Source: Candidatus Onthoplasma sp. (lineage in GTDB: Bacteria; Bacillota; Clostridia; Christensenellales; UBA1242). From it: DNA of 64,000 nucleotides. The stretch covers positions 17,816-81,815 of the forward strand of contig JAZUAD010000036.1 of NCBI GenBank assembly GCA_045637825.1, written 5' to 3'. The position numbers and the translations under genes were made by a program. Positions 1 through 64,000 of the stretch are shown here, one piece after another. Every line of letters begins with the position of its first letter. Within the stretch, counting starts at the first letter, position 1. The notes beneath the pieces were generated by a model. It saw nothing but the letters and a program-made list of their open reading frames with translations, was not told where the DNA came from and searched no databases.

Positions 1-1350
<1,350 letters not shown>

Positions 1351-1526
1351 AAATTTTCTCCCTTTTGAAATTTATATATATTTTAACGCCTAAAGTTTAA
1401 GATTAATGTATACAATATTGTCTAAATTTGAAATATTTTTAGGCATTTTCGGCTTTATTATACAATCTAAAAAACAAAAACGAACCAAGGTATGCCAAAA
1501 ATTTTTATTAAACCGCAAAAAAATAC

Positions 1527-1556
1527 TTGACATCATAAATAAAATGCTGATATGAT
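1527..1556 (+). promoter_or_regulatory. Sigma-A type promoter for the lipoprotein gene
   Basis: TTGACA at 1527-1532, 18-nt spacer, TGaTATGAT extended -10 at 1548-1556. Confidence 0.5.
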
Positions 1557-1598
1557 GATTAATATATAACTGATGTTATATTATAAGGAGAGGATTTT

Positions 1599-2477
1599 AT
1601 GAAATTTAAAAAATTATTAACTCTTGGTTTAGTTGGTGTAAGTGCTCTTACTGGTGCATTTATGTTAACTGGCTGTGGAGAAGAGAAAAAACCTGCTGAA
1701 ATTAAACAACTAGAACAAGTTATGGCTCAACATAAAGGTAAAGATGTAACAATTACTATGAATATGACTGCTACATCAAGTGACTTAGATTTGGGTGGTG
1801 CAATGGGTGATTTTAGTATTCCTATGGAAGTAACCATGCAATATGATTTTGACAATAAGATTTCCAAAATGTATATGTCAATGGAAGACGATGACTATAC
1901 AACAATTGAAACAATGTATATGTATGCAAGAAACAACAATACATATATAGATATAGAAACTGTTAGTGGTTCTGGTGAAGATTTATTCACATATACAGAT
2001 ACAAGTTTTGCTAGAGGATTAAGAGCATGGGATTTATCAACTACCAACGAATCAATATTTATGCTTGAAGATGATATTTGGGAAGGTGGAAAAGTAACTC
2101 AAACCATAGATTCTGAGGGAAACACTGTTGTTTCAATTAAAAATGTAATGAAACAATCATTTAAAATGGAAGGCATTAAATATTCTGTGAAAATAACCAT
2201 GGAAACGCTATATACATATAATGAATCTGGTATTATTAAGTTTTCAGCAACCGTAGATACCTATAACAAAGTAGAATTTGATGGTGAAGTTGAAGAATAT
2301 ACCGCTACTTCAGTAGTAGATGCAGTGGTAACTTACGAAGAATTACACTTAGAAGTTCCTGCTAATGTGATTGATAGAGAAGCAGGTGCTACAGAAATCG
2401 ATGTTGACGACCTTTTAGATATGTATGAAAATATGCTTGAAGGTTCTGACGATGGCGACCTTGATGATTGGATGTAA
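1599..2477 (+). CDS. Putative lipoprotein, function unknown
   Basis: Signal peptide with lipobox (FMLTGC), acidic C-terminal tail, AGGAGAGG SD upstream. Confidence 0.8.
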   Translation: MKFKKLLTLGLVGVSALTGAFMLTGCGEEKKPAEIKQLEQVMAQHKGKDVTITMNMTATSSDLDLGGAMGDFSIPMEVTMQYDFDNKISKMYMSMEDDDYTTIETMYMYARNNNTYIDIETVSGSGEDLFTYTDTSFARGLRAWDLSTTNESIFMLEDDIWEGGKVTQTIDSEGNTVVSIKNVMKQSFKMEGIKYSVKITMETLYTYNESGIIKFSATVDTYNKVEFDGEVEEYTATSVVDAVVTYEELHLEVPANVIDREAGATEIDVDDLLDMYENMLEGSDDGDLDDWM

Positions 2478-2569
2478 TAAATATAAAAATTCACAGAGCA
2501 ATCTGTGGATTTTTTATGCGAAATATAACTTTGCAACATAAATTAAAAGTTAGTTAAATATAATAGAAT

Positions 2570-3343
2570 ATGAAAAATAAACAATATCAGGTGTATGAGT
2601 TAAATAGCAAAAAAAGCAAAGGTTTTGGTTTTGCCTTTGTGATTTGTGGCTTGTTATTAGCGGTAAGTGTATGTAATGTATTTAGTTATGTATTTTTTTC
2701 AGGCGGGATTAGTTTGGTGTCAGGCAAAAGTCGTAATCCAAACAATTTTTATGCAGTAGAAGTGGCATCGTTTGAAGATTATGATGAGGCGTATAACTTT
2801 GCTACTGAATTGCAAAGTAAGGGCGGAGCAGGGTACATAACATATAACAAAAAGTATAAGGTGTTAAGTTCAATGTATTTAACTTATGATAATGCTAAGT
2901 CGGTGGCGGATAATATTAAGTCAGAATATCCTAAAGCACAAGTATATGAAATAGTATTGCCAGATATTGAAGTGGATAAAAATTTAACCGACGAGCAACA
3001 AAAAGTTATAACAACTAGTTTTGCAGTAATCAAATCGGCAATAGCAACTATGACAAACATTTATTTAAGTGTGGATAAAGGTGAAATTAAAGATGGCACG
3101 GCCAATACGATGATGTATACCCTGTATGATGATTGTGCGTCACAAGTGGAAAGTGTACGAGTTGCTTTTCATAGTTTGGATACCGCAAAATATTTAAAAC
3201 ATAAAATGTATTTAAGTGATTTTACATCAGGCATTGCTGAAATTACTAACCTTGATTTGAAAGGTATGGAATTATCGCAAGTTATAAAATATCAACAAAT
3301 AAAATGCGCATTTTTGTATATTACGATGGCAAAATTATTTTAA
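2570..3343 (+). CDS. Membrane-anchored SPOR domain protein
   Basis: One N-terminal TM helix followed by FYAVEVASFEDYDEAYNFATELQSKGGAGYI...YKVLSSMYLTYDNAKSVADNIK, which resembles a SPOR peptidoglycan-binding repeat. Confidence 0.65.
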   Translation: MKNKQYQVYELNSKKSKGFGFAFVICGLLLAVSVCNVFSYVFFSGGISLVSGKSRNPNNFYAVEVASFEDYDEAYNFATELQSKGGAGYITYNKKYKVLSSMYLTYDNAKSVADNIKSEYPKAQVYEIVLPDIEVDKNLTDEQQKVITTSFAVIKSAIATMTNIYLSVDKGEIKDGTANTMMYTLYDDCASQVESVRVAFHSLDTAKYLKHKMYLSDFTSGIAEITNLDLKGMELSQVIKYQQIKCAFLYITMAKLF

Positions 3344-3357
3344 AGTTAAAATATTTA

Positions 3358-3385
3358 TTGACAAATTATTTATTTATGATATAAT
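3358..3385 (+). promoter_or_regulatory. Sigma-A type promoter
   Basis: TTGACA at 3358-3363, 16-nt spacer, TGaTATAAT extended -10 ending at 3385. Confidence 0.6.
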
Positions 3386-3418
3386 AACCTTAAATTTAAT
3401 TGATTTGGAGAATATAAT

Positions 3419-3790
3419 ATGATTAATCCAAGAGAGTTTTTATACATAAATACCTTTTTAGATAAAGAAGAAAGGGGAATATGGACTAGTTATTTTTACA
3501 AAGGATATGAGGTTGCAATTAAAAGAAGAGGTAAGTATATTTTAGATTTTCAAGATGAGCAAAAATTAACTACATTTATTGAAAATATTGTAGGAAAAGA
3601 AGATGTAGAATTAGTAATAAATCAAAATAAATTAACAATATACAAAAAAGATAGTAATAAAGTAATATGTATTAAGTGTGCTTCAAAAGTACTTGCTGAT
3701 GAACTAACTAAGAAATTTAGAGAACAATGGGTGCAAAGAAGAAAACACCTTAAGAAAGAAGTTTTTAAAGAAGCTGGATTAAAATTTTAA
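3419..3790 (+). CDS. Hypothetical protein
   Basis: 123-aa ORF with GGAG SD, its own promoter and a terminator. No recognisable motif. Confidence 0.6.
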   Translation: MINPREFLYINTFLDKEERGIWTSYFYKGYEVAIKRRGKYILDFQDEQKLTTFIENIVGKEDVELVINQNKLTIYKKDSNKVICIKCASKVLADELTKKFREQWVQRRKHLKKEVFKEAGLKF

Positions 3791-3816
3791 AAAAGAGTTT
3801 TCAAAACTCTTTTTTT
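3790..3816. terminator. Bidirectional rho-independent terminator
   Basis: AAAGAGTTTT / AAAACTCTTT stem flanked by an A-run and a T-run, between convergent genes. Confidence 0.7.
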
Positions 3817-3820
3817 AATT

Positions 3821-4192
3821 TTATTTATTTTTATAACTTTTTATAAATTCTACTAGTTGCCAAATTCCTATACCTATTAAAAACACTGCAAAGATTTTCT
3901 TTAAAATAGATGCATTTATATGTACTGCTAGTAGGGCACTAAAAATACTTACAACTGCACCTACTATTGCCAGTAGGTAAGTTTCTTTAAACTTTACAAG
4001 TTTATTTTTAAAATGTAGTATTAATGCAATTATTGACATTGGTATAAACGAAATTAAATTTATTCCTTGTGCTTCAAGTTGGCCAAATCCTGCAAGTAAG
4101 GTAAGTATTGGAATTAACAAAGTTCCTCCACCCATACCCATACCACCAATTAAACCGCCAATCAAACCTCCAATAATTTCCCAAATTATCAT
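3821..4192 (-). CDS. TauE/SafE (DUF81) family membrane protein, half-size (C-terminal half equivalent)
   Basis: Four predicted TM helices and a GGMGMGGGTLLIPIL glycine-rich motif typical of each TauE repeat. Lies 9 nt downstream of the other half. Confidence 0.7.
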   Translation of the reverse strand: MIIWEIIGGLIGGLIGGMGMGGGTLLIPILTLLAGFGQLEAQGINLISFIPMSIIALILHFKNKLVKFKETYLLAIVGAVVSIFSALLAVHINASILKKIFAVFLIGIGIWQLVEFIKSYKNK

Positions 4193-4201
4193 AAAATCTC
4201 C

Positions 4202-4564
4202 TTATTTAAACAACATCATTACTCCACTAACTAAAATTAATCCAATAAAAATCATACGTATAACTTTATTATCAAGTTTATTTAACAACAAGGCACCACC
4301 AACGCCACCTATAATTATTGATAATATTGCTGGCCAACTATTGCCAAAATTAATAGAGTTATGAGTTATATAAATTATTGAACTGGCAATACTTATAGGA
4401 AGAATAACAAAAAGGGCTGTTGCTTGTGCTTGTTTTTGATTAAATCCAAAAAATTTGGTTAAAACGGGCACAACAATCATACCGCCACCACCGCCTAACA
4501 GACCATTTATAACGCCAATTAATGCTCCAAATAGTAAAATATGCAATTTTTTTATATTTTTCAT
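4202..4564 (-). CDS. TauE/SafE (DUF81) family membrane protein, half-size (N-terminal half equivalent)
   Basis: LLGGGGGMIVVPVL motif and four TM helices. Confidence 0.7.
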   Translation of the reverse strand: MKNIKKLHILLFGALIGVINGLLGGGGGMIVVPVLTKFFGFNQKQAQATALFVILPISIASSIIYITHNSINFGNSWPAILSIIIGGVGGALLLNKLDNKVIRMIFIGLILVSGVMMLFK

Positions 4565-4735
4565 AAAGTTATTCTATACTTTTTGTGCAAAAATATTTGC
4601 CAAAATCAAATATTTGTATTATAATAGGGTTGTTAAAGTTTAGGAAGTGTGCTACAATAGGTTTAATGTTTAAAAAGTTGGACTTGTACTATCCAAAACA
4701 TCAAATTACAATAATATTACAGCAAGAGGTTTTAA

Positions 4736-7700
4736 ATGAAATTATTTATTAAGTTACGTAACAAGTATTTAACAGGTTTATTGTCACTAGTTTTGCTAGT
4801 TATGGCAAGTATTGGATTGTTTAATTTTAGTAAAAATCCACAAACTGTTGACGCAAGCAGTATTAAACTTGAAAATGAAAGTAATATTACAATTACTAAT
4901 GGTTCGTTTAGTAATTATTCATCATCTTCAGGTTCTATTAATCAAATTAAGGATTTTACCACATCAGGTAATAGTACCCTTGATATGAAAACAGGCGTTA
5001 TAGATGTTAGTGCATCTTCATTTGCTAAAAATTATGAAAAATATGGTTTAGATGAATATAAAAATCCTGGCAAACAAGGAAGCGATAATTATATTCTTAT
5101 GATTAATTCAAAAGCAACTACTAATTATACTTATACATCTAGTGAATTTACTCTTCCAGCTAACGGACATTACTATATTTCAGTATCAGCAATGACTTTG
5201 GGTGATAATTCTGTTGCATCAGTATTTTTAACTCAAAATGATGTTGTGTTTGAAAATTGTATCATCGAAAATATAACAACTAGTAGTTGGGCAAACTATA
5301 CTTTCTTTGTTTCTACCAATGCTTATGAAAGTGTTACTTTAAAATTTAATATGCAACTAGGAAATTTAGCGGGTGGGGCAAGTGGTTGTGTATTCTTTGA
5401 CGAATTGCACGCAGGTCAAATTTCTAGTGAAGTTTTTGCTGATGCTGTAACAAATTATGCTACAGGCAGTTATAAAATAGCTGAATTACGTTCACCTAAT
5501 TTATACAAGGGATATAACTTTGATGACGAAGTTTATACTTTAGACAAAGATGGTAACGTTAATGTGGCTGATGAAACTTATTTTACTGAAAGCGTTTGCG
5601 GAATTGGCGCAAATTATATTGACAATAATAATAATCAATTAAATATTACAACTGATAAAAGTTATGTAACTTTTAAAGGCAAAGAAGAGGTTTTACAAGC
5701 TAACAGCACTTACAGATTTTCAATATTTGCAAAAGCTAGCGACCTTAGTTCAGGTTCTGCTTTTGTGCAACTAGATGAAATATTGGAAGAAGATGAAAAA
5801 TATGACGACTTTATGGGCGATGAAAGTGAGGAAATTACTGCGAAATCTTCTAAATTAACAATATCTGGTGTAACCTCAAATTCTATAACAAATGGCTATC
5901 AAGAGTATGTAATATATGTTCGTACAGGAGCTTTAAGTAGTAGCAAAGTTCAATTTAGTTTTGGACTAGGTTCTGAGGGTAATAATGCTACTGGAAATAT
6001 TTCGTTTAAGTCATATTTAGTTGAAAGAGTTCCTTATAGTGCATATAGCGGAGCAACTACTGGTTCAACTCTTGAAAAAATGGACATTGCATCACGTTTA
6101 ACCTTAAGTTCTAACGAATTTTCTAACTATAGTTTTGATAATATGGAATCTGAAAGTTTTGATGGAGTTCCTTATCCAGCAAAACCATCTAGTTGGACAA
6201 AATCTAACGATGGTGTAGGTTATCAATTATCGGGTGTTGTAAACTTGAGCGAATTTGATAAAGTTATGAATAAATATTCTAACGAAATTGAAACAACCGC
6301 AACTCCTAAGGCATTTGAAGGTACTTTAAATAACAATGTTTTGATGCTATATAACGGAACTGCATCTACTCAAAGTTATACATCTTCTAGTAAGACTTTG
6401 ACTGCAAATAAGTATTATAAAATCACAGTATTTGTAAACACTCATACATTAAGTGATAATGGCGTTACTATTTTAGCAAAGAGTGGCGACAATGTTTTAG
6501 GTAAAGTTACAGGGATTAATACAGGTGCTGAATGGCAAAAGGTTGAAATGTACATTGATGCACCAGTTTGTGATATTGATTTAAGTTTAGAATTGGCTTT
6601 AGGTTATGAAGATTTAACCGCTAGTGGATATGCTTTCTTTGATAACATCTTGTTTGAGGAAAGTGAAACAGCTAGTGATTTTGGCAATTTATTTAATGAA
6701 TATGATGTTGCTGAAAATGGAACTCTTGAACTAGATTTAACTAATACAATGTTAACTTCTACTAAGGGTGGAAAATATGAAACTCCTGTATTATATAAAG
6801 GTCAACACAAAAGTGGTGACACTAAAGTAAAAGCCGGTGTGGTTGATTTAACTGGTGATTTAAAGATAATTGCTCAAGCACAAAGGGAAGCCTTAAGACA
6901 ATTAAGTGGCTCTGATAAAGTTTTGGCAATTGTTAGTGAAACAAATAAAGATGCACGTTATGAATATACAAGCGTGTTAAATTATACATTTAATAGTGAA
7001 ACTTATTATAAATTCTCATTTGAACTATTTACCTATGACTTTGGCCAAGAAGATAAGGATGAAAAGTACGACAATAAAGTGCTTGCCGAAGGTGTAAATA
7101 TTTCATTAACTAACTTGGAAAATGCAACTTTTAAATATGTTCAATCTAATGGTAAATGGACTACTTATGAAATTTATATTGGCGTAAAAGAAACTGCTAC
7201 ATCAAACTTTGTATTTAGTTTGGGTAGCGAATTTACAGGTTGCTACGGTAAGGCATTTGTAGGCAACATTAGTTTGGAAGAAACTGATGAAGCAACCTTT
7301 AAGGAAGCTATGAATAGTGATACAATTTTAAAAGTAGATACTGTTAAAAAAGACGAAGATAAAAATACTTCATCTTCAAAAAGTGATAATGGATTTAGTT
7401 GGGTATATATACCAACAATTGCAACCTTTTTAGCAATTATAGTGGCTGTAGTAGGCGTGTTTGTAAAACGTAATATCAAGTTTAAAAAGTTCTCAAGAAC
7501 TAAGAAAGCTGAATATGATAGAGATATTACAGTTATGCAAAACAAATATCGCCGTGTTGCTAGCGATACACGTGATAAGGAAGTTCGTGAATTGACAAAA
7601 GAATGTAACGAATTAATAAATCTAAGAACAGAGTACGAAGATAAATATAAAGATGCATTATCTCGTTTACGTAGTGCAAGACTTGCTAATCGTGATGGCT

Positions 7701-8395
7701 CTAAACGTAATGAAATAATGGCAATAGAAAAAGAAGTTAAACATATATCTAAGGAAGTTGCTCGTTTTGGTGTACAAATAAACAATTACGAAAATGAAAT
7801 TGAATTTATGAAAACTGAGGCATATTTGATTGACCTTGAAAAAGATTTGATGCGTGAAGATAATTATTCACGTAATGTGCGTAGAAAGGAAGATGCAATG
7901 AGTGAGGAAGAACGTGCGCAAGCAATTGCTAAACGTGAAGCAAAACAAGAGCGTCTTGAACAAAAGGCACAAGACAAGGCCGACAAATTAGCGCTTAAAC
8001 AAGAAAAGTTGCAACAACAACGTGAACAAGTTCAATTAGCATTACAACAAGCAAAAGAATTAGATGAAAAGTATGTTAAGGAACAAGAATTAAAACAAAT
8101 TAAACTTGAGGAATTAAAACTTGCTAAGGAAAAAGCCAAGGCAGAACATGAAATTGCCAAGTTGGAGCAACAAAAAGCAAAACAAAAAGCAGAAGAAGTT
8201 GTAGTTGAACAAGCTACAAGCGAAGTGGAAAAAGTTGAAGAAACTGCTAAAATAAGTGAAGTTGTGGAAGAAATTCAAGTGGTGGAAGACACAGAAAAGG
8301 TAGAAGGCGAAACTGAAGAAAAGGAAACTCAATCAGGAGAAACTGTAGAACCTATTACTGAAACTAACCCTACTGACAATTCAAGCGAAGAATAA
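4736..8395 (+). CDS. Large bitopic surface protein: signal/anchor, four CBM4/9-like beta-sandwich modules, a TM helix, and a ~320-aa K/E/Q-rich cytoplasmic coiled coil with an acidic tail
   Basis: N-terminal hydrophobic segment. Four repeated modules each end in a FFD-type strand (CVFFDELHAG, GNISFKSYLVERV, YAFFDNILFEES, AFVGNISLEETD). TM segment FSWVYIPTIATFLAIIVAVVGVFV at about nt 7391-7464. Long heptad-like C-terminus. Confidence 0.8.
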   Translation: MKLFIKLRNKYLTGLLSLVLLVMASIGLFNFSKNPQTVDASSIKLENESNITITNGSFSNYSSSSGSINQIKDFTTSGNSTLDMKTGVIDVSASSFAKNYEKYGLDEYKNPGKQGSDNYILMINSKATTNYTYTSSEFTLPANGHYYISVSAMTLGDNSVASVFLTQNDVVFENCIIENITTSSWANYTFFVSTNAYESVTLKFNMQLGNLAGGASGCVFFDELHAGQISSEVFADAVTNYATGSYKIAELRSPNLYKGYNFDDEVYTLDKDGNVNVADETYFTESVCGIGANYIDNNNNQLNITTDKSYVTFKGKEEVLQANSTYRFSIFAKASDLSSGSAFVQLDEILEEDEKYDDFMGDESEEITAKSSKLTISGVTSNSITNGYQEYVIYVRTGALSSSKVQFSFGLGSEGNNATGNISFKSYLVERVPYSAYSGATTGSTLEKMDIASRLTLSSNEFSNYSFDNMESESFDGVPYPAKPSSWTKSNDGVGYQLSGVVNLSEFDKVMNKYSNEIETTATPKAFEGTLNNNVLMLYNGTASTQSYTSSSKTLTANKYYKITVFVNTHTLSDNGVTILAKSGDNVLGKVTGINTGAEWQKVEMYIDAPVCDIDLSLELALGYEDLTASGYAFFDNILFEESETASDFGNLFNEYDVAENGTLELDLTNTMLTSTKGGKYETPVLYKGQHKSGDTKVKAGVVDLTGDLKIIAQAQREALRQLSGSDKVLAIVSETNKDARYEYTSVLNYTFNSETYYKFSFELFTYDFGQEDKDEKYDNKVLAEGVNISLTNLENATFKYVQSNGKWTTYEIYIGVKETATSNFVFSLGSEFTGCYGKAFVGNISLEETDEATFKEAMNSDTILKVDTVKKDEDKNTSSSKSDNGFSWVYIPTIATFLAIIVAVVGVFVKRNIKFKKFSRTKKAEYDRDITVMQNKYRRVASDTRDKEVRELTKECNELINLRTEYEDKYKDALSRLRSARLANRDGSKRNEIMAIEKEVKHISKEVARFGVQINNYENEIEFMKTEAYLIDLEKDLMREDNYSRNVRRKEDAMSEEERAQAIAKREAKQERLEQKAQDKADKLALKQEKLQQQREQVQLALQQAKELDEKYVKEQELKQIKLEELKLAKEKAKAEHEIAKLEQQKAKQKAEEVVVEQATSEVEKVEETAKISEVVEEIQVVEDTEKVEGETEEKETQSGETVEPITETNPTDNSSEE

Positions 8396-8434
8396 AAAAT
8401 CTTTTAAACAATACTTTTGATAAAGGTGAAAGAT

Positions 8435-9109
8435 ATGTATATTATTACAATAGATGGTCCGTCATCTTCGGGCAAGTCAACCATTGCCCGAGTGGTTGCG
8501 GATAAGTTGAATATAGTTCATGTAAATTCAGGAGATGCTTATAGAGCAATAGCATATTTTATGTTAACTAAAGGGATAAGCCCTACAGATAGTAAAAATA
8601 TAGCAAAATTACTTAAAACTACAGAGTTTAAATTTTGTTATAACAACGGAACTCAAACAGTACGTATAAATGGTGAAGATGTTACAGAGCATTTGCATAC
8701 CAATCAAATAAACGCTGTGGTTTCGCAATATGGCAAAATTCCAGAAGTTATTTATACTGCTAGCGATATGGCTAGAGAGTTAAGTAGAAATATGTCTGTG
8801 GTTATGGACGGCAGAAATTTAGGCAGTTTTTGTTTGCCTGATGCAAAATACAAGTTTTATGTAGATTGCGATGTGGTTGAGCGTGCTAATAGGCGTTATA
8901 AGGAAATAAAACAAAAGGGTGACAATGTGGATTTTGATACTATTTATAAGCAAACCATTGAGCGTGACAACCTTGATAAAACTAGAGAAGTAGCACCATT
9001 GGTTGTGCCTAAAAATTCGGTATTGATAGACTCTACCTATTTAACTGCGGAACAAGTTGCTGAGCAAATTATCAATATTGTATTGGATAACGAAAAAGAG
9101 ATTAAATAA
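8435..9109 (+). CDS. cmk: Cytidylate kinase
   Basis: IITIDGPSSSGKSTIARVVADKL P-loop and NSGDAYRA motif. ATG at 8435 with AAAGGTGAAAG SD is preferred over the TTG at 8417 in the ORF track. Confidence 0.9.
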   Translation: MYIITIDGPSSSGKSTIARVVADKLNIVHVNSGDAYRAIAYFMLTKGISPTDSKNIAKLLKTTEFKFCYNNGTQTVRINGEDVTEHLHTNQINAVVSQYGKIPEVIYTASDMARELSRNMSVVMDGRNLGSFCLPDAKYKFYVDCDVVERANRRYKEIKQKGDNVDFDTIYKQTIERDNLDKTREVAPLVVPKNSVLIDSTYLTAEQVAEQIINIVLDNEKEIK

Positions 9110-9194
9110 TCAATAAAAGTCATATAGTTAATATATGGCTTTTTTATTTTTTATATTAATATTATAATATAAATGATAAAATTTTAAAAAACTA

Positions 9195-9222
9195 TTGACA
9201 AATACAAAAAATATGCTAAAAT
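9195..9222 (+). promoter_or_regulatory. Sigma-A type promoter
   Basis: TTGACA at 9195-9200, 16-nt spacer, TGcTAAAAT extended -10. Confidence 0.55.
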
Positions 9223-9254
9223 TATTTATAAAATAAAGGCATTAGGAGGCTGTT

Positions 9255-11726
9255 ATGGCATTAGATAGAGAAATTGAAAGAATAGAACAAGATAATAAGG
9301 AATACAAAATTACTCCTTATACAATTCAATACGACTCTAAGGCTCAAAGTTTTTTTAAAGGATTTACACCAAAACTTGCAACTAGTGGAACACTTACTGC
9401 ACTTGGCGCAGGTGCTTGTATTGCCTCTGTTTTAACAGGTGGTATTGCAGGTATTGCTATTGGCGCTGTGGCAGGTGTTGTTGCAGGTGGTTATACTATT
9501 TGGACAGGAGTAGATGCTGCACACGTATCTAAGGCACGTTTTAAGGCGTTAGGTATTGGTGGGAAAAAGGAAAATGCTGGAACAATAGAAGTAGTTAAAC
9601 ATAGTGAGGAAATGGCTCATAAATTTACTAAATTGTTGGAAGAGTATCCAGATGAAAAAACTTTTGAACTTGAAGATGGTGCTACTTATACACGTAGAGA
9701 TTTACAAAAGCGTATTAAAGGTTATGAGCGTGAGGCCTATAATGGATTAAACTACATACTTAAACAAGGTTTATATGTTAGTGATAAAATTGAGACCTTG
9801 GGAAAAAGAAAAAATTTAACCCCTTATGAAGAAAATTTGAAAAAACAATATTGGGATATTATGGATAGAGTTAGTGCTTGCGTTAAGAGCGTGGCATCTA
9901 ATCGTTTATATTACAATCCTTATAAAGGTTTAATTATTGATGCAATGCAAAAAGGTTGTTTGTTGGGTGACTATCATCAAATAAACAAAATTAGGGAAGC
10001 TAAAGCTATTGGTGATAAAGATAATACAATTCAACTATACTTTGAAATGTACGAGCGTGATTTATTGGAAAGCAATAGCAAAAAACGTCCTGAGCAAAAA
10101 CCTATTGATAGAAGAGAACATGAGCAATTAAAAAGAGATAAAGTAAAGCTTGAACAAGATATAGAAAGCTTAAAAGAAGAAATTAGTAAGATTTCTCAAA
10201 AGAGTGCTAGAAGAGTTCAAACAGCGTGGAATATTCGTGGTCAAAAGAAAGTTTTACAAAAGCGTACTGAAGAGTTGGAAGATATAATTGAAGAATTGTA
10301 TCAAAGACTAGATGAGTATGAGAAAAAATTGGCTGAAACCAAAGCAAAACTAGGTGAAACTCAAGAAAAATTAGAGGAAACAGATGCTAAACGTAAAAAA
10401 GCATTACAAGAAGTATTTGTTGTAGGTCAACAACATGGCAGAGCGGTTAAAACTGCTTGGAAGCATCGTGGCGAAAGTAGATACTGGAGAGGCCGTGCTG
10501 AAGATGCAGAAAAAACAGTTGGTGCTTTATATGACGGATATACAGAAAATGAAGAAATATCTAAAGGCATTATTGTAGGTATGATTAAAGACAATGCTAA
10601 ACGTAATAATGCTCATAAGAAAGCGATGGCAAATTCAACTGCTGAAGCACAAAGATTATTTGAAGAAAATGAAAGATTGGTTCGCACTAATGAATTGGCA
10701 GGATTATTCCTAGATGAAGAAATGGATAGAAACGACCAATTAAGTCAAGATTTAGCGGATAAAACATCTAAGTTAACAAGTGCAAAAAAGCAAAGCAAAA
10801 AAGACAAAGCAACAATAGAGAAAATGGCTGGTCAACTAGAAGATGCTTATGCTGGTTGGTACGAAACTGAGCAAGAAGCAAGAAATTCTTATTCTAGTGC
10901 AAAGCAATTGGAAGAGCATAATACTGAATTGACAGCACAAAACCAAAGACAAAAAACTAAGATAGGCGCACAAGCAAAAAAAATTGGCGCACAAGGAACT
11001 CAAATTAAAACTCAAAACAAAACTATAGAAACTCAAAGCAAGAAAATAGAAGAGTTAAATGCAGATATTGATGCTTTGGTGCAAGGTCAAACAGAAAATA
11101 TATTTACTATTGCTGGTCTTGAGGGCGAAAATGAAAGATTAGTAGAAGAACGTAGTGCTTGGCAAAAGATATATGAGGCAACTGCAGAAACTGCTGCTGA
11201 GTTGGGATGGGATTTATATAAAACTCGTCGTGAATTAGGTGAAATGACTGATGAAAGAGACGCTTTTGAACTAAGTACAAACGAACTTTTAGGAGAACTA
11301 AATACAACTAAAATCAAATTGGACGAAGCTGAAGAGGAATTAAATAATATTCAAACCAAAAAGGAAGTTAGTTTCTTTAATATGCAATGGTCTGGTGCTA
11401 GAAAAAGACTAGAAAGAATTCTTAATAAGGCAGAAGCACACGTTGATTTAACTATTGAGGAACGTAGTGTAGTAGATGAAACTTGTAAGGCGGTGCTTGG
11501 ATTTATACAAGTTGTAAGAGAACAAGATTTGGAAACAAAGACAACTGAAGAACTTAATGAACTTAATTCAACCTTTAAAGCAATATATAATGCAACTAAA
11601 AAGGGTTTGGTAAAAATATCTAAAGCAGATAAGGATAAGTTGGATAGCGCTGTTAAAATGGTCCAATATAGAATAACACATCAAACAGTAGTTACTCAAA
11701 CAACAATCGAAGTTACTAGCAAATAA
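9255..11726 (+). CDS. Membrane-anchored long coiled-coil protein, function unknown
   Basis: AGGAGG SD. Glycine-zipper hydrophobic hairpin LTALGAGACIASVLTGGIAGIAIGAVAGVVAGGYTIW at about aa 47-85, followed by ~700 aa of heptad-rich sequence. Duplicated motif RRVQTAWNIRGQ / RAVKTAWKHRGE. Confidence 0.8.
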   Translation: MALDREIERIEQDNKEYKITPYTIQYDSKAQSFFKGFTPKLATSGTLTALGAGACIASVLTGGIAGIAIGAVAGVVAGGYTIWTGVDAAHVSKARFKALGIGGKKENAGTIEVVKHSEEMAHKFTKLLEEYPDEKTFELEDGATYTRRDLQKRIKGYEREAYNGLNYILKQGLYVSDKIETLGKRKNLTPYEENLKKQYWDIMDRVSACVKSVASNRLYYNPYKGLIIDAMQKGCLLGDYHQINKIREAKAIGDKDNTIQLYFEMYERDLLESNSKKRPEQKPIDRREHEQLKRDKVKLEQDIESLKEEISKISQKSARRVQTAWNIRGQKKVLQKRTEELEDIIEELYQRLDEYEKKLAETKAKLGETQEKLEETDAKRKKALQEVFVVGQQHGRAVKTAWKHRGESRYWRGRAEDAEKTVGALYDGYTENEEISKGIIVGMIKDNAKRNNAHKKAMANSTAEAQRLFEENERLVRTNELAGLFLDEEMDRNDQLSQDLADKTSKLTSAKKQSKKDKATIEKMAGQLEDAYAGWYETEQEARNSYSSAKQLEEHNTELTAQNQRQKTKIGAQAKKIGAQGTQIKTQNKTIETQSKKIEELNADIDALVQGQTENIFTIAGLEGENERLVEERSAWQKIYEATAETAAELGWDLYKTRRELGEMTDERDAFELSTNELLGELNTTKIKLDEAEEELNNIQTKKEVSFFNMQWSGARKRLERILNKAEAHVDLTIEERSVVDETCKAVLGFIQVVREQDLETKTTEELNELNSTFKAIYNATKKGLVKISKADKDKLDSAVKMVQYRITHQTVVTQTTIEVTSK

Positions 11727-11756
11727 TAAAAAGGAGTTTAAATAACTCCTTTTTTA
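11727..11756 (+). terminator. Rho-independent terminator
   Basis: AAGGAGTT / AACTCCTT stem followed by a T-run. Confidence 0.7.
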
Positions 11757-11833
11757 ATATTTAAGGTTTTTATATTTTATTAGATTTGATATTTACTTGA
11801 CATAAAATTAGTTATAATGATATACTTTTATAT

Positions 11834-12628
11834 ATGACTAATCTAATGATTGATGGATTTACAATATTTGGTTTTCCAATCAAATTTTATGGCATAATTA
11901 TTGCTATGGCAATGTTGATAGGTGTTTTTTTAGTACAACATTTGGCTAAAAAACGAGGAATTAATCCTGATGATGTAATAATACTAGCAATATTGATTAT
12001 TCCATTAGCAATATTGGGTGCAAGGGCATATTATTGTATTTTTAGCGACACACATTATACCTTTGCTACATTTTGGAATATTCGCAAAGGCGGTTTAGCA
12101 ATATATGGTGGTATAATTGGAGGTATTGTAGCAATAGTATTGTTCTGCTTATATAAAAAAGATTTAAAATTAATTATAAAATTGTTTGATATTATAGTTC
12201 CAGCGCTTATTTTAGGTCAAGCAATAGGGCGTTGGGGCAATTTCTTTAATCAAGAAGCGTATGGTTACTTGGTTAGCAATCCTAAATGGCAATGGTTTCC
12301 ATTTGCAGTTAAAATAGAAACTTTTTCGGGATTTGAGTGGCATTTGGCAACTTTCTTTTATGAAAGTTTGTGGAATTTTATAGGATTTATAGTATTGTTA
12401 ATTGTATTTAAAAAATCTCAAAAAATAGGTACAACTACAGGAGTTTATTTAACTTATTACGGGCTTGGAAGATTGTGGATTGAGGGTTTAAGAACAGACT
12501 CGTTATACTGGGGCGTTTTACGTGTTTCTCAATGGCTGAGCGCGTTATTAATTGTTATAGGTTTGGCTATATTGGTCTATAATTATATTAACAAACGAAA
12601 GGATAAGACTTATGAACAAAAAAACTAG
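11834..12628 (+). CDS. lgt: Prolipoprotein diacylglyceryl transferase
   Basis: GRWGNFFNQEAYG signature, multi-TM, GGLAIYGGIIGG motif. Confidence 0.9.
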   Translation: MTNLMIDGFTIFGFPIKFYGIIIAMAMLIGVFLVQHLAKKRGINPDDVIILAILIIPLAILGARAYYCIFSDTHYTFATFWNIRKGGLAIYGGIIGGIVAIVLFCLYKKDLKLIIKLFDIIVPALILGQAIGRWGNFFNQEAYGYLVSNPKWQWFPFAVKIETFSGFEWHLATFFYESLWNFIGFIVLLIVFKKSQKIGTTTGVYLTYYGLGRLWIEGLRTDSLYWGVLRVSQWLSALLIVIGLAILVYNYINKRKDKTYEQKN

Positions 12629-13097
12629 CATATTTTATATAACAACAGTTGCAGTTGCGGTGATTTGTTTAATTTTAGATTTAATATTTACTGATATTTC
12701 ATTTTCATTTTTAGGAATTTGTTTTGCGTTAACAATGCTGGTTTATGGAATATGCTTGATTATTAGAGGTTTTAAATTTAAAATTGATTCTAGTTTGTTT
12801 TTAGGTGTAGTTATATTTATATTTGGCGTTATATCAATTATGACATCCTTTACACTATTGGGATATTTAGATTTGTGGCACTATTTGTTGCTAGGGGCGA
12901 GTGCGTCAAGTATAATTGTAGGGTTTTATTTTAAAACAAATTCGCAAAAAAAACTATCATTACTATTTTTAGGACTATTTTTAATCGCATTATTATTTCA
13001 ATTAAACTTATATAAAGTATGGATAATGTTAATATTAATGCTAGTATTTGTAATAGGGTTTATTATAGTTAATAATATTTTGCATAATAGGAGATAA
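12612..13097 (+). CDS. Hypothetical integral membrane protein
   Basis: 161 aa with about 5 hydrophobic helices. Overlaps the lgt stop by 17 nt (translational coupling). Confidence 0.6.
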   Translation: MNKKTSIFYITTVAVAVICLILDLIFTDISFSFLGICFALTMLVYGICLIIRGFKFKIDSSLFLGVVIFIFGVISIMTSFTLLGYLDLWHYLLLGASASSIIVGFYFKTNSQKKLSLLFLGLFLIALLFQLNLYKVWIMLILMLVFVIGFIIVNNILHNRR

Positions 13098-13099
13098 AT

Positions 13100-13711
13100 A
13101 TGAATACCATTGAAGCTTTACAAGCAGAAAATGCTAGACTAAAGGCGATGCTTGAAGAACATCGTGAAAGTATTAAGCGATTAACTAACGAAATTAAATC
13201 TCATGAGGCGAAAGAGCAAAGTATATCCTCGGCTATTCTTTTTGCTGTAGAGCGAAGTAATCAATGGGATAATAGTATGCGTAAATTATATGAGTTGGGA
13301 ATACAGCGTTCAAGGTTATTGTATGCTCGTATGGAGAGGGTTTTAAATGAATTATATGTTAAATATCCTGAATTAAAAAAAGAATCAAAATTAAAGGATA
13401 TGGCAGATAAATTTAAGACTATTGTAAGCGGAAATGATGTATCAAAAGGTTTTGATGCAGAGGTAGTAACGGGTAAAAATGAAGACCCGATACGAAAGTT
13501 ATTAAATAATATTATTAGTTATATTGATGACAAAAAACCAACTAGAACCTTGCCACGTCAACAAGGGGTTGCTAGTGCTTTAGATGCAATAAATAGCGAG
13601 TATGCAACAACACCTTCTAGTTCGGGCTTTAATATTAACGAAGCATTAAACCCTACAGAAGATTTGGAAGATATTTTAAAGTCATTTAATCTTAAACGTA
13701 AAAGTAAATAA
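13100..13711 (+). CDS. Coiled-coil protein with a DivIVA-like central segment
   Basis: N-terminal coiled coil. KEQSISSAILFAVERSNQ resembles the DivIVA core (ETLNKSILVAQEAAE) but lacks the DivIVA N-terminal lipid-binding domain. AGGAG SD. Confidence 0.4.
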   Translation: MNTIEALQAENARLKAMLEEHRESIKRLTNEIKSHEAKEQSISSAILFAVERSNQWDNSMRKLYELGIQRSRLLYARMERVLNELYVKYPELKKESKLKDMADKFKTIVSGNDVSKGFDAEVVTGKNEDPIRKLLNNIISYIDDKKPTRTLPRQQGVASALDAINSEYATTPSSSGFNINEALNPTEDLEDILKSFNLKRKSK

Positions 13712-13742
13712 AAAAAATGCTCTTAAATTAGAGCATTTTTTA
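13711..13742. terminator. Bidirectional rho-independent terminator
   Basis: AATGCTCT / AGAGCATT stem flanked by A- and T-runs, between convergent genes. Confidence 0.7.
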
Positions 13743-15014
13743 TTATTCTAAATCTTTTCTAATTATTGTGCATCTAGTCATATAACTTTTGATAAGTGCA
13801 CGTGAGAAGAAAATTACGCCAATGGCTAGAGGAACTATAAATAGGGCAACTAGCGAAATGTTAGTAATAATATAACTATTACCGCTAATTTCTAACACCA
13901 AAGAGGTGAATAGAGTGGTTAGTGAATAGCCTAAAAACTCAGCCATTGAATAAAGGGTTAAAGTTCTAGTTAATGAGCGTTTAGATACGCAAGTGTTGAT
14001 GTAATTTTTAACAGTAATACGATATAGGGCACGAGCAATATGTTGTGAAGCAAACAAGGTTAACACTACTATAATTGAAATAACTGCACTAGGATTTATA
14101 GCATAGATAATAGCGTTAAATAGATATGCTGTCATCAACATAACGCTGGAAATTATAATCACCTTAACACCACGTTTTAATTCGTACTTAAATTGGAATT
14201 TTGATGCCAATGCCGCTATTAATCGATAGGCGCAGAATATGTAACCAAATAAATAGGCAGGAATATTTATATTTTGTAAATATACCTTTGATAAAGAACT
14301 ATGCACACTTGATGCTCCAAAAAAGCAGAAACAGAATATTAACATCCAGATTACAAACGGGCGCTTTAATAGAGTTTTATATGAAGGTTCTTGTTCTTTT
14401 TTTATTTCGTTAGATTGCTCTAGCAGTAATGCATTTTCTTCATCTAATGGGTCCTTAATTAAAAATGATAAAAACATTAAAATTATTGAACAAATTGCAG
14501 TGCCTGCAACAGGGGCGTAAGGACTAACAAATTCATAAAGATAACCAGCCAAGATAGAGGAAACACCCTCAAAAATATAGTACCAAAACATACCTTTACC
14601 TTCGTAACGGGAGTAGTCGTTTTTTCTACGAAGTTTTTTAAGTGATAAAGATAGTATTTCCACATCGGTAATATTACGTATAGAAGTACTAATACCATAT
14701 AAGATATTTGCTATTATAAATATCCAAAAACCCTGACCAAACAAATATATTATAGCAAATCCTAAACTTAACATACTAGCAATACGTGTAGAGTTTGCTC
14801 TACCTATTTTTTTAATCATTTTGGATATAGGTATTTGCAACAAAAATGCGGCTAGCATAAATATGCTATCCAATAATATTACTTGTGAATAGGATAAATT
14901 TTTAACCTCGGTTAAATATAATATGGATATTGTCCACAAAAACAAAAAGTCATAGGCAAAAGCCCTATACCAAGGATAAATTCTTACATTTCTTTTTAAA
15001 TCTTGTTCTGACAT
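13743..15014 (-). CDS. MFS transporter
   Basis: 423 aa, about 12 TM segments in a 6+6 arrangement with a charged central loop. Confidence 0.7.
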   Translation of the reverse strand: MSEQDLKRNVRIYPWYRAFAYDFLFLWTISILYLTEVKNLSYSQVILLDSIFMLAAFLLQIPISKMIKKIGRANSTRIASMLSLGFAIIYLFGQGFWIFIIANILYGISTSIRNITDVEILSLSLKKLRRKNDYSRYEGKGMFWYYIFEGVSSILAGYLYEFVSPYAPVAGTAICSIILMFLSFLIKDPLDEENALLLEQSNEIKKEQEPSYKTLLKRPFVIWMLIFCFCFFGASSVHSSLSKVYLQNINIPAYLFGYIFCAYRLIAALASKFQFKYELKRGVKVIIISSVMLMTAYLFNAIIYAINPSAVISIIVVLTLFASQHIARALYRITVKNYINTCVSKRSLTRTLTLYSMAEFLGYSLTTLFTSLVLEISGNSYIITNISLVALFIVPLAIGVIFFSRALIKSYMTRCTIIRKDLE

Positions 15015-15049
15015 AATTCCCCTTATATTGTGTCAAATTTTATTGTATT

Positions 15050-16129
15050 TTAACGTGTTTCAATTATTTCTCCACCGCCGTAGCACATACCATCTTCGGC
15101 GTATAGTACAGCAAATTGCCCAAGTGTTACAGCTCGTTGTTTTTCATAAAATTTTACTTCAATATCACCATTATCAAGAATTTTGATGTGTGCTTTTTGG
15201 TCTGGTTGGCGATAACGACATTTAACAAAGCAGTCAAATTCGTTATTTTTAGGTTTGCCACTAATCCAATTAAATGAATTAGCAATCAAAGATGATGAAA
15301 ACATTTGTTCACACTCACCACAATTGACATATAAAATATTGTTTTTAACATCTTTATCCACTACAAACCATCTATCATTATCATAACCATCTTTTCCGCC
15401 AAGATTTAGCCCTCTACGTTGACCGATTGTGTAATACATAACGCCATCGTGTTCGCCCAGTACATTTCCATCAAGGTCCATTATTTTACCTTTTTGCATA
15501 GGGATATATTCTTTTAAGAATTTTCTAAAATTACGCTCGCCAATAAAACATATTCCGGTAGAATCTTTTTTCTTAGCATTTACCAGGTTATGCTCCTCGG
15601 CAATTTTTCTTACGGTTGGCTTGTCAATTTCTGCAAGAGGGAATATAACTTTTGATAATTGTTGTTGTGACAGTTGGTTTAAAAAGTAGGTTTGGTCTTT
15701 GTTTAAGTCGCTAGCTTTGTATAAATAACTAACACCATCACGTACAACCTTTTTTGCATAATGGCCGGTTGCTATGTAATCGGCGCCAAGTAGCATTGCT
15801 TGATTTAAAAATGGTCCAAACTTTATTTCACGATTACACAACACGTCTGGGTTAGGGGTTCTGCCTTCCTTATACGATTTAAGGAAGTATTCAAAAACTC
15901 TGTCCCAATATTCTTTAGCATAGTTTACAGTATAATAAGGAATGCCTATAGTATCGGCAACACGTTTAACATCTTCAAAGTCTGTTTCACTTGTACAAAC
16001 ACCATGGGAATCGGTCTCCTCCCAATTTACCATAAACATACCTATAACATCATAGCCTTGTTGTTTTAATAGTAGGGCAGTAACAGCTGAATCAACGCCA
16101 CCACTTAATCCCACAACTACTGTTGACAT
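15050..16129 (-). CDS. mnmA: tRNA-specific 2-thiouridylase (tRNA U34 2-thiolation)
   Basis: [32 protein letters not shown]-loop, plus NPDVLCN and CFIGE motifs. Confidence 0.93.
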
Positions 16130-16130
16130 A

Positions 16131-16658
16131 TTATTCTCCTTTTTCAGTATTAGTATTTAATTTAACATCTTCCAATTTTTCAACATTGACAGAATACGGT
16201 AAAGATACAGGATATTTAAAGCGATTAAATATAATTGATACTATATCGCTTAGCCATATTACAAAACTTGCTACCCATATAATGCCCAAAACTAAAATAA
16301 AGTTTCCTAAATATCCACTGCGTATACCTAGTTGTCCTGCACAATAAGCATAAACAAAAGCAAGCAAAAAGCCCACAGTTTGAAATAATCCACGCCAACG
16401 TTTGCCTAAGGCATAATAATGCAAGCCAAACCAACCACCAAAAATACATTGTAGTAGTATTTTAAATTTACTTACATCGCCAGGTCTTGAGGTTGTATGT
16501 AGCACTCGCTCTTTTTCACCCATACGAAAAGCACTTTTTGCTTCGGCATTGGTGGCGGAATCAAATTTTTTAAAATTAAGTCCACAATTACCGCATCTAG
16601 CCATATTACTAGGAGTTTTGTATTTGCATCTAGGACAACGTTTAAATTCTTTACTCAT
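16131..16658 (-). CDS. Zinc-ribbon plus TM2 domain membrane protein
   Basis: CPRCKYK...CGNCG zinc ribbon, [17 protein letters not shown]2-type motif. The stop abuts the mnmA start. Confidence 0.65.
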
Positions 16659-16796
16659 AACTTTATTATAGCATATTAAAAATAAATTGTATACTATTAA
16701 ATAAATAAAATTTATTTAACTAATAAAAATATTTGTGTAAAATAAAAAAATGTGGTAATATACAATATATATTGTTAAGGAATATAAGGGTGAATT

Positions 16797-17408
16797 ATGA
16801 TAATTGAAAAAATTTCACTTAAATCTAGTCGTAATCCTAATATTTTTATTGTTCAAATTGATGGACAAAATTATATTTTGCATAGCGAAATAATTGTTAA
16901 ATACGGATTACGTACTGGGGCAGAAATTGACCAAGATAAATTAACAGAAGTTGTGTTTGAAAGTGACGTTATGATTGCTACCAATCTTGCAATGAATTAT
17001 GTGTCTAGCAAACTTATTACAACCAAACAACTAAAAGATTACTTGCGTGGCAAAGGATATAAGTCTAACGTTATAGCAAAAGTTATTGATAAGTTTAACG
17101 AATATGGAGTGCTTAATGATGAGAACTTTGCAAATAGTTATGTTAATATTAAACAACATAGTTTAAGCAAGCGTGCGATTGAACAAAAGTTAATGCAAAA
17201 AGGTGTGAATAAGGATATTGCTTCATCTTGTTTGGAAGAATTTGATGATACACAAGTAGCAATAAAAACTGCTGAAAAATTTATGAAGAACAAGGAATAT
17301 ACCGAGGAAAATATAAATAAATTATTGCGACATTTATCCTACAAAGGTTTTGATTATGAAACAATAAATAAAATTTTAAATAAACTTAAACGGGATAAAA
17401 ATAATTAA
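16797..17408 (+). CDS. recX: Recombination regulator RecX
   Basis: About 200 aa of three-helix repeats; KQLKDYLRGKGYKSNVIAKVIDKFNEYGVLNDENFANSYV is typical of RecX. Confidence 0.8.
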   Translation: MIIEKISLKSSRNPNIFIVQIDGQNYILHSEIIVKYGLRTGAEIDQDKLTEVVFESDVMIATNLAMNYVSSKLITTKQLKDYLRGKGYKSNVIAKVIDKFNEYGVLNDENFANSYVNIKQHSLSKRAIEQKLMQKGVNKDIASSCLEEFDDTQVAIKTAEKFMKNKEYTEENINKLLRHLSYKGFDYETINKILNKLKRDKNN

Positions 17409-17537
17409 TTTTTAAATTGCGATAAAATACTATTTTATAGTAATGTATGGATTATTTTAGTTATATAAAATATTTTAAAACAATAATTATTTTAATTAAT
17501 AAAATTAATTCATAAAAAATAAAAAAAGGGAATAAAA

Positions 17538-17885
17538 ATGATAGGAATTGATATTGAAAATGTTGAGCGTTTTAAAGATTTAAGCGAGCATTTAATTAAT
17601 AGAGTTTTTACTGCTAATGAAATTGAATATTGCAAAAAACATCAAAACTCACATATACATTTTGCTGGAATGTGGTGCGCTAAGGAGGCGGTAGTAAAAG
17701 CGCTAAATGATTTAGATTTGGCAGTAAGCGAAATTGAAATTTTGCACAAACCAAGTGGTGCGCCTTATGTTAATATTACACCAAAGTTGCAACAATATTT
17801 TTTGGACAAAAAAATAAAAAATATGCACATTAGCATTTCACATACTGATACTATTGCGACTGCAATTGCGATGATTGAAAGGTAA
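17538..17885 (+). CDS. acpS: Holo-[acyl-carrier-protein] synthase
   Basis: MIGIDIENVERF...FTANEIEYC...WCAKEAVVKA...ISISHTDTIATA is the AcpS signature. Confidence 0.9.
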   Translation: MIGIDIENVERFKDLSEHLINRVFTANEIEYCKKHQNSHIHFAGMWCAKEAVVKALNDLDLAVSEIEILHKPSGAPYVNITPKLQQYFLDKKIKNMHISISHTDTIATAIAMIER

Positions 17886-17930
17886 ACTGGAATTATATTT
17901 AAGATTATAATTATATAATAATATATGATA

Positions 17931-17959
17931 TTGACAAATTCTATAGTTTATGATATAAT
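17931..17959 (+). promoter_or_regulatory. Sigma-A type promoter
   Basis: TTGACA at 17931-17936, 17-nt spacer, TGaTATAAT at 17951-17959. Confidence 0.6.
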
Positions 17960-17979
17960 AAAATTAAAGGTGACGGCTT

Positions 17980-18396
17980 ATGACAAAAGAAGAGTTTATT
18001 GACCAAATGTTTAAGTGGGTTACATACTATAAGGAAAAGTTGGAAGAGGCAGATATTTATCGTGTTCAACTTGATAAACATCTTATAGGCAATAATTCAA
18101 ACATCACTTTTAATCCGTTTTTAAAGTTTGATGAAAAGTATTTTAATATCAAACTTTTATCAAACCTTCAAGCGTTGGATATGGTGTTATATAAAAATTC
18201 AGATGCAAATGTTTATCAGATTAAAATGTTTATAATATGCAATCAGCAATTTAAAGTGCTTAATCAAGTGTTAAAACATAGTCCTTATATGGTGGAAGAA
18301 CTTAAAGAAAAAACTCATAGTCCTATGGATATTGCAATTGCTTATGCAAGATATTGCGAACTGCAAGATAGATATCAAAATACAACAAAACGTTAA
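17980..18396 (+). CDS. Hypothetical protein
   Basis: 138-aa ORF with AAAGGTGA SD and a consensus promoter. No recognisable motif. Confidence 0.6.
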   Translation: MTKEEFIDQMFKWVTYYKEKLEEADIYRVQLDKHLIGNNSNITFNPFLKFDEKYFNIKLLSNLQALDMVLYKNSDANVYQIKMFIICNQQFKVLNQVLKHSPYMVEELKEKTHSPMDIAIAYARYCELQDRYQNTTKR

Positions 18397-18514
18397 AATA
18401 TTGTTAATGTGGCTAACAAATAATAAAATCATACTTAAAACAAGTCAAATAACCAAACAATTAAAACGCATATTGTTTAGTAGGTTAACAAATATAAATA
18501 TAAGGAAAAATAAA

Positions 18515-18883
18515 ATGAATAAAACAGATTATTTACAAGATTATAGACAATTTTTAAATAACATATATATCGATATATTAGATAGTACATATGATGAAGT
18601 TATACGTGAGGCGGGATTTAAGCGCGAAGAATGTGTAAAGGGTATAGACGAAAAGGATTGGATGAATGCATACAACTTTATGTTTGTGCCTATGATGAAA
18701 GTTAAGAATATGATAAAAAATAATGGACAACCTTTTAATCCTGCAATAAAAGAGCATTTAATTTTTTTAAATAGAAAAATGAATATGGTAAAAGACGGAA
18801 TAGAATTAATTTTAACTAAAGAATTTGGAATTACTGTTGGTTGGGTAAATAAACAGACTGGTAAGTGTGAATTTGTATTATAA
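18515..18883 (+). CDS. Hypothetical protein
   Basis: ATG at 18515 (MNKTDYLQDY...) is preferred over the upstream extension at 18332, which overlaps the previous gene. No recognisable motif. Confidence 0.5.
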   Translation: MNKTDYLQDYRQFLNNIYIDILDSTYDEVIREAGFKREECVKGIDEKDWMNAYNFMFVPMMKVKNMIKNNGQPFNPAIKEHLIFLNRKMNMVKDGIELILTKEFGITVGWVNKQTGKCEFVL

Positions 18884-18888
18884 TAAAA

Positions 18889-18920
18889 AATACCGATTAA
18901 TTAATCATCGGTATTTTTTT
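18889..18920. terminator. Bidirectional rho-independent terminator
   Basis: ATACCGAT / ATCGGTAT stem with flanking A- and T-runs, between convergent genes. Confidence 0.7.
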
Positions 18921-18949
18921 GTATTCAAATATTTGATATATTAATCAAA

Positions 18950-21900
18950 CTAAACTCTTTTCATGCGGATTGTAATGTCATCGCCGCCAACTTGTGTTGT
19001 TTCTTCAGTATCGAAATCGGTTATGGTTGTAATTTCAGTTGCAAGTAATTCTGCTTTAATTTTGTCAGCGTAAACATTTAATACTTCTAACAAATCTTCA
19101 CTAGTAGTAGCAAATTCAACTTGAATTCTATCTGCCACATCAAAGTTTGCATTTTTACGCATTACTTGACAAGTACGGATAAGTTCACGAGATAAACCTT
19201 CAAGCATCAAATTCTTATCGATTGTGATATCAAGCACAACTGTAATTCCATCAACGTTAGCAATTACATAATCTTGTTTTGCTTTAGTTTGAGGTATGAA
19301 TAAGTCGCTATTTAGGTCATAACCGCAAATACTAACTGAACCAGCGTGGAAACCATTTACATAATTTTGCATTGTTGCATCATCACAATTTGATAATTCA
19401 TTTTTAACCTTTTGAACATCGCCTTTAAGCACTGCACCTGCTTTACGTAGGTCAATCATTAAATATTCATCATTAAATCTAGTTTGGTCACGTTCAACTA
19501 CGATATTTTTGATATTTAATTCATCTTTTAGTATGGTTTCATATAAGTCAACTGCGTTTTGCAAACTAGTATCGCCACAAATAAATAATGTTTTAAGTGG
19601 TTGTTTAACCTTAATTTGCTTTTCGTTACGCAAACGTCCAGCAAGTGCAATTACATCACGCATTAAGTCAGTTTGCTCGATTAGATTGTTGTTTTCGATT
19701 TCAACAAGGTTTGCACCAAAGGTTGTTAGCATTACACTTTCTTCTACATTTTTATCTAACTCACGCACTAGGTTTTGCCACAAATATTCGCTTAGGAATG
19801 GAGTGATAGGAGCAAGCACTATTGCAGTATTTTTAATTGCATAACTTAAAACGTAGTATGCGTTTAATTTGTCTGTTCCATTTTCGCCTTTCCAGAATCT
19901 ACGGCGGTTGATACGAATATACCAGTTAGATACTTCGTCAATAAACTTTTCAAATTCCTGAGTTACACCACCAAAGTTTGTTTCATCGTATGCTTTATCA
20001 CACGCATTAACAAATTCATTAGTACGTACAACAAGCCATTTATCACTAACATTTAAGTTATTTGTATCAAGTTTATAACCAGTTAAATCAGGATTGTCGA
20101 TATTTGCATAAGTGCCAAAGAATAGATAACTATTCCATAAATTTAATATCTTACGTCTTACTTCATCAATAGTCTCATAACCAAACTTAACGTCTGCAAT
20201 AAGTGGAGTGTTAACAAAGTTATAACGAACAAGGTCTGCACCGATATCTTTATAAACTGTGTCAAGAGGAATATTGTTAGGGCTAGATTTAGATAGTTTT
20301 TTACCATCTTGTGCTAGTAACATTGGTGTTCCCATTGCTTTTTTAAATGGTGCTTTTCCAGTTAATACTACGCTCATTAGTAGCATGCTGTAGAACCATA
20401 AACGAACTTGTTCTTTACCTTCAACAACTGCATTGGCAGGGAAGTTCTTTTGCCAAAATTCTTTGTCTTCAAAATACTTTTTAGTACTAAATGGAACAAT
20501 ACCAGCATCAAGCCAGCAGTCGCCAACGTGTTTAATACGTTTAACTGCTTTGCCACAACATGGACACTTGATTTCCACTTCATCAATATAAGGACGGTGT
20601 AGGTGAGGTAGGTTGTCCACTTTTTCAGGGTTAACTGCTAATGCTTTTAATTCTTCCTTGCTTCCAACAACAGTGACTTTACCACAATCACAAGGGTAGA
20701 ATGGAAGTGGCAAGCCATAATATCTAGGACGAGAAATTGACCAGTCTCCCATATTTGTCAACCAGTCTTTCATACGCTTGCCTAGGAATTCTGGGTTCCA
20801 CTCAACAGTTTCAGCTTGTTCAATCAACTTTGGACGGATATCATCAACCTTGATTACCCATTCACTAATCAAACGGAATAGTAAAGGATTTTTACATCTC
20901 CAGCAGTGAGGATAACGGTGAGTGTAGGAGTGATGATAGTATAATTTGTTACGTTTAGTCAATTCTTCAAATATTAAGTCCCTAGTTTCATCGCAATTTG
21001 CATTTAAGCCAGTTAAGAAACCAAAACCATCATAGAATATACCCGCTTCATCAATAGGCATAACTTGTTCAAGTCCTAATTGTACGCCTAAATCATAGTC
21101 TTCAGCACCACAACCAGGGGCGATATGCACCGCACCACAACCTTCAGTTGCGTCAACTGCGTCCCAAGCCACAATTTTATGTACAAATTGTTGTTTAGGA
21201 AGTTCTTCAAAACAACCTTCGTAAGTATATCCAACTAATTCGCTACCCTTAACGGTTTTAATTACACGTACAATATCTGCTTTTAATACTTTTAATGCAC
21301 TTTCGCACAAGATAATAGGCGATTTATCACTCTTAACTTCGCAGAAAGCATAATCAAGTTCTGGATTAACTGCGATTGCTACGTTACTAGAAAGTGTCCA
21401 AGGGGTAGTAGTCCAAACTAACATCTTAGCATCAATTTCATTGATAGGTAGTTTAAAGAATACTGCTTGACAAGTGTCGTTTTTGTAGGCATCAGCATCG
21501 CTCATTTCATGTTCACTTAAACTTGTGCCACAACGTGTACACCAAGGCATAGGGCGATATTTTTGACCAATCATCTTCTTTTCATCACATTTCTTTAAAA
21601 AGTGCCAAATTGCGGTGATGTTGCTATCAGCATTAGTGTAGTAACTATCGTCCCAGTTCATCCATTGGCCAAGGCGAACAGAACCTTCTGTAATCAATTT
21701 TGAATATTTGTCAACACGATTCATACAAGCATCAACAAAGTTGCCAATACCAAACTCTTCAATTTCCTTTTTGCTATTTATATTAAGTTCTTTTTCAACA
21801 CCAACTTCAACAGGCAGACCGTGAGCATCAAAGCCATTTTGATAGTGTTGGTCATAACCCTTTAGGGCGCGATATTTAATAGTGGCGTCTTTAAAAGTTC

Positions 21901-22084
21901 GTGCAAAGGCGTGGTGAAGTCCCATATTGTAGTTTGCAGTAATAGGACCATCAAGTAGGGTGTAATACTTACCAGTTTTCTTATTTTTTTCCTTTAATTT
22001 TTCGAAGATTGAGTTTTCTTGCCAAAACTTCAAGACTTCTTCTTCATTTTTAGGGAAATTAGGTATCCCTTGTTCTTTTCTCAT
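18950..22084 (-). CDS. ileS: Isoleucine--tRNA ligase (long, type-2-like form)
   Basis: 1044 aa. PITANYNMGLHHAFARTFKD carries the HIGH-class motif, KLSKS is the KMSKS loop, and cysteine clusters CWRC and CDCG...CPCCG are present. Confidence 0.95.
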   Translation of the reverse strand: MRKEQGIPNFPKNEEEVLKFWQENSIFEKLKEKNKKTGKYYTLLDGPITANYNMGLHHAFARTFKDATIKYRALKGYDQHYQNGFDAHGLPVEVGVEKELNINSKKEIEEFGIGNFVDACMNRVDKYSKLITEGSVRLGQWMNWDDSYYTNADSNITAIWHFLKKCDEKKMIGQKYRPMPWCTRCGTSLSEHEMSDADAYKNDTCQAVFFKLPINEIDAKMLVWTTTPWTLSSNVAIAVNPELDYAFCEVKSDKSPIILCESALKVLKADIVRVIKTVKGSELVGYTYEGCFEELPKQQFVHKIVAWDAVDATEGCGAVHIAPGCGAEDYDLGVQLGLEQVMPIDEAGIFYDGFGFLTGLNANCDETRDLIFEELTKRNKLYYHHSYTHRYPHCWRCKNPLLFRLISEWVIKVDDIRPKLIEQAETVEWNPEFLGKRMKDWLTNMGDWSISRPRYYGLPLPFYPCDCGKVTVVGSKEELKALAVNPEKVDNLPHLHRPYIDEVEIKCPCCGKAVKRIKHVGDCWLDAGIVPFSTKKYFEDKEFWQKNFPANAVVEGKEQVRLWFYSMLLMSVVLTGKAPFKKAMGTPMLLAQDGKKLSKSSPNNIPLDTVYKDIGADLVRYNFVNTPLIADVKFGYETIDEVRRKILNLWNSYLFFGTYANIDNPDLTGYKLDTNNLNVSDKWLVVRTNEFVNACDKAYDETNFGGVTQEFEKFIDEVSNWYIRINRRRFWKGENGTDKLNAYYVLSYAIKNTAIVLAPITPFLSEYLWQNLVRELDKNVEESVMLTTFGANLVEIENNNLIEQTDLMRDVIALAGRLRNEKQIKVKQPLKTLFICGDTSLQNAVDLYETILKDELNIKNIVVERDQTRFNDEYLMIDLRKAGAVLKGDVQKVKNELSNCDDATMQNYVNGFHAGSVSICGYDLNSDLFIPQTKAKQDYVIANVDGITVVLDITIDKNLMLEGLSRELIRTCQVMRKNANFDVADRIQVEFATTSEDLLEVLNVYADKIKAELLATEITTITDFDTEETTQVGGDDITIRMKRV

Positions 22085-22122
22085 AATAACTCCTTTAAAT
22101 TTAAGTAAAATGATTACTTAAT

Positions 22123-22152
22123 AAAAAACTACCATATACGCTATATGGTAGT
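22123..22152 (-). terminator. Leader (attenuator) terminator upstream of ileS
   Basis: The minus strand reads ACUACCAUAUA-GCG-UAUAUGGUAGU followed by UUUUUU, ending about 38 nt before the ileS ATG. The 5' arm can alternatively pair with ACGCUAUAUG (22177-22168). Confidence 0.75.
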
Positions 22153-22186
22153 CCTTGCAAACATTAACATATAGCGTAAGAGTTGC

Positions 22187-22234
22187 CTATGCGATAATAA
22201 TGTTAATTATAATATTTGCATTGATAGTTTTCAT
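22187..22234 (-). CDS. Putative Ile-rich leader peptide MKTINANIIINIIIA
   Basis: ATG AAA ACT ATC AAT GCA AAT ATT ATA ATT AAC ATT ATT ATC GCA TAG. Seven of 15 codons are Ile. It starts 9 nt after the -10 box (near-leaderless), and its stop lies 9 nt before the antiterminator 5' strand. Confidence 0.5.
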   Translation of the reverse strand: MKTINANIIINIIIA

Positions 22235-22243
22235 AATGCTATT

Positions 22244-22272
22244 ATTTTAGCACAATCAGTTGCTAGTGTCAA
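22244..22272 (-). promoter_or_regulatory. Sigma-A type promoter of the ileS leader
   Basis: Minus strand: TTGACA (22272-22267), 17-nt spacer, TAAAAT (22249-22244). Confidence 0.65.
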
Positions 22273-22301
22273 TAAATTTTAACAACTTTATAAAATTTAG
22301 A

Positions 22302-22916
22302 TTACACAGCAAAAGTGTCTTCGTGGTCTTTATGTAAATCGTTGCTTCCTTTCAACATTTTTTGAATATAAGTTTGATGTTCTTTTGTTAATTCGTTAAC
22401 ACTTTTTCTAATTTCAATTTTAGTATCAATTAGATTTTGTGTTATAGATGTTAACATTTTTTTAGTATGAGCGTTTAGATGAGGTGTGTTTGCTTGTTGT
22501 AAATTGTAAATAGCAACCTCAAGTGCAGATATTTGATGTTCCAAATTTGTTAAAGGTGCAAGTTCATTTTTATCTATAATATTTTTTTGCTGATTTAAAC
22601 CATTTTGGGTTTTTCTTTCAAATGGTCTAATTTTTAAACCTGTTGTTGTTTCCTCAATGGTAAAGGTTATAGGTTTGTCAAGTCCCTCTTGTGCTAAAAT
22701 ATTAATTTTTCCAGTAAATTTAATATTGCGATGAATAGTAGACAATCCTTCAACGTGCTTGTTTAAAGTTTCCTCAGTTGCGTGTTCATTGTAATAATTT
22801 CGTATAACTAACTTGCCATTTTTTATTCCAATAATAATAGTATCATAACAATTAGGATTAGTAATAATTAATGTTTCAAATTGGTCAAGAACTTCTAAAT
22901 TTTGATTTGCTTTCAT
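22302..22916 (-). CDS. Hypothetical protein (beta-rich N-terminus, coiled-coil C-terminus)
   Basis: 204-aa ORF, last gene of a tightly spaced four-gene operon. GGAGAAAA SD. No recognisable motif. Confidence 0.6.
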   Translation of the reverse strand: MKANQNLEVLDQFETLIITNPNCYDTIIIGIKNGKLVIRNYYNEHATEETLNKHVEGLSTIHRNIKFTGKINILAQEGLDKPITFTIEETTTGLKIRPFERKTQNGLNQQKNIIDKNELAPLTNLEHQISALEVAIYNLQQANTPHLNAHTKKMLTSITQNLIDTKIEIRKSVNELTKEHQTYIQKMLKGSNDLHKDHEDTFAV

Positions 22917-22925
22917 AATTTTCTC

Positions 22926-23342
22926 CTATACACTAAATTCATCTTCCATTAGGAAAGGTCTGCCTTCCACAATTGCAAAGTTTTGTGCCACTTGTTTAAT
23001 ATCGCCTTGCATATCTTCAACGATGCTGTCACAATCGGTTTCAAGTAAGTCAATCACATTTAGTGTGTCGCCACATTCTTCAATACAAATAGGGGCAATT
23101 GCCTCTTTATCGCGTTTAGCACGCAAATAAATTTCATCTTCAAATTCAACAATACGTATTTTTTTAGTATTTTCAACTGAATATCCCTTATTAAAGGCAA
23201 CTCGTTCAGCAGGCATATCTTCATAAAGAACAAATTGTAATTCCTCATTATAAATTTGAGCAGATATAACATCTTTTACATTTTCGCCTTTTATAACAAC
23301 AAAGTCGTTACTGCTAACCAATATAATTTTATCTTTTTCCAT
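22926..23342 (-). CDS. Hypothetical acidic protein
   Basis: 138-aa ORF with AAGGAGAAA SD. No recognisable motif. Confidence 0.6.
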   Translation of the reverse strand: MEKDKIILVSSNDFVVIKGENVKDVISAQIYNEELQFVLYEDMPAERVAFNKGYSVENTKKIRIVEFEDEIYLRAKRDKEAIAPICIEECGDTLNVIDLLETDCDSIVEDMQGDIKQVAQNFAIVEGRPFLMEDEFSV

Positions 23343-23352
23343 AAATTTCTCC

Positions 23353-23577
23353 TTATCTATTAAAGTTTGTATTATGATTTTTGGCGTCTTCTACAATGTT
23401 TTCTAGTACTTTTTCCAAATTTCTTTTAATAGTAGTTAAATCTTGCATAGTGTCATAAATATCTCTTGCTTGATGTGAATCGATTGTTTGCATATAAATG
23501 CGGTCTAATTTTCGTATATTGCTAGTTAGTAAAGATATTTCTTTTTCAAGAGTATGTGCTATTTGTTGTTTATCCAT
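23353..23577 (-). CDS. Hypothetical small helical protein
   Basis: 74-aa ORF with AGGAGAAAA SD and predicted coiled-coil character. Confidence 0.55.
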   Translation of the reverse strand: MDKQQIAHTLEKEISLLTSNIRKLDRIYMQTIDSHQARDIYDTMQDLTTIKRNLEKVLENIVEDAKNHNTNFNR

Positions 23578-23589
23578 AAAATTTTCTCC

Positions 23590-24270
23590 TTATTTTCTTG
23601 AAGCGATATAGTCTTCGCTAGTTTTTAATATGTTTATTTCGTTTGATATTTGTTGCAAATATTCGTACCAATCTTCTGGCGTTTTAAACTTTTGACCATT
23701 TAGAGCATTGTGTGCTTGATAGCAAAGCGATACTTCAAAAGGTTTATCGTATTTCAAACTTTGTCTAATAATGTGTTCGGTAGCGTCGCAGGGCTCCATA
23801 CCAACAATTAGGTCAAAGTTGGATATGTCTGTTCCAGTACTATATTCATCACAATAAAATGGCTTTTTGATTATTTGTTGAATTTTTCTTGGTTTAAGTT
23901 CATTGTCCTTAAGTCTAATTTTAGGGTCAATAGCGGTCACCTTAAAGCCACGTTTACCGAGTTCGGTAGATAAATTACACATTCTGCCCGCACCTACATC
24001 TAACACCTTGTTTGATGAATTATATTTTGTTATTAGGTGGCGGATAAAAGTTTGTGTTCTTGGTTTGTTTGTGATTAAATTTTCACTAACCAAAAAGTCA
24101 AAAACTTCATCGGCTATTGCATTGTCTTGCTTAAAAATATATGCTCTTAAATCCATTAAGAATTTATCTTTTTCAAAAGGAGTAAATCTTTCCGGATTAA
24201 TTCTTAAATATTCTTCTGCTTTTTTAAACATTATTAAATGGATTAAAGCGGGTGATGACTGATTTTGCAT
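23590..24270 (-). CDS. Rossmann-fold protein, SAM-dependent methyltransferase-like
   Basis: VLDVGAGRMCNLSTELGKRGFKVTAIDP (motif I plus an acidic residue at the end of beta-2) and LIVGMEPC (motif IV-like). ATG at 24270 with GGAGAAG SD. The ORF-track start at 24300 lies inside the predicted -10 region. Confidence 0.55.
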   Translation of the reverse strand: MQNQSSPALIHLIMFKKAEEYLRINPERFTPFEKDKFLMDLRAYIFKQDNAIADEVFDFLVSENLITNKPRTQTFIRHLITKYNSSNKVLDVGAGRMCNLSTELGKRGFKVTAIDPKIRLKDNELKPRKIQQIIKKPFYCDEYSTGTDISNFDLIVGMEPCDATEHIIRQSLKYDKPFEVSLCYQAHNALNGQKFKTPEDWYEYLQQISNEINILKTSEDYIASRK

Positions 24271-24407
24271 AAATATCTTCTCCGAACATAAATATAACAT
24301 AGTTTTTTATTGTTGACAAGGGGTTTTAAAAAAATTGCAATAAAAAAGATATGAACAAAGTCATATCTTGATTTAGTGAATAATGAAAAATAAAGGAAGC
24401 TTTCGAG

Positions 24408-25073
24408 TTATAGTTCCCAATCAATCGGTGTTACACCATTTTCAACTAGGAATGAATTACACTTGCTAAAATGTTTGCAACCAAACCAACCTTGATAAGC
24501 ACTTAGTGGACTAGGGTGAGGTGCGGTAAGTATTAGGTGATTAGGGTTATTTAGAATTTCAGTAAAGCCCTTTGCGTGACCGCCCCAAAGCATAAATACA
24601 ATAGGTTGGTTAAGTTGATTTACAATCTTAACAATCTCCTTAGTTATGGTTTGCCAACCGCATTTTGAGTGAGAGGTTGGTTGCCCTTGCACAACGGTAA
24701 GCGATGTGTTAAGTAGCAATACGCCTTGCTTTGCCCAACTATCAAGTTGAGTTTTACCACTCATACGTATACCCAAATCGGTGCTAATTTCCTTAAAAAT
24801 ATTAGTAAGAGATGGTTGTGGTGTGCCGTTAGCACAACTAAAGGCAAGACCGTCTGCTTGACCTAGTGTGTGGTATGGGTCTTGACCAATAATAACCACT
24901 TTAACTTTATCTAATGGTACATAATTTAAACTATTAAAAATCTTTTCCTTAGGAGGAAAAACGGTTTTTGTAGCATATTCTTGGTTTATAAATGCAAACA
25001 ACTTTTTTTTAAACTCAACATCTACTACCTGACTTAACTTTTCGCTCCAATCTTTATCTAATACGTAACTCAT
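24408..25073 (-). CDS. ung: Uracil-DNA glycosylase
   Basis: VVIIGQDPYH, GVLLLN and HPSPLSA motifs. Confidence 0.95.
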   Translation of the reverse strand: MSYVLDKDWSEKLSQVVDVEFKKKLFAFINQEYATKTVFPPKEKIFNSLNYVPLDKVKVVIIGQDPYHTLGQADGLAFSCANGTPQPSLTNIFKEISTDLGIRMSGKTQLDSWAKQGVLLLNTSLTVVQGQPTSHSKCGWQTITKEIVKIVNQLNQPIVFMLWGGHAKGFTEILNNPNHLILTAPHPSPLSAYQGWFGCKHFSKCNSFLVENGVTPIDWEL

Positions 25074-25079
25074 AATTTA

Positions 25080-25108
25080 ATAATAGCATATAACAAAAAC
25101 TTTGTAAA
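25080..25108 (-). promoter_or_regulatory. Promoter producing an apparently leaderless ung mRNA
   Basis: Minus strand: TTTACA (25108-25103), 17-nt spacer, TGcTATTAT, then 6 nt (TAAATT), then the ung ATG at 25073. No SD is present. Confidence 0.5.
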
Positions 25109-25148
25109 GTGAAACAAAATACAAATATTAAAAATAAAGGTCAATCTG

Positions 25149-26684
25149 CTATGATTGACCAGAGGGTATATTCTTTTTTCTTTTTAGTATATTTTTTAAC
25201 ATAATTAGTGGTGCGGTGTAGATATTAAACATTTGAATTAATATTAGGGTTAGTAGCATACTTAATCCGCCACCGATTATTCCAGAAATAAAGGCGGGTA
25301 GGAAGTGGTAGCATATATTTGATATAAAATGACCTATTAGTGAGGTTGGTACTAGTATTATTGCGTATCTAAATAGATTAAATAGAAGTTTGTAACTTAA
25401 GGTTGGGACTTCTTTTTTTATAGTTCTAAAGTTTAATATTGCAGTTATGCCCATAGATAGGAAAAATGCGACAATTACTGAGTTTATACCCATTATTGGT
25501 GTGAATACAAACAAACTTATAAATAATACTACTGAACCTATAATGTAATTTATAAACGATTTGGTTTCCAAACTTAAAGCATTCATAACACTGCTAGTTA
25601 TATTTGATATTACAATAGGCAAAATGCTAACTGCGGATAGTTGAAGATATATGCCGGCTTTAACATTGTTAAATAATACAATTCCTATAAGGTCTCCGAC
25701 AGAAATAAATAGTGGGATTAATAACATTGATAAGAATAATGAAGTGTTAATTGAATTTTCTATATTTTTACCGATTTCATCGTACTTTTTGCTTATTTTT
25801 AAGGTAGATATTTTAGGTACTAAAACCATACCTAGTGACCCTACTACAGATAGTGGAACGTATAGTAAAGGAAAGGTCATACCCATAAGAATACCATATT
25901 CGCTAATTGCTTGGCTGGAAGTGTATCCGATATTTATTAATAATATTGGTATTAAAGTTGCGGTTAATGGCTGGATTAAACTGGAGGCAATACGAACTCC
26001 AGTAATAGGGGACGAACTTTTGATTAATGTTAGGTATTGCCCTTTTTTAAACTTCAATCTACCGCCATCAATAAAGTATATTATCGCAACAAGGGTGGCG
26101 GATATTAGACAGGTGATTGAAAAGGTCTTTGCTGTTAGTTTGGTGGCTACAAATATATCCTGGATAGAATAAAGCATTATAAAAGTAATTATCAGTCGTA
26201 TTACCTGTTCAATCAGTTCGGTAAAACCAACCCAAAAGAAAGCATTTTTGCCCCACAAAGCACCACGAAAAATAGCATAAATCGAACTAAAAATAATGGC
26301 AGGACACATTAATAGCATTAACTCTATAACCAAAGGGTCTACAAATTTTATAAAAATACCTTGAAATAAGGCAATAATTGAAGTGCTAGCAATACTAATA
26401 ATCAAGGCAATAACTGTGGCGGAAGTAACTGTAATATTTTTTTTATCTATTTGATTAGTGTGGTAATAACTAGCACACATTTTAGCGGTAACAAGGGGTA
26501 GTCCACTGGCGACTAATGTCATAAATATTCCCATAATAGAGGCGGAAATTTGATAAATTCCTATGCCTTCCGCACCAAGTTTTCGGGATAAAAATATACG
26601 AAAAATAAAACCAAATAAACGTGTAATAACGGAAAATATGGTTATCATTGAAACTGTTTTAAAAATTGATTTAACTTCACTCAT
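25149..26684 (-). CDS. MOP-superfamily flippase (SpoVB / MurJ-like polysaccharide or lipid II flippase)
   Basis: About 14 TM helices; N-terminus SIFKTVSMITIFSVITRLFGFIFRIFLSRKLGAEGIGIYQ is typical of SpoVB/MurJ-like proteins. The start is uncertain (ATG 26684 or TTG 26705). Confidence 0.75.
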   Translation of the reverse strand: MSEVKSIFKTVSMITIFSVITRLFGFIFRIFLSRKLGAEGIGIYQISASIMGIFMTLVASGLPLVTAKMCASYYHTNQIDKKNITVTSATVIALIISIASTSIIALFQGIFIKFVDPLVIELMLLMCPAIIFSSIYAIFRGALWGKNAFFWVGFTELIEQVIRLIITFIMLYSIQDIFVATKLTAKTFSITCLISATLVAIIYFIDGGRLKFKKGQYLTLIKSSSPITGVRIASSLIQPLTATLIPILLINIGYTSSQAISEYGILMGMTFPLLYVPLSVVGSLGMVLVPKISTLKISKKYDEIGKNIENSINTSLFLSMLLIPLFISVGDLIGIVLFNNVKAGIYLQLSAVSILPIVISNITSSVMNALSLETKSFINYIIGSVVLFISLFVFTPIMGINSVIVAFFLSMGITAILNFRTIKKEVPTLSYKLLFNLFRYAIILVPTSLIGHFISNICYHFLPAFISGIIGGGLSMLLTLILIQMFNIYTAPLIMLKNILKRKKNIPSGQS

Positions 26685-26756
26685 AAATTTGCTACACTCT
26701 TTCAATTATGTATATAAGCAAGTGCTCAAATTTATACAATTTTCATATAAATTATT

Positions 26757-27068
26757 ATGAAAATATTGGAAAGTGATGATAAGAATTTTATATTGCAACG
26801 TTTAACTAAAGACGATAATTTAATTAACTTAGCACAAAAATTTAACGTTGATATCTGCAACATAATTAGAAACAATCCAAACATTGATTGTTATGAGGGT
26901 GAAGTGGTTAAAATTGTTTTAAGCAAAGTAAAATATCACATTGTTAAACCTATGCAAACACTAGAGGATATTGCGCAAATTTATAATACAACAGCGCAAA
27001 ACTTGATGTTATGTAATAAATTAATATCTAAAAGGATTTTTATAGGTCAAACATTAAAAATTTTATAG
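26757..27068 (+). CDS. Small protein with two LysM-like repeats
   Basis: YHIVKPMQTLEDIAQIYNTTAQNLMLCNKL...GQTLKI is LysM-like, and the N-terminal half has a weaker similar repeat. Confidence 0.6.
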   Translation: MKILESDDKNFILQRLTKDDNLINLAQKFNVDICNIIRNNPNIDCYEGEVVKIVLSKVKYHIVKPMQTLEDIAQIYNTTAQNLMLCNKLISKRIFIGQTLKIL

Positions 27069-27221
27069 TTAAATAACGCAAGAAAACGTAATACTCTTAA
27101 ATTGGAAAATTATTAAATAAGATGTGTTTATTTTATACTTAAAATTAGGGGTTAAAAATGTTTGCTCTTAATAAAAATTTATGCTATAATTAATTATAAT
27201 TTAAAAATTGGGGAGATAATA

Positions 27222-27944
27222 ATGAAAAAAACATCAAATGCTAATAGATTTATTTCGGCTTATAACACGATAGACTCTTCGTTAAGGAATATTTATAATT
27301 TAAAGCGTAGTTTGAATTTTAGTGAGGTTGTTCGTAAAACGGTATTGTTAAATTCAGTTGTACGTAAATATGAGGACGAGTTGATTGACTATGGTCGACT
27401 TCGTAATGCTATTGTGCACAAGGGTAATAGCAATTTTGTTATTGCTGAACCACACGAAGATGTTGTGGAAAAAATGGAGGGTATAGCACGCCTTATTTCC
27501 ACACCACCGCTAGCTTATGACAAAATTAGTACTCATGAAGTTTTATGTGTTAATGGCGATGATAAATTAAATGCCGCTATAAAACTTATGGCTCGTAGTG
27601 GCTATAGCAACTTGCCAGTATATACCGAAAATAAGTTAGTAGGAGTATTAAATGGACAACGTTTAATGGATATTTTAGGTTTGCATTTGCTTGCTGGCCA
27701 AAATATTCAAAAATTTATTGATAGTGTAACAGTAGCTGACATTATTGAGGAGTTGGCTAACGAACAATATTATTGCTTGGTTGATGAAAAAATAACTATC
27801 GAACAAGTTATGAACTTGTTTGAAAACAACAATAAATTATTAATAGTGTTGATTACTAAACAAGCAACACAAGATTATCCGCCTCTTGGAATTATTACTA
27901 AAGATGATGTAATCAAAATGCAAAAGGTTTTGGACGTTTATTAA
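27222..27944 (+). CDS. Two-domain protein: N-terminal HEPN-like domain (RNxxxH motif) plus a C-terminal CBS pair
   Basis: YGRLRNAIVHKG in a helical ~100-aa N-terminus. CBS-type segments follow: VLCVNGDDKLNAAIKLMARSGYSNLPVY..KLVGVL and PLGIITKDDVIK. ATG at 27222 with GGGGAG SD. The ORF-track TTG at 27162 coincides with the -35 box. Confidence 0.6.
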   Translation: MKKTSNANRFISAYNTIDSSLRNIYNLKRSLNFSEVVRKTVLLNSVVRKYEDELIDYGRLRNAIVHKGNSNFVIAEPHEDVVEKMEGIARLISTPPLAYDKISTHEVLCVNGDDKLNAAIKLMARSGYSNLPVYTENKLVGVLNGQRLMDILGLHLLAGQNIQKFIDSVTVADIIEELANEQYYCLVDEKITIEQVMNLFENNNKLLIVLITKQATQDYPPLGIITKDDVIKMQKVLDVY

Positions 27945-28096
27945 AGGTTATAAAAATGCAAATTTTTGAAAAAGTATTGCAAAAATTTTTAAATGTAGTA
28001 TAATAAGCGCAGTCATAGATTGATTAGAATAAGGAATAAAAAACTTGCAAATAGAATTGTAGGTTTTACAAAGTAAAAATATTAAATTGGAGAAAT

Positions 28097-28948
28097 ATGA
28101 AAGTAGCAAAAGATTGGAAGGATTATCAAGTTTTAGATACCGGTAATGGCGAAAAGTTGGAACGTTGGGGTAAATATACTTTACTAAGACCTGACCCTCA
28201 AATTATTTGGAATGTGGATAAGGATTTAAGCAAAACTAAACTTGATGCACATTATCATCGTACCGAAAACAAGTCAGGAGAATGGGACATTAAAACTAGA
28301 TTGCCAGAACACTGGGTTGTGTCTTGGCGTGAATTTAAGTTTAGAATTCAACCTATGAATTTTAAACATACAGGTTTATTTCCAGAGCAAGCGGTTAACT
28401 GGGATATGCTTATTAATGTAATTAAAAATGCAAATCGTCCAGTAAGTGTGCTTAACTTATTTGCCTATACTGGCGCGGCTAGTATTGTATGTGCTAAGGC
28501 GGGTGCTAGTGTAACACACGTTGATGCAGCAAAAAGTATGATAGATGTTTCTAAGGAAAATGCAAAACTTAACGGAATTGACAATATACGTTATATAAAT
28601 GAAGATTGTCAAAAGTTTGTAGAGCGAGAAATTAGACGTGGTAAAAAGTACGATATAGTGCTTATGGACCCGCCAAGTTTTGGTCGTGGACCTAAGGGCG
28701 AAACATGGAAGATTGAGGACGATATATTCAATTTTGTTAAACTGGTTAAAGGCGTGGTGGCGGACAATGCACTTATGGTGCTTATTAATAGCTATACAAC
28801 AGGTCTTCAACCCACCGTTATGGCAAACATACTTAATTGTGTGTTCCCTGAGGGTAAAGTTGAGGCGTATGAAATAGGACTACCTACCGAACAAAAAGGA
28901 ATAGTACTACCTTGTGGTTGTACAGCAGTTACAAAATTAAGCGAGTAA
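28097..28948 (+). CDS. Class I SAM-dependent methyltransferase (RlmI/YwbD-like, probable rRNA methyltransferase)
   Basis: VLNLFAYTGAASIVCAKAGA..VTHVDAAK (motifs I/II) and DIVLMDPPSFGRG (motif IV). Confidence 0.75.
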   Translation: MKVAKDWKDYQVLDTGNGEKLERWGKYTLLRPDPQIIWNVDKDLSKTKLDAHYHRTENKSGEWDIKTRLPEHWVVSWREFKFRIQPMNFKHTGLFPEQAVNWDMLINVIKNANRPVSVLNLFAYTGAASIVCAKAGASVTHVDAAKSMIDVSKENAKLNGIDNIRYINEDCQKFVEREIRRGKKYDIVLMDPPSFGRGPKGETWKIEDDIFNFVKLVKGVVADNALMVLINSYTTGLQPTVMANILNCVFPEGKVEAYEIGLPTEQKGIVLPCGCTAVTKLSE

Positions 28949-28989
28949 TTGCCACAATAGATAAAAATTAATGATTAAAGGAAAACAAG

Positions 28990-29688
28990 ATGGATTTTAC
29001 ACCAGATATAGTATATGAAGACAATCATTTGCTAGTAGTTATCAAGCCACACAATATTGCAGTGCAAGAAGATGAAAGCAAAGATGATGATTTATTAAAT
29101 TTATTAAAAAATTATATAAAAGTTAGGGACAATAAACCTGGCAATGTGTTTTTAGGTTTGGTTCACAGACTTGATAGACCAACTGGCGGAGTTATGGTGT
29201 TTGCTAAAACTAGTAAATGTGCTGCTAGGTTAACCGAACAACTAAAAAGCAAGGAAATGAAAAAAACATATTTAGCAGTTGTGTTAGGTAAGCCTTTGCA
29301 AAATAAGGCACGCCTTACAGCATATCTAGTTAAAGATGAAAAGCATAATGTGGTTAATCTTGCTACTCGTAGCGATTATGGCGCTAAGGAAGCAGTTTTA
29401 GATTATGAAGTGTTAGATAATCAAGCTAATATGAGTTTGGTTAAAGTTAATCTTTTAACAGGGCGCAGTCATCAAATCAGAGTGCAAATGAGCAAGCAAA
29501 ACCAAACTGTAATTTATGGCGATTTTAAGTATGGAGATAAGGCTCATGGTGGCAATCTGGCTCTTTGGGCATATCAACTTGAATTTAGTCACCCAACTAG
29601 CAAAAAGCAAATGAAATTTAATGTGCTTCCAGATGTGGAAAAAATGCCTTGGAAAGTGTTTGAAAACATCATTTCAAGATTAGTGTAA
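28990..29688 (+). CDS. RluA-family pseudouridine synthase
   Basis: HRLDRPTGGVMVFAKT catalytic Asp motif and GRSHQIRVQM motif. Confidence 0.88.
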   Translation: MDFTPDIVYEDNHLLVVIKPHNIAVQEDESKDDDLLNLLKNYIKVRDNKPGNVFLGLVHRLDRPTGGVMVFAKTSKCAARLTEQLKSKEMKKTYLAVVLGKPLQNKARLTAYLVKDEKHNVVNLATRSDYGAKEAVLDYEVLDNQANMSLVKVNLLTGRSHQIRVQMSKQNQTVIYGDFKYGDKAHGGNLALWAYQLEFSHPTSKKQMKFNVLPDVEKMPWKVFENIISRLV

Positions 29689-29788
29689 ATACGTATAAAA
29701 AATATTAAAATAAGTAAATAAATTTTTGAAAAAGGTATTGACTATAACCAAAAAATATGTTATGTATCGAGTATAAAAGGAAAAAGAT

Positions 29789-31294
29789 ATGGAAAAATTA
29801 GCAGTAATTGAATTAGGGGCAAGCGAAATCACTTTTAGTAAACTAAAGTTTACACCTAATGGTTTTTTTACCATAGAACAACAAATTAAGGAGCCAGTAC
29901 GTCTTACTCAAGACTTGGCTAGAGATGGTTATATCAAGTCTGCAAGAATTGAGGAAACCATTGCAATACTAAAGATTTTTAGAAAAATTATGGATACTGA
30001 GGGTATATCAATTAATTTATGTTATGCTGACCCAGTGCTAGCAAATGCCCGTAACCAAATTGCTTTTTTGGACGAAATATACAAAACAGTGTCTTTGCAT
30101 TTTAGGATACTAAGTTTTGAGGAGCAAGTTGATGCTTTACACCTTGCTTGCTTGCACTCATTTTCATTTATTAAGGGTTTAGTATGTCAAATAGGCGACG
30201 ATAGTATGCAATTAATACAATACAATCGTCGTACAGTGGTTAACAAATGCAATATTCCTTTTGGCGCATTTAATTTGGCAGAACAATTTGCAGAGGTTGC
30301 AGATGTTTCACAACGTATGGACAAGATGGTTGATTTTATCACTAAATATCTAAGACAAGAAAAATGGTTGTTTGATTTAGATGAAGATGTTGAATTTGTA
30401 GGTATTGGCAGAGTTTTTGAGGCAACAGGTGTACTTTGCCGTAAATCAACACACTATTCATTAGACATTGCGCATAATTATGATATTTCAGATGCTAACT
30501 TTAAGTCTATTTATGGTTTAATCAAGTCGTTGGATATGGATAAGGCAAAGAAGTTAAAAGGCGTATCAAACTTGCGTGCTGATGTGCTTGCTGGTGGAAT
30601 TGCTGTTATAAAAGCGTTGTTTAACAATGTTATAAAAAATAGTGTAAAAGTATCTACTTGTGGCGAAATGTATGGTTTGGTTGCTCGTAGTATCTTAGCG
30701 CAAGCGGAAAAACCAATGTTGGACATATTGGGCTATAGTTTAAGTTCTATAAACGAATTTTATCCTTGCGGTACCAGTATGAATAATATTTATGACTTAT
30801 CTATTATATTGTACAAGCAATTAAAGGTGCTACACCGTCTAAATCGTAATTATGTTAAGGTTTTACGTATTGCTGCTAGTATGTGCTTAAGCGGAAAGCG
30901 TATTTCTTATGATAATTATGAAAAAAATGGGTTTAATGTAGTGCTTGGCTCAAATATTTATGGTGCTACTCATAACGAAATATTGATGGCAGCGTTTGTG
31001 GTTGCTAACCAAAATGTTGACAACTTTAGTTTAAGCGAATGGGTGCGTTATAAGGATATTCTTGGTGAGGAAGATGCTAGCGCTGTTAAAAAACTAGGAA
31101 TTATGGTTAAAATCGCAACCTTATTAAATATCACAGGTAGCAATCCTATTAAAGATATTGCTTGTGATATATTGGGAGATACTGTAATACTTAAAACCAC
31201 AGTTGAAAAAGATGCTAGATTAGAAATTAGTCAAGCTATGACTATGGCAACTGATTTTAAAAAGATTTTTAGTAAAAATTTACAAATATTATAG
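29789..31294 (+). CDS. Ppx/GppA-family (ASKHA fold) protein with degenerate phosphate-binding motifs
   Basis: Overall Ppx/GppA layout, but the motifs read AVIELGASEITF (canonical DLGSNS), ANARNQ, and CQIGDDSMQL (canonical DIGGGSTE). About 200-aa helical C-terminal domain. Confidence 0.6.
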   Translation: MEKLAVIELGASEITFSKLKFTPNGFFTIEQQIKEPVRLTQDLARDGYIKSARIEETIAILKIFRKIMDTEGISINLCYADPVLANARNQIAFLDEIYKTVSLHFRILSFEEQVDALHLACLHSFSFIKGLVCQIGDDSMQLIQYNRRTVVNKCNIPFGAFNLAEQFAEVADVSQRMDKMVDFITKYLRQEKWLFDLDEDVEFVGIGRVFEATGVLCRKSTHYSLDIAHNYDISDANFKSIYGLIKSLDMDKAKKLKGVSNLRADVLAGGIAVIKALFNNVIKNSVKVSTCGEMYGLVARSILAQAEKPMLDILGYSLSSINEFYPCGTSMNNIYDLSIILYKQLKVLHRLNRNYVKVLRIAASMCLSGKRISYDNYEKNGFNVVLGSNIYGATHNEILMAAFVVANQNVDNFSLSEWVRYKDILGEEDASAVKKLGIMVKIATLLNITGSNPIKDIACDILGDTVILKTTVEKDARLEISQAMTMATDFKKIFSKNLQIL

Positions 31295-31355
31295 TTTATA
31301 TTACACCTTTTGGAATGGCTAGACAAAAGGTGTAATTTGCTTTAAAGGGGGAAGT

Positions 31356-32336
31356 ATGAAAATTGAACTTGCGCTTAAGTTTGGAAGTAATGAAATAATT
31401 TTGTATCGTAAAGGTATGGGAATTGTTGTGCGAAAACCTAGTTATGTGGCAACTGCTAGGTCTAATGGGAAAATTTGTGCTTATGGTGCTGAGGCCAAGC
31501 GGTTGTATGAATTAAAGGGCGGTCAGTATGAATTAAATGAACCTATTAAAGGGGTGGAAATAGTCAACCCTAAACTAGCTACTGCTTTGTTGGATAATAT
31601 TTTTAAGGAAGCAAGCATCGTTGGTGGAGGAATAACAGTAATAGTTGCTGTGCCTTGTGCATTGGGCGAAAAAAAACTGCTAGAATTAAAGCAAGTATTA
31701 CATAATATTGGCATAAATAAAGTGACTTTTGTGCAAAATGCAGTATGTGTAAGAAATAATTTAAACTTAAAAGAAAATTTACCTGTAATGGTTGTGGATA
31801 TGGGTAAATATCTAATAGATTTATCGGTATTAACTAAGTATGAATTTATTAAGGGACGCAATTATTTAATTGGAGGAAACTTGATGGACGAAGCACTGAT
31901 GACCTATATTCAAGATAATTATGAAGTGCAAATAGATTTGGAAAGTGCGGAAAATATTAAAAACGAAATTGCTTCAATGTATTCAAACGATATGTATACT
32001 ACAACCTTTAAAGGTATTAATGCAAATGATGAATATAAGGAAGTTACAATGCGTGCTAATGAGGCAAGGGTGGCTATAATTGGCGTGTATGATAAGATAT
32101 TTGATTTGATTGATGAATTTTTGGAAGAATTGCCTAGCGAGATTTTAGCGCAAGTGCGTGAAAATGGTGTTGTGTTTACTGGTGGGGTGTCTAGTATTGA
32201 AGGACTTGTAGAATACGTCTCTAAGCGCTTAAATATGCCATTAAGCGTGGTTGATAATCCAAAAGATGCAGTAATACTGGGTGCTGGCAAATTATTGTCC
32301 TTAAACAAAGGAGAATATCCTTATATAAAATTATAA
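31356..32336 (+). CDS. Divergent MreB-like actin homologue
   Basis: GIVVRKPSYVA, EPIKGVEIVNPKLATALL and VVFTGGVSSIEGLVEYVSKRLNMPLSVVDNPKDAVILGAGK align with MreB. Phosphate-1 is LKFGSNE and phosphate-2 is VVDMGKYLIDL (degenerate). Confidence 0.7.
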   Translation: MKIELALKFGSNEIILYRKGMGIVVRKPSYVATARSNGKICAYGAEAKRLYELKGGQYELNEPIKGVEIVNPKLATALLDNIFKEASIVGGGITVIVAVPCALGEKKLLELKQVLHNIGINKVTFVQNAVCVRNNLNLKENLPVMVVDMGKYLIDLSVLTKYEFIKGRNYLIGGNLMDEALMTYIQDNYEVQIDLESAENIKNEIASMYSNDMYTTTFKGINANDEYKEVTMRANEARVAIIGVYDKIFDLIDEFLEELPSEILAQVRENGVVFTGGVSSIEGLVEYVSKRLNMPLSVVDNPKDAVILGAGKLLSLNKGEYPYIKL

Positions 32337-32483
32337 TTGACGCAATATTACTAATATTGTCGAATATTAAAAATGTAAAGTTTTGTGCTTTACATTTTTT
32401 TTGTGCAATATTAAACTATTAAATGATTTGTTAACGATTACCAAAGATAAAAATTAAAAACAATATTAATAGGAGTAAAAAGT

Positions 32484-33281
32484 ATGTCTAGGGTAATTGT
32501 TGTAACTTCAGGTAAGGGTGGGGTGGGTAAAACTACAGTTTGCGCATATCTAGGATTAAATTTAGCAAAAAAAAATTACAGAGTGTGTGTGGTGGATATG
32601 GATATAGGGCTTAATAATTTGGACGTTGTATTAGGTATGGAAAGCAGGGTAATATACTCAATGCAAGACGTGTTAAATGGGAAATGTCGACTTAGACAAG
32701 CACTAGTTCAGGATACTACTTATCCTTTATTATACTTGTTAACAAGTGGAAATGTAGCGCATGATTTAAGCATTAGGCCAGAGTATATAAAAGCTGTGGT
32801 AGACGACTTAAAAACAATGTTTGACTATATACTTGTAGATTGTCCTGCAGGCATAGATGCGGGCTTTAATAGAGCGGTTATTTGTGCAGAGGAGGCGCTG
32901 GTAGTAACCACACCGCAAATAGCAAGTTTGCGAGATGCAGACAAGGTGGTTACTATATTATCAAGTTATAATCTTTCCAATATTAAATTTGTAGTAAATC
33001 GCTCAAGAGGCGATTTAATTATTGACAAATTGATGTTAGATGTTTACGAAATCAGTAAGGCACTAAAAATTGAGTTTGGGGGAGTGATTCCTGATGATGA
33101 TTTTATAACTATAGGTCAAATACATAATTCAAACAAACTAAACTACAAACTACCTAGTCATAAGGCGTTTTTAATACTTAGTGATAATGTGGAAACTGGT
33201 AGCAAAAAGTTGTATGATTGTACTTATAAATACAAGGGAGTAATAGGTGGAATGCGTAAATTTTTTAAGCGAAAAATATAG
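32484..33281 (+). CDS. minD: Septum site-determining ATPase MinD
   Basis: VVTSGKGGVGKTT deviant Walker A, DCPAGID motif, C-terminal amphipathic helix GGMRKFFKRKI. Confidence 0.92.
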   Translation: MSRVIVVTSGKGGVGKTTVCAYLGLNLAKKNYRVCVVDMDIGLNNLDVVLGMESRVIYSMQDVLNGKCRLRQALVQDTTYPLLYLLTSGNVAHDLSIRPEYIKAVVDDLKTMFDYILVDCPAGIDAGFNRAVICAEEALVVTTPQIASLRDADKVVTILSSYNLSNIKFVVNRSRGDLIIDKLMLDVYEISKALKIEFGGVIPDDDFITIGQIHNSNKLNYKLPSHKAFLILSDNVETGSKKLYDCTYKYKGVIGGMRKFFKRKI

Positions 33282-33340
33282 TTGTTTTAAGTGTTTTTTG
33301 ATGTGTTTTAGTTGGATTTTACATAAAAAAAGGAGCGTTT

Positions 33341-33571
33341 ATGGAATTAATTAGTAGGTTGGATAATGTAATAAAAAAGGACAAACAACTTAATCCACAA
33401 TATATGAAAGATGTAATTAAAAGCGATATATTTTATTTGTTAAACAACTATTTTGAAGTGGAATATAGCGATATTGATATAAGCATAGATTTAAACGATG
33501 AGAATATGTATTTAATCAATATAAGTGCAATAGGTGATAGAATGAAGGCAATGCAAATTTTGCCTAGGTAA
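33341..33571 (+). CDS. minE: Divergent MinE-like topological specificity factor
   Basis: 76 aa immediately downstream of minD. The C-terminal part (DIFYLLNNYFEVEYSDIDISIDLNDENMYLINISA) resembles the MinE TSD. The N-terminal MinD-contact region is not canonical. Confidence 0.55.
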   Translation: MELISRLDNVIKKDKQLNPQYMKDVIKSDIFYLLNNYFEVEYSDIDISIDLNDENMYLINISAIGDRMKAMQILPR

Positions 33572-33632
33572 ACAAATTGGGTATTGACAACAATGCTAGT
33601 TTATGGTATATTAACATCAAGAGGGTAAGGTT

Positions 33633-33923
33633 ATGAAATATGATAGATTTATAAAACAGTGTATCAGAAACCATTCCAAAGAACTAGGACATGGTGCTCG
33701 TGTAGTTATGGAAGCACAAAAGTTAGAACAATCTGGTAAATTTGAAAAGGCAATAAAATATTATGACCAAGCTAAAAAAATATTTGAAAAAGCAGAAATG
33801 ATGGCTTCGTTTATAGGTGATAAGGACTATGAACGAGAGGCAAAAATATTGATACATATGGTAGAAGAGCAAAAACATAAAGCAATAGTGACAGATTTTT
33901 ATAGGGGCGGGATAGATAATTAA
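33633..33923 (+). CDS. Hypothetical small helical protein
   Basis: 96-aa ORF with GAGGG SD and a TTGACA/TATATT promoter upstream. Helical-repeat-like. Confidence 0.5.
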   Translation: MKYDRFIKQCIRNHSKELGHGARVVMEAQKLEQSGKFEKAIKYYDQAKKIFEKAEMMASFIGDKDYEREAKILIHMVEEQKHKAIVTDFYRGGIDN

Positions 33924-34028
33924 TATAATTTTTATTAATTCGTACAAGAATTACTTGTGCGAATTTTTTATATATTTAACAAATTAAAATAATGTTCTTA
34001 ATTAAAAATAAATAACATAATCTATAGT

Positions 34029-34850
34029 ATGCAACGAACAAAAGTAAAAATCGGTATTAGTTTTATATTGATGGCTATAGTGTTTTTAATTAGTCAACAA
34101 TTTTTATTGTTTATAAATTACATAATGGCACTAATTTTTCACGAAATGGGACATTTTTATGTGGCAAAATCCAAAGGGTACAATGCAAATATAATAAAGT
34201 TTGATATGCTTGGTGCTAGCATAAAACTGGATAGTAAAATTCAAAAAGATGATTTGTTTAGCATTGCTTTTGCGGGGCCTTGCATAAATTTTATTATATG
34301 TATAATTTGTACCAGTATGTGGTGGATTGTGCCAGAAAGTTATGTGTTTACTGCAGATTTTTTTAGGTGTAATTTAATGCTTGCTGGCTTTAATATGATA
34401 CCAGTAGAACCATTAGACGGTGCTAAAATATTAGGTAGCGTGATAAGTGGGAATAAAAAACTATATACAATACTAAAGCGTGTAGTTAATATCGTTGTAG
34501 TAGCAGTGTTTGTTATACTATTTGTGGTTAGTTGTTTTGATAGGATTAATATCACGTATCTTTTGTTTGGGGTGTTTTTTGCTAGTAATTTTTTACCAAA
34601 ACGTAAAGTAAATTTTGATGTTTATTATAAATTATTTTTTAAAAAAAATAAAATGGTAGAAAAAATTAATTTTATCCATATTCAGCCAACTTGTTCGCTT
34701 ATTGAAATGTTAAAGCAAATAAGGGAAGGGTATTACACAATATTCTATTTGGAATTGACAAAACCTACATATATAACCGAAAAAGAGTTCCAGTTGCTTA
34801 TAACCAAACATTGTTTAAATACAGCAATAAAAGAGGTGCTAAGCAAATAG
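34029..34850 (+). CDS. M50 site-2 metalloprotease, SpoIVFB-like
   Basis: HEMGH zinc motif inside TM helix 2, NMIPVEPLDGAK (NxxPxxxLDG) motif, C-terminal soluble domain. Its position downstream of minD mirrors Bacillus minCD-spoIVFAB. Confidence 0.8.
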   Translation: MQRTKVKIGISFILMAIVFLISQQFLLFINYIMALIFHEMGHFYVAKSKGYNANIIKFDMLGASIKLDSKIQKDDLFSIAFAGPCINFIICIICTSMWWIVPESYVFTADFFRCNLMLAGFNMIPVEPLDGAKILGSVISGNKKLYTILKRVVNIVVVAVFVILFVVSCFDRINITYLLFGVFFASNFLPKRKVNFDVYYKLFFKKNKMVEKINFIHIQPTCSLIEMLKQIREGYYTIFYLELTKPTYITEKEFQLLITKHCLNTAIKEVLSK

Positions 34851-35028
34851 TAATCTTGGTGGAGTGAAAACAAATTTTGTAGCACTTGGTGTATGAAATT
34901 TATAAAAATCAAAGATTATTAATTAAATTTTTTAAAAATAGTTGACAAAACATATTTTTTGGTGTACTATATATCCGTATTTGGAATTCATCAGGTTTGT
35001 TTTGATGAAAATATGTTAGGAGGATAAA

Positions 35029-35220
35029 ATGGCTGTACCAAAAAGAAAAGTTTCAAAGTCTAGACGTGATAAAAGAAAAGCAAATTGGAAGATTTCTGCT
35101 CCAGCAGTAGTTGATTGTCCACATTGCCACGAAAAGAAAATTGCCCACCAAGTATGCAAAAACTGCGGATACTATGATGGTCAAGAAAGAATTGTTGTAG
35201 ACAAAGAGAAAAAGGACTAA
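35029..35220 (+). CDS. rpmF: 50S ribosomal protein L32
   Basis: MAVPKRKVSKSRRDKRKANWK plus CPHC...CKNCG zinc ribbon. AGGAGG SD. Confidence 0.95.
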   Translation: MAVPKRKVSKSRRDKRKANWKISAPAVVDCPHCHEKKIAHQVCKNCGYYDGQERIVVDKEKKD

Positions 35221-35226
35221 TTATTT

Positions 35227-35258
35227 AAAAATTGAGGTTTAGAGGCCTCAATTTTTTT
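35227..35258 (+). terminator. Rho-independent terminator after rpmF
   Basis: ATTGAGG / CCTCAAT stem followed by TTTTTTT. Confidence 0.7.
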
Positions 35259-35394
35259 ATGCAAAAATCTAGTTTAAAGGTTAAATTAATAAATAAAATA
35301 CTAAAATATTACAAAAACTACTAAAAATCTTTTGACTTTTATGGCTGAGACATATTATACTAAGTATAATAAAGTTTTAAAAAGGGGTAGGATA

Positions 35395-38300
35395 ATGAAA
35401 ATTAAAAAGTTAGTTGTAAGTTTGGGTGTTGCTATAACATTTATTTTGGCACTAGTTGTAAGTTTGGTGGCTAATTTCAGCACTCCAAAACCTACATATA
35501 ATGCAGGAAATGAGGATATCGTTACTAATGATACAAATGTATCGGTAAATAACGAAAAGCCAAAGACTATTGTGTATAATAGTCAAGATGTTGTATTAAG
35601 GACGGGTACTAATAATCTAAACTATAGTTATACTCCAGATGTTAATGCTACTGACGAAACACCTGAAGTTGTGGCGTATGAATATAGATTTGGTAACCCT
35701 AATAGTTACAAGATGGCGGTTGGTTTAAGTAGTATTGATAGTGAAAGCGTTAATATTAGTTATATGTATAGTGATAGCAAACTTGATTTATCAGGCGACC
35801 TTACTACATATACCAAGTTTAAAACTCAAGCAATAAATACAGGCGCTGGACATAAGTATATTTATGTGTTTATTACACCTAAAAATGGCTCTATCCCTGC
35901 TGATTTTACTACCACACTTTATTGGAATTTGGGTACAGCGGGTGAAGTGAGAGTGGTTAACCCAGATAGTTCTGTAACTACTGAGACTATTATTAGAGGT
36001 CAACAAGTAGATGTATCAGAGTTTGAGGAAAAGGCACCAAATAATTATAAAACTGTATATTATTATGATGCGGCTTGCACAATCCCTGCCATCTTTCCAT
36101 TAAAGGGAACAGGACAACAGTTGTATGCTCAATTTGAATGTACTGGCAATTTACCTAGCGACTGGATTGCTTGGGATGAGTATAGTAGTAGTTATAATAT
36201 GATTGACCCGTATGGATATTATTATGTATGTGACGATATTTATGATGATAATGGTGAATGGATTGGATTTAATGAATATCTAGCACCTTCCAACTCAGGC
36301 CCATTTAGTAAACTGCCTGAAGATTTATATATACCAGAAAAGTATGATGATGGCGTGCATGGAGAGGCATATATTACAGCAATACCTTATGGATGTATGG
36401 ATTATTATGAAACAAATTATTTTTCGTTTCTTACCTATGAAAATGTAACAAGTATTACCATATTGGCACCTATTACTGAAATACCATATTGGTCATTTAG
36501 TAACCTAGATAGTTTAACCACTGTAAAAATTAAAAACGGAGCAAATTTAACTACAATATATGGTACAGCATTCTATGGTTGTAGCAATTTAACTAGTGTA
36601 GACTTAAGCAATTGTACCAGTTTAACTACAATAGATGGTTATGCATTCTATGATTGTAGCAATTTAACCAGTATAGATTTAAGTACTTGCACCAGTTTAA
36701 CTACAATATATAGTTCTGCATTCTATAATTGTACAAGCTTAACTAGTATAACATTACCAACTAGTTTAACTACAATATATAGTTCTGCATTCGAAAGATG
36801 TTTTTCACTAGGTATAGTATACAATCTATCCGGTTTAACAATAACAGCGGGAAGTAGTAGTAATGGTTATGTGGCATATTATGCTTATGTAGTAAAAACA
36901 AGTTTGGATACTACAAATAAATTTGAAACCATAAATGGAGTAAACTATTATAAGGATAGTAACACAAGTTATATTGCTCTAGGATTAGCAGATACAAGTT
37001 TAACCAGTATAACCTTGCATGCTAATACAACAGCAATTAAATATAAAGCATTCGCTGATTGTAAAACTTTAACTAGTGTAAATTTGAGTAATAGTACAAG
37101 TTTAACCAGTATAAGAAGTTATGCATTTAATTCTTGTACTAACTTAACTAGTGTAACCCTACCAAGTAGTTTAACCACAATAGAAATTTTTGCATTCGCT
37201 GGTTGTAGAAGTTTAACCACTATAACTTTACCAAGCAGTTTAACCACAATAGGAAGTTCTGCATTTAGTGGTTGTTATGCCTTAGGAGTAGTATACAATT
37301 TATCAAGTTTAACAATAACTGCAGGAGCGAACACTAATGGTTATGTAGCGTATTATGCTTATGTAGTTAAAACAAGTTTGGGTAATAGTGATATTGAAAC
37401 AATAGGTGGAGTAAATTATTATAAAGAAAGTAGTACAAGTTATATTGCATTAGGTTTAGCAGATACAAGATTAACTAGCATAACTTTACATGCTAAAACA
37501 ACTGTAATTAGACCTTATGCATTTTATAATCGTGATAATTTAACAAGTATAGATTTCAGTAATTGTGTAAATTTAACCTCAATAGGAAGTTCTGCATTCT
37601 ATGATTGTGAGGGTTTGACAAGTATAACTTTACCAAGTAGTTTAACCACAATAGGAAGTTCTGCATTCTATGATTGTAGCAAGTTAACCAGTATAGATTT
37701 CAGTAATTGTACAAATTTAACCACAATAGGAAGTAATGCATTCTATAATTGTGATAGTTTAACAAGTATAGATTTAAGCAATTGTACAAAGTTAACTACA
37801 ATAGAAAGTTATGCATTCATATATTGTAACAATTTAACAAGTATAGTAATACCAGCCAGTGTAACAAGTATAGGAACTTCTGCATTCTATGGATGTTATG
37901 CATTAGGTGTAGTATATAATTTATCAAGTTTAGCTATAACAGCGGGCAATACTGGTAATGGTTATGTGGCATATTATGCTTATATAGTAAAAACAAGTTT
38001 GGATAATAGTGATATAGAAACAATAGAAGGAGTATCCTATTATAAGGAAAGCGATACCAGTTATATTGCACTAGGTTTAGTAGATACAAGTTTAACTAAC
38101 ATAACTTTACATGCGAATACAACACAAATTAAACCTTATGCATTTTATAACAATGAAACTTTAACTAATGTAAATTTAAGCAATTGTACAAAGTTAACTA
38201 CAATAGAAAGGTATGTATTCTATAATTGTAATGGTTTAACAAGTATAACCTTACCAAGCAGCTTAACTACAATAAGTGATGAAGTGTTCTGTGGTTGTAG

Positions 38301-38634
38301 TAGTTTAACAAGTATAACATTACCAAGCGGTTTAACCAAAATAGGAGAAAAAGCATTCTATGGATGCGTCAGTTTGACAAGCATAACAATTCCAGCAAGA
38401 GTCAAAACAATAGGTCATGGTGCATTTAAGGGTTTATCAAATTCAAGTATTATATTTGAACAAACAAGTGGTTGGTATCAAGTCTTTTCATCTAGTGAGT
38501 CTGGAACAAAAGTAGACGTAACAGAAAATAGTTCTTTCCTTTATACTCTTAGTTCAGAAAACGGTATTTTCTATTTCTTATATAACACTAATGAGGGCGG
38601 AAACAATACCGATTGTCCAGAAATTATTATTTAA
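35395..38634 (+). CDS. BspA-type leucine-rich repeat (LRR_5-like) cell-surface protein
   Basis: Signal/anchor MKIKKLVVSLGVAITFILALVV. Dozens of ~23-aa units of the form L[TS]SIxLPxSLTTIGSSAFxxCxxL. ATG at 35395 with AAAGGGGTAGG SD. The ORF-track TTG at 35332 coincides with the -35 box TTGACT. Confidence 0.85.
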   Translation: MKIKKLVVSLGVAITFILALVVSLVANFSTPKPTYNAGNEDIVTNDTNVSVNNEKPKTIVYNSQDVVLRTGTNNLNYSYTPDVNATDETPEVVAYEYRFGNPNSYKMAVGLSSIDSESVNISYMYSDSKLDLSGDLTTYTKFKTQAINTGAGHKYIYVFITPKNGSIPADFTTTLYWNLGTAGEVRVVNPDSSVTTETIIRGQQVDVSEFEEKAPNNYKTVYYYDAACTIPAIFPLKGTGQQLYAQFECTGNLPSDWIAWDEYSSSYNMIDPYGYYYVCDDIYDDNGEWIGFNEYLAPSNSGPFSKLPEDLYIPEKYDDGVHGEAYITAIPYGCMDYYETNYFSFLTYENVTSITILAPITEIPYWSFSNLDSLTTVKIKNGANLTTIYGTAFYGCSNLTSVDLSNCTSLTTIDGYAFYDCSNLTSIDLSTCTSLTTIYSSAFYNCTSLTSITLPTSLTTIYSSAFERCFSLGIVYNLSGLTITAGSSSNGYVAYYAYVVKTSLDTTNKFETINGVNYYKDSNTSYIALGLADTSLTSITLHANTTAIKYKAFADCKTLTSVNLSNSTSLTSIRSYAFNSCTNLTSVTLPSSLTTIEIFAFAGCRSLTTITLPSSLTTIGSSAFSGCYALGVVYNLSSLTITAGANTNGYVAYYAYVVKTSLGNSDIETIGGVNYYKESSTSYIALGLADTRLTSITLHAKTTVIRPYAFYNRDNLTSIDFSNCVNLTSIGSSAFYDCEGLTSITLPSSLTTIGSSAFYDCSKLTSIDFSNCTNLTTIGSNAFYNCDSLTSIDLSNCTKLTTIESYAFIYCNNLTSIVIPASVTSIGTSAFYGCYALGVVYNLSSLAITAGNTGNGYVAYYAYIVKTSLDNSDIETIEGVSYYKESDTSYIALGLVDTSLTNITLHANTTQIKPYAFYNNETLTNVNLSNCTKLTTIERYVFYNCNGLTSITLPSSLTTISDEVFCGCSSLTSITLPSGLTKIGEKAFYGCVSLTSITIPARVKTIGHGAFKGLSNSSIIFEQTSGWYQVFSSSESGTKVDVTENSSFLYTLSSENGIFYFLYNTNEGGNNTDCPEIII
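36480..38440 (+). repeat. Intragenic tandem LRR array including three long super-repeats
   Basis: Near-identical DNA blocks start at 36811, 37285 and 37906 (LG[IV]VYNLS[GS]L[TA]ITAG...NGYVAYYAY[VI]VKTSL...YIALGL[AV]DT.LT.ITLHA). Confidence 0.85.
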
Positions 38635-38641
38635 TATAATT

Positions 38642-38677
38642 AAAAAAGTTTGTTTGGTTTTCAAGCAAACTTTTTTT
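38642..38677 (+). terminator. Rho-independent terminator after the LRR gene
   Basis: AAGTTTGCTTG-type stem (AAAGTTTGTTTGG / TCAAGCAAACTTT) followed by a T-run. Confidence 0.65.
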
Positions 38678-38751
38678 GTGGGTTAAAATTATTTGACCTT
38701 TTTGTGAATATATTATATAATATATTTTAGAATTTATTTTAGAGGTGAAAT

Positions 38752-39759
38752 ATGAAAATAGTTGTTGATGCTTTTGGTGGGGATTATGCTCCACAGGAGA
38801 TAGTTTTAGGTTGTATTGAGGCGGTTAAGCGCAACCCTGAGGTTAATCTGGTGCTTGCGGGGGATAAGGACCAGTTGGAAAAGGAATTTATGCACGATAT
38901 GTATGCTAGCGACCGCATTGAAATTATCCATGCGCCTGATATTATTACCAATAACGACCACCCTGCACAAGCAATTAGGCAAAAGCCAAGCTCATCTATT
39001 GTGGTTGCCTACGACTATTTGCGTAAGAACGATGATGCAATAGGTCTTATTAGTGCGGGTAGTACAGGTGCTACACTTACTGGGGCTATTTTAAAGTTGG
39101 GTCGTATTAAAAACGTATCTAGGCCAGCGCTTGCGCCTATTTTACCTACTATGACAGGTGGTCAAGTGTTGCTTTGCGATTGCGGTGCAAATGTGGACTG
39201 CAAGCCAATCAATCTTGTGCATTTTGCATTAATGGGTACTGCCTATATGAAGGCGCAAGGCGTGGAAAATCCTAAGGTTGCTTTACTTAACGTTGGTACT
39301 GAGGACGAAAAGGGCGATGAACTAACCAAGGAAACCTTTGGTTTATTAAAGGAAAACAAGCATATCAACTTTGTAGGTAATGTTGAGGCACGTGACGTGC
39401 TTAAGGGTAATGTTGATGTGGTTGTTTGTGATGGATTTGCTGGAAACGTATGTCTAAAGACCTTGGAAGGCACAGTTGAACTATTGTTTGGCGCCATTAA
39501 GAAGGAAGTTAAGGCAAGTGTGTTGGCTAAAATTGGCTATGCCTTGTTTATGAAAGGCGCCTTTAAAAAGGTTAAAGCACGTCTGGATTACAAAAAGTTT
39601 GGTGGAGCGCCACTTCTAGGAACTGCTAAAATCGTTATTAAATGTCACGGAAATAGCAAGGCAAGTTCTATTGCTAATGCTATTGAGCAAGTGATGACTT
39701 TACATAAAAACGGAATGATTGAAAATATTAGCGAGGCAGTAGTTGTTGATGAAGAATAA
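38752..39759 (+). CDS. plsX: Phosphate acyltransferase PlsX
   Basis: MKIVVDAFGGDYAP N-terminus, GSTGA, and VCDGFAGNV motifs. Confidence 0.93.
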   Translation: MKIVVDAFGGDYAPQEIVLGCIEAVKRNPEVNLVLAGDKDQLEKEFMHDMYASDRIEIIHAPDIITNNDHPAQAIRQKPSSSIVVAYDYLRKNDDAIGLISAGSTGATLTGAILKLGRIKNVSRPALAPILPTMTGGQVLLCDCGANVDCKPINLVHFALMGTAYMKAQGVENPKVALLNVGTEDEKGDELTKETFGLLKENKHINFVGNVEARDVLKGNVDVVVCDGFAGNVCLKTLEGTVELLFGAIKKEVKASVLAKIGYALFMKGAFKKVKARLDYKKFGGAPLLGTAKIVIKCHGNSKASSIANAIEQVMTLHKNGMIENISEAVVVDEE

Positions 39760-40414
39760 TTTTTTAGAAACCTTTAATAGTTGCGATGAAAAATTAAAGG
39801 ATATCGCCTTTACACACGTTAGTTATGCCAACGAACATAAGGCAACTAGTAATGAGCGATTGGAATATCTTGGAGATAGCGTTTTGGGGCTGATTGTTGG
39901 CGATTATTTGTACAACAATTATCCTGTAAATGAAGGCAAATTAAGCAAAGTTCGTAGCACTTTTGTTTGTACTCAAAACCTAAGCGCCATTGCAAAAGAA
40001 TTGGGTATTAAAAATCGCATTAAAGTAGGCCACAGCTTAAAAAAAGATGATATTTCAGATGCAATCCTTGAAGACACTATAGAAAGTATGATTGCCGTTA
40101 TTTATCTTTGCAAAGGACTAAAAGTTGCTTACAAAGTGGTGACAGAACTACTTGATATTAAGGCAAAACTTAAAAAGGGTGTAAAACCAACCGATTATAA
40201 GAGCGAATTGATTGAATATGCTAACAAAAACAAACTTAAAATTGAGTTTGTGGCATCAACCTATTTAACTAAGGGCGGTCAAACCAACTTTAAAAGTGGC
40301 GTGCGCCTAAATGGTGAGTTTTATAAGTACGGCACAGGTTCAACAAAGCGTGAAGCAGAACAAAATGCGTCAAGGTTGACACTGGCAAAAATTGAAAAAG
40401 ATAATAAAAAGTAG
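39749..40414 (+). CDS. rnc: Ribonuclease III
   Basis: ERLEYLGDSVLG catalytic signature and a C-terminal dsRBD (GSTKREAEQNASR). The ATG at 39749 overlaps the plsX stop by 11 nt. Confidence 0.9.
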   Translation: MKNNFLETFNSCDEKLKDIAFTHVSYANEHKATSNERLEYLGDSVLGLIVGDYLYNNYPVNEGKLSKVRSTFVCTQNLSAIAKELGIKNRIKVGHSLKKDDISDAILEDTIESMIAVIYLCKGLKVAYKVVTELLDIKAKLKKGVKPTDYKSELIEYANKNKLKIEFVASTYLTKGGQTNFKSGVRLNGEFYKYGTGSTKREAEQNASRLTLAKIEKDNKK

Positions 40415-40423
40415 GAATTTATT

Positions 40424-40942
40424 TTGATTATAACAAGTGAATCTTTAGAGCAAAATATTGATAAAAAAATTAAATATTTTAGCGATAAAACATATATTTT
40501 AAGCATTATTAACACCGAAGAAAACTTCGGTGTTGTTTGCTATTTAATTAATGATGTTTGGCAACCATTTTGTTATGATTATGGTGTAAGTAAGTTTAAA
40601 TCTAAGGCAAAAACTTATGGAGAACTAGTTAATAGTATTCCATCACTTAATCGCGATAATATTGCAGATATTAAAGGTAAATTTTATAATACTTTTGACA
40701 CACCTGTTGAAGTAAATAATGAAATTTTAACTACAACTTTTGAAATTATAGATAATGGGAAAACTAATATAATTGAGCGCAAAACTTATTATCTTATAAC
40801 CGATGTTCAAGAGTTGGAACGTACATTTAATTCAAATATTTTGCCTTGCGAAATTATTAATTTTAACAATATTAATGAACTATATAAGGGGAAAAAAGTT
40901 GATGAAAGTTTAAAATATATTGTTACGAATATTTTAAAATAA
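40424..40942 (+). CDS. Hypothetical protein
   Basis: 172-aa ORF with a TTG start 10 nt after the rnc stop. No recognisable motif. Confidence 0.45.
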   Translation: MIITSESLEQNIDKKIKYFSDKTYILSIINTEENFGVVCYLINDVWQPFCYDYGVSKFKSKAKTYGELVNSIPSLNRDNIADIKGKFYNTFDTPVEVNNEILTTTFEIIDNGKTNIIERKTYYLITDVQELERTFNSNILPCEIINFNNINELYKGKKVDESLKYIVTNILK

Positions 40943-41033
40943 ATATTTAATTCAACAAATATAACCATTTGTGTTGTGCAAATTTTATAAAATGTAGTGT
41001 ATCATATAATCGTATCATAAAGGAGGTAAGATT

Positions 41034-41387
41034 ATGGATACAAATAAAATTTATGCAGAACATATTGCCAACGAATATTCTAAAAAGGAAACTAGCAAGG
41101 TTAATCAATTACGCAAACTTGATGCTAAGGCAAAGCGACCAGCCAGTATTTTTGCTTATACATTCGGTATTATTAGTTCACTAGTATTAGGGACTGGTAT
41201 GAGTCTAGCGATGGGGGTTGTAGGTAGTGGTAATATTGCATTTCTTGGCGGAGTTTTGATAGGTGGTTTAGGACTTGTTTGTTGTGGCTTTAACTATCCT
41301 TTTTATAAAAAACTTTTGCAACGTGGCAAAGATAAATATGCTTCTGATATACTTCGTTTAGCAAAAGAAATTAGTGAAGAAGAATAA
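41034..41387 (+). CDS. Small membrane protein, function unknown
   Basis: AAAGGAGG SD. Charged N-terminus and two glycine-rich TM helices. Confidence 0.65.
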   Translation: MDTNKIYAEHIANEYSKKETSKVNQLRKLDAKAKRPASIFAYTFGIISSLVLGTGMSLAMGVVGSGNIAFLGGVLIGGLGLVCCGFNYPFYKKLLQRGKDKYASDILRLAKEISEEE

Positions 41388-41403
41388 ATAGGAGGGCGGT
41401 ATT

Positions 41404-41991
41404 ATGAATAAGGCAGAAAGTAAATATTATAATACTGCTCTTTTGATGAATCAATCACTAATAGAGTTGTTAGATAAAAAAGATTATGAATTTATTACAA
41501 TTAAAGAAATTTGTGCTAAGGCAGGAGTAAATCGTTCCACTTTTTATTTACATTATGAAACCAAGGAAGATTTATTAGAAGAATGTATTAAAAATACAAA
41601 CAAGCATTTTTTAACTTATTTTAACGAAAAAACTAAGACATTTGTTGATAAGATTATATCTTGCCCACTAGAGGATTTAATTTTAATTACACACGAATAT
41701 TTATTTCCATATTTAAATTATATTAGGGAAAATAAAATTATACATAAGGTAGCAGTTAAACACAAAATTGTTATGAATAGTGTTGAAAAATTTAATTCGC
41801 TAAATAAATATATTTTCAAGCCAATTTTTAGAAGATTTGGAGTTGATGAAAAATCATCAAAATACATAATATTATATTATCTTAATGGAGTAAACGCAAT
41901 TATTAATGAGTGGATACTAAATGGTTGTAAAGATGATATAGATTACATAGAAAGAATAATTATTGATTGTATTAGACCGCATAATTACTAA
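41404..41991 (+). CDS. TetR/AcrR family transcriptional regulator
   Basis: ITIKEICAKAGVNRSTFYLHY HTH signature. AGGAGGG SD. Confidence 0.85.
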   Translation: MNKAESKYYNTALLMNQSLIELLDKKDYEFITIKEICAKAGVNRSTFYLHYETKEDLLEECIKNTNKHFLTYFNEKTKTFVDKIISCPLEDLILITHEYLFPYLNYIRENKIIHKVAVKHKIVMNSVEKFNSLNKYIFKPIFRRFGVDEKSSKYIILYYLNGVNAIINEWILNGCKDDIDYIERIIIDCIRPHNY

Positions 41992-42177
41992 TAAAAAATA
42001 AAAGCAAGCAATATTGTTTGCTTATTTTTTATAAAATTTATGTTGCTTATTGGTCTACATTGCTTAAAATAAGATGTGGCGCAATGGGCTAGTTGGAAAT
42101 TTGTAAAATTTGTTGATTTTTTTGTTTGGTATTGCTACAATTTTACTATACACGTGTAAAAACAAAAAGGAGATAAA

Positions 42178-43230
42178 ATGGAAAAGAAAAAGTTTGGAGA
42201 GTTTATCAAAGCTAACCGACTAAAAAAAGGTCTTACTCAAAAAGGATTGGCGGATTTATTGTTTATTGATGTAACAGCGGTGTCCAAGTGGGAAAGGGGT
42301 GTAAGTTATCCGGATATTACATTAATTTCGGGTATTTGTAAAAACCTTGATATTAGCGAAAAGGAACTTATTGAAAGTAGTAACGATAGCGAATATCATA
42401 AGATGAAAAACGAGGCAAAAAAATGGCGTGCGTTTAGTATGTCGTGGAGTTTATTCTTTTATATATCTTATGCTATCACATTAATTCCGTGCTTTATTTG
42501 TGATTTGTCAATTAATAAGGGTTTAACTTGGTTCTGGATTGTATTGTCAGCACTACTACTTGCATTTACATTTACTAATCTACCAAAATTAATTAAAAAA
42601 CATAAACTGATATTAATTCCCCTTTCAATGTTTACGGCTTTATGTATACTGTTAGGCGTTTGTTGCATTTACACCAAAGGTGATTGGTTCTTTGTTGCAA
42701 CCTTGTCGGTATTGCTTGGCTTAATTGTAATATTTGTGCCAATTATTATTGCAAAGTACAAGGTATTTAGTCCTATCAAAAAGTATGGCGACTTTGTATC
42801 ACTTGGTATTGATTTTGGTATGTTGAATATTTTATTAATAGTGTGTGATTTGTATGCTGTGTCAAATAATTTTGTATCAAAACATTGGTATTTTACTTTT
42901 GGTTTGTCAATTAGTTTAATTATATATGCGATACTAAATATTCTACTTTGTGTAAAGTTCCTAAAAACCAACAAACCAATAAAAACAAGTATTGTATTAA
43001 CATTAATAAATTTATTTGCATACGTTCCGCCACTATTCTTAAATGTTAAAAATGCATCACTTCAAAGAGAACTTAAAGAGGCAAATGTGTTTAAAGCAGA
43101 TTTTTCACACTGGTCAACGCATATAGACAATAATATCCATTGTATAATTGCACTAACTTTGCTAGGTTTATCATTATTATTCCTAATAGGCGGTTTGCTA
43201 TTATATTATAAACGTAAAAGAGTAAAATAA
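42178..43230 (+). CDS. XRE-family HTH protein fused to a polytopic membrane domain
   Basis: LTQKGLADLLFIDVTAVSKWERG HTH followed by about 8 TM segments. Confidence 0.75.
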   Translation: MEKKKFGEFIKANRLKKGLTQKGLADLLFIDVTAVSKWERGVSYPDITLISGICKNLDISEKELIESSNDSEYHKMKNEAKKWRAFSMSWSLFFYISYAITLIPCFICDLSINKGLTWFWIVLSALLLAFTFTNLPKLIKKHKLILIPLSMFTALCILLGVCCIYTKGDWFFVATLSVLLGLIVIFVPIIIAKYKVFSPIKKYGDFVSLGIDFGMLNILLIVCDLYAVSNNFVSKHWYFTFGLSISLIIYAILNILLCVKFLKTNKPIKTSIVLTLINLFAYVPPLFLNVKNASLQRELKEANVFKADFSHWSTHIDNNIHCIIALTLLGLSLLFLIGGLLLYYKRKRVK

Positions 43231-43237
43231 TAAAAAC

Positions 43238-43268
43238 AAAAAACTTGAATTTTGTGTTCAAGTTTTTT
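43238..43268 (+). terminator. Rho-independent terminator
   Basis: AAAAACTTGAA-TTTTGTG-TTCAAGTTTTTT. Confidence 0.7.
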
Positions 43269-43346
43269 AATATTTTGAATTTAAATTACGTATAAATGAT
43301 ACACTTATTAAAGTTTTATGTTATAATACATTTAAAGAGGGTTTTT

Positions 43347-43829
43347 ATGGGTAGTTATTTCTATGAAAAATCAAAAATGTATTATGAAAAGTACAAAGCA
43401 GGAAAACTCACAAAGAAAGTAGGAAGCATTGTTAAAGACGGAAACAAATACCTTACAATTCTTAGAGCGGGTAAAAGACCAATGTTTGCAGGTGGTAGTG
43501 TTGATGAAGGTGAAACAACAAGACAAGCTATTGTAAGAGAAGTTTTGGAAGAAACCGGTGCAAAGGTTATCAAACTAAAATATCTTGCAAAAGAATATTA
43601 CTCAGTTGATTGGGAATTCGAAGGCGTTACATTCCCAAACAAAAGAGTTGAATATACCTATCTTTGTGAAGTTGAAAAGGGTGATTATAGCGCGCAAGGT
43701 TTAGAAGGCGAGTTTGATAAGGATACCACAATAAAATGGTGCACTATCCAAGAACTTGAAGAATTAGGGATGTGGGGACCAACGCTTGAACTTGTTAAAC
43801 GAGTAGAAAGAGAACATATAGAATTATAA
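43347..43829 (+). CDS. NUDIX hydrolase
   Basis: GGSVDEGETTRQAIVREVLEETG Nudix box. ATG at 43347 with AGAGGG SD. The upstream extension in the ORF track overlaps the TTATAAT -10. Confidence 0.85.
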   Translation: MGSYFYEKSKMYYEKYKAGKLTKKVGSIVKDGNKYLTILRAGKRPMFAGGSVDEGETTRQAIVREVLEETGAKVIKLKYLAKEYYSVDWEFEGVTFPNKRVEYTYLCEVEKGDYSAQGLEGEFDKDTTIKWCTIQELEELGMWGPTLELVKRVEREHIEL

Positions 43830-43840
43830 ATTGGAGCAAT

Positions 43841-44500
43841 ATGAAGGCAGTAGTATTTGATTTTGATGGAACTCTAACAGAAAAGAAGGGCAATCTTTGG
43901 AAAAGAATATGGAAAGAGTTAGGACATAGAGTTGATGAAGATTCTTACTATATGAGTTTATTAAATAAATTTATGAATGGAAATCTAACACATAAAGATT
44001 GGTGTATAGCTACTCTTGAAGCTTTTAAGGAAAAAGGATTTACTAAACAAAAACTTTATGAAATCATTAAAGGTATGTCTTTAATTCAAGGCGCAGAAGA
44101 TTTAATTAAACATCTATATTCGCAAGGTATAGAACTACACATTGTTAGTGGCAATATCATTTCAGTTATTGAAAAAGTGTTAGGTGAAAACAAACAATAT
44201 ATATCCAATATCAAAGCAAATGAGTTTGTATTTGATGAAAATGGATATATAACGGAAATTGTTGGAACAAAATACGACCATGAAGGTAAGGCTACTTTTA
44301 TTTTAGAACTTTGTGAAAGAAAAGGATATAAACCTAGTGAAGTGTTATTTATTGGCAATAGCATAAATGATGAATGGGTTTATAAATCAGGTGCAAGAAC
44401 TTTATGCGTAAATCCTGATGAAACCAAGATTGATAATAAAACAATATGGAATAAAGTTATTTATACTGATAACTTATTAGATTTAGAAAAAGAAATATAA
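43841..44500 (+). CDS. HAD-superfamily hydrolase (subfamily IB, phosphoserine-phosphatase-like)
   Basis: VVFDFDGTLT motif I, VSGN motif II, GNSINDEW motif III/IV. Confidence 0.8.
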   Translation: MKAVVFDFDGTLTEKKGNLWKRIWKELGHRVDEDSYYMSLLNKFMNGNLTHKDWCIATLEAFKEKGFTKQKLYEIIKGMSLIQGAEDLIKHLYSQGIELHIVSGNIISVIEKVLGENKQYISNIKANEFVFDENGYITEIVGTKYDHEGKATFILELCERKGYKPSEVLFIGNSINDEWVYKSGARTLCVNPDETKIDNKTIWNKVIYTDNLLDLEKEI

Positions 44501-44616
44501 AGGAATTGAGTATAATGATATAGGAAGTTTTGAGAAAGATGAAGAATGGATACGGACAAACTAAAATGAAAGAACATGGCGTTTAATTTGTTTTGTATAA
44601 AATTCTATCACCCTAA

Positions 44617-44649
44617 ATAAAAACTTGAACTTAGCGTTCAAGTTTTTTT
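44617..44649. terminator. Bidirectional rho-independent terminator
   Basis: AAAAACTTGAA-CTTAGCG-TTCAAGTTTTTTT. The arms are identical to those of the terminator at 43238-43268. Confidence 0.7.
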
Positions 44650-44661
44650 GTTTTATATTGA

Positions 44662-45279
44662 TTATTTGCTTTGATTGATGATATCTTCAACTTGATGTTC
44701 AACGTCGTCGTTCCATATTTTAAGAAGTTGTTGGATTAGTCTAAAACTTTTATCATCAGTTTGTTTAGATTGCTTTGCAGAAAGTGTTTCTTGTTGAGTT
44801 TGCTTGTTTGCAATTATTTTTTCTTCACTTTGCTTGTTGGAGGTTGTGTTTTGCTGTTTTTTGTTTAATTTGTCTAAATATTTAACAAATAGGGCAAAGC
44901 GATTTGAACAATCAATTTGTTTTTTTTCTTCTAATTTATCTAACCAGGCGTGAAATTTTTCCTTAAGTCCATATTTTTTTAATACAGGCCAAGGAGTGTG
45001 ATACACAACTTTGCAGCTTAATAAAGATTTGATAAAGTTAGAATTACGAGAATTTGAATAGTCATTAATTATAAAAATCGTTGCCAATCTAGTGGAATAA
45101 CTCATTGCAATCCCTGGAATAGTTGATAATTCTTGATAACTTATATTATAAATATCTCCAACAGTTTTAAAGTTAGAACGTAAAATATTAGCAATAGTAT
45201 CAGTAAGGTTATGACGATTAATTTTTAAATAATTTACTAATTCATCAATAGAAGTTTCCTTATTAATTGTAATATCCAT
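44662..45279 (-). CDS. Hypothetical protein with an N-terminal helix-hairpin-helix-like segment
   Basis: TVGDIYNISYQELSTIPGIAMSYSTRLA resembles an HhH motif. Q/K-rich low-complexity C-terminal half. Confidence 0.5.
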   Translation of the reverse strand: MDITINKETSIDELVNYLKINRHNLTDTIANILRSNFKTVGDIYNISYQELSTIPGIAMSYSTRLATIFIINDYSNSRNSNFIKSLLSCKVVYHTPWPVLKKYGLKEKFHAWLDKLEEKKQIDCSNRFALFVKYLDKLNKKQQNTTSNKQSEEKIIANKQTQQETLSAKQSKQTDDKSFRLIQQLLKIWNDDVEHQVEDIINQSK

Positions 45280-45535
45280 AAATTTATCTCCTTTATGTTT
45301 AAATTAATAGTATCATAAGTGTCTGTATTTTGTCAATATTAAAATATAAAAAATTTAGTTTGAGTAAAACCGTGTAATAAATCAACTGAAAAATACATTA
45401 AAATTACAAAAAAATTCTTAAATATAGGGTTATTTTGCTTTACAGTATTTTAAATTTGTGCTATTATTCAGGTATAAAAATGGAAAAGATATTAATTATA
45501 TTAATATGTTTTCCTAGTTTAAGGGGGAATTTATT

Positions 45536-45733
45536 ATGTTATTTGAGCCACCTATTGATGAAATTGCTGAAAGAATAGGTAATGTGTACACTGCAACAAT
45601 TGTTATTGGAGCAAGGGCTAAGGAGTTGGAGAGTAAAATCCCTGGTTTGTTGAACGGAAGTTCTAACCTTGCTATTGAATATGCCTGCAAGGAAGTTCAT
45701 TCTGGCAAGGTAGTAGCACAACAAGTTAAATAA
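45536..45733 (+). CDS. rpoZ: DNA-directed RNA polymerase subunit omega
   Basis: 65 aa. IDEIAERIGNVYTATIVIGARAKEL is typical of RpoZ. GGGGGA SD. Confidence 0.85.
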   Translation: MLFEPPIDEIAERIGNVYTATIVIGARAKELESKIPGLLNGSSNLAIEYACKEVHSGKVVAQQVK

Positions 45734-47910
45734 TGATTGCAGAAGTTGTAGTTGACATATCTAATGACTCGGTTGACCGAGTCTATGATTATTTTGCGCT
45801 ACCAACAACGCAGGTTGGTATGCGTGTGCGTGTACCATTTGCAAATAGGTTAGTACTTGGCTATGTACTAAAACTAAAAGACGATACTGATTTTGATAAA
45901 TCTAAATTAAAAAGCATTAAGGAAAATCTTGATGATTTACCTTTGATTAAACCCGAATTAGTGGAATTAACCGATTTTATGTCTAGTCGGTTCTTTTTGC
46001 GTAAGGCAGATATATTTAAACTTATTTTGCCTGCTAGTATTCGTAATGATACGATTAAGGATAAGACCTATGAAGTAATTAAATTTACGGGCGATTTGGC
46101 CGAAATTTTGTCTAGTATGAACAAGAATGCAAAGTCGCAAATTGCAGCACTAAATTACCTAAACGAAAAAGGCGAGGAAATTAGGGCAAAACTAAGCGAA
46201 AAGTTTGGCGCAAGTGCTGTTAAAGGACTGATTGATAAAGGATTGGTACAAATTGATATTGTAAAACTTAATCGTACTCCTAGTGCTGAAGTAGTAAGTG
46301 ATAAGCGTGTTAAACTAAACAAGGGTCAACAATATGCTGTGGATACCATTTTAAATAGTGCCGACACTTATCTACTTAAAGGGGTTACAGGCAGTGGTAA
46401 GACCGAAGTGTATATGAATGTGATTGAACAACAACTAAAGCAAGGCAAAACCGCTATTATGCTAGTGCCAGAAATTTCGCTTACTCCACAAATGCTTAAT
46501 AGGTTTACTTCACGTTTTCCAAACAATGTGGCGGTGCTTCATAGCGGACTTAGCGATGGTGAAAAGTTTGATGAGTGGCAACGCATATTTAAGGGTGAGG
46601 CAAAGGTTGTGCTGGGCGCAAGGTCGGCTATTTTTGCTCCCGTTGAAAATTTGGGCGTGATAATTATTGATGAAGAACACGATAATTCGTATGTAAGCGA
46701 AAGCAATCCTAGATATATCACCGAAGATGTGGCAATTTGGCGCGGAAAATATAATAATGCACCAGTAATTTTGGGTAGCGCTACGCCTAAAATAGAAAGT
46801 TATCAAAAGGCGCTTGATGGAAAGTTTAAATTAATTGAACTTAATGAGCGTGTAAATAATCTTGAAATGCCATGTATTCAAGTGGTGGATATGCTAAACG
46901 AAGTGCTTGACGGCAACACATCTCCTTATAGTAGATTAATGATTGCAAAACTTAAAGAGTGTGTAAATAATGGCAAGCAAGCCATACTATTTATCAATCG
47001 TCGTGGTTATGCATCGTTTATGATGTGTAGGGAATGCGGATATATTGCAAAGTGTGATGACTGTGCTGTGTCGCTAGTATATCACAGTAACGAGGAAGAA
47101 TTAAAATGTCATTTTTGTGGTAAGAGATATAGGGCACTACGAAACTGTCCTAATTGTAAATCGGATTCAATAAAATATGGTGCTTTAGGTACGCAAAGGG
47201 TGGTTAATGAATTGCAAGAGATATTCCCTGATATTCCTATTTTCCGTATGGATAATGATACCACAAGACAAAAAGATGGACATAAAAAGATATTAATGCA
47301 GTTTAGTCAAACTAGTCCTAGTATTTTAGTAGGAACTCAAATGATTGCAAAGGGGCATGATTATCCTAATGTTGCGTTTGTGGGAATATTAGATGCAGAT
47401 GTGAGTTTGTACACCAGTGATTATAGGTCTACTGAGCGCACTTTCCAACTTGTTACTCAGGTGGCTGGGCGTACGGGACGTAAAAATAATGATGGCTTTG
47501 TAGTGCTACAAACTTATGCACCAAAGCATTATGTGTATCGCTTTGCTAGTCAATATGACTATGTAGGATTTTACAACAAGGAAATTAATTTAAGGGAAAC
47601 AACAATGTTTCCGCCATTTAGTCATATTATCCGTATACTGATTAGTAGTGAAGATGAGCAAAGATGTATTCAAACTACCAAAAAAATTTATGATAGGGCA
47701 TTGAAATTAAAAGCAAAATATGGTACAATGTTTATGTTTTTACAAGCAATGCCAGCACCGGTTAAACGTATTCAACGCAAATTTAGGTATCAAATACTTA
47801 TGCGTGTAGGACTTGATGATAACTTGGTTAGCGATATTTATAGCATTGCTGATATTATTGAAAAGGACGTGTCAATATTTGTTGAGCACAATCCAAATAA
47901 TTTACGATAG
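45733..47910 (+). CDS. priA: Primosomal protein N' (replication restart helicase PriA)
   Basis: GVTGSGKTEVY Walker A, IIDEEHD, and the cysteine-rich zinc region CRECGYIAKCDDCAVSLVYH...CHFCG...CPNC. Confidence 0.93.
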   Translation: MIAEVVVDISNDSVDRVYDYFALPTTQVGMRVRVPFANRLVLGYVLKLKDDTDFDKSKLKSIKENLDDLPLIKPELVELTDFMSSRFFLRKADIFKLILPASIRNDTIKDKTYEVIKFTGDLAEILSSMNKNAKSQIAALNYLNEKGEEIRAKLSEKFGASAVKGLIDKGLVQIDIVKLNRTPSAEVVSDKRVKLNKGQQYAVDTILNSADTYLLKGVTGSGKTEVYMNVIEQQLKQGKTAIMLVPEISLTPQMLNRFTSRFPNNVAVLHSGLSDGEKFDEWQRIFKGEAKVVLGARSAIFAPVENLGVIIIDEEHDNSYVSESNPRYITEDVAIWRGKYNNAPVILGSATPKIESYQKALDGKFKLIELNERVNNLEMPCIQVVDMLNEVLDGNTSPYSRLMIAKLKECVNNGKQAILFINRRGYASFMMCRECGYIAKCDDCAVSLVYHSNEEELKCHFCGKRYRALRNCPNCKSDSIKYGALGTQRVVNELQEIFPDIPIFRMDNDTTRQKDGHKKILMQFSQTSPSILVGTQMIAKGHDYPNVAFVGILDADVSLYTSDYRSTERTFQLVTQVAGRTGRKNNDGFVVLQTYAPKHYVYRFASQYDYVGFYNKEINLRETTMFPPFSHIIRILISSEDEQRCIQTTKKIYDRALKLKAKYGTMFMFLQAMPAPVKRIQRKFRYQILMRVGLDDNLVSDIYSIADIIEKDVSIFVEHNPNNLR

Positions 47911-47919
47911 GAGAAAATT

Positions 47920-48378
47920 ATGGCAATTAGAGAAATTGTACAACATACTGACCCATTTATTAGGAAAAAATCTAGGGACGTTAAATTTATTGATGACAAT
48001 ATTATTGAATTACTTGATGATATGAAGGAAACTGTGCTAGCGGCTAATGGTTCAGGTCTTGCTGCAGTTCAAGTAGGAGTGCTTAAACGCATTTTTGTAA
48101 TCAATATTAATGGCGCATACCTTGAATTTATTAATCCTCAAATTATTAAGCAATCGGGCGAGCAACACCAAGTGGAAGGTTGCTTAAGTGTTAAAATGCC
48201 TTATGGCTATGTTAAACGTCCTATGCATGTAACAGTTAAAGCACTTGACCGTAGTGGCAACGAATTTACTTTTAGTGGAACAGATTATACCGCTATTGCT
48301 CTTTGCCACGAATATGACCATCTTGACGGTATTATCTACACCGATAAGTGCGAAAGATTTTTGAAAGATGGGGAGTAA
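47920..48378 (+). CDS. def: Peptide deformylase
   Basis: GSGLAAVQVG, EGCLS and HEYDHLDG motifs. Confidence 0.93.
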   Translation: MAIREIVQHTDPFIRKKSRDVKFIDDNIIELLDDMKETVLAANGSGLAAVQVGVLKRIFVININGAYLEFINPQIIKQSGEQHQVEGCLSVKMPYGYVKRPMHVTVKALDRSGNEFTFSGTDYTAIALCHEYDHLDGIIYTDKCERFLKDGE

Positions 48379-48379
48379 T

Positions 48380-48943
48380 ATGGAAAAGCAATTTATGTTT
48401 AAGATTGCTAGCGGGAAAGATTCACTTTTAGTTAAAAATTTAATAAATCAAATGTATGGCATTGAATATGAAACACGTGCTGATAAAGACATTGCCTTAT
48501 CTATTAATAACAAAACTGAAATATACATTTTAGCCTATGTAGATGATAAATGTGTTGGATTTTCAGGGGCTTCATTAAACAATGAATATTATGCGGATAT
48601 TATTTCATCAGATGTGGCGGTTATTGACTATATTTATGTCGATGAAAATTTAAGGGATATAAGTATCTCGTTTCAATTAATATCACAACTTTTAAAAGTT
48701 TTGGTAGATATGGATGTAAAACAAGCCATTATGCAAGTTCAAACTTTTAACAAGCAAAGGTTTTTTCATTATGCTTTAAGCGATAAAAATATTATCAAAT
48801 CGACAACAAGCGAAAAAGAAGGGCAAACTTACGAAGACCAAATTTTATTAATTGAAGATTTGGAAAAAACATCTAATATAACTCCAAAAGAGTTGATGTC
48901 TAAAGCATATAAATATAAAATTCAAAGTTTACAATCACTATAA
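48380..48943 (+). CDS. GNAT-like acetyltransferase-fold protein
   Basis: IYILAYVDDKCVGFSG...IDYIYVDENLR pattern resembles GNAT beta4-alpha3, without a clean Q/RxxGxG/A motif. ATG at 48380 with GGGGAG SD. Confidence 0.45.
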   Translation: MEKQFMFKIASGKDSLLVKNLINQMYGIEYETRADKDIALSINNKTEIYILAYVDDKCVGFSGASLNNEYYADIISSDVAVIDYIYVDENLRDISISFQLISQLLKVLVDMDVKQAIMQVQTFNKQRFFHYALSDKNIIKSTTSEKEGQTYEDQILLIEDLEKTSNITPKELMSKAYKYKIQSLQSL

Positions 48944-48954
48944 GGAGAAACATT

Positions 48955-49512
48955 TTGAATAATATTTTTGATAAATATAGCATTAACACATCACAAGATT
49001 TAATGAAGTTCTTTGAAGATAATATGCAATATGGATTTACATATAGAGGCAAAGTTTATACCGATTTGGAACCAGATTTTCAAAAGAATATGGACAAGTT
49101 TTATAAAATCAGACTAGGTGAAGATTTTATAAACAGTGGTTACGGTGTTTGTTGGGATTTTTGTGAATTTGAAAGATTGTTTTTTAGTAGTTTCAACATT
49201 GAACATAAATGTTATTTTATTGAAAGTTATGTAAATAAAACCACTGGCGGACCAACTCATACATTTACACTATTTAAGCAAAAAAACAAGTGGTATTGGT
49301 TTGAATATAGTTGGTTTTATCATCGTGGAATATGGGAATATAATTCACTTGATGAAGCATTAAAAGACATATTAAATAAATTTGACGAATTCTATGATAA
49401 AAAACTTATCAATATTGGATTATATCAAACCGAGAAGATTATAAAAAGATTAAACACTTTTGAATTTGTAGAGCACTGCTTAAATGGTAAGAAATTAGAT
49501 TTTAAAAAGTAA
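48955..49512 (+). CDS. Hypothetical protein, transglutaminase-like / papain-like Cys-His fold candidate
   Basis: GYGVCWDFCEFERLFF (Cys at a helix start) followed by PTHTFTLF...WYWFEYSW fits the C...H...polar triad spacing of transglutaminase-like proteins. TTG start with AAGGAG SD. Confidence 0.4.
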   Translation: MNNIFDKYSINTSQDLMKFFEDNMQYGFTYRGKVYTDLEPDFQKNMDKFYKIRLGEDFINSGYGVCWDFCEFERLFFSSFNIEHKCYFIESYVNKTTGGPTHTFTLFKQKNKWYWFEYSWFYHRGIWEYNSLDEALKDILNKFDEFYDKKLINIGLYQTEKIIKRLNTFEFVEHCLNGKKLDFKK

Positions 49513-49532
49513 AAATTAAGGATAAAAAATTT

Positions 49533-50016
49533 ATGGAATACAAAATAGCAACATTAGAAGAATATATTGCTGTATGGGAAAAGGATATTGCAAAGCGTCC
49601 ACACAAGAAATCAGAATGGGAAGCAATGCGAGATGCGTATATCCCTGCTTTTAAAAATAAAGAATTAACTACTTTTATTGCAAAAGATGGTGAAGATATT
49701 ATTGCACAAAGTAGTTACTGACCCTAATTTTAAAGAGGTCAAAGGACTAGAAGGATTGTGTGATGGAAAGACTATTGCACACATGAATGCTTTTAGATGT
49801 GATAAAGAATATGAAGGTCAAGGACATATTTCTAAACTTGTAAAAATGGGAGAACAATGGGCTAAAGAGCAAGGGTTTAAATATGCAACAATAGGAGCTA
49901 GTGCTACCAATGTTCGCAATATTCAAATATACTTTCACTTTGGATATACGGAATTTGTTTTATGCGAACATCTTGAAAATGGCAAAGTGGTTTTAAACTA
50001 CAAAAAGGAATTATAA
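49533..50016 (+). pseudogene. GNAT N-acetyltransferase interrupted by a +1 frameshift (or an assembly error)
   Basis: Frame 1 ends ...IAKDGEDIIAQSSY* at 49721. The next frame continues VVTDPNFKEV...FRCDKEYEGQGHISKLVKMGEQWAKEQGF (GNAT motif A-like). The junction is at the A-run 49708-49710. Confidence 0.5.
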
Positions 50017-50017
50017 A

Positions 50018-50923
50018 ATGGAAAATATAATTAAAGAAATTCTACATAAAAAAAATATACCTTATCAAAAAATTAAAAAAGCAACGTCGGGTTTTACAAA
50101 CTTAGTTTACTTTATTGATGATAAATTTGTAATTAAGATGTCAAAAGAAAATGATATAAAGAAAAAACTTGATAAGGAAACTTCTATTTATCAAAATATA
50201 AAGATGGAAAATATTCCACAGTTTGTTGCAAATGGATGTTTTGAAGATTATCAATATTTGATTATGACTAAATTGCATGGCAAAAGTTTATATTCTATTT
50301 GGCATACTTTGTCAAATAGTGAAAGAAAGTCATGCGTATCACAAATAGCAGATATTTTAAAAGAATTTAATAGGCAAAATGGAGCGTTTTTAAGTAAAGA
50401 ATACAAGGACTTAGATTGGACTAATTATTTAACAAATGAATTAACATCAAAAGCTTTAGCACTTAAAGAATTGGGATATAATGTAGAAAGCATTAATAAC
50501 TTTATTACAAAAGATTTACCTAATTTATTTGATAAAAATACTTTTGGATTAGTGTATAATGATGCACATTTTGATAATTTTATCTATGATAATGGTAAAC
50601 TTAGTTTGATTGATTTTGATAGAGTTAGATATTGTCCTATTGATTATGAAATGTTAATATTTAAAACAATGTGTGACAATCCTAGCAAGTTTGCAAGCGA
50701 AGAAGATGAGGACAAAATTGTTGACGAACATTATGCTGGTATTTACGAGCAATTTAAGGCAGAGTATACTGAGATGTTTGAAGATAAAAATGTTGGAAAT
50801 AGGATAAAAGTGTATCAATTTAATTATTTGATTAGACAAGCGATAGGAAGTAAAAATCATGCTTGGATACAAGAATTATTAAATCAATTTGAACAAGATT
50901 TTATACAAGGGAAAGTAAGATAA
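50018..50923 (+). CDS. Aminoglycoside/choline-kinase-type phosphotransferase (APH family)
   Basis: TSGFTNLVYFI...FVIKM (nucleotide-binding Lys), VYNDAHFDNFIY (catalytic Dx4N loop) and SLIDFDR (DFG-equivalent). Confidence 0.75.
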   Translation: MENIIKEILHKKNIPYQKIKKATSGFTNLVYFIDDKFVIKMSKENDIKKKLDKETSIYQNIKMENIPQFVANGCFEDYQYLIMTKLHGKSLYSIWHTLSNSERKSCVSQIADILKEFNRQNGAFLSKEYKDLDWTNYLTNELTSKALALKELGYNVESINNFITKDLPNLFDKNTFGLVYNDAHFDNFIYDNGKLSLIDFDRVRYCPIDYEMLIFKTMCDNPSKFASEEDEDKIVDEHYAGIYEQFKAEYTEMFEDKNVGNRIKVYQFNYLIRQAIGSKNHAWIQELLNQFEQDFIQGKVR

Positions 50924-51850
50924 ATGAATATAGTGTTTTTTGGAACTAATGAGTTTAGTGCTACGGTGGCGGAAGCCATTTTAAATAGTGAGCATAAGAT
51001 TTTGGCAGTGGTGGCACAACCTGATAAGGCAAATAGTAGGGGTGGAAAGGTTAAGTTTAATGCACTTAAACAATTTTCATTAGATAATAATATACCACTT
51101 CATCAATTTGCTAAACTTAATATTGAAGGTGAAGAAGTGTTGCGTGGGTACAATGCGGACTTTTTTGTAACCGCTTCTTATGGTCAAATTATTAAACAAA
51201 ACATACTTGATTTGCCTAAATATAGTATTGTAAACGTACACGGCTCATTATTACCAAAATATCGTGGACCAGCACCTATTCAGTGGAGCATAATTAATGG
51301 CGAAAAGGTTACAGGAATAACTATTATGAAAACCGAACTTGGACTTGACTGTGGTGAAATGTATTTAAAAAGGGAAATTGAAATTACACCAGAGGACACT
51401 AGCGATAGTTTGTTTAGTAAAATGGCGATTGTTGGTGGCGAGGCGATAGTAGAATTTTTGGATAATGCCGATCATTACATAAATAATGGCGAATTACAAA
51501 ACGAAAGCGAAATGACCTACTTTCCAATGCTAACCAAGGAAATGGCACATATTGACTTTCATACACCTAGCGAGAAGTTAGTCAACTTAATTCGTGGACA
51601 ATATAGTTGCAATACAATGTATTTTATGTTTAATGGCGCTAGATACAAGGTTGGTTTTGCAAAAGTGGTTGAAGGTAAAGGTCAAGCGGGCGAAGTGTTA
51701 GAGGCAAGTGCTAAGAAAGGGCTTATAATTGCCACCAGTGATAGCGCTATTGAAATAATTAAAATTCAACCAGAAGGCAAACCAATGATGGACGCACGAG
51801 CATTCTGCAATGGTGGAAAAATCAAAGTTGGAAATGTATTAAACATTTAA
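50924..51850 (+). CDS. fmt: Methionyl-tRNA formyltransferase
   Basis: MNIVFFGTNEFS, NVHGSLLPKYRGPAPIQWSIING signature, C-terminal OB-like domain. Confidence 0.93.
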   Translation: MNIVFFGTNEFSATVAEAILNSEHKILAVVAQPDKANSRGGKVKFNALKQFSLDNNIPLHQFAKLNIEGEEVLRGYNADFFVTASYGQIIKQNILDLPKYSIVNVHGSLLPKYRGPAPIQWSIINGEKVTGITIMKTELGLDCGEMYLKREIEITPEDTSDSLFSKMAIVGGEAIVEFLDNADHYINNGELQNESEMTYFPMLTKEMAHIDFHTPSEKLVNLIRGQYSCNTMYFMFNGARYKVGFAKVVEGKGQAGEVLEASAKKGLIIATSDSAIEIIKIQPEGKPMMDARAFCNGGKIKVGNVLNI

Positions 51851-51863
51851 AAAGGATAAAAAA

Positions 51864-52889
51864 GTGAAAATACTAGCAGATTATAGTTTAAATGAATTAC
51901 AAGAATTACTTAACTTGCCTAAGTTTAGGGTTAAGCAGATTTTTGATGCAATAATGCAAGCCAAAGACTATAATCAAACCACTATTCCTAAAAAGATGTA
52001 CGAGGAATTGCAAGGCGAATATATTTTAAAGCCGGTTGAGATTTTTGAAGTATACAAGTCGAGTGATGGCACTAAAAAATATTTGTTAAAGTTGTGGGAT
52101 AACAATATTATTGAATGTGTGTTCCTGACTCAAAACTATGGCAACACAATTTGTATGTCAACGCAAGTGGGGTGTCGTATGGGTTGTAAGTTTTGTGCCT
52201 CTACTTGCAATGGATTAATACGTAATTTAACTGCTGGCGAAATGATAAGTTGTATTGCATGCGTAAGTGCCGATAATGGCAAGTGTAACGAGCGTAATTT
52301 TACCAACATTGTGCTTATGGGCAGTGGTGAGCCATTTGATAATTATGACAATGTAGTTAAGTTTTTACGCCTTATATCAAGCGTTGATGGTTTTAATGTA
52401 AGCGAACGTAATATTTCACTTTCTACTTGCGGACTGGTGCCAAAAATTTATGATTTTATGAAGGAAGATTTGAGTGTTACACTTTGTGTGTCCCTACATG
52501 CAAGTACTGATGAAGTTCGTAAAACTATAATGCCTATTGCTAATGCCTATACTATTGATGAAATTGTAAAAGCATTACGTGTGTATAGCGAAACTACTAA
52601 ACGACGTGTGGTGCTAGAATATTGCTTAATCAAAGATGTAAACGATAGTTTTGAGGACTGTAAACGCCTCTCAAATTTATTTAAAGGTATTACTTGCCAC
52701 TTTAACGTAATATGCCTAAATCCTAATGGTGGAAGTTTAAAAGCAACCACCAAGAAGGAAGCGTATGCGTTTGTGGCAAAACTTGAAAGTTTAGGATTAA
52801 GTGCAAGTTTACGCCGTAGTCAAGGTAGCGACATCAATGGTGCTTGTGGGCAACTTAGGGCTAAACGATTAAAGGAAATTGAGGAATAA
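51864..52889 (+). CDS. rlmN: 23S rRNA/tRNA (adenine-C2)-methyltransferase, radical SAM
   Basis: FRVKQIF N-terminal motif, CRMGCKFCAS radical SAM cluster, GMGEP-like MGSGEP, C-terminal GACGQL. Confidence 0.92.
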   Translation: MKILADYSLNELQELLNLPKFRVKQIFDAIMQAKDYNQTTIPKKMYEELQGEYILKPVEIFEVYKSSDGTKKYLLKLWDNNIIECVFLTQNYGNTICMSTQVGCRMGCKFCASTCNGLIRNLTAGEMISCIACVSADNGKCNERNFTNIVLMGSGEPFDNYDNVVKFLRLISSVDGFNVSERNISLSTCGLVPKIYDFMKEDLSVTLCVSLHASTDEVRKTIMPIANAYTIDEIVKALRVYSETTKRRVVLEYCLIKDVNDSFEDCKRLSNLFKGITCHFNVICLNPNGGSLKATTKKEAYAFVAKLESLGLSASLRRSQGSDINGACGQLRAKRLKEIEE

Positions 52890-52890
52890 A

Positions 52891-53361
52891 ATGTTAGATA
52901 AATATGATGGTACATATACTCATTGTTCAGATTGTAAGATAAAAAAGAACTGCTGTTGTGATTTTGATGATGAAATTGACAATATTGTTACAACGGTAAA
53001 GGAAAAAGAACAAATATTACAAAGAGTTGGTAAAACTTATGAAAAATATTTTTTAAAGATAAATAATGAGGCTTTTAATATTTTAAATGTGAAAGGAATT
53101 TGTCCTTTTTATAATAAAGCTTGTACAATTTACGATATTCGACCTAGTGATTGTAGGCTATTTCCGTATGATTTAAAAGAAATAAACGGGAAGTATTATT
53201 TGATACAATATGATTTACCATGTGGTAGTAAAAATGTAAATGAAGATGTGGATGAAGTAATAGATGTTTTAAAAACCATAATTACAACTTATACAGACAA
53301 AAAAATAGAAGAAAGGGTTAACAATTTAGAATATAGGATTATAAAAGAAATTAATGTCTAA
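52891..53361 (+). CDS. YkgJ-family cysteine-cluster protein (UPF0153)
   Basis: CSDCKIKKNCCC and CPFYNKACTIYDIRPSDCRLFP motifs. ATG at 52891 with GAGGAA SD. Confidence 0.7.
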   Translation: MLDKYDGTYTHCSDCKIKKNCCCDFDDEIDNIVTTVKEKEQILQRVGKTYEKYFLKINNEAFNILNVKGICPFYNKACTIYDIRPSDCRLFPYDLKEINGKYYLIQYDLPCGSKNVNEDVDEVIDVLKTIITTYTDKKIEERVNNLEYRIIKEINV

Positions 53362-53388
53362 AAATCTAGACATTAATTTTTTTATGTG
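53351..53388 (+). repeat. 38-nt direct repeat, copy 1 (terminator hairpin + T-run + TG of an extended -10)
   Basis: TTAATGTCTAAAAATCTAGACATTAATTTTTTTATGTG is identical to 54096-54133. It contains the 10-bp stem TTAATGTCTA/TAGACATTAA. Confidence 0.9.
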
Positions 53389-53412
53389 ATATAATTTTAT
53401 AAAGGATAATAT

Positions 53413-54099
53413 ATGAAGACTTGGAAAGGGTATAGTGTTTTAGATTTAGTGTTATTGTTGCTTGGAGTTTGCTCGGTTGTAGTAGTGTCATTTTTTATAG
53501 GATTTAAATGGTATGTTCTCATTCAAAGTTTGTTGTTTATATTTATGGTATTTACTCAAGCAAAGGGAAAGATAATAACATTGTTTATAGGGATTGTTAC
53601 ATTTCTTTTTTACATTATTATTTCATATAGTCAAAAATTATATGGCGAAGCAATGGTTTATGCAATATTTTTATTGCCATTATATATTTATGGTGTAATA
53701 CATTGGTTAAAGCATAAAGACTTAAATAACGTTGTAAGAGTTCGTGGCAATTTAACCGGTAAAGAATGGACACTAATGATAGAAGTATTGGTAATTATAT
53801 CAATCGGCAGTTTTTTCTTGCTAAAAGCATTAGAAACATCTCAATTGATTGTAAGCACTTTATCTTTTGTATCAATGCTACCTGCTGTATATTTATTGGC
53901 CAGAAGATGTAAATGGAACCAAATAGCATTTTTAATTAATGATATATTTCTTGTGATTTTGTGGATAAGATTGGCGGTTTCTGGAAATACAACATTTATA
54001 CCCATGGTAATATGCTTTTTATTTCAAACAATATATGACATATATGGATTGTTTGAATGGTTTAAATTGGAAAATAAACAAAATAAAAATATAAGTTAA
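53413..54099 (+). CDS. pnuC: Probable nicotinamide riboside transporter PnuC
   Basis: 228 aa, about 7 TM helices, Trp-rich loops and a NQIAFLINDIFLVILWI-type segment reminiscent of the PnuC family. Recognised by eye only. Confidence 0.55.
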   Translation: MKTWKGYSVLDLVLLLLGVCSVVVVSFFIGFKWYVLIQSLLFIFMVFTQAKGKIITLFIGIVTFLFYIIISYSQKLYGEAMVYAIFLLPLYIYGVIHWLKHKDLNNVVRVRGNLTGKEWTLMIEVLVIISIGSFFLLKALETSQLIVSTLSFVSMLPAVYLLARRCKWNQIAFLINDIFLVILWIRLAVSGNTTFIPMVICFLFQTIYDIYGLFEWFKLENKQNKNIS

Positions 54100-54133
54100 T
54101 GTCTAAAAATCTAGACATTAATTTTTTTATGTG
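54096..54133 (+). repeat. 38-nt direct repeat, copy 2
   Basis: Identical to 53351-53388. Followed by GTATACT (copy 1 is followed by ATATAAT). Confidence 0.9.
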
Positions 54134-54240
54134 GTATACTATTGGTAGAAATAAACTTAAAGTAAATGATAATATTAACTTAGGACAAACATTATTAAAT
54201 TTTACTTTGAATAAATTATAAAAAATTTAAGAGGTGAATT

Positions 54241-54897
54241 ATGGCAAAAGTTGTAGTAGCATCATCAAGTCTTCCAGCGGGTAGAAATATGTCTAGTCAG
54301 TTGGACTATATTAAAAAAATGCAAACCTATGGTGCTGATATGTACCATTTGGACGTTATGGACGGTTTGTTTGTTAAAAATCAAACGGTGGATTATACAT
54401 ATCTTGAGCAGTTGAAGATGTCATCTGTTTTGATTTTTGTCGTGCATTTGATGGTGCAATATCCAACTAAGGTGATTAAAAAATATGCTAAAGCGGGGGC
54501 AAATATTTTAACCATTCACTATGAGGCGTTTGCTAACGATAAGTTGTTTATCAAAACACTTAAAAAGATAAAAAAGTTAGGAATGATGCCGGGCATTGCT
54601 CTAGATTTGGATACAGATATTGCGGTAATTGAACCTTTTCTAAAATACTGTGACCTTGTGCTTGTTATGACTGTTAAGGCAGGTAAAGGCGGTCAAGGTT
54701 TTATTGAAAGTGCGCTTAAAAAGGTTAAAGCAATTAAAAAGATTGATAAGCGAATTTTAGTTGAAGTTGATGGCGGAATTAACGATGTTACAGGAGCAAA
54801 AGCAGTTAAAGCAGGTGCTGACATATTAGTTAGTGGTTCATATATTTATAATAACGATGCGTATGAAGCAATACAAAGTTTAAAGGGTAAAAAGTAA
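54241..54897 (+). CDS. rpe: Ribulose-phosphate 3-epimerase family protein (divergent)
   Basis: YHLDVMDGLFVKN, VVHLMV, MTVKAGKGGQGF and EVDGGIN align with Rpe motifs. The metal ligands His/Asp/His/Asp are retained. Confidence 0.75.
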   Translation: MAKVVVASSSLPAGRNMSSQLDYIKKMQTYGADMYHLDVMDGLFVKNQTVDYTYLEQLKMSSVLIFVVHLMVQYPTKVIKKYAKAGANILTIHYEAFANDKLFIKTLKKIKKLGMMPGIALDLDTDIAVIEPFLKYCDLVLVMTVKAGKGGQGFIESALKKVKAIKKIDKRILVEVDGGINDVTGAKAVKAGADILVSGSYIYNNDAYEAIQSLKGKK

Positions 54898-55631
54898 TGG
54901 ATAATAGATACTTTTTTGAAAACGATAAGTCATTAAATGTTGGAGATGTTATAGAACTAGATAAAACTGAAACTGGCCATCTTGTAAAAGTACGCCGTGC
55001 AAAAGTTGGCGATATTATTACTGGTTTTTGCGGAGATGGATTTGATTATACATTGACTATTGACGAAATAGGCAAAATAACAAAGTGTAAAGTGGTTGAA
55101 AAGCTAAAAAACAATGCTGTTGATGTTACTCCAGTTACAGTATTTTTATCAACACTTAAAAATGACGCATTAAATGAAAGTGTTGACAATCTCACACAAC
55201 TTAATGTTAAAAATATTGTGATATTTGATACAAAATTTAGTGTGGCAAGTATTGATGAGGATAAGGTTGAAAAGTTGCGTGTTCGCAGTATTCAAGCGTG
55301 CAAGCAATGTGAGCGTGCAGATTTTATAAATATTAATAAAAGCAAATATAAGCAAGTAATTGATGAGTTAAAAAACTATGACCTAGTATTATTTGCCTAT
55401 GAGAACACAACTAATCCTTTTGTAAGTGATTTGCGTGAGTTTAAAGGCAAGAAGATTGCACTAATTGTAGGTTGTGAAGGTGGTTTTAGTGAAAAGGAAG
55501 CCGAAGAACTAAGCAAGGTTGCAAAAACGATAAGTCTTGGCAAAACCATACTTCGTGCACCTGTTGCGTGTACTGCATTAACATCCGCGGTGATGAGTGG
55601 ACTTGGAGAATGGGGCAGAATACCTCAGTAA
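54897..55631 (+). CDS. rsmE: 16S rRNA (uracil1498-N3)-methyltransferase
   Basis: PUA-like N-terminus (GHLVKVRRAKVGD), LIVGCEGGFSEKE and LGKTILRA SPOUT motifs. Confidence 0.85.
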   Translation: MDNRYFFENDKSLNVGDVIELDKTETGHLVKVRRAKVGDIITGFCGDGFDYTLTIDEIGKITKCKVVEKLKNNAVDVTPVTVFLSTLKNDALNESVDNLTQLNVKNIVIFDTKFSVASIDEDKVEKLRVRSIQACKQCERADFININKSKYKQVIDELKNYDLVLFAYENTTNPFVSDLREFKGKKIALIVGCEGGFSEKEAEELSKVAKTISLGKTILRAPVACTALTSAVMSGLGEWGRIPQ

Positions 55632-55700
55632 ATAAGTAAATTGGCCGATTTAATAAGTCGGCTATTGTTTATTAACAATATTATAGGAGAAAAACAACTA

Positions 55701-56948
55701 ATGAAATTTAGCATAATAACGCTTGGGTGCAAGGTTAATGAGTATGAAAGTCAAAGTATAATGGCGCAGTTGGAAAGTGCTGGGCATACTGTGGTTGAGG
55801 GCTTAGAGGTGGCGGATTATTATATTATTAATACTTGTGCGGTTACTAATATGGCAGAGCGTAAGTCTAGGCAAGTTATTGCAAAGATTAAAAAACTTAA
55901 TCCTAATGCAAAAGTTTTGGTGTGCGGTTGTGCTAGTCAAAACAACTTGGAACAATTTAATAATTATGAGCAAGTGGTGGGTATTATAGGTACTCACGGC
56001 AAGCATAATATTGTAGACTATTTAGAGCATAAAGGTATACTTGATATGACCGAAGAGTATACCAACACAATGTATGCAAAAAATACACTTACAAGGCAGT
56101 ATGTTAAGGTGCAAGATGGTTGTAACAACTTTTGTACCTATTGCATTATTCCTTATACTCGTGGGCGTAGTAGAAGTAGAGATTTAAGTGATGTTTTGGC
56201 AGAGATTAGAGATAGTAAAGCACAAGAAATTGTAATTACAGGAATTGATGTAAGCGATTATAAGATTAATGGTGAAAAAGCACTTATAACTTTACTAGAA
56301 GAAGTAAATAAATTAGGTAAACGATTTAGAATTTCATCTATTCATTGTGGAGTTTTAACAGAGGACTTTTTAAACCGTTTAAGCAAGTGTGAAAACTTTT
56401 GTCCGTTTTTTCATATCAGTATGCAATCAGCAAGTAATGGCACATTAAAACGTATGAATCGACATTATTCAATAGAGGAATATATAGAGGTGTGTAATAA
56501 TGTTAAACGACATTTTCCAACTGCTTGTATTTCAACTGATATTATTGTGGGTTTTAAGGGTGAAAGTGAAGAGGAATTTGACGAAACTGTGATAAATTTA
56601 AAAAAGATACCATTTGCCTTTATGCATATTTTCCCATATAGTATTCGTAAAGGTACGGTGGCGGAACATTTAAGCGTGGACGTTCCAAGTGATGTGGTTA
56701 AACAACGTGAAAAAGATTTAAAGCAACTAAGTGATAAATTTTATAATAAATTTTTAACCGACAATATTGGTAAAACGCATAAAGTGTTGGTGGAAGAATA
56801 TAAAGATGGTTATAGTGTGGGGTATACTGAAAATTATATTTACACTTATATTGACCAAAAATTAGATAATGGCATTTATCAAGTTGAGTTAACTGAAAAG
56901 TTTAAAGATGGGTGCAGGGGCAAGGTTTTGTTAAAGATTAATGAATAA
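55701..56948 (+). CDS. mtaB: Radical SAM methylthiotransferase, MtaB-like (MiaB/RimO family)
   Basis: MKFSIITLGCKVNEYES UPF0004 N-terminus, NTCAVT, CNNFCTYCIIPYTRG radical SAM cluster, TRAM-like C-terminus. ATG at 55701 with AGGAGAAA SD. Confidence 0.88.
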   Translation: MKFSIITLGCKVNEYESQSIMAQLESAGHTVVEGLEVADYYIINTCAVTNMAERKSRQVIAKIKKLNPNAKVLVCGCASQNNLEQFNNYEQVVGIIGTHGKHNIVDYLEHKGILDMTEEYTNTMYAKNTLTRQYVKVQDGCNNFCTYCIIPYTRGRSRSRDLSDVLAEIRDSKAQEIVITGIDVSDYKINGEKALITLLEEVNKLGKRFRISSIHCGVLTEDFLNRLSKCENFCPFFHISMQSASNGTLKRMNRHYSIEEYIEVCNNVKRHFPTACISTDIIVGFKGESEEEFDETVINLKKIPFAFMHIFPYSIRKGTVAEHLSVDVPSDVVKQREKDLKQLSDKFYNKFLTDNIGKTHKVLVEEYKDGYSVGYTENYIYTYIDQKLDNGIYQVELTEKFKDGCRGKVLLKINE

Positions 56949-57029
56949 TTGTGGACGCTTTAGCATTAAATATGAAAATATTAGTTAAAGTTTTCAAATA
57001 AAACACAAAAGAAAAAGGGGTTAAAATTA

Positions 57030-58169
57030 ATGAGATTTACCATAGAATATAATCCAACGGATAGAGATATAAAAGAGATGTTGTTATTGGATAAAGATGT
57101 TTTTAATTTAAAAGATACAACTTCTTTTAGTAAGGTAAAAAGTTGGTATAAAAAAAATAATGAAATTTACACGATATTAAAGTTAGATGGTGTAGTGGTT
57201 GGTTATATAAACTTTATGCCTATAACAAAAGAATGTTACGATAAATTTCGTATAGGCAAATATAAAGATTATATGCTTACCACTAAAGACATAACTCCTT
57301 TTATTAAAGGTGAAGACAACTATTGTTTGGCTATTTCGGTAGTTATACGAAAAGACCTAAGAGATACGCAAGCAATTGTTAAATTATGGAAAGGATTTGT
57401 AAACAAAATAAATAGGTTAAAGAAATCTGATGTTAAAATTGCTTCAGTTATAGCTGATTGTGTTAGTGTTGATGGTATTAAATATTTTATTAGTAATTAT
57501 AACGGTAAATATGTTTGTAACTCAAAAGATTGGGGCAAAATTTATGAAGGAAATATATCCAATAAATACAATAGATTACATAAGATAGATTTAAAACCTT
57601 TAAATAAATCAAATATAAAGATTGCTGCAAAATATCAATATGAAATATTTAAAGATTCAAATAGTGTGGGTTATTGTGATTATCTTGATGAAATTAATAA
57701 TAACAATATGATTGGAGATGATTGGTCACAAAATTATTTGATTTATTATAAAGGCAAGCCTGTTGGAGTAATTGGATTACTTAAATATCAAAAATATCCA
57801 GATGATATTTGGTTAAATTGGTTTGGTGTAATGCCTAAGTATCGAAATAAAGGTATAGGTACAGCATCATTAATTAAAATAATTAAAATGGCACGAAAGT
57901 ATAATGCTAAGAATTTTAGATTGTTTACATATGAAATGTGGTATAGGGTTGCGCAAAATATCTATAGAAAAACTATGCAATTAGAAGAAAACTATTTAAA
58001 TCCGAAAGACGAAAAAATTATAAATCAACAGGGAGCGGTTAAAGTTTATAGCATTAGTTTATGCGATAAAGTGTGTGATGAATGGGATAATAAATTTTTA
58101 AATCTTATTAGCGAATCAGACTTAAGTAAAAGAAGTATTAAAAAACTTAAAGAAGATGGTTTGATTTAA
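57030..58169 (+). CDS. Two-lobed GNAT-family N-acetyltransferase
   Basis: The C-terminal half has LNWFGVMPKYRNKGIGTASL (GNAT motif A). The N-terminal half is GNAT-like (VVGYINFMPI). Confidence 0.7.
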   Translation: MRFTIEYNPTDRDIKEMLLLDKDVFNLKDTTSFSKVKSWYKKNNEIYTILKLDGVVVGYINFMPITKECYDKFRIGKYKDYMLTTKDITPFIKGEDNYCLAISVVIRKDLRDTQAIVKLWKGFVNKINRLKKSDVKIASVIADCVSVDGIKYFISNYNGKYVCNSKDWGKIYEGNISNKYNRLHKIDLKPLNKSNIKIAAKYQYEIFKDSNSVGYCDYLDEINNNNMIGDDWSQNYLIYYKGKPVGVIGLLKYQKYPDDIWLNWFGVMPKYRNKGIGTASLIKIIKMARKYNAKNFRLFTYEMWYRVAQNIYRKTMQLEENYLNPKDEKIINQQGAVKVYSISLCDKVCDEWDNKFLNLISESDLSKRSIKKLKEDGLI

Positions 58170-58261
58170 ATAAATAGCATAAATATATTGAAATAAAACA
58201 CAAAAGTGCTTGGATAAAATTTAATTGTGTGTTATACTAAAGTTATATAAGAGAGGTTGTT

Positions 58262-58597
58262 ATGGAAGATTGTATTTTTTGTAAGATTAGAGTGGGTGAA
58301 ATACCTAGCACAAAGTTGTATGAAGATGAAGATTTTATGATTATTAAGGATATTAATCCTGTTAGTAAAATTCATTTAATTGCTATACCTAACGAGCATT
58401 ATGCAACACTAGAGATGCAAACTGATGAAGGTGCAAGAGTGCTTGGAAAAATTTTAAATAAGATTGGCGAATTGGCAGATAGTTTGGGGCTAAGCAATGG
58501 TTATCGTTTAACAATTAATCAAGGAGAGGACGCTGGTCAAACAGTACACCACTTGCATATTCATATTATGGGTGGCGAAAAACTTAAAAATTTATAG
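58262..58597 (+). CDS. HIT-family (histidine triad) nucleotide hydrolase
   Basis: CIFCKI zinc-like N-terminus and QTVHHLHIHIMGG histidine triad. Confidence 0.92.
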   Translation: MEDCIFCKIRVGEIPSTKLYEDEDFMIIKDINPVSKIHLIAIPNEHYATLEMQTDEGARVLGKILNKIGELADSLGLSNGYRLTINQGEDAGQTVHHLHIHIMGGEKLKNL

Positions 58598-58605
58598 TAA
58601 ATTAT

Positions 58606-58638
58606 TAAAAAACAGACGATTGATTCGCCTGTTTTTTT
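58606..58638. terminator. Bidirectional rho-independent terminator
   Basis: ACAGACGA / TCGCCTGT imperfect stem flanked by A- and T-runs, between convergent genes. Confidence 0.6.
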
Positions 58639-58646
58639 GTGTTTTA

Positions 58647-60443
58647 TTAAATGTTTTCGGCAAGGAACATTGCCTTAAATTTGTCATTACGTTCAAACAA
58701 TTCTTCAAAAGTTCCGCTATCAATAATTTCGCCATTATCTAGGAAGAATATTGTGTCAACATTTTTGATGGTAGATAAACGGTGAGCAACTATTACTATA
58801 GTGCTTTTACCTTTTAGATTATCAATACTCTTTTTAACTTCTTCCTGAGCAAAGTTATCTAGCGAACTGGTGCTTTCATCAAATATAATAATGCTGGATT
58901 TGCGAAGTAGGGCACGTGCTATTGCTAGACGTTGTTTTTGGCCACCACTTAGTTTAATACCGCTTTCACCAACTTTAGTATGAATACCATTTGGAAGAGT
59001 ATCTATAAAATCTTTTAAAGATGCTTTTTTGATTGCATCTATGATTTCCTTGTCGGTTGCATTGCCTTTAGCAAGCAATAAATTTTCCTTGATTGACATA
59101 TCAAATATGTACGGAAATTGATTTACTAAAGATATACCATTACGTAAAGTTTTTTTATTCAATTTGTTAATATTTACACCATCAATCAATACTTCGCCAC
59201 TATCAACCTCGTACATTTTTGACATAAGGTTTAATATTGTAGATTTACCGCTACCAGATTTTCCTACAAAAGCCACTGTGGTGTGTGGTTTAATTTTAAA
59301 CGATAGATTGTTAAACACTTGATTTTGATTAATTAGTTTTGGTTTAACCTTTTGTTTGGTTTTTAATTTTTTATTTTTGTTGTCCTTGTCTTGATATTCA
59401 TATTCTTTAAATGAATAGGATACGTTTTTAAATTCAATATTTCCTTTAATTTGATTTAAGTTGGTTTTGCCAAAATGCTCAGTAACAAACTCAGTTTCGT
59501 CAAATAATGCGAACATACGCTCACAACTAACTCTAATATCTACTATAGCATTAGAAATGTATCCTGTATTCCAAATAATTCGATATAATGAATCTTTATT
59601 TGAATTAATAATCATAAATGCAGCAAGAGTAAGTAGACCTTTATCAATAAATACAATGCCTAGTATTAGAGCAAGGGTGGAGATAGTATTTATAATAAAA
59701 TTTCTAATTTGTCCAAACCAAGCATCATTCATATCGTGTTTAAAGCGAGCTTTACGATATTGAATATAGTTATATTCTGATACTTCGCTTAATTTATCTT
59801 CAAGCCCCAAAGATTTAATATCTTTTTCACTTCGTACAATTTCAGTTGTTAGTGAATGTATTTTATCATTTGTTTTTTTGACTTCAATTCTATTTTTACG
59901 ACGAGTTTTAATTCTAAAGCGTTCAATAATTATGCCAATAATTAATACGCCAACAAATATTAAAGCAATCCAACTGTTTAGGGTGGTAATATATACTAAC
60001 ATTACAAAAGCAGTAATCAAGTCGGATATAATATCAACTATGTCGGCACATTTGCTAACCACTTGTTCAGGGTCGCTAACTATACGTGTTACAAAAGTTC
60101 CAGTATCGTGGTCGGAAAAGGTTTTTGAATTTAATTTAAACGATTGTTTTGCTAAATCAAAATTCAAATCGGACATAATTTTGTTTGAATATGCAAAGTA
60201 TAATGTATTTGCAATACACCAAAAACATCTTTGCAAAGTACATAGTCCTAAAAACACAAATCCAAATATAATAGCTTTTGTAAATTTTGACAAAGTAATT
60301 AATTCAATTACATTTGCTGAAGTAATTGTTATAAAAATACTACAAGCACTAGCTAAAAGCATCACTAAAATATATATGATTATAGCAACTTTGTATTTTT
60401 GTAGATATAGCCATAAATTAGGTTTTTTTGTTTTAGTCTTCAT
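58647..60443 (-). CDS. ABC exporter, fused permease/ATPase half-transporter
   Basis: Six N-terminal TM helices, GKSGSGKST Walker A, LSGGQKQRLAIARALL signature, IIIFDESTSSLD Walker B. Confidence 0.9.
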   Translation of the reverse strand: MKTKTKKPNLWLYLQKYKVAIIIYILVMLLASACSIFITITSANVIELITLSKFTKAIIFGFVFLGLCTLQRCFWCIANTLYFAYSNKIMSDLNFDLAKQSFKLNSKTFSDHDTGTFVTRIVSDPEQVVSKCADIVDIISDLITAFVMLVYITTLNSWIALIFVGVLIIGIIIERFRIKTRRKNRIEVKKTNDKIHSLTTEIVRSEKDIKSLGLEDKLSEVSEYNYIQYRKARFKHDMNDAWFGQIRNFIINTISTLALILGIVFIDKGLLTLAAFMIINSNKDSLYRIIWNTGYISNAIVDIRVSCERMFALFDETEFVTEHFGKTNLNQIKGNIEFKNVSYSFKEYEYQDKDNKNKKLKTKQKVKPKLINQNQVFNNLSFKIKPHTTVAFVGKSGSGKSTILNLMSKMYEVDSGEVLIDGVNINKLNKKTLRNGISLVNQFPYIFDMSIKENLLLAKGNATDKEIIDAIKKASLKDFIDTLPNGIHTKVGESGIKLSGGQKQRLAIARALLRKSSIIIFDESTSSLDNFAQEEVKKSIDNLKGKSTIVIVAHRLSTIKNVDTIFFLDNGEIIDSGTFEELFERNDKFKAMFLAENI

Positions 60444-60537
60444 AATAAACCCCTTTATAAAAAAAGATTAACAAATTCAAATGTTGTTTGTCAATCTTTA
60501 TTTACATAATTATAAAGATATTCGCAATTTATTAAAT

Positions 60538-60924
60538 TTAAAGGATATTAACAAAACTAAAACCGCTAATTTCTTTTAATCCTTCAACATTATATTTTAG
60601 TAAAAGCGAATAGGTTACTGCAGTTTCTTGGTCATCATTATCAATACTAGATTTTAAAAATTGCAGATGGTCACTAACGGGTTGTAGGTCTTTACGAGAA
60701 ATAGATATACACAATATATCCATTTTTTTGGTCCAATATTTATCTAGTTCAGTTATGCGATTTGCAAGTTCTGGATAGGTTATATCCTCTTTAAGAAGTT
60801 CGTAGTGTATGGCACTACTTTCCTTATTCATATGCTTAAACACTTGTTTGGTATACCAAACGTCCCAAATACATAGAGCATTTACTACAATGGTTAGTAT
60901 GGTAACTGCAATAAAACTTTTCAT
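60538..60924 (-). CDS. DUF4363-like small membrane-anchored protein
   Basis: N-terminal TM helix plus helical domain. Its position downstream of a DUF421 (YetF-like) gene is the usual pairing in Clostridia/Bacilli. Confidence 0.5.
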   Translation of the reverse strand: MKSFIAVTILTIVVNALCIWDVWYTKQVFKHMNKESSAIHYELLKEDITYPELANRITELDKYWTKKMDILCISISRKDLQPVSDHLQFLKSSIDNDDQETAVTYSLLLKYNVEGLKEISGFSFVNIL

Positions 60925-60934
60925 AATAGTCCTT

Positions 60935-61672
60935 TTAGTTTTTAATTTTGTTAGATTTGTTGTTTATTAATTTATTTATATCTTGAATAACTTTATAAGG
61001 TTGACCTTTTAGTTGGTAGTAAGATTTTCCAGCGTTATCTAAGTTCATTATAATGATATCTTTGACTTTTTTAATATTTAACTTATCTAGCAAGGTTGTT
61101 AATTGTTGTTTATTAATATTTACAGAACTTAAATTACTTTCCATAATTTTACCATCGCTAATAATAAGTGAAGGAAGTTCTGGTGGCGGATTGCTGGCGT
61201 TAACATCTTTAGCGGTTGCAGGAGCATTTTCTGATGTGGGAATAACACTCATTTTACCATTAGTTTCTATTATGGCATATTGAACTTGCTCAAAACTAAA
61301 ATAATTTAATTGTCTTAAACTTTCTTGCAGGTCATGTAAGTTCATATTTAATTTTTTTAACGCATCATAATTAATTCCGTCAGGGTCAATTACTATTACA
61401 GATTTTCCACTAATTAATCGTCTAAATAATATGCTTTTTCGTGTAAGCATAGTAATAGAGTAGTGTAACATTACTAGTATTGCTAGCGGAAGAATGCCGT
61501 TAAGTAAAGGTATATTTGCATCACTCATAGGCACTGTGGCCAAGTCTGCTATAATTAAGGTTATAACTAACTCGTAAGGTTGCATTTCGCCAATTTGACG
61601 TTTGCCCATAATGCGTAAAAACAATAATACAACAAAAAATATAATTTGAACACGTATAAATAAAACTAACAT
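60935..61672 (-). CDS. DUF421 (YetF-like) membrane protein
   Basis: LFLRIMGKRQIGEMQPYELVITLIIADLA is the characteristic YetF N-terminal motif. Confidence 0.75.
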   Translation of the reverse strand: MLVLFIRVQIIFFVVLLFLRIMGKRQIGEMQPYELVITLIIADLATVPMSDANIPLLNGILPLAILVMLHYSITMLTRKSILFRRLISGKSVIVIDPDGINYDALKKLNMNLHDLQESLRQLNYFSFEQVQYAIIETNGKMSVIPTSENAPATAKDVNASNPPPELPSLIISDGKIMESNLSSVNINKQQLTTLLDKLNIKKVKDIIIMNLDNAGKSYYQLKGQPYKVIQDINKLINNKSNKIKN

Positions 61673-61774
61673 ATAAGTAATTTTTACAATATTAGTGGTT
61701 TTTAATCATAAATTTGTAAAATTTTTAGTTCTATTAGACATTTTGTCCACATAAAATTAAGTATGGAGAAAATT

Positions 61775-62461
61775 ATGAGAAAAATTCTATGTGTTTTAGC
61801 AATAATGTTATGCGGAGTGTTGGCTATGGGTTGTGTGGGCAAAAAAGATGAAAAAAACTTTAATGAGCATCTAATTGAAATTAGAAACAACCTTTTTGCA
61901 GGTCAAGATGAAACCTATTACGCTACAGTATGTACTGGCGAGCGTGAGCAAGAATATGCTTTAGATGGCAAAATTAACGAATTGGTGCCTTTTGGTATTG
62001 TAACCTTGGCACGAAATGATAATGAGGCCTTAGCAAAAGAGGAATATCAATTCACATTAATTGTTAATGGTGAAAATATATTAGGAAATTTGGAAAAAAG
62101 TCCGTACGACAACACTTATTCTGCCGACATTGAACAAGTAATTGCAGATGATGCGGAGATTAGTTTGGAATTAAATATTGATGGGCATAATTTTAATCAA
62201 CCCCTTACTAATATTTCATCAACCTTTACAGTAGGTAAAGACGAAGCAATTAGTATTGCGTGTGAAGAATTAAGCGATAGTATTAAAAAACTAAGCGAAC
62301 AAACCGACAATATGAGCGAGGCGTTTATTAAAATATTAAAAGACTATTCAGGTGAAAGCAATAAGTATTATTGGTATGTTGGAATAATATCGCCAGAGGG
62401 TAAAACTAGCGGAGTGCTTATTGATACATCTAGCGGAGATATTGTTTCAAAAAAGGTATAA
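61775..62461 (+). CDS. Putative lipoprotein, function unknown
   Basis: Signal peptide with lipobox (LAMGC). ATG at 61775 is preceded by GGAGAAA. Confidence 0.7.
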   Translation: MRKILCVLAIMLCGVLAMGCVGKKDEKNFNEHLIEIRNNLFAGQDETYYATVCTGEREQEYALDGKINELVPFGIVTLARNDNEALAKEEYQFTLIVNGENILGNLEKSPYDNTYSADIEQVIADDAEISLELNIDGHNFNQPLTNISSTFTVGKDEAISIACEELSDSIKKLSEQTDNMSEAFIKILKDYSGESNKYYWYVGIISPEGKTSGVLIDTSSGDIVSKKV

Positions 62462-62692
62462 ATATAAAAAATTACCAAAAGTAGTTTGAAGATTTTAACA
62501 ACTTAAAAATTTATTAAACCAGATTACAATTAGTTTTGTAGTTTGGTTCTTATTTTTTAAAACCAAACAAATATTACTAATGTTAACTTTTGTATTAAAT
62601 ATACAAATTTGGCGGATAATTATTTGTTAAAAAAAGTAAACTATGATATAATGTTTAGGATTTAATAAGAGAATATATCAAAAGGAAATATT

Positions 62693-64000
62693 ATGGACAA
62701 GTTATTTATAGTTGATGGAAACAGTTTGGTGTTTAGGGCATTTTATGCGCTTCCACCTATGTATAATTCGCAACGAACACCTACAAATTCAGTGTTTGGC
62801 TTTTTTAAAATGCTTATTAATATAATTACCAAGCATAGTCCTAAATATTTGGCGGTGGCATTTGATGCGGGCAAGCATACTTTTAGGCACTATATTTTTG
62901 CTGACTATAAGGGCACACGTAAACCTATGCCAGAGGAGTTAAGAAGTCAGTTGCCTATAATTAAGGAATTGTTAAAACAAATGAATATAACCACTATTGA
63001 AATCCCTGAAATTGAAGCAGATGATATTATAGGTAGTTTGTCCAAAAAGTTTGATATTGACAAAGTGTTAATTTCCGGTGATAGGGACTTATTGCAATTA
63101 ATAACTGATAATTGTCACGTATGGCTTACTCAAAAGGGATTGAGTGAAATAGCGGATTTGGATATTGCGGGTTTAAATGAAAAGTTTAGCATTAAGCCAT
63201 ATCAAGTAATTGAAATGAAAGCAATAATGGGTGATGCTAGCGATAATATCCCTGGTGTTAAAGGGATTGGTGAAAAAACTGCTTTAAAGTTGATTAGTCA
63301 ATATGATAATATTGATAATTTGTATCAAAATATTGAGCAAGTTGGTGGTAAAACCCAAACATTGCTAGAACAATATAAGGATATGGCGTATATTTCAAAG
63401 CAACTTGCAACAATTAAAACTGATTGTCAGTTGGATTATTGTTTGGAAGACTTTAAATATGATTTTCCCTTTAACGAAACAGTACGACAAACTTTTAAGC
63501 AACTAGAGTTTAGAAGCGCTATTGACAAGGAAGAATATTTTGTAAAAGTAAACAACGAAACTTTAATAGAAAATGAATTTATTCATCAAGATATTAATGA
63601 AGATAATAAATTAACAATATTAAATAATATTTATACTCAACAATGCATTGGGGTTAATATTGATGAAATTGGAATTTGTTTTGCAATAGGAGAAACCGAA
63701 TATCAATTTTTAAATTTTGATTTTGCAAACAATCAAATATATGAAATGATAAAAAAAATAATGGAAAATGAAGGCATTGAAAAGGTTGTATATGATGCAA
63801 AAACTATGATGCACACTTTGTCACAGTACGATATTGCTTTAAATAATTTTTATGATGTGTCGGTGGCTTATTATATTTTAGGTATAAGCGAAAAGGAAAA
63901 TTCTTTGACATCGATAGTTGACAAAAATGGATTATCAAGGCAATGTTTGGCAGTTAGTTTACTTAAACTAAAACAATTAAGTTTAAATCAATTACAACAA
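62693..64000 (+). CDS. polA: DNA polymerase I, N-terminal 5'-3' exonuclease and start of the 3'-5' exo-like domain; continues past the window end
   Basis: Manual translation from ATG at 62693 gives MDKLFIVDGNSLVFRAFYALPPM...AFDAGKHTFRH..YKG.R...PEEL, then IMGDASDNIPGVKGIGEKTALKL. No stop falls before the window end. Confidence 0.9.
   Translation, partial: MDKLFIVDGNSLVFRAFYALPPMYNSQRTPTNSVFGFFKMLINIITKHSPKYLAVAFDAGKHTFRHYIFADYKGTRKPMPEELRSQLPIIKELLKQMNITTIEIPEIEADDIIGSLSKKFDIDKVLISGDRDLLQLITDNCHVWLTQKGLSEIADLDIAGLNEKFSIKPYQVIEMKAIMGDASDNIPGVKGIGEKTALKLISQYDNIDNLYQNIEQVGGKTQTLLEQYKDMAYISKQLATIKTDCQLDYCLEDFKYDFPFNETVRQTFKQLEFRSAIDKEEYFVKVNNETLIENEFIHQDINEDNKLTILNNIYTQQCIGVNIDEIGICFAIGETEYQFLNFDFANNQIYEMIKKIMENEGIEKVVYDAKTMMHTLSQYDIALNNFYDVSVAYYILGISEKENSLTSIVDKNGLSRQCLAVSLLKLKQLSLNQLQQ

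Follow-up and report, generated by a model that had tools for sequence, protein, structure and literature searches.

The ileS locus of Candidatus Onthoplasma sp. raises the question of how the charging of tRNA-Ile is sensed where a T-box would be expected and is not found. The stretch of DNA analysed here, referred to as the window, comprises 64,000 nt of contig JAZUAD010000036.1 (assembly GCA_045637825.1) and carries ileS and its leader on the minus strand. Candidatus Onthoplasma belongs to the Christensenellales, has reduced genomes and is known from metagenome-assembled genomes alone. A sensor of tRNA-Ile charging is expected at this locus because relatives carry an Ile-specific T-box there, an Ile T-box with an AUC-A specifier occupying the same position in approximately 17 of them. 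Such a Firmicute ileS T-box shares gene, position, signal (tRNA-Ile charging) and terminator/antiterminator output with the leader described here, but in a T-box uncharged tRNA is recognised directly, by Stem I and the T-box sequence, both of which are missing in the window. We conclude with high confidence that the leader instead regulates ileS by ribosome-mediated transcription attenuation, using a leader peptide to match transcription of the gene to the supply of charged tRNA-Ile; very likely, isoleucine shortage is sensed by the translating ribosome, which does the job of the T-box of close relatives.

The lack of a T-box, proposed from inspection of the letters, is borne out by covariance-model searches. 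The T-box model (RF00230) gave no match on positions 21900-22500, the leader included, at E<=10; neither it nor any other Rfam family matched in the whole window at E<=0.01; and comparison of the leader with all 4227 Rfam families (cmscan) returned nothing meaningful. Three relatives compared with Rfam (L011, L013, L017) likewise yielded nothing at the gathering score. The search was able to detect a T-box, because orthologous leaders in relatives score as T-boxes (67-87 bits, E 1e-12 to 1e-17), albeit below the gathering score of 93. These searches rule out the leader as a T-box or other known RNA family, and none of the Rfam leader families, those for amino-acid leaders and attenuators included, resembles it in sequence or covariance model.

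The regulated gene, ileS (18950-22084, ATG at 22084), is preceded by the Shine-Dalgarno sequence AAAGGAG (22090-22096) and encodes a 1044-aa protein of the long, MupA/MupB-like (type 2) form; its match to TIGR00392 reaches 730 bits (cut-off 621 bits). Upstream lies the promoter of the original prediction, TTGACA-17 nt-TAAAAT at 22272-22244, with its -35 hexamer at 22267-22272 and, beyond the 17-nt spacer, an extended -10 element, TGcTAAAAT (22244-22252), that ends 9 nt before an ATG. It was the top promoter-like site in a scan of 18000-27000 (11/12 matches plus TG), and the same scan found no promoter-like site between the leader's terminator hairpin and ileS. The possibility that this hairpin terminates the upstream gene, with ileS served by a separate promoter, was discarded, as the promoter sits between that gene and the hairpin. 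An incidental promoter-like site inside the leader ORF (22234-22206, 10/12 matches) constitutes a rival start site. The 5' UTR of the predicted leader transcript would measure only some 1-3 nt, and it contains no ribosome-binding site; a comparable leaderless promoter-ATG geometry is seen at ung and at two other genes of the window. No similar attenuator was found at other window genes, nor was another aminoacyl-tRNA synthetase gene present among the 20 annotated ORFs of the window.

The ATG at 22234 opens the ORF ATG AAA ACT ATC AAT GCA AAT ATT ATA ATT AAC ATT ATT ATC GCA TAG (22187-22234), which encodes MKTINANIIINIIIA and, as first noted, contains 7 Ile in 15 codons, with Ile runs at 22213-22205 and 22201-22193. 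Among 809 ATG mini-ORFs of 8-35 codons in the whole window, this ORF alone carries two III runs, and the window-wide scan would be expected to yield 0.12 mini-ORFs having 7 or more Ile in 14 codons. Against dinucleotide shuffles, the fold of the leader has a z-score of -3.2. Taken on its own, the window provides only a suggestive above-chance case for the leader, and it is the comparative data that carry it.

Downstream of the ORF, the leader contains the segments of a classical switch. Region 2, (U)ACGCUAUAUG (22168-22178), is the 5' strand of the antiterminator and the exact complement of region 3, CAUAUAGCGU(A) (22137-22147); the 10-bp pairing recognised initially, between ACGCUAUAUG nine nt after the stop codon (22177-22168) and CAUAUAGCGU (22147-22138), is therefore exact. 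Region 3 overlaps the 5' arm, the loop and the first 3'-arm bases of an intrinsic terminator, ACUACCAUAUA-GCG-UAUAUGGUAGU plus U6 (22123-22154), the core of which (22152-22128) can be extended by two G-U pairs to give a stem of 11 bp (13 with the G-U pairs); the U6 tract spans 22128-22123, its first U closing the stem. The hairpin and U tract thus stand as initially described, whereas the gap that separates them from region 2 is 15 nt, the 20 nt given earlier being the antiterminator loop. The antiterminator (10-11 bp) overlaps the 5' arm and loop of the terminator, and the two are mutually exclusive.

A third helix links this switch to the Ile codons. The original prediction had recognised a weak 1:2 pairing of AUUAACAU (22207-22200) with AUGUUAAU (22170-22163); this complementarity exists, but region 1 is composite, larger and stronger. 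Region 1a, UGCAAAUAUUA (22210-22220), pairs with region 2b, UAAUGUUUGCA (22156-22166), in MFE folds, and this pairing is preserved in every class A leader, the class of the window (UGCAAACAU with AUGUUUGCA). Region 1b, AUUAACAUUA (22198-22207), lies within the Ile codons and pairs with 22170-22160, its helix appearing in the model once region 1a is masked. Region 1c, GCAUAGGC (22185-22192), includes the stop codon and, again in MFE folds, pairs with GCU-AUAUGU of region 2 (22175-22167); it is analogous to a stop-codon hairpin, P1, present in 34/34 leaders of the three other classes. The composite 1:2 helix accordingly overlaps the leader ORF and its Ile codons and pairs with region 2, and at the sequence level an ORF with cognate codons, an intrinsic terminator and an exclusive antiterminator are all in place, as in known attenuators.

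An equivalent leader occurs at at least 44 of approximately 74 related ileS loci, with a shared anatomy: a consensus promoter, an ATG without a ribosome-binding site, an Ile-rich ORF and then 1:2, 2:3 and 3:4 helices. The anticipated conservation of the mini-ORF upstream of ileS is hence evident, the rest of the peptide and leader sequence having diverged. The detailed set comprises 42 leaders, with L098, L062 and a disrupted copy in L044 as extras; L098 was the one true extra leader among 65 loci returned by a metagenome pattern scan for the class A ORF start, and its RNA part is identical. The peptides fall into four classes, MKTINANIIINIIIA (class A, window), MGILSFIFAVIIISKIILPIKL, MNKNAIIISNIIISSSN and MFKAIIIRNIIINI, with little in common beyond the Ile runs: Ile accounts for 40% of residues in the 42 peptides, II occurs in 42/42, and two runs are found in 36/42. 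ATH triplets make up 37.5% in frame, as opposed to 2.2% and 7.0% out of frame, and class A orthologues differ from the window ORF by 11 synonymous and 2 non-synonymous changes. The caveat that Ile codons may be a by-product of AT-rich DNA is ruled out by this frame specificity, by conservation across diverged peptides and by the window scan. Similarly, the near-leaderless start, originally raised as a caveat, proves to be a family trait: 41/42 leaders have a near-consensus promoter, TTGAC(A/T) is kept in 41/42, and the -10 element ends 6-12 nt before the ATG (6 nt in 22 leaders, 7 in 5, 9 in 11 and 11-12 in 3).

The same peptides bear on whether the mini-ORF might rather encode a functional small peptide (membrane, or toxin-like in class B) with its own terminator, ileS being expressed by constitutive partial read-through. 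The class B peptides do resemble a hydrophobic helix and share a conserved ILPIK(L) at the C-terminus, and in L024 and L025 a further class-B-like ORF, with neither Ile runs nor a hairpin, lies upstream. The class B ILP/stop segment, however, coincides with the arms of the P1 hairpin (CUAC with GUAG), and because of this coincidence an RNA constraint explains its conservation. Moreover, the peptide sequence is not conserved between classes, the window peptide is a mere 15 aa and not membrane-like, and the element, which alternates with an Ile T-box at that position, always lies directly upstream of ileS or, in L062, of the ileS operon. We regard a functional peptide as highly improbable.

Conservation of the RNA helices, likewise foreseen, was assessed by covariation in 34 diverged leaders of classes B/C/D with slid and shuffled controls. 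In the combined 1:2 and 3:4 helices, 87.0% of cells were paired (slid controls 32-50%), with a covariation score of 0.212 (shuffled mean 0.169) reached by 0/500 shuffles; in the 2:3 helix, 87.6% were paired (slid controls 26-54%), with a score of 0.173 (shuffled mean 0.102), again reached by 0/500. Compensatory change is illustrated by pair 84-134 of the 2:3 helix (UA 19, UG 6, AU 4, GC 2, GU 1), and the 8-bp core 1:2 helix of these classes (columns 40-47 with 83-90) has 77.9% of its cells paired. The region 2/region 3 design recurs there with compensatory changes (GCGUUUUGCUG with CAGCAAACGC), and 2:3, 3:4 and a 1:2 helix are thus all kept in the diverged classes. Within class A the helices are nearly invariant, and support from covariation comes for this reason from classes B/C/D; region 2 is invariant within class A amid variable flanking linkers. 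Classes B/C/D share with class A the same design and weak sequence similarity: their covariance model matches 9/9 class A leaders in place, at only 23-28 bits (E 0.1-0.6).

Well-conserved RNA helices would also be expected if the switch were real and set by an RNA-binding protein, a small molecule or non-T-box tRNA binding, with the Ile ORF incidental or only modulatory. RNA or protein sensors are usual in Firmicutes, and the equilibrium antiterminator predicted for nascent RNA (see below) needs no ribosome. Against a sensor of this kind, the four peptide classes have nothing in common but their in-frame Ile runs, which lie on or around region 1; the start codon holds a conserved position with respect to the promoter; leaders of one class differ in length by multiples of three codon positions; and neither an Rfam match nor a conserved unpaired motif that might bind a ligand or protein is apparent. 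A sensor other than the ribosome consequently appears very unlikely.

In the proposed course of events, transcription would start at the AUG or 1-3 nt before it, and the 15-codon ORF would be translated as a leaderless mRNA. When Ile-tRNA is plentiful, the ribosome would pass the Ile codons and reach the stop; segments 22220-22198 and 22192-22185, exposed behind it or after its release, would pair with 22178-22156 (1:2), leaving region 3 free to enter the terminator (22154-22126 plus U6), so that polymerase halts before ileS. When Ile-tRNA is scarce, the ribosome would stall with an Ile codon of either run in its A site and cover region 1; region 2 (22178-22168) would then pair with region 3 (22147-22137) once the latter has been made, sequestering the terminator 5' arm and permitting read-through into ileS.

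Ribosome-position modelling is consistent with this scheme. In the window, the predicted probabilities of terminator and antiterminator are 0.97/0.00 both without a ribosome and with a ribosome at the stop codon, and change to 0.04/0.96, 0.03/0.97, 0.01/0.98 and 0.13/0.86 with a ribosome at I10, N11, I12 and I13, respectively; the switch holds for three footprint sizes, and 8/8 class A leaders shift in the same direction. In classes B/C/D, the terminator probability without a ribosome is 0.89/0.96/0.70, with minima over Ile stalls of 0.49/0.09/0.01. Region 1 of these classes, (C/G)AGCAAAAU, lies between the two Ile runs, and a ribosome positioned on most of the Ile codons overlies 60-100% of it but in no case region 2. 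The four-segment logic originally proposed is upheld insofar as a ribosome on the Ile codons frees region 2 in the model, whereas the idea that a ribosome at the stop masks region 2 is not: in the window such a ribosome barely reaches that segment, and in neither class A nor class D is the segment masked. According to the model, Ile-replete cells would terminate transcription because the 1a:2b helix re-forms behind the ribosome, and not because region 2 is masked.

The size of the modelled flip nevertheless depends on assumptions. Part of the sharpness of the switch comes from an additional helix, predicted to join the ORF 5' end to the terminator 3' arm; with this helix left out, the ribosome shifts the probabilities from 0.97/0.00 to 0.25/0.74. 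Masking of the entire leader ORF of the window gives 0.64/0.34. For nascent RNA ending at region 3, equilibrium folding predicts the antiterminator at every ribosome position, and this calculation was rejected as an uninformative test of ribosome dependence. Helix energies in the window are balanced (1:2 -12.8, 2:3 -13.1 and 3:4 -13.7 kcal/mol, the terminator spanning -13.7 to -15.8 kcal/mol). Because the equilibrium model is not decisive, the decision must be kinetic, as in trp.

Modest, AT-rich stems (-12 to -16 kcal/mol), together with the 100-300 nt that separate terminator and ileS in several relatives, might also suit an Ile ORF that senses Ile-tRNA with a different output, namely Rho-dependent termination, mRNA stability or translational coupling, as in some mycobacterial leaderless cysteine short ORFs. 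Yet the hairpin is followed by at least 5 U in 42/42 leaders, and the alternative helix specifically sequesters the terminator 5' arm and covaries with it. Such an output is accordingly judged very unlikely, and transcription attenuation remains the preferred reading.

The leader closely parallels the enterobacterial attenuators (trp, his, leu, thr, ilvGMEDA, ilvBN) in its short cognate-codon ORF, its 1:2/2:3/3:4 logic, its end terminator and its similar helix energies, with an outcome that is therefore kinetic. It differs in regulating an aminoacyl-tRNA synthetase gene rather than a biosynthetic operon, in relying on Ile only where the ilv leaders mix Ile, Leu and Val, in lacking a ribosome-binding site, with the ORF at or next to the predicted start, and in its Firmicute host. 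In E. coli, the pheM leader peptide, itself enriched in the cognate amino acid, and a terminator behind it control the synthetase operon pheST. On textbook comparison, that system involves another amino acid, another phylum and conventional initiation at a ribosome-binding site; the pheST attenuator is mentioned in PMC1262725.

Leader-peptide attenuators able to take the place of a T-box also have precedents in Firmicutes, including the hisZ/hisS paralogues in bacilli (PMC2965389), His leaders in Peptostreptococcaceae and Erysipelotrichales (PMC9413887) and the Leu-rich attenuator of S. aureus ilv-leu (PMC5794164); these concern other amino acids, genes and lineages, and none is reported for ileS or as leaderless. 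Leaderless polycysteine short ORFs in mycobacteria use single-codon runs to sense cysteine and attenuate downstream genes, although they belong to Actinobacteria, act on biosynthetic targets and have an output not described in the abstract as a classical 1:2/2:3/3:4 switch (bioRxiv 10.1101/834739). The Caulobacter crescentus 'ileS leader CDS' CCNA_03934, mentioned only as a control construct (PMC4117421), is likewise a small ORF upstream of ileS and is translated, but belongs to an alphaproteobacterium. A literature search, with most subscription journals beyond its reach, turned up no account of a leader-peptide attenuator for ileS in Firmicutes. The leaders thus represent an undescribed family of classical attenuators, a new example of a mechanism that is itself known; judging from the genomes compared, the family is unusual in being apparently leaderless and Ile-only, in belonging to an aminoacyl-tRNA synthetase gene and in having traded places with T-boxes in one Firmicute family.

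For genome annotation, these results delineate a fairly large cis-regulatory leader family unrecognised by Rfam 15 and, at the practical level, indicate that sub-threshold T-boxes and leaderless mini-ORFs both escape standard pipelines in the Onthoplasma clade. With its apparently leaderless ORF in a Firmicute host, the family bears on the extent of transcription-translation coupling in such bacteria; in Bacillus subtilis the two processes are reported to run uncoupled, which would argue against attenuation by the ribosome in this phylum. The IleS tree places T-box clades beside class A as well as beside classes B/C/D, and one pair of T-box loci is nested among lineages that have a leader peptide. 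It is conceivable, albeit speculative, that T-box and leaderless Ile attenuator were swapped more than once in UBA1242/Onthoplasma; if so, the two sensors would be freely interchangeable modules over short evolutionary distances, and ribosome and polymerase would be tightly synchronised, perhaps through a pause at the conserved stop-codon hairpin of a leaderless transcript, in a Firmicute lineage where uncoupling is expected. The attenuator family explains the missing T-box at ileS of these gut bacteria and offers a natural experiment in evolution, in which the same gene in sister lineages is placed under tRNA sensing or ribosome stalling, useful for asking when each sensor is favoured, for instance in tiny, AT-rich, amino-acid-auxotrophic genomes.

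Upstream of ileS, on the minus strand, the window very probably carries a ribosome-mediated isoleucine attenuator, as predicted from sequence. The original prediction had proposed such control where a T-box is expected; the feature is real and the interpretation supported, with promoter, Ile-rich ORF, region 2, hairpin with six U and ileS start all recovered where it had placed them. The -35 element TTGACA (22272-22267) is separated by a 17-nt spacer from an extended -10, TGcTAAAAT (22252-22244), which ends nine nt before the ATG of a 15-codon leader ORF, MKTINANIIINIIIA (ATG 22234, TAG 22189-22187). Region 2, ACGCUAUAUG (22177-22168), is, as claimed, the exact complement of CAUAUAGCGU (22147-22138), which covers both the 5' arm and the loop of the predicted terminator hairpin ACUACCAUAUA-GCG-UAUAUGGUAGU (22152-22128, then U6); the spacer between region 2 and hairpin is 15 nt rather than the 20 first given. 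The ribosome-binding site (22096-22090) and start ATG (22084) of ileS follow, and the 1044-aa product is an IleS (TIGR00392, 730 bits) of the long MupA/MupB-like form.

The leader promoter is the top consensus match (11/12 plus TG) in a scan of 18-27 kb of the window, and the leader is more stable than its shuffles (z = -3.2), the hairpin dominating its fold. Of the 809 mini-ORFs of the window that open with ATG, the ileS leader ORF alone has two III runs, and the chance expectation of at least seven Ile in 14 codons over this set is 0.12. A further promoter-like site, ATGAAA-17-TATAAT (10/12 matches; 22234-22206, minus strand), lies within the leader ORF; its TATAAT is built from Ile codons and has no conservation in other leader classes. 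It is the sole feature able to give a start downstream of the leader ATG, and is probably incidental. The stretch from the terminator U tract to the ileS ribosome-binding site contains an AU-rich hairpin of 8 bp, UUAAGUAA-UCAUU-UUACUUAA (22121-22101, minus strand), which is kept with small changes in most leaders of the window's class and is missing in loci L003 and L005.

Control by a T-box finds no match in the covariance models. Rfam 15 returned none in the window at the gathering score, nothing resembling a T-box or leader family in 21900-22500 at E<=10, the T-box check on the leader itself included, and zero matches, whether to tRNA, riboswitch or small-RNA models, in the 64-kb window at E<=0.01. 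The search had detection power, since ileS leaders at the orthologous position in relatives reach 67-87 bits with the T-box model (E 1e-12 to 1e-17). These are unambiguously T-boxes, with an AUC-A (Ile) specifier, despite falling below the Rfam gathering score of 93. Over the clade (L014, L027, L029, L053, L057, L065 and L079) the ileS T-boxes score 40-87 bits and would therefore be overlooked by standard annotation.

An IleS protein scan of species-representative genomes yielded 79 loci, the close ones (IleS identity 50-95%) from Candidatus Onthoplasma and Christensenellales/Clostridia MAGs of animal and human guts; Onthoplasma belongs to family UBA1242, with genomes below 1 Mb and without amino-acid biosynthesis (PMC12306168). 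Conservation of the mini-ORF was borne out, an Ile-rich mini-ORF lying directly behind a promoter upstream of ileS at 42 loci, with additional copies besides. L098 is a further, metagenome-derived copy of class A, the window's leader-peptide type, and the L062 leader was found with a covariance model made from diverged leaders. In L062 (1760-2503) a class B attenuator is followed by a histidine-phosphatase-family (RHG motif) gene, either inserted or retained, and then by ileS, and the arrangement therefore reads as a two-gene operon under the attenuator. The L044 copy is broken by insertion: at about 1940-2500, insertions of ~135-300 nt with internal repeats (for example gtcaccctgagcgtag / gtcatgttgagcgaagtc) part the leader ORF from region 2. 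Insertions also part the terminator from ileS in L044, L006, L008, L009, L017, L019 and L020, and look like small mobile repeat elements. T-box leaders occur at about 17 loci, seven detected by covariance model and the others by motif, and the remaining loci have no leader, ileS adjoining the upstream gene in several. The more distant L046, L047 and L048 have neither T-box nor mini-ORF upstream of ileS; their last ~90 nt before the gene hold a short hairpin and U run from the promoter -10/start region.

The leader peptides fall into classes A (MKTINANIIINIIIA, the window plus eight others), B (for example MGILSFIFAVIIISKIILPIKL), C (MNKNAIIISNIIISSSN) and D (MFKAIIIRNIIINI), which have essentially the Ile runs alone in common. 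Ile makes up 40% of residues, II occurs in 42/42 and two separate runs in 36/42, and ATH (Ile) triplets account for 37.5% in frame vs 2.2% and 7.0% for the two alternative frames. Relative to the window, the class A orthologues show 11 synonymous and 2 non-synonymous changes, most of them synonymous exchanges of Ile codons, and length differences inside classes are whole codons. In L024 (about 2205-2310), with an equivalent stretch in L025, a second promoter and mini-ORF, MTVYQFVLLIVMLGWMFLPIKF, lie upstream of the Ile leader; this class B-like ORF, including an ...LPIK(F/L) end, has no Ile runs, stop-codon hairpin or obvious terminator, and could be a decayed duplicate or encode a peptide with its own role.

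A near-consensus TTGAC(A/T)-17-TAnnnT promoter precedes the ORF in 41/42 leaders, none of these 41 having a ribosome-binding site before the leader ATG. The distance from the end of the -10 to the ATG is 6 nt in 22 leaders, 7 nt in 5, 9 nt in 11 and 11-12 nt in 3, which places the AUG at or a few nt past the predicted start and would make the ORF leaderless. The same geometry (promoter of at least 10/12, -10 ending 6-7 nt before the ATG, no ribosome-binding site) is found in the window at ung (25108-25073, ATG 25073), already noted as apparently leaderless, and at two other ORFs of at least 100 aa (11834, plus strand; 16658, minus strand), so that ordinary genes of the Onthoplasma genome, too, seem to use leaderless mRNAs.

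Minimum-free-energy folds of the B/C/D leaders reveal a common layout. Region 1, (C/G)AGCAAAAU, sits inside the ORF with one Ile run on either side and pairs with region 2, GCGUUUUGCUG, just past the stop. Nested within this 1:2 pairing is a small hairpin, P1, in which the stop codon is always included; it occurs in 34/34 leaders (mean z -3.4) with at least six unrelated stem sequences. Region 3, CAGCAAACGC, the terminator 5' arm and loop, is the alternative partner of region 2, and the 3:4 stem, UGUCAGC/GCUGGCA, runs into a tract of at least five U (typically U6-U7). Class A follows this design with a composite region 1: in the window's predicted fold, 22220-22210 pairs with 22166-22156 and the stop-codon segment 22192-22185 with region 2 itself, 22204-22198 with 22166-22160 being a possible alternative (all minus strand). 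The 1:2 pairing proposed earlier is thus possible, although region 1 is larger than supposed. Mean energies of 1:2 with P1, 2:3 and 3:4 are -10.7, -12.1 and -11.7 kcal/mol in B/C/D, and those of 1:2, 2:3 and 3:4 in the window -12.8, -13.1 and -13.7 kcal/mol.

The compensatory changes sought in 2:3 and 3:4 are present among the B/C/D leaders, as in GCGU../..ACGC -> GCGA../..UCGC and GCUG/CAGC -> GCUA/UGGC. In a MAFFT alignment of 34 such leaders, 87.0% of cells are paired for 1:2 + 3:4 (slid controls 32-50%; covariation score 0.212 vs shuffled mean 0.169) and 87.6% for the 2:3 antiterminator (26-54%; 0.173 vs 0.102), 0/500 shuffles reaching the observed score in either case. Class A helices, invariant amid linkers that vary in sequence and length, show conservation rather than covariation. 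With the covariance model of B/C/D, 9/9 class A leaders are placed correctly in position and strand, at no more than 23-28 bits, so that a common ancestry is plausible at most; ...AATAAWAGCATTATG between the -10 and start codon is common to both groups.

If the ribosome is modelled as occupying A-15 to A+12, stalling at most Ile codons would hide 60-100% of region 1 and in no case region 2, and a ribosome at the stop would cover 6-7 nt of region 2 in B and C. Constrained partition functions for the window give P(terminator)/P(antiterminator) of 0.97/0.00 both without a ribosome and with one at the stop codon, vs 0.04/0.96 at leader codon I10, 0.03/0.97 at N11, 0.01/0.98 at I12 and 0.13/0.86 at I13, a switch stable over three footprint sizes and alike in 8/8 class A leaders. 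P(terminator) without a ribosome, at its minimum over Ile stalls and at the stop is 0.89, 0.49 and 0.94 in class B, 0.96, 0.09 and 0.96 in C, and 0.70, 0.01 and 0.49 in D. In the model, Ile stalls shift the fold in the proposed direction; a ribosome at the stop would cover none of region 2 in most of class D.

Part of the sharpness of the window's switch comes from a predicted helix that joins the 5' end of the ORF, AAACUAUCA (22230-22222), to the complementary terminator 3' arm, UGGUAGUUU (22134-22126, minus strand). This modelled '0:4' helix forms behind the stalled ribosome and strongly favours the antiterminated state; the ORF start MKTI(N/I) is kept in every class A leader. Masking all RNA 5' of the ribosome leaves a smaller shift (0.25/0.74 at I13), and masking the whole ORF gives 0.64/0.34. 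In nascent RNA ending at region 3, the antiterminator is preferred at any ribosome position, and together with the masking results this argues that the outcome is kinetic, as in trp: with region 1 free of ribosome, 1:2 would form first. Additionally, P1 with the U-rich stretch behind it may serve as a pause signal synchronising polymerase with ribosome.

On a neighbour-joining tree of IleS distances, T-box leaders occupy basal and sister branches. The class A loci group in one clade adjoining a T-box clade, and the B/C/D loci in a large clade that adjoins another T-box clade and has the T-box pair L014/L065 nested inside; several lineages have lost leaders of any type. These branch positions, on a single-gene tree, suggest that the T-box came first and gave way to the leader peptide, and that leaders were swapped or transferred at least once more.

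The mechanism is that of a classical leader-peptide attenuator, under which aminoacyl-tRNA synthetase genes stand in pheST of E. coli. Caulobacter offers a further synthetase example in trpS and a putative one in an "ileS leader CDS" (PMC4117421). A 2005 survey reported classical attenuation at no Firmicute synthetase gene (PMC1262725); later work describes His leaders for certain members of the Clostridia and Erysipelotrichales (PMC9413887). S. aureus has a Leu-rich attenuator (PMC5794164), and for mycobacteria leaderless codon-run short ORFs are described as attenuators (bioRxiv 10.1101/834739). In the literature searched, which omits most subscription journals, control of ileS through an Ile leader peptide is nowhere described for Firmicutes, and no Rfam family matches these leaders. 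They are best classed as a new family within a known mechanism, uncommon in its predicted leaderless initiation, its stop-codon hairpin nested in 1:2 and its exchange with T-boxes inside a single bacterial family.
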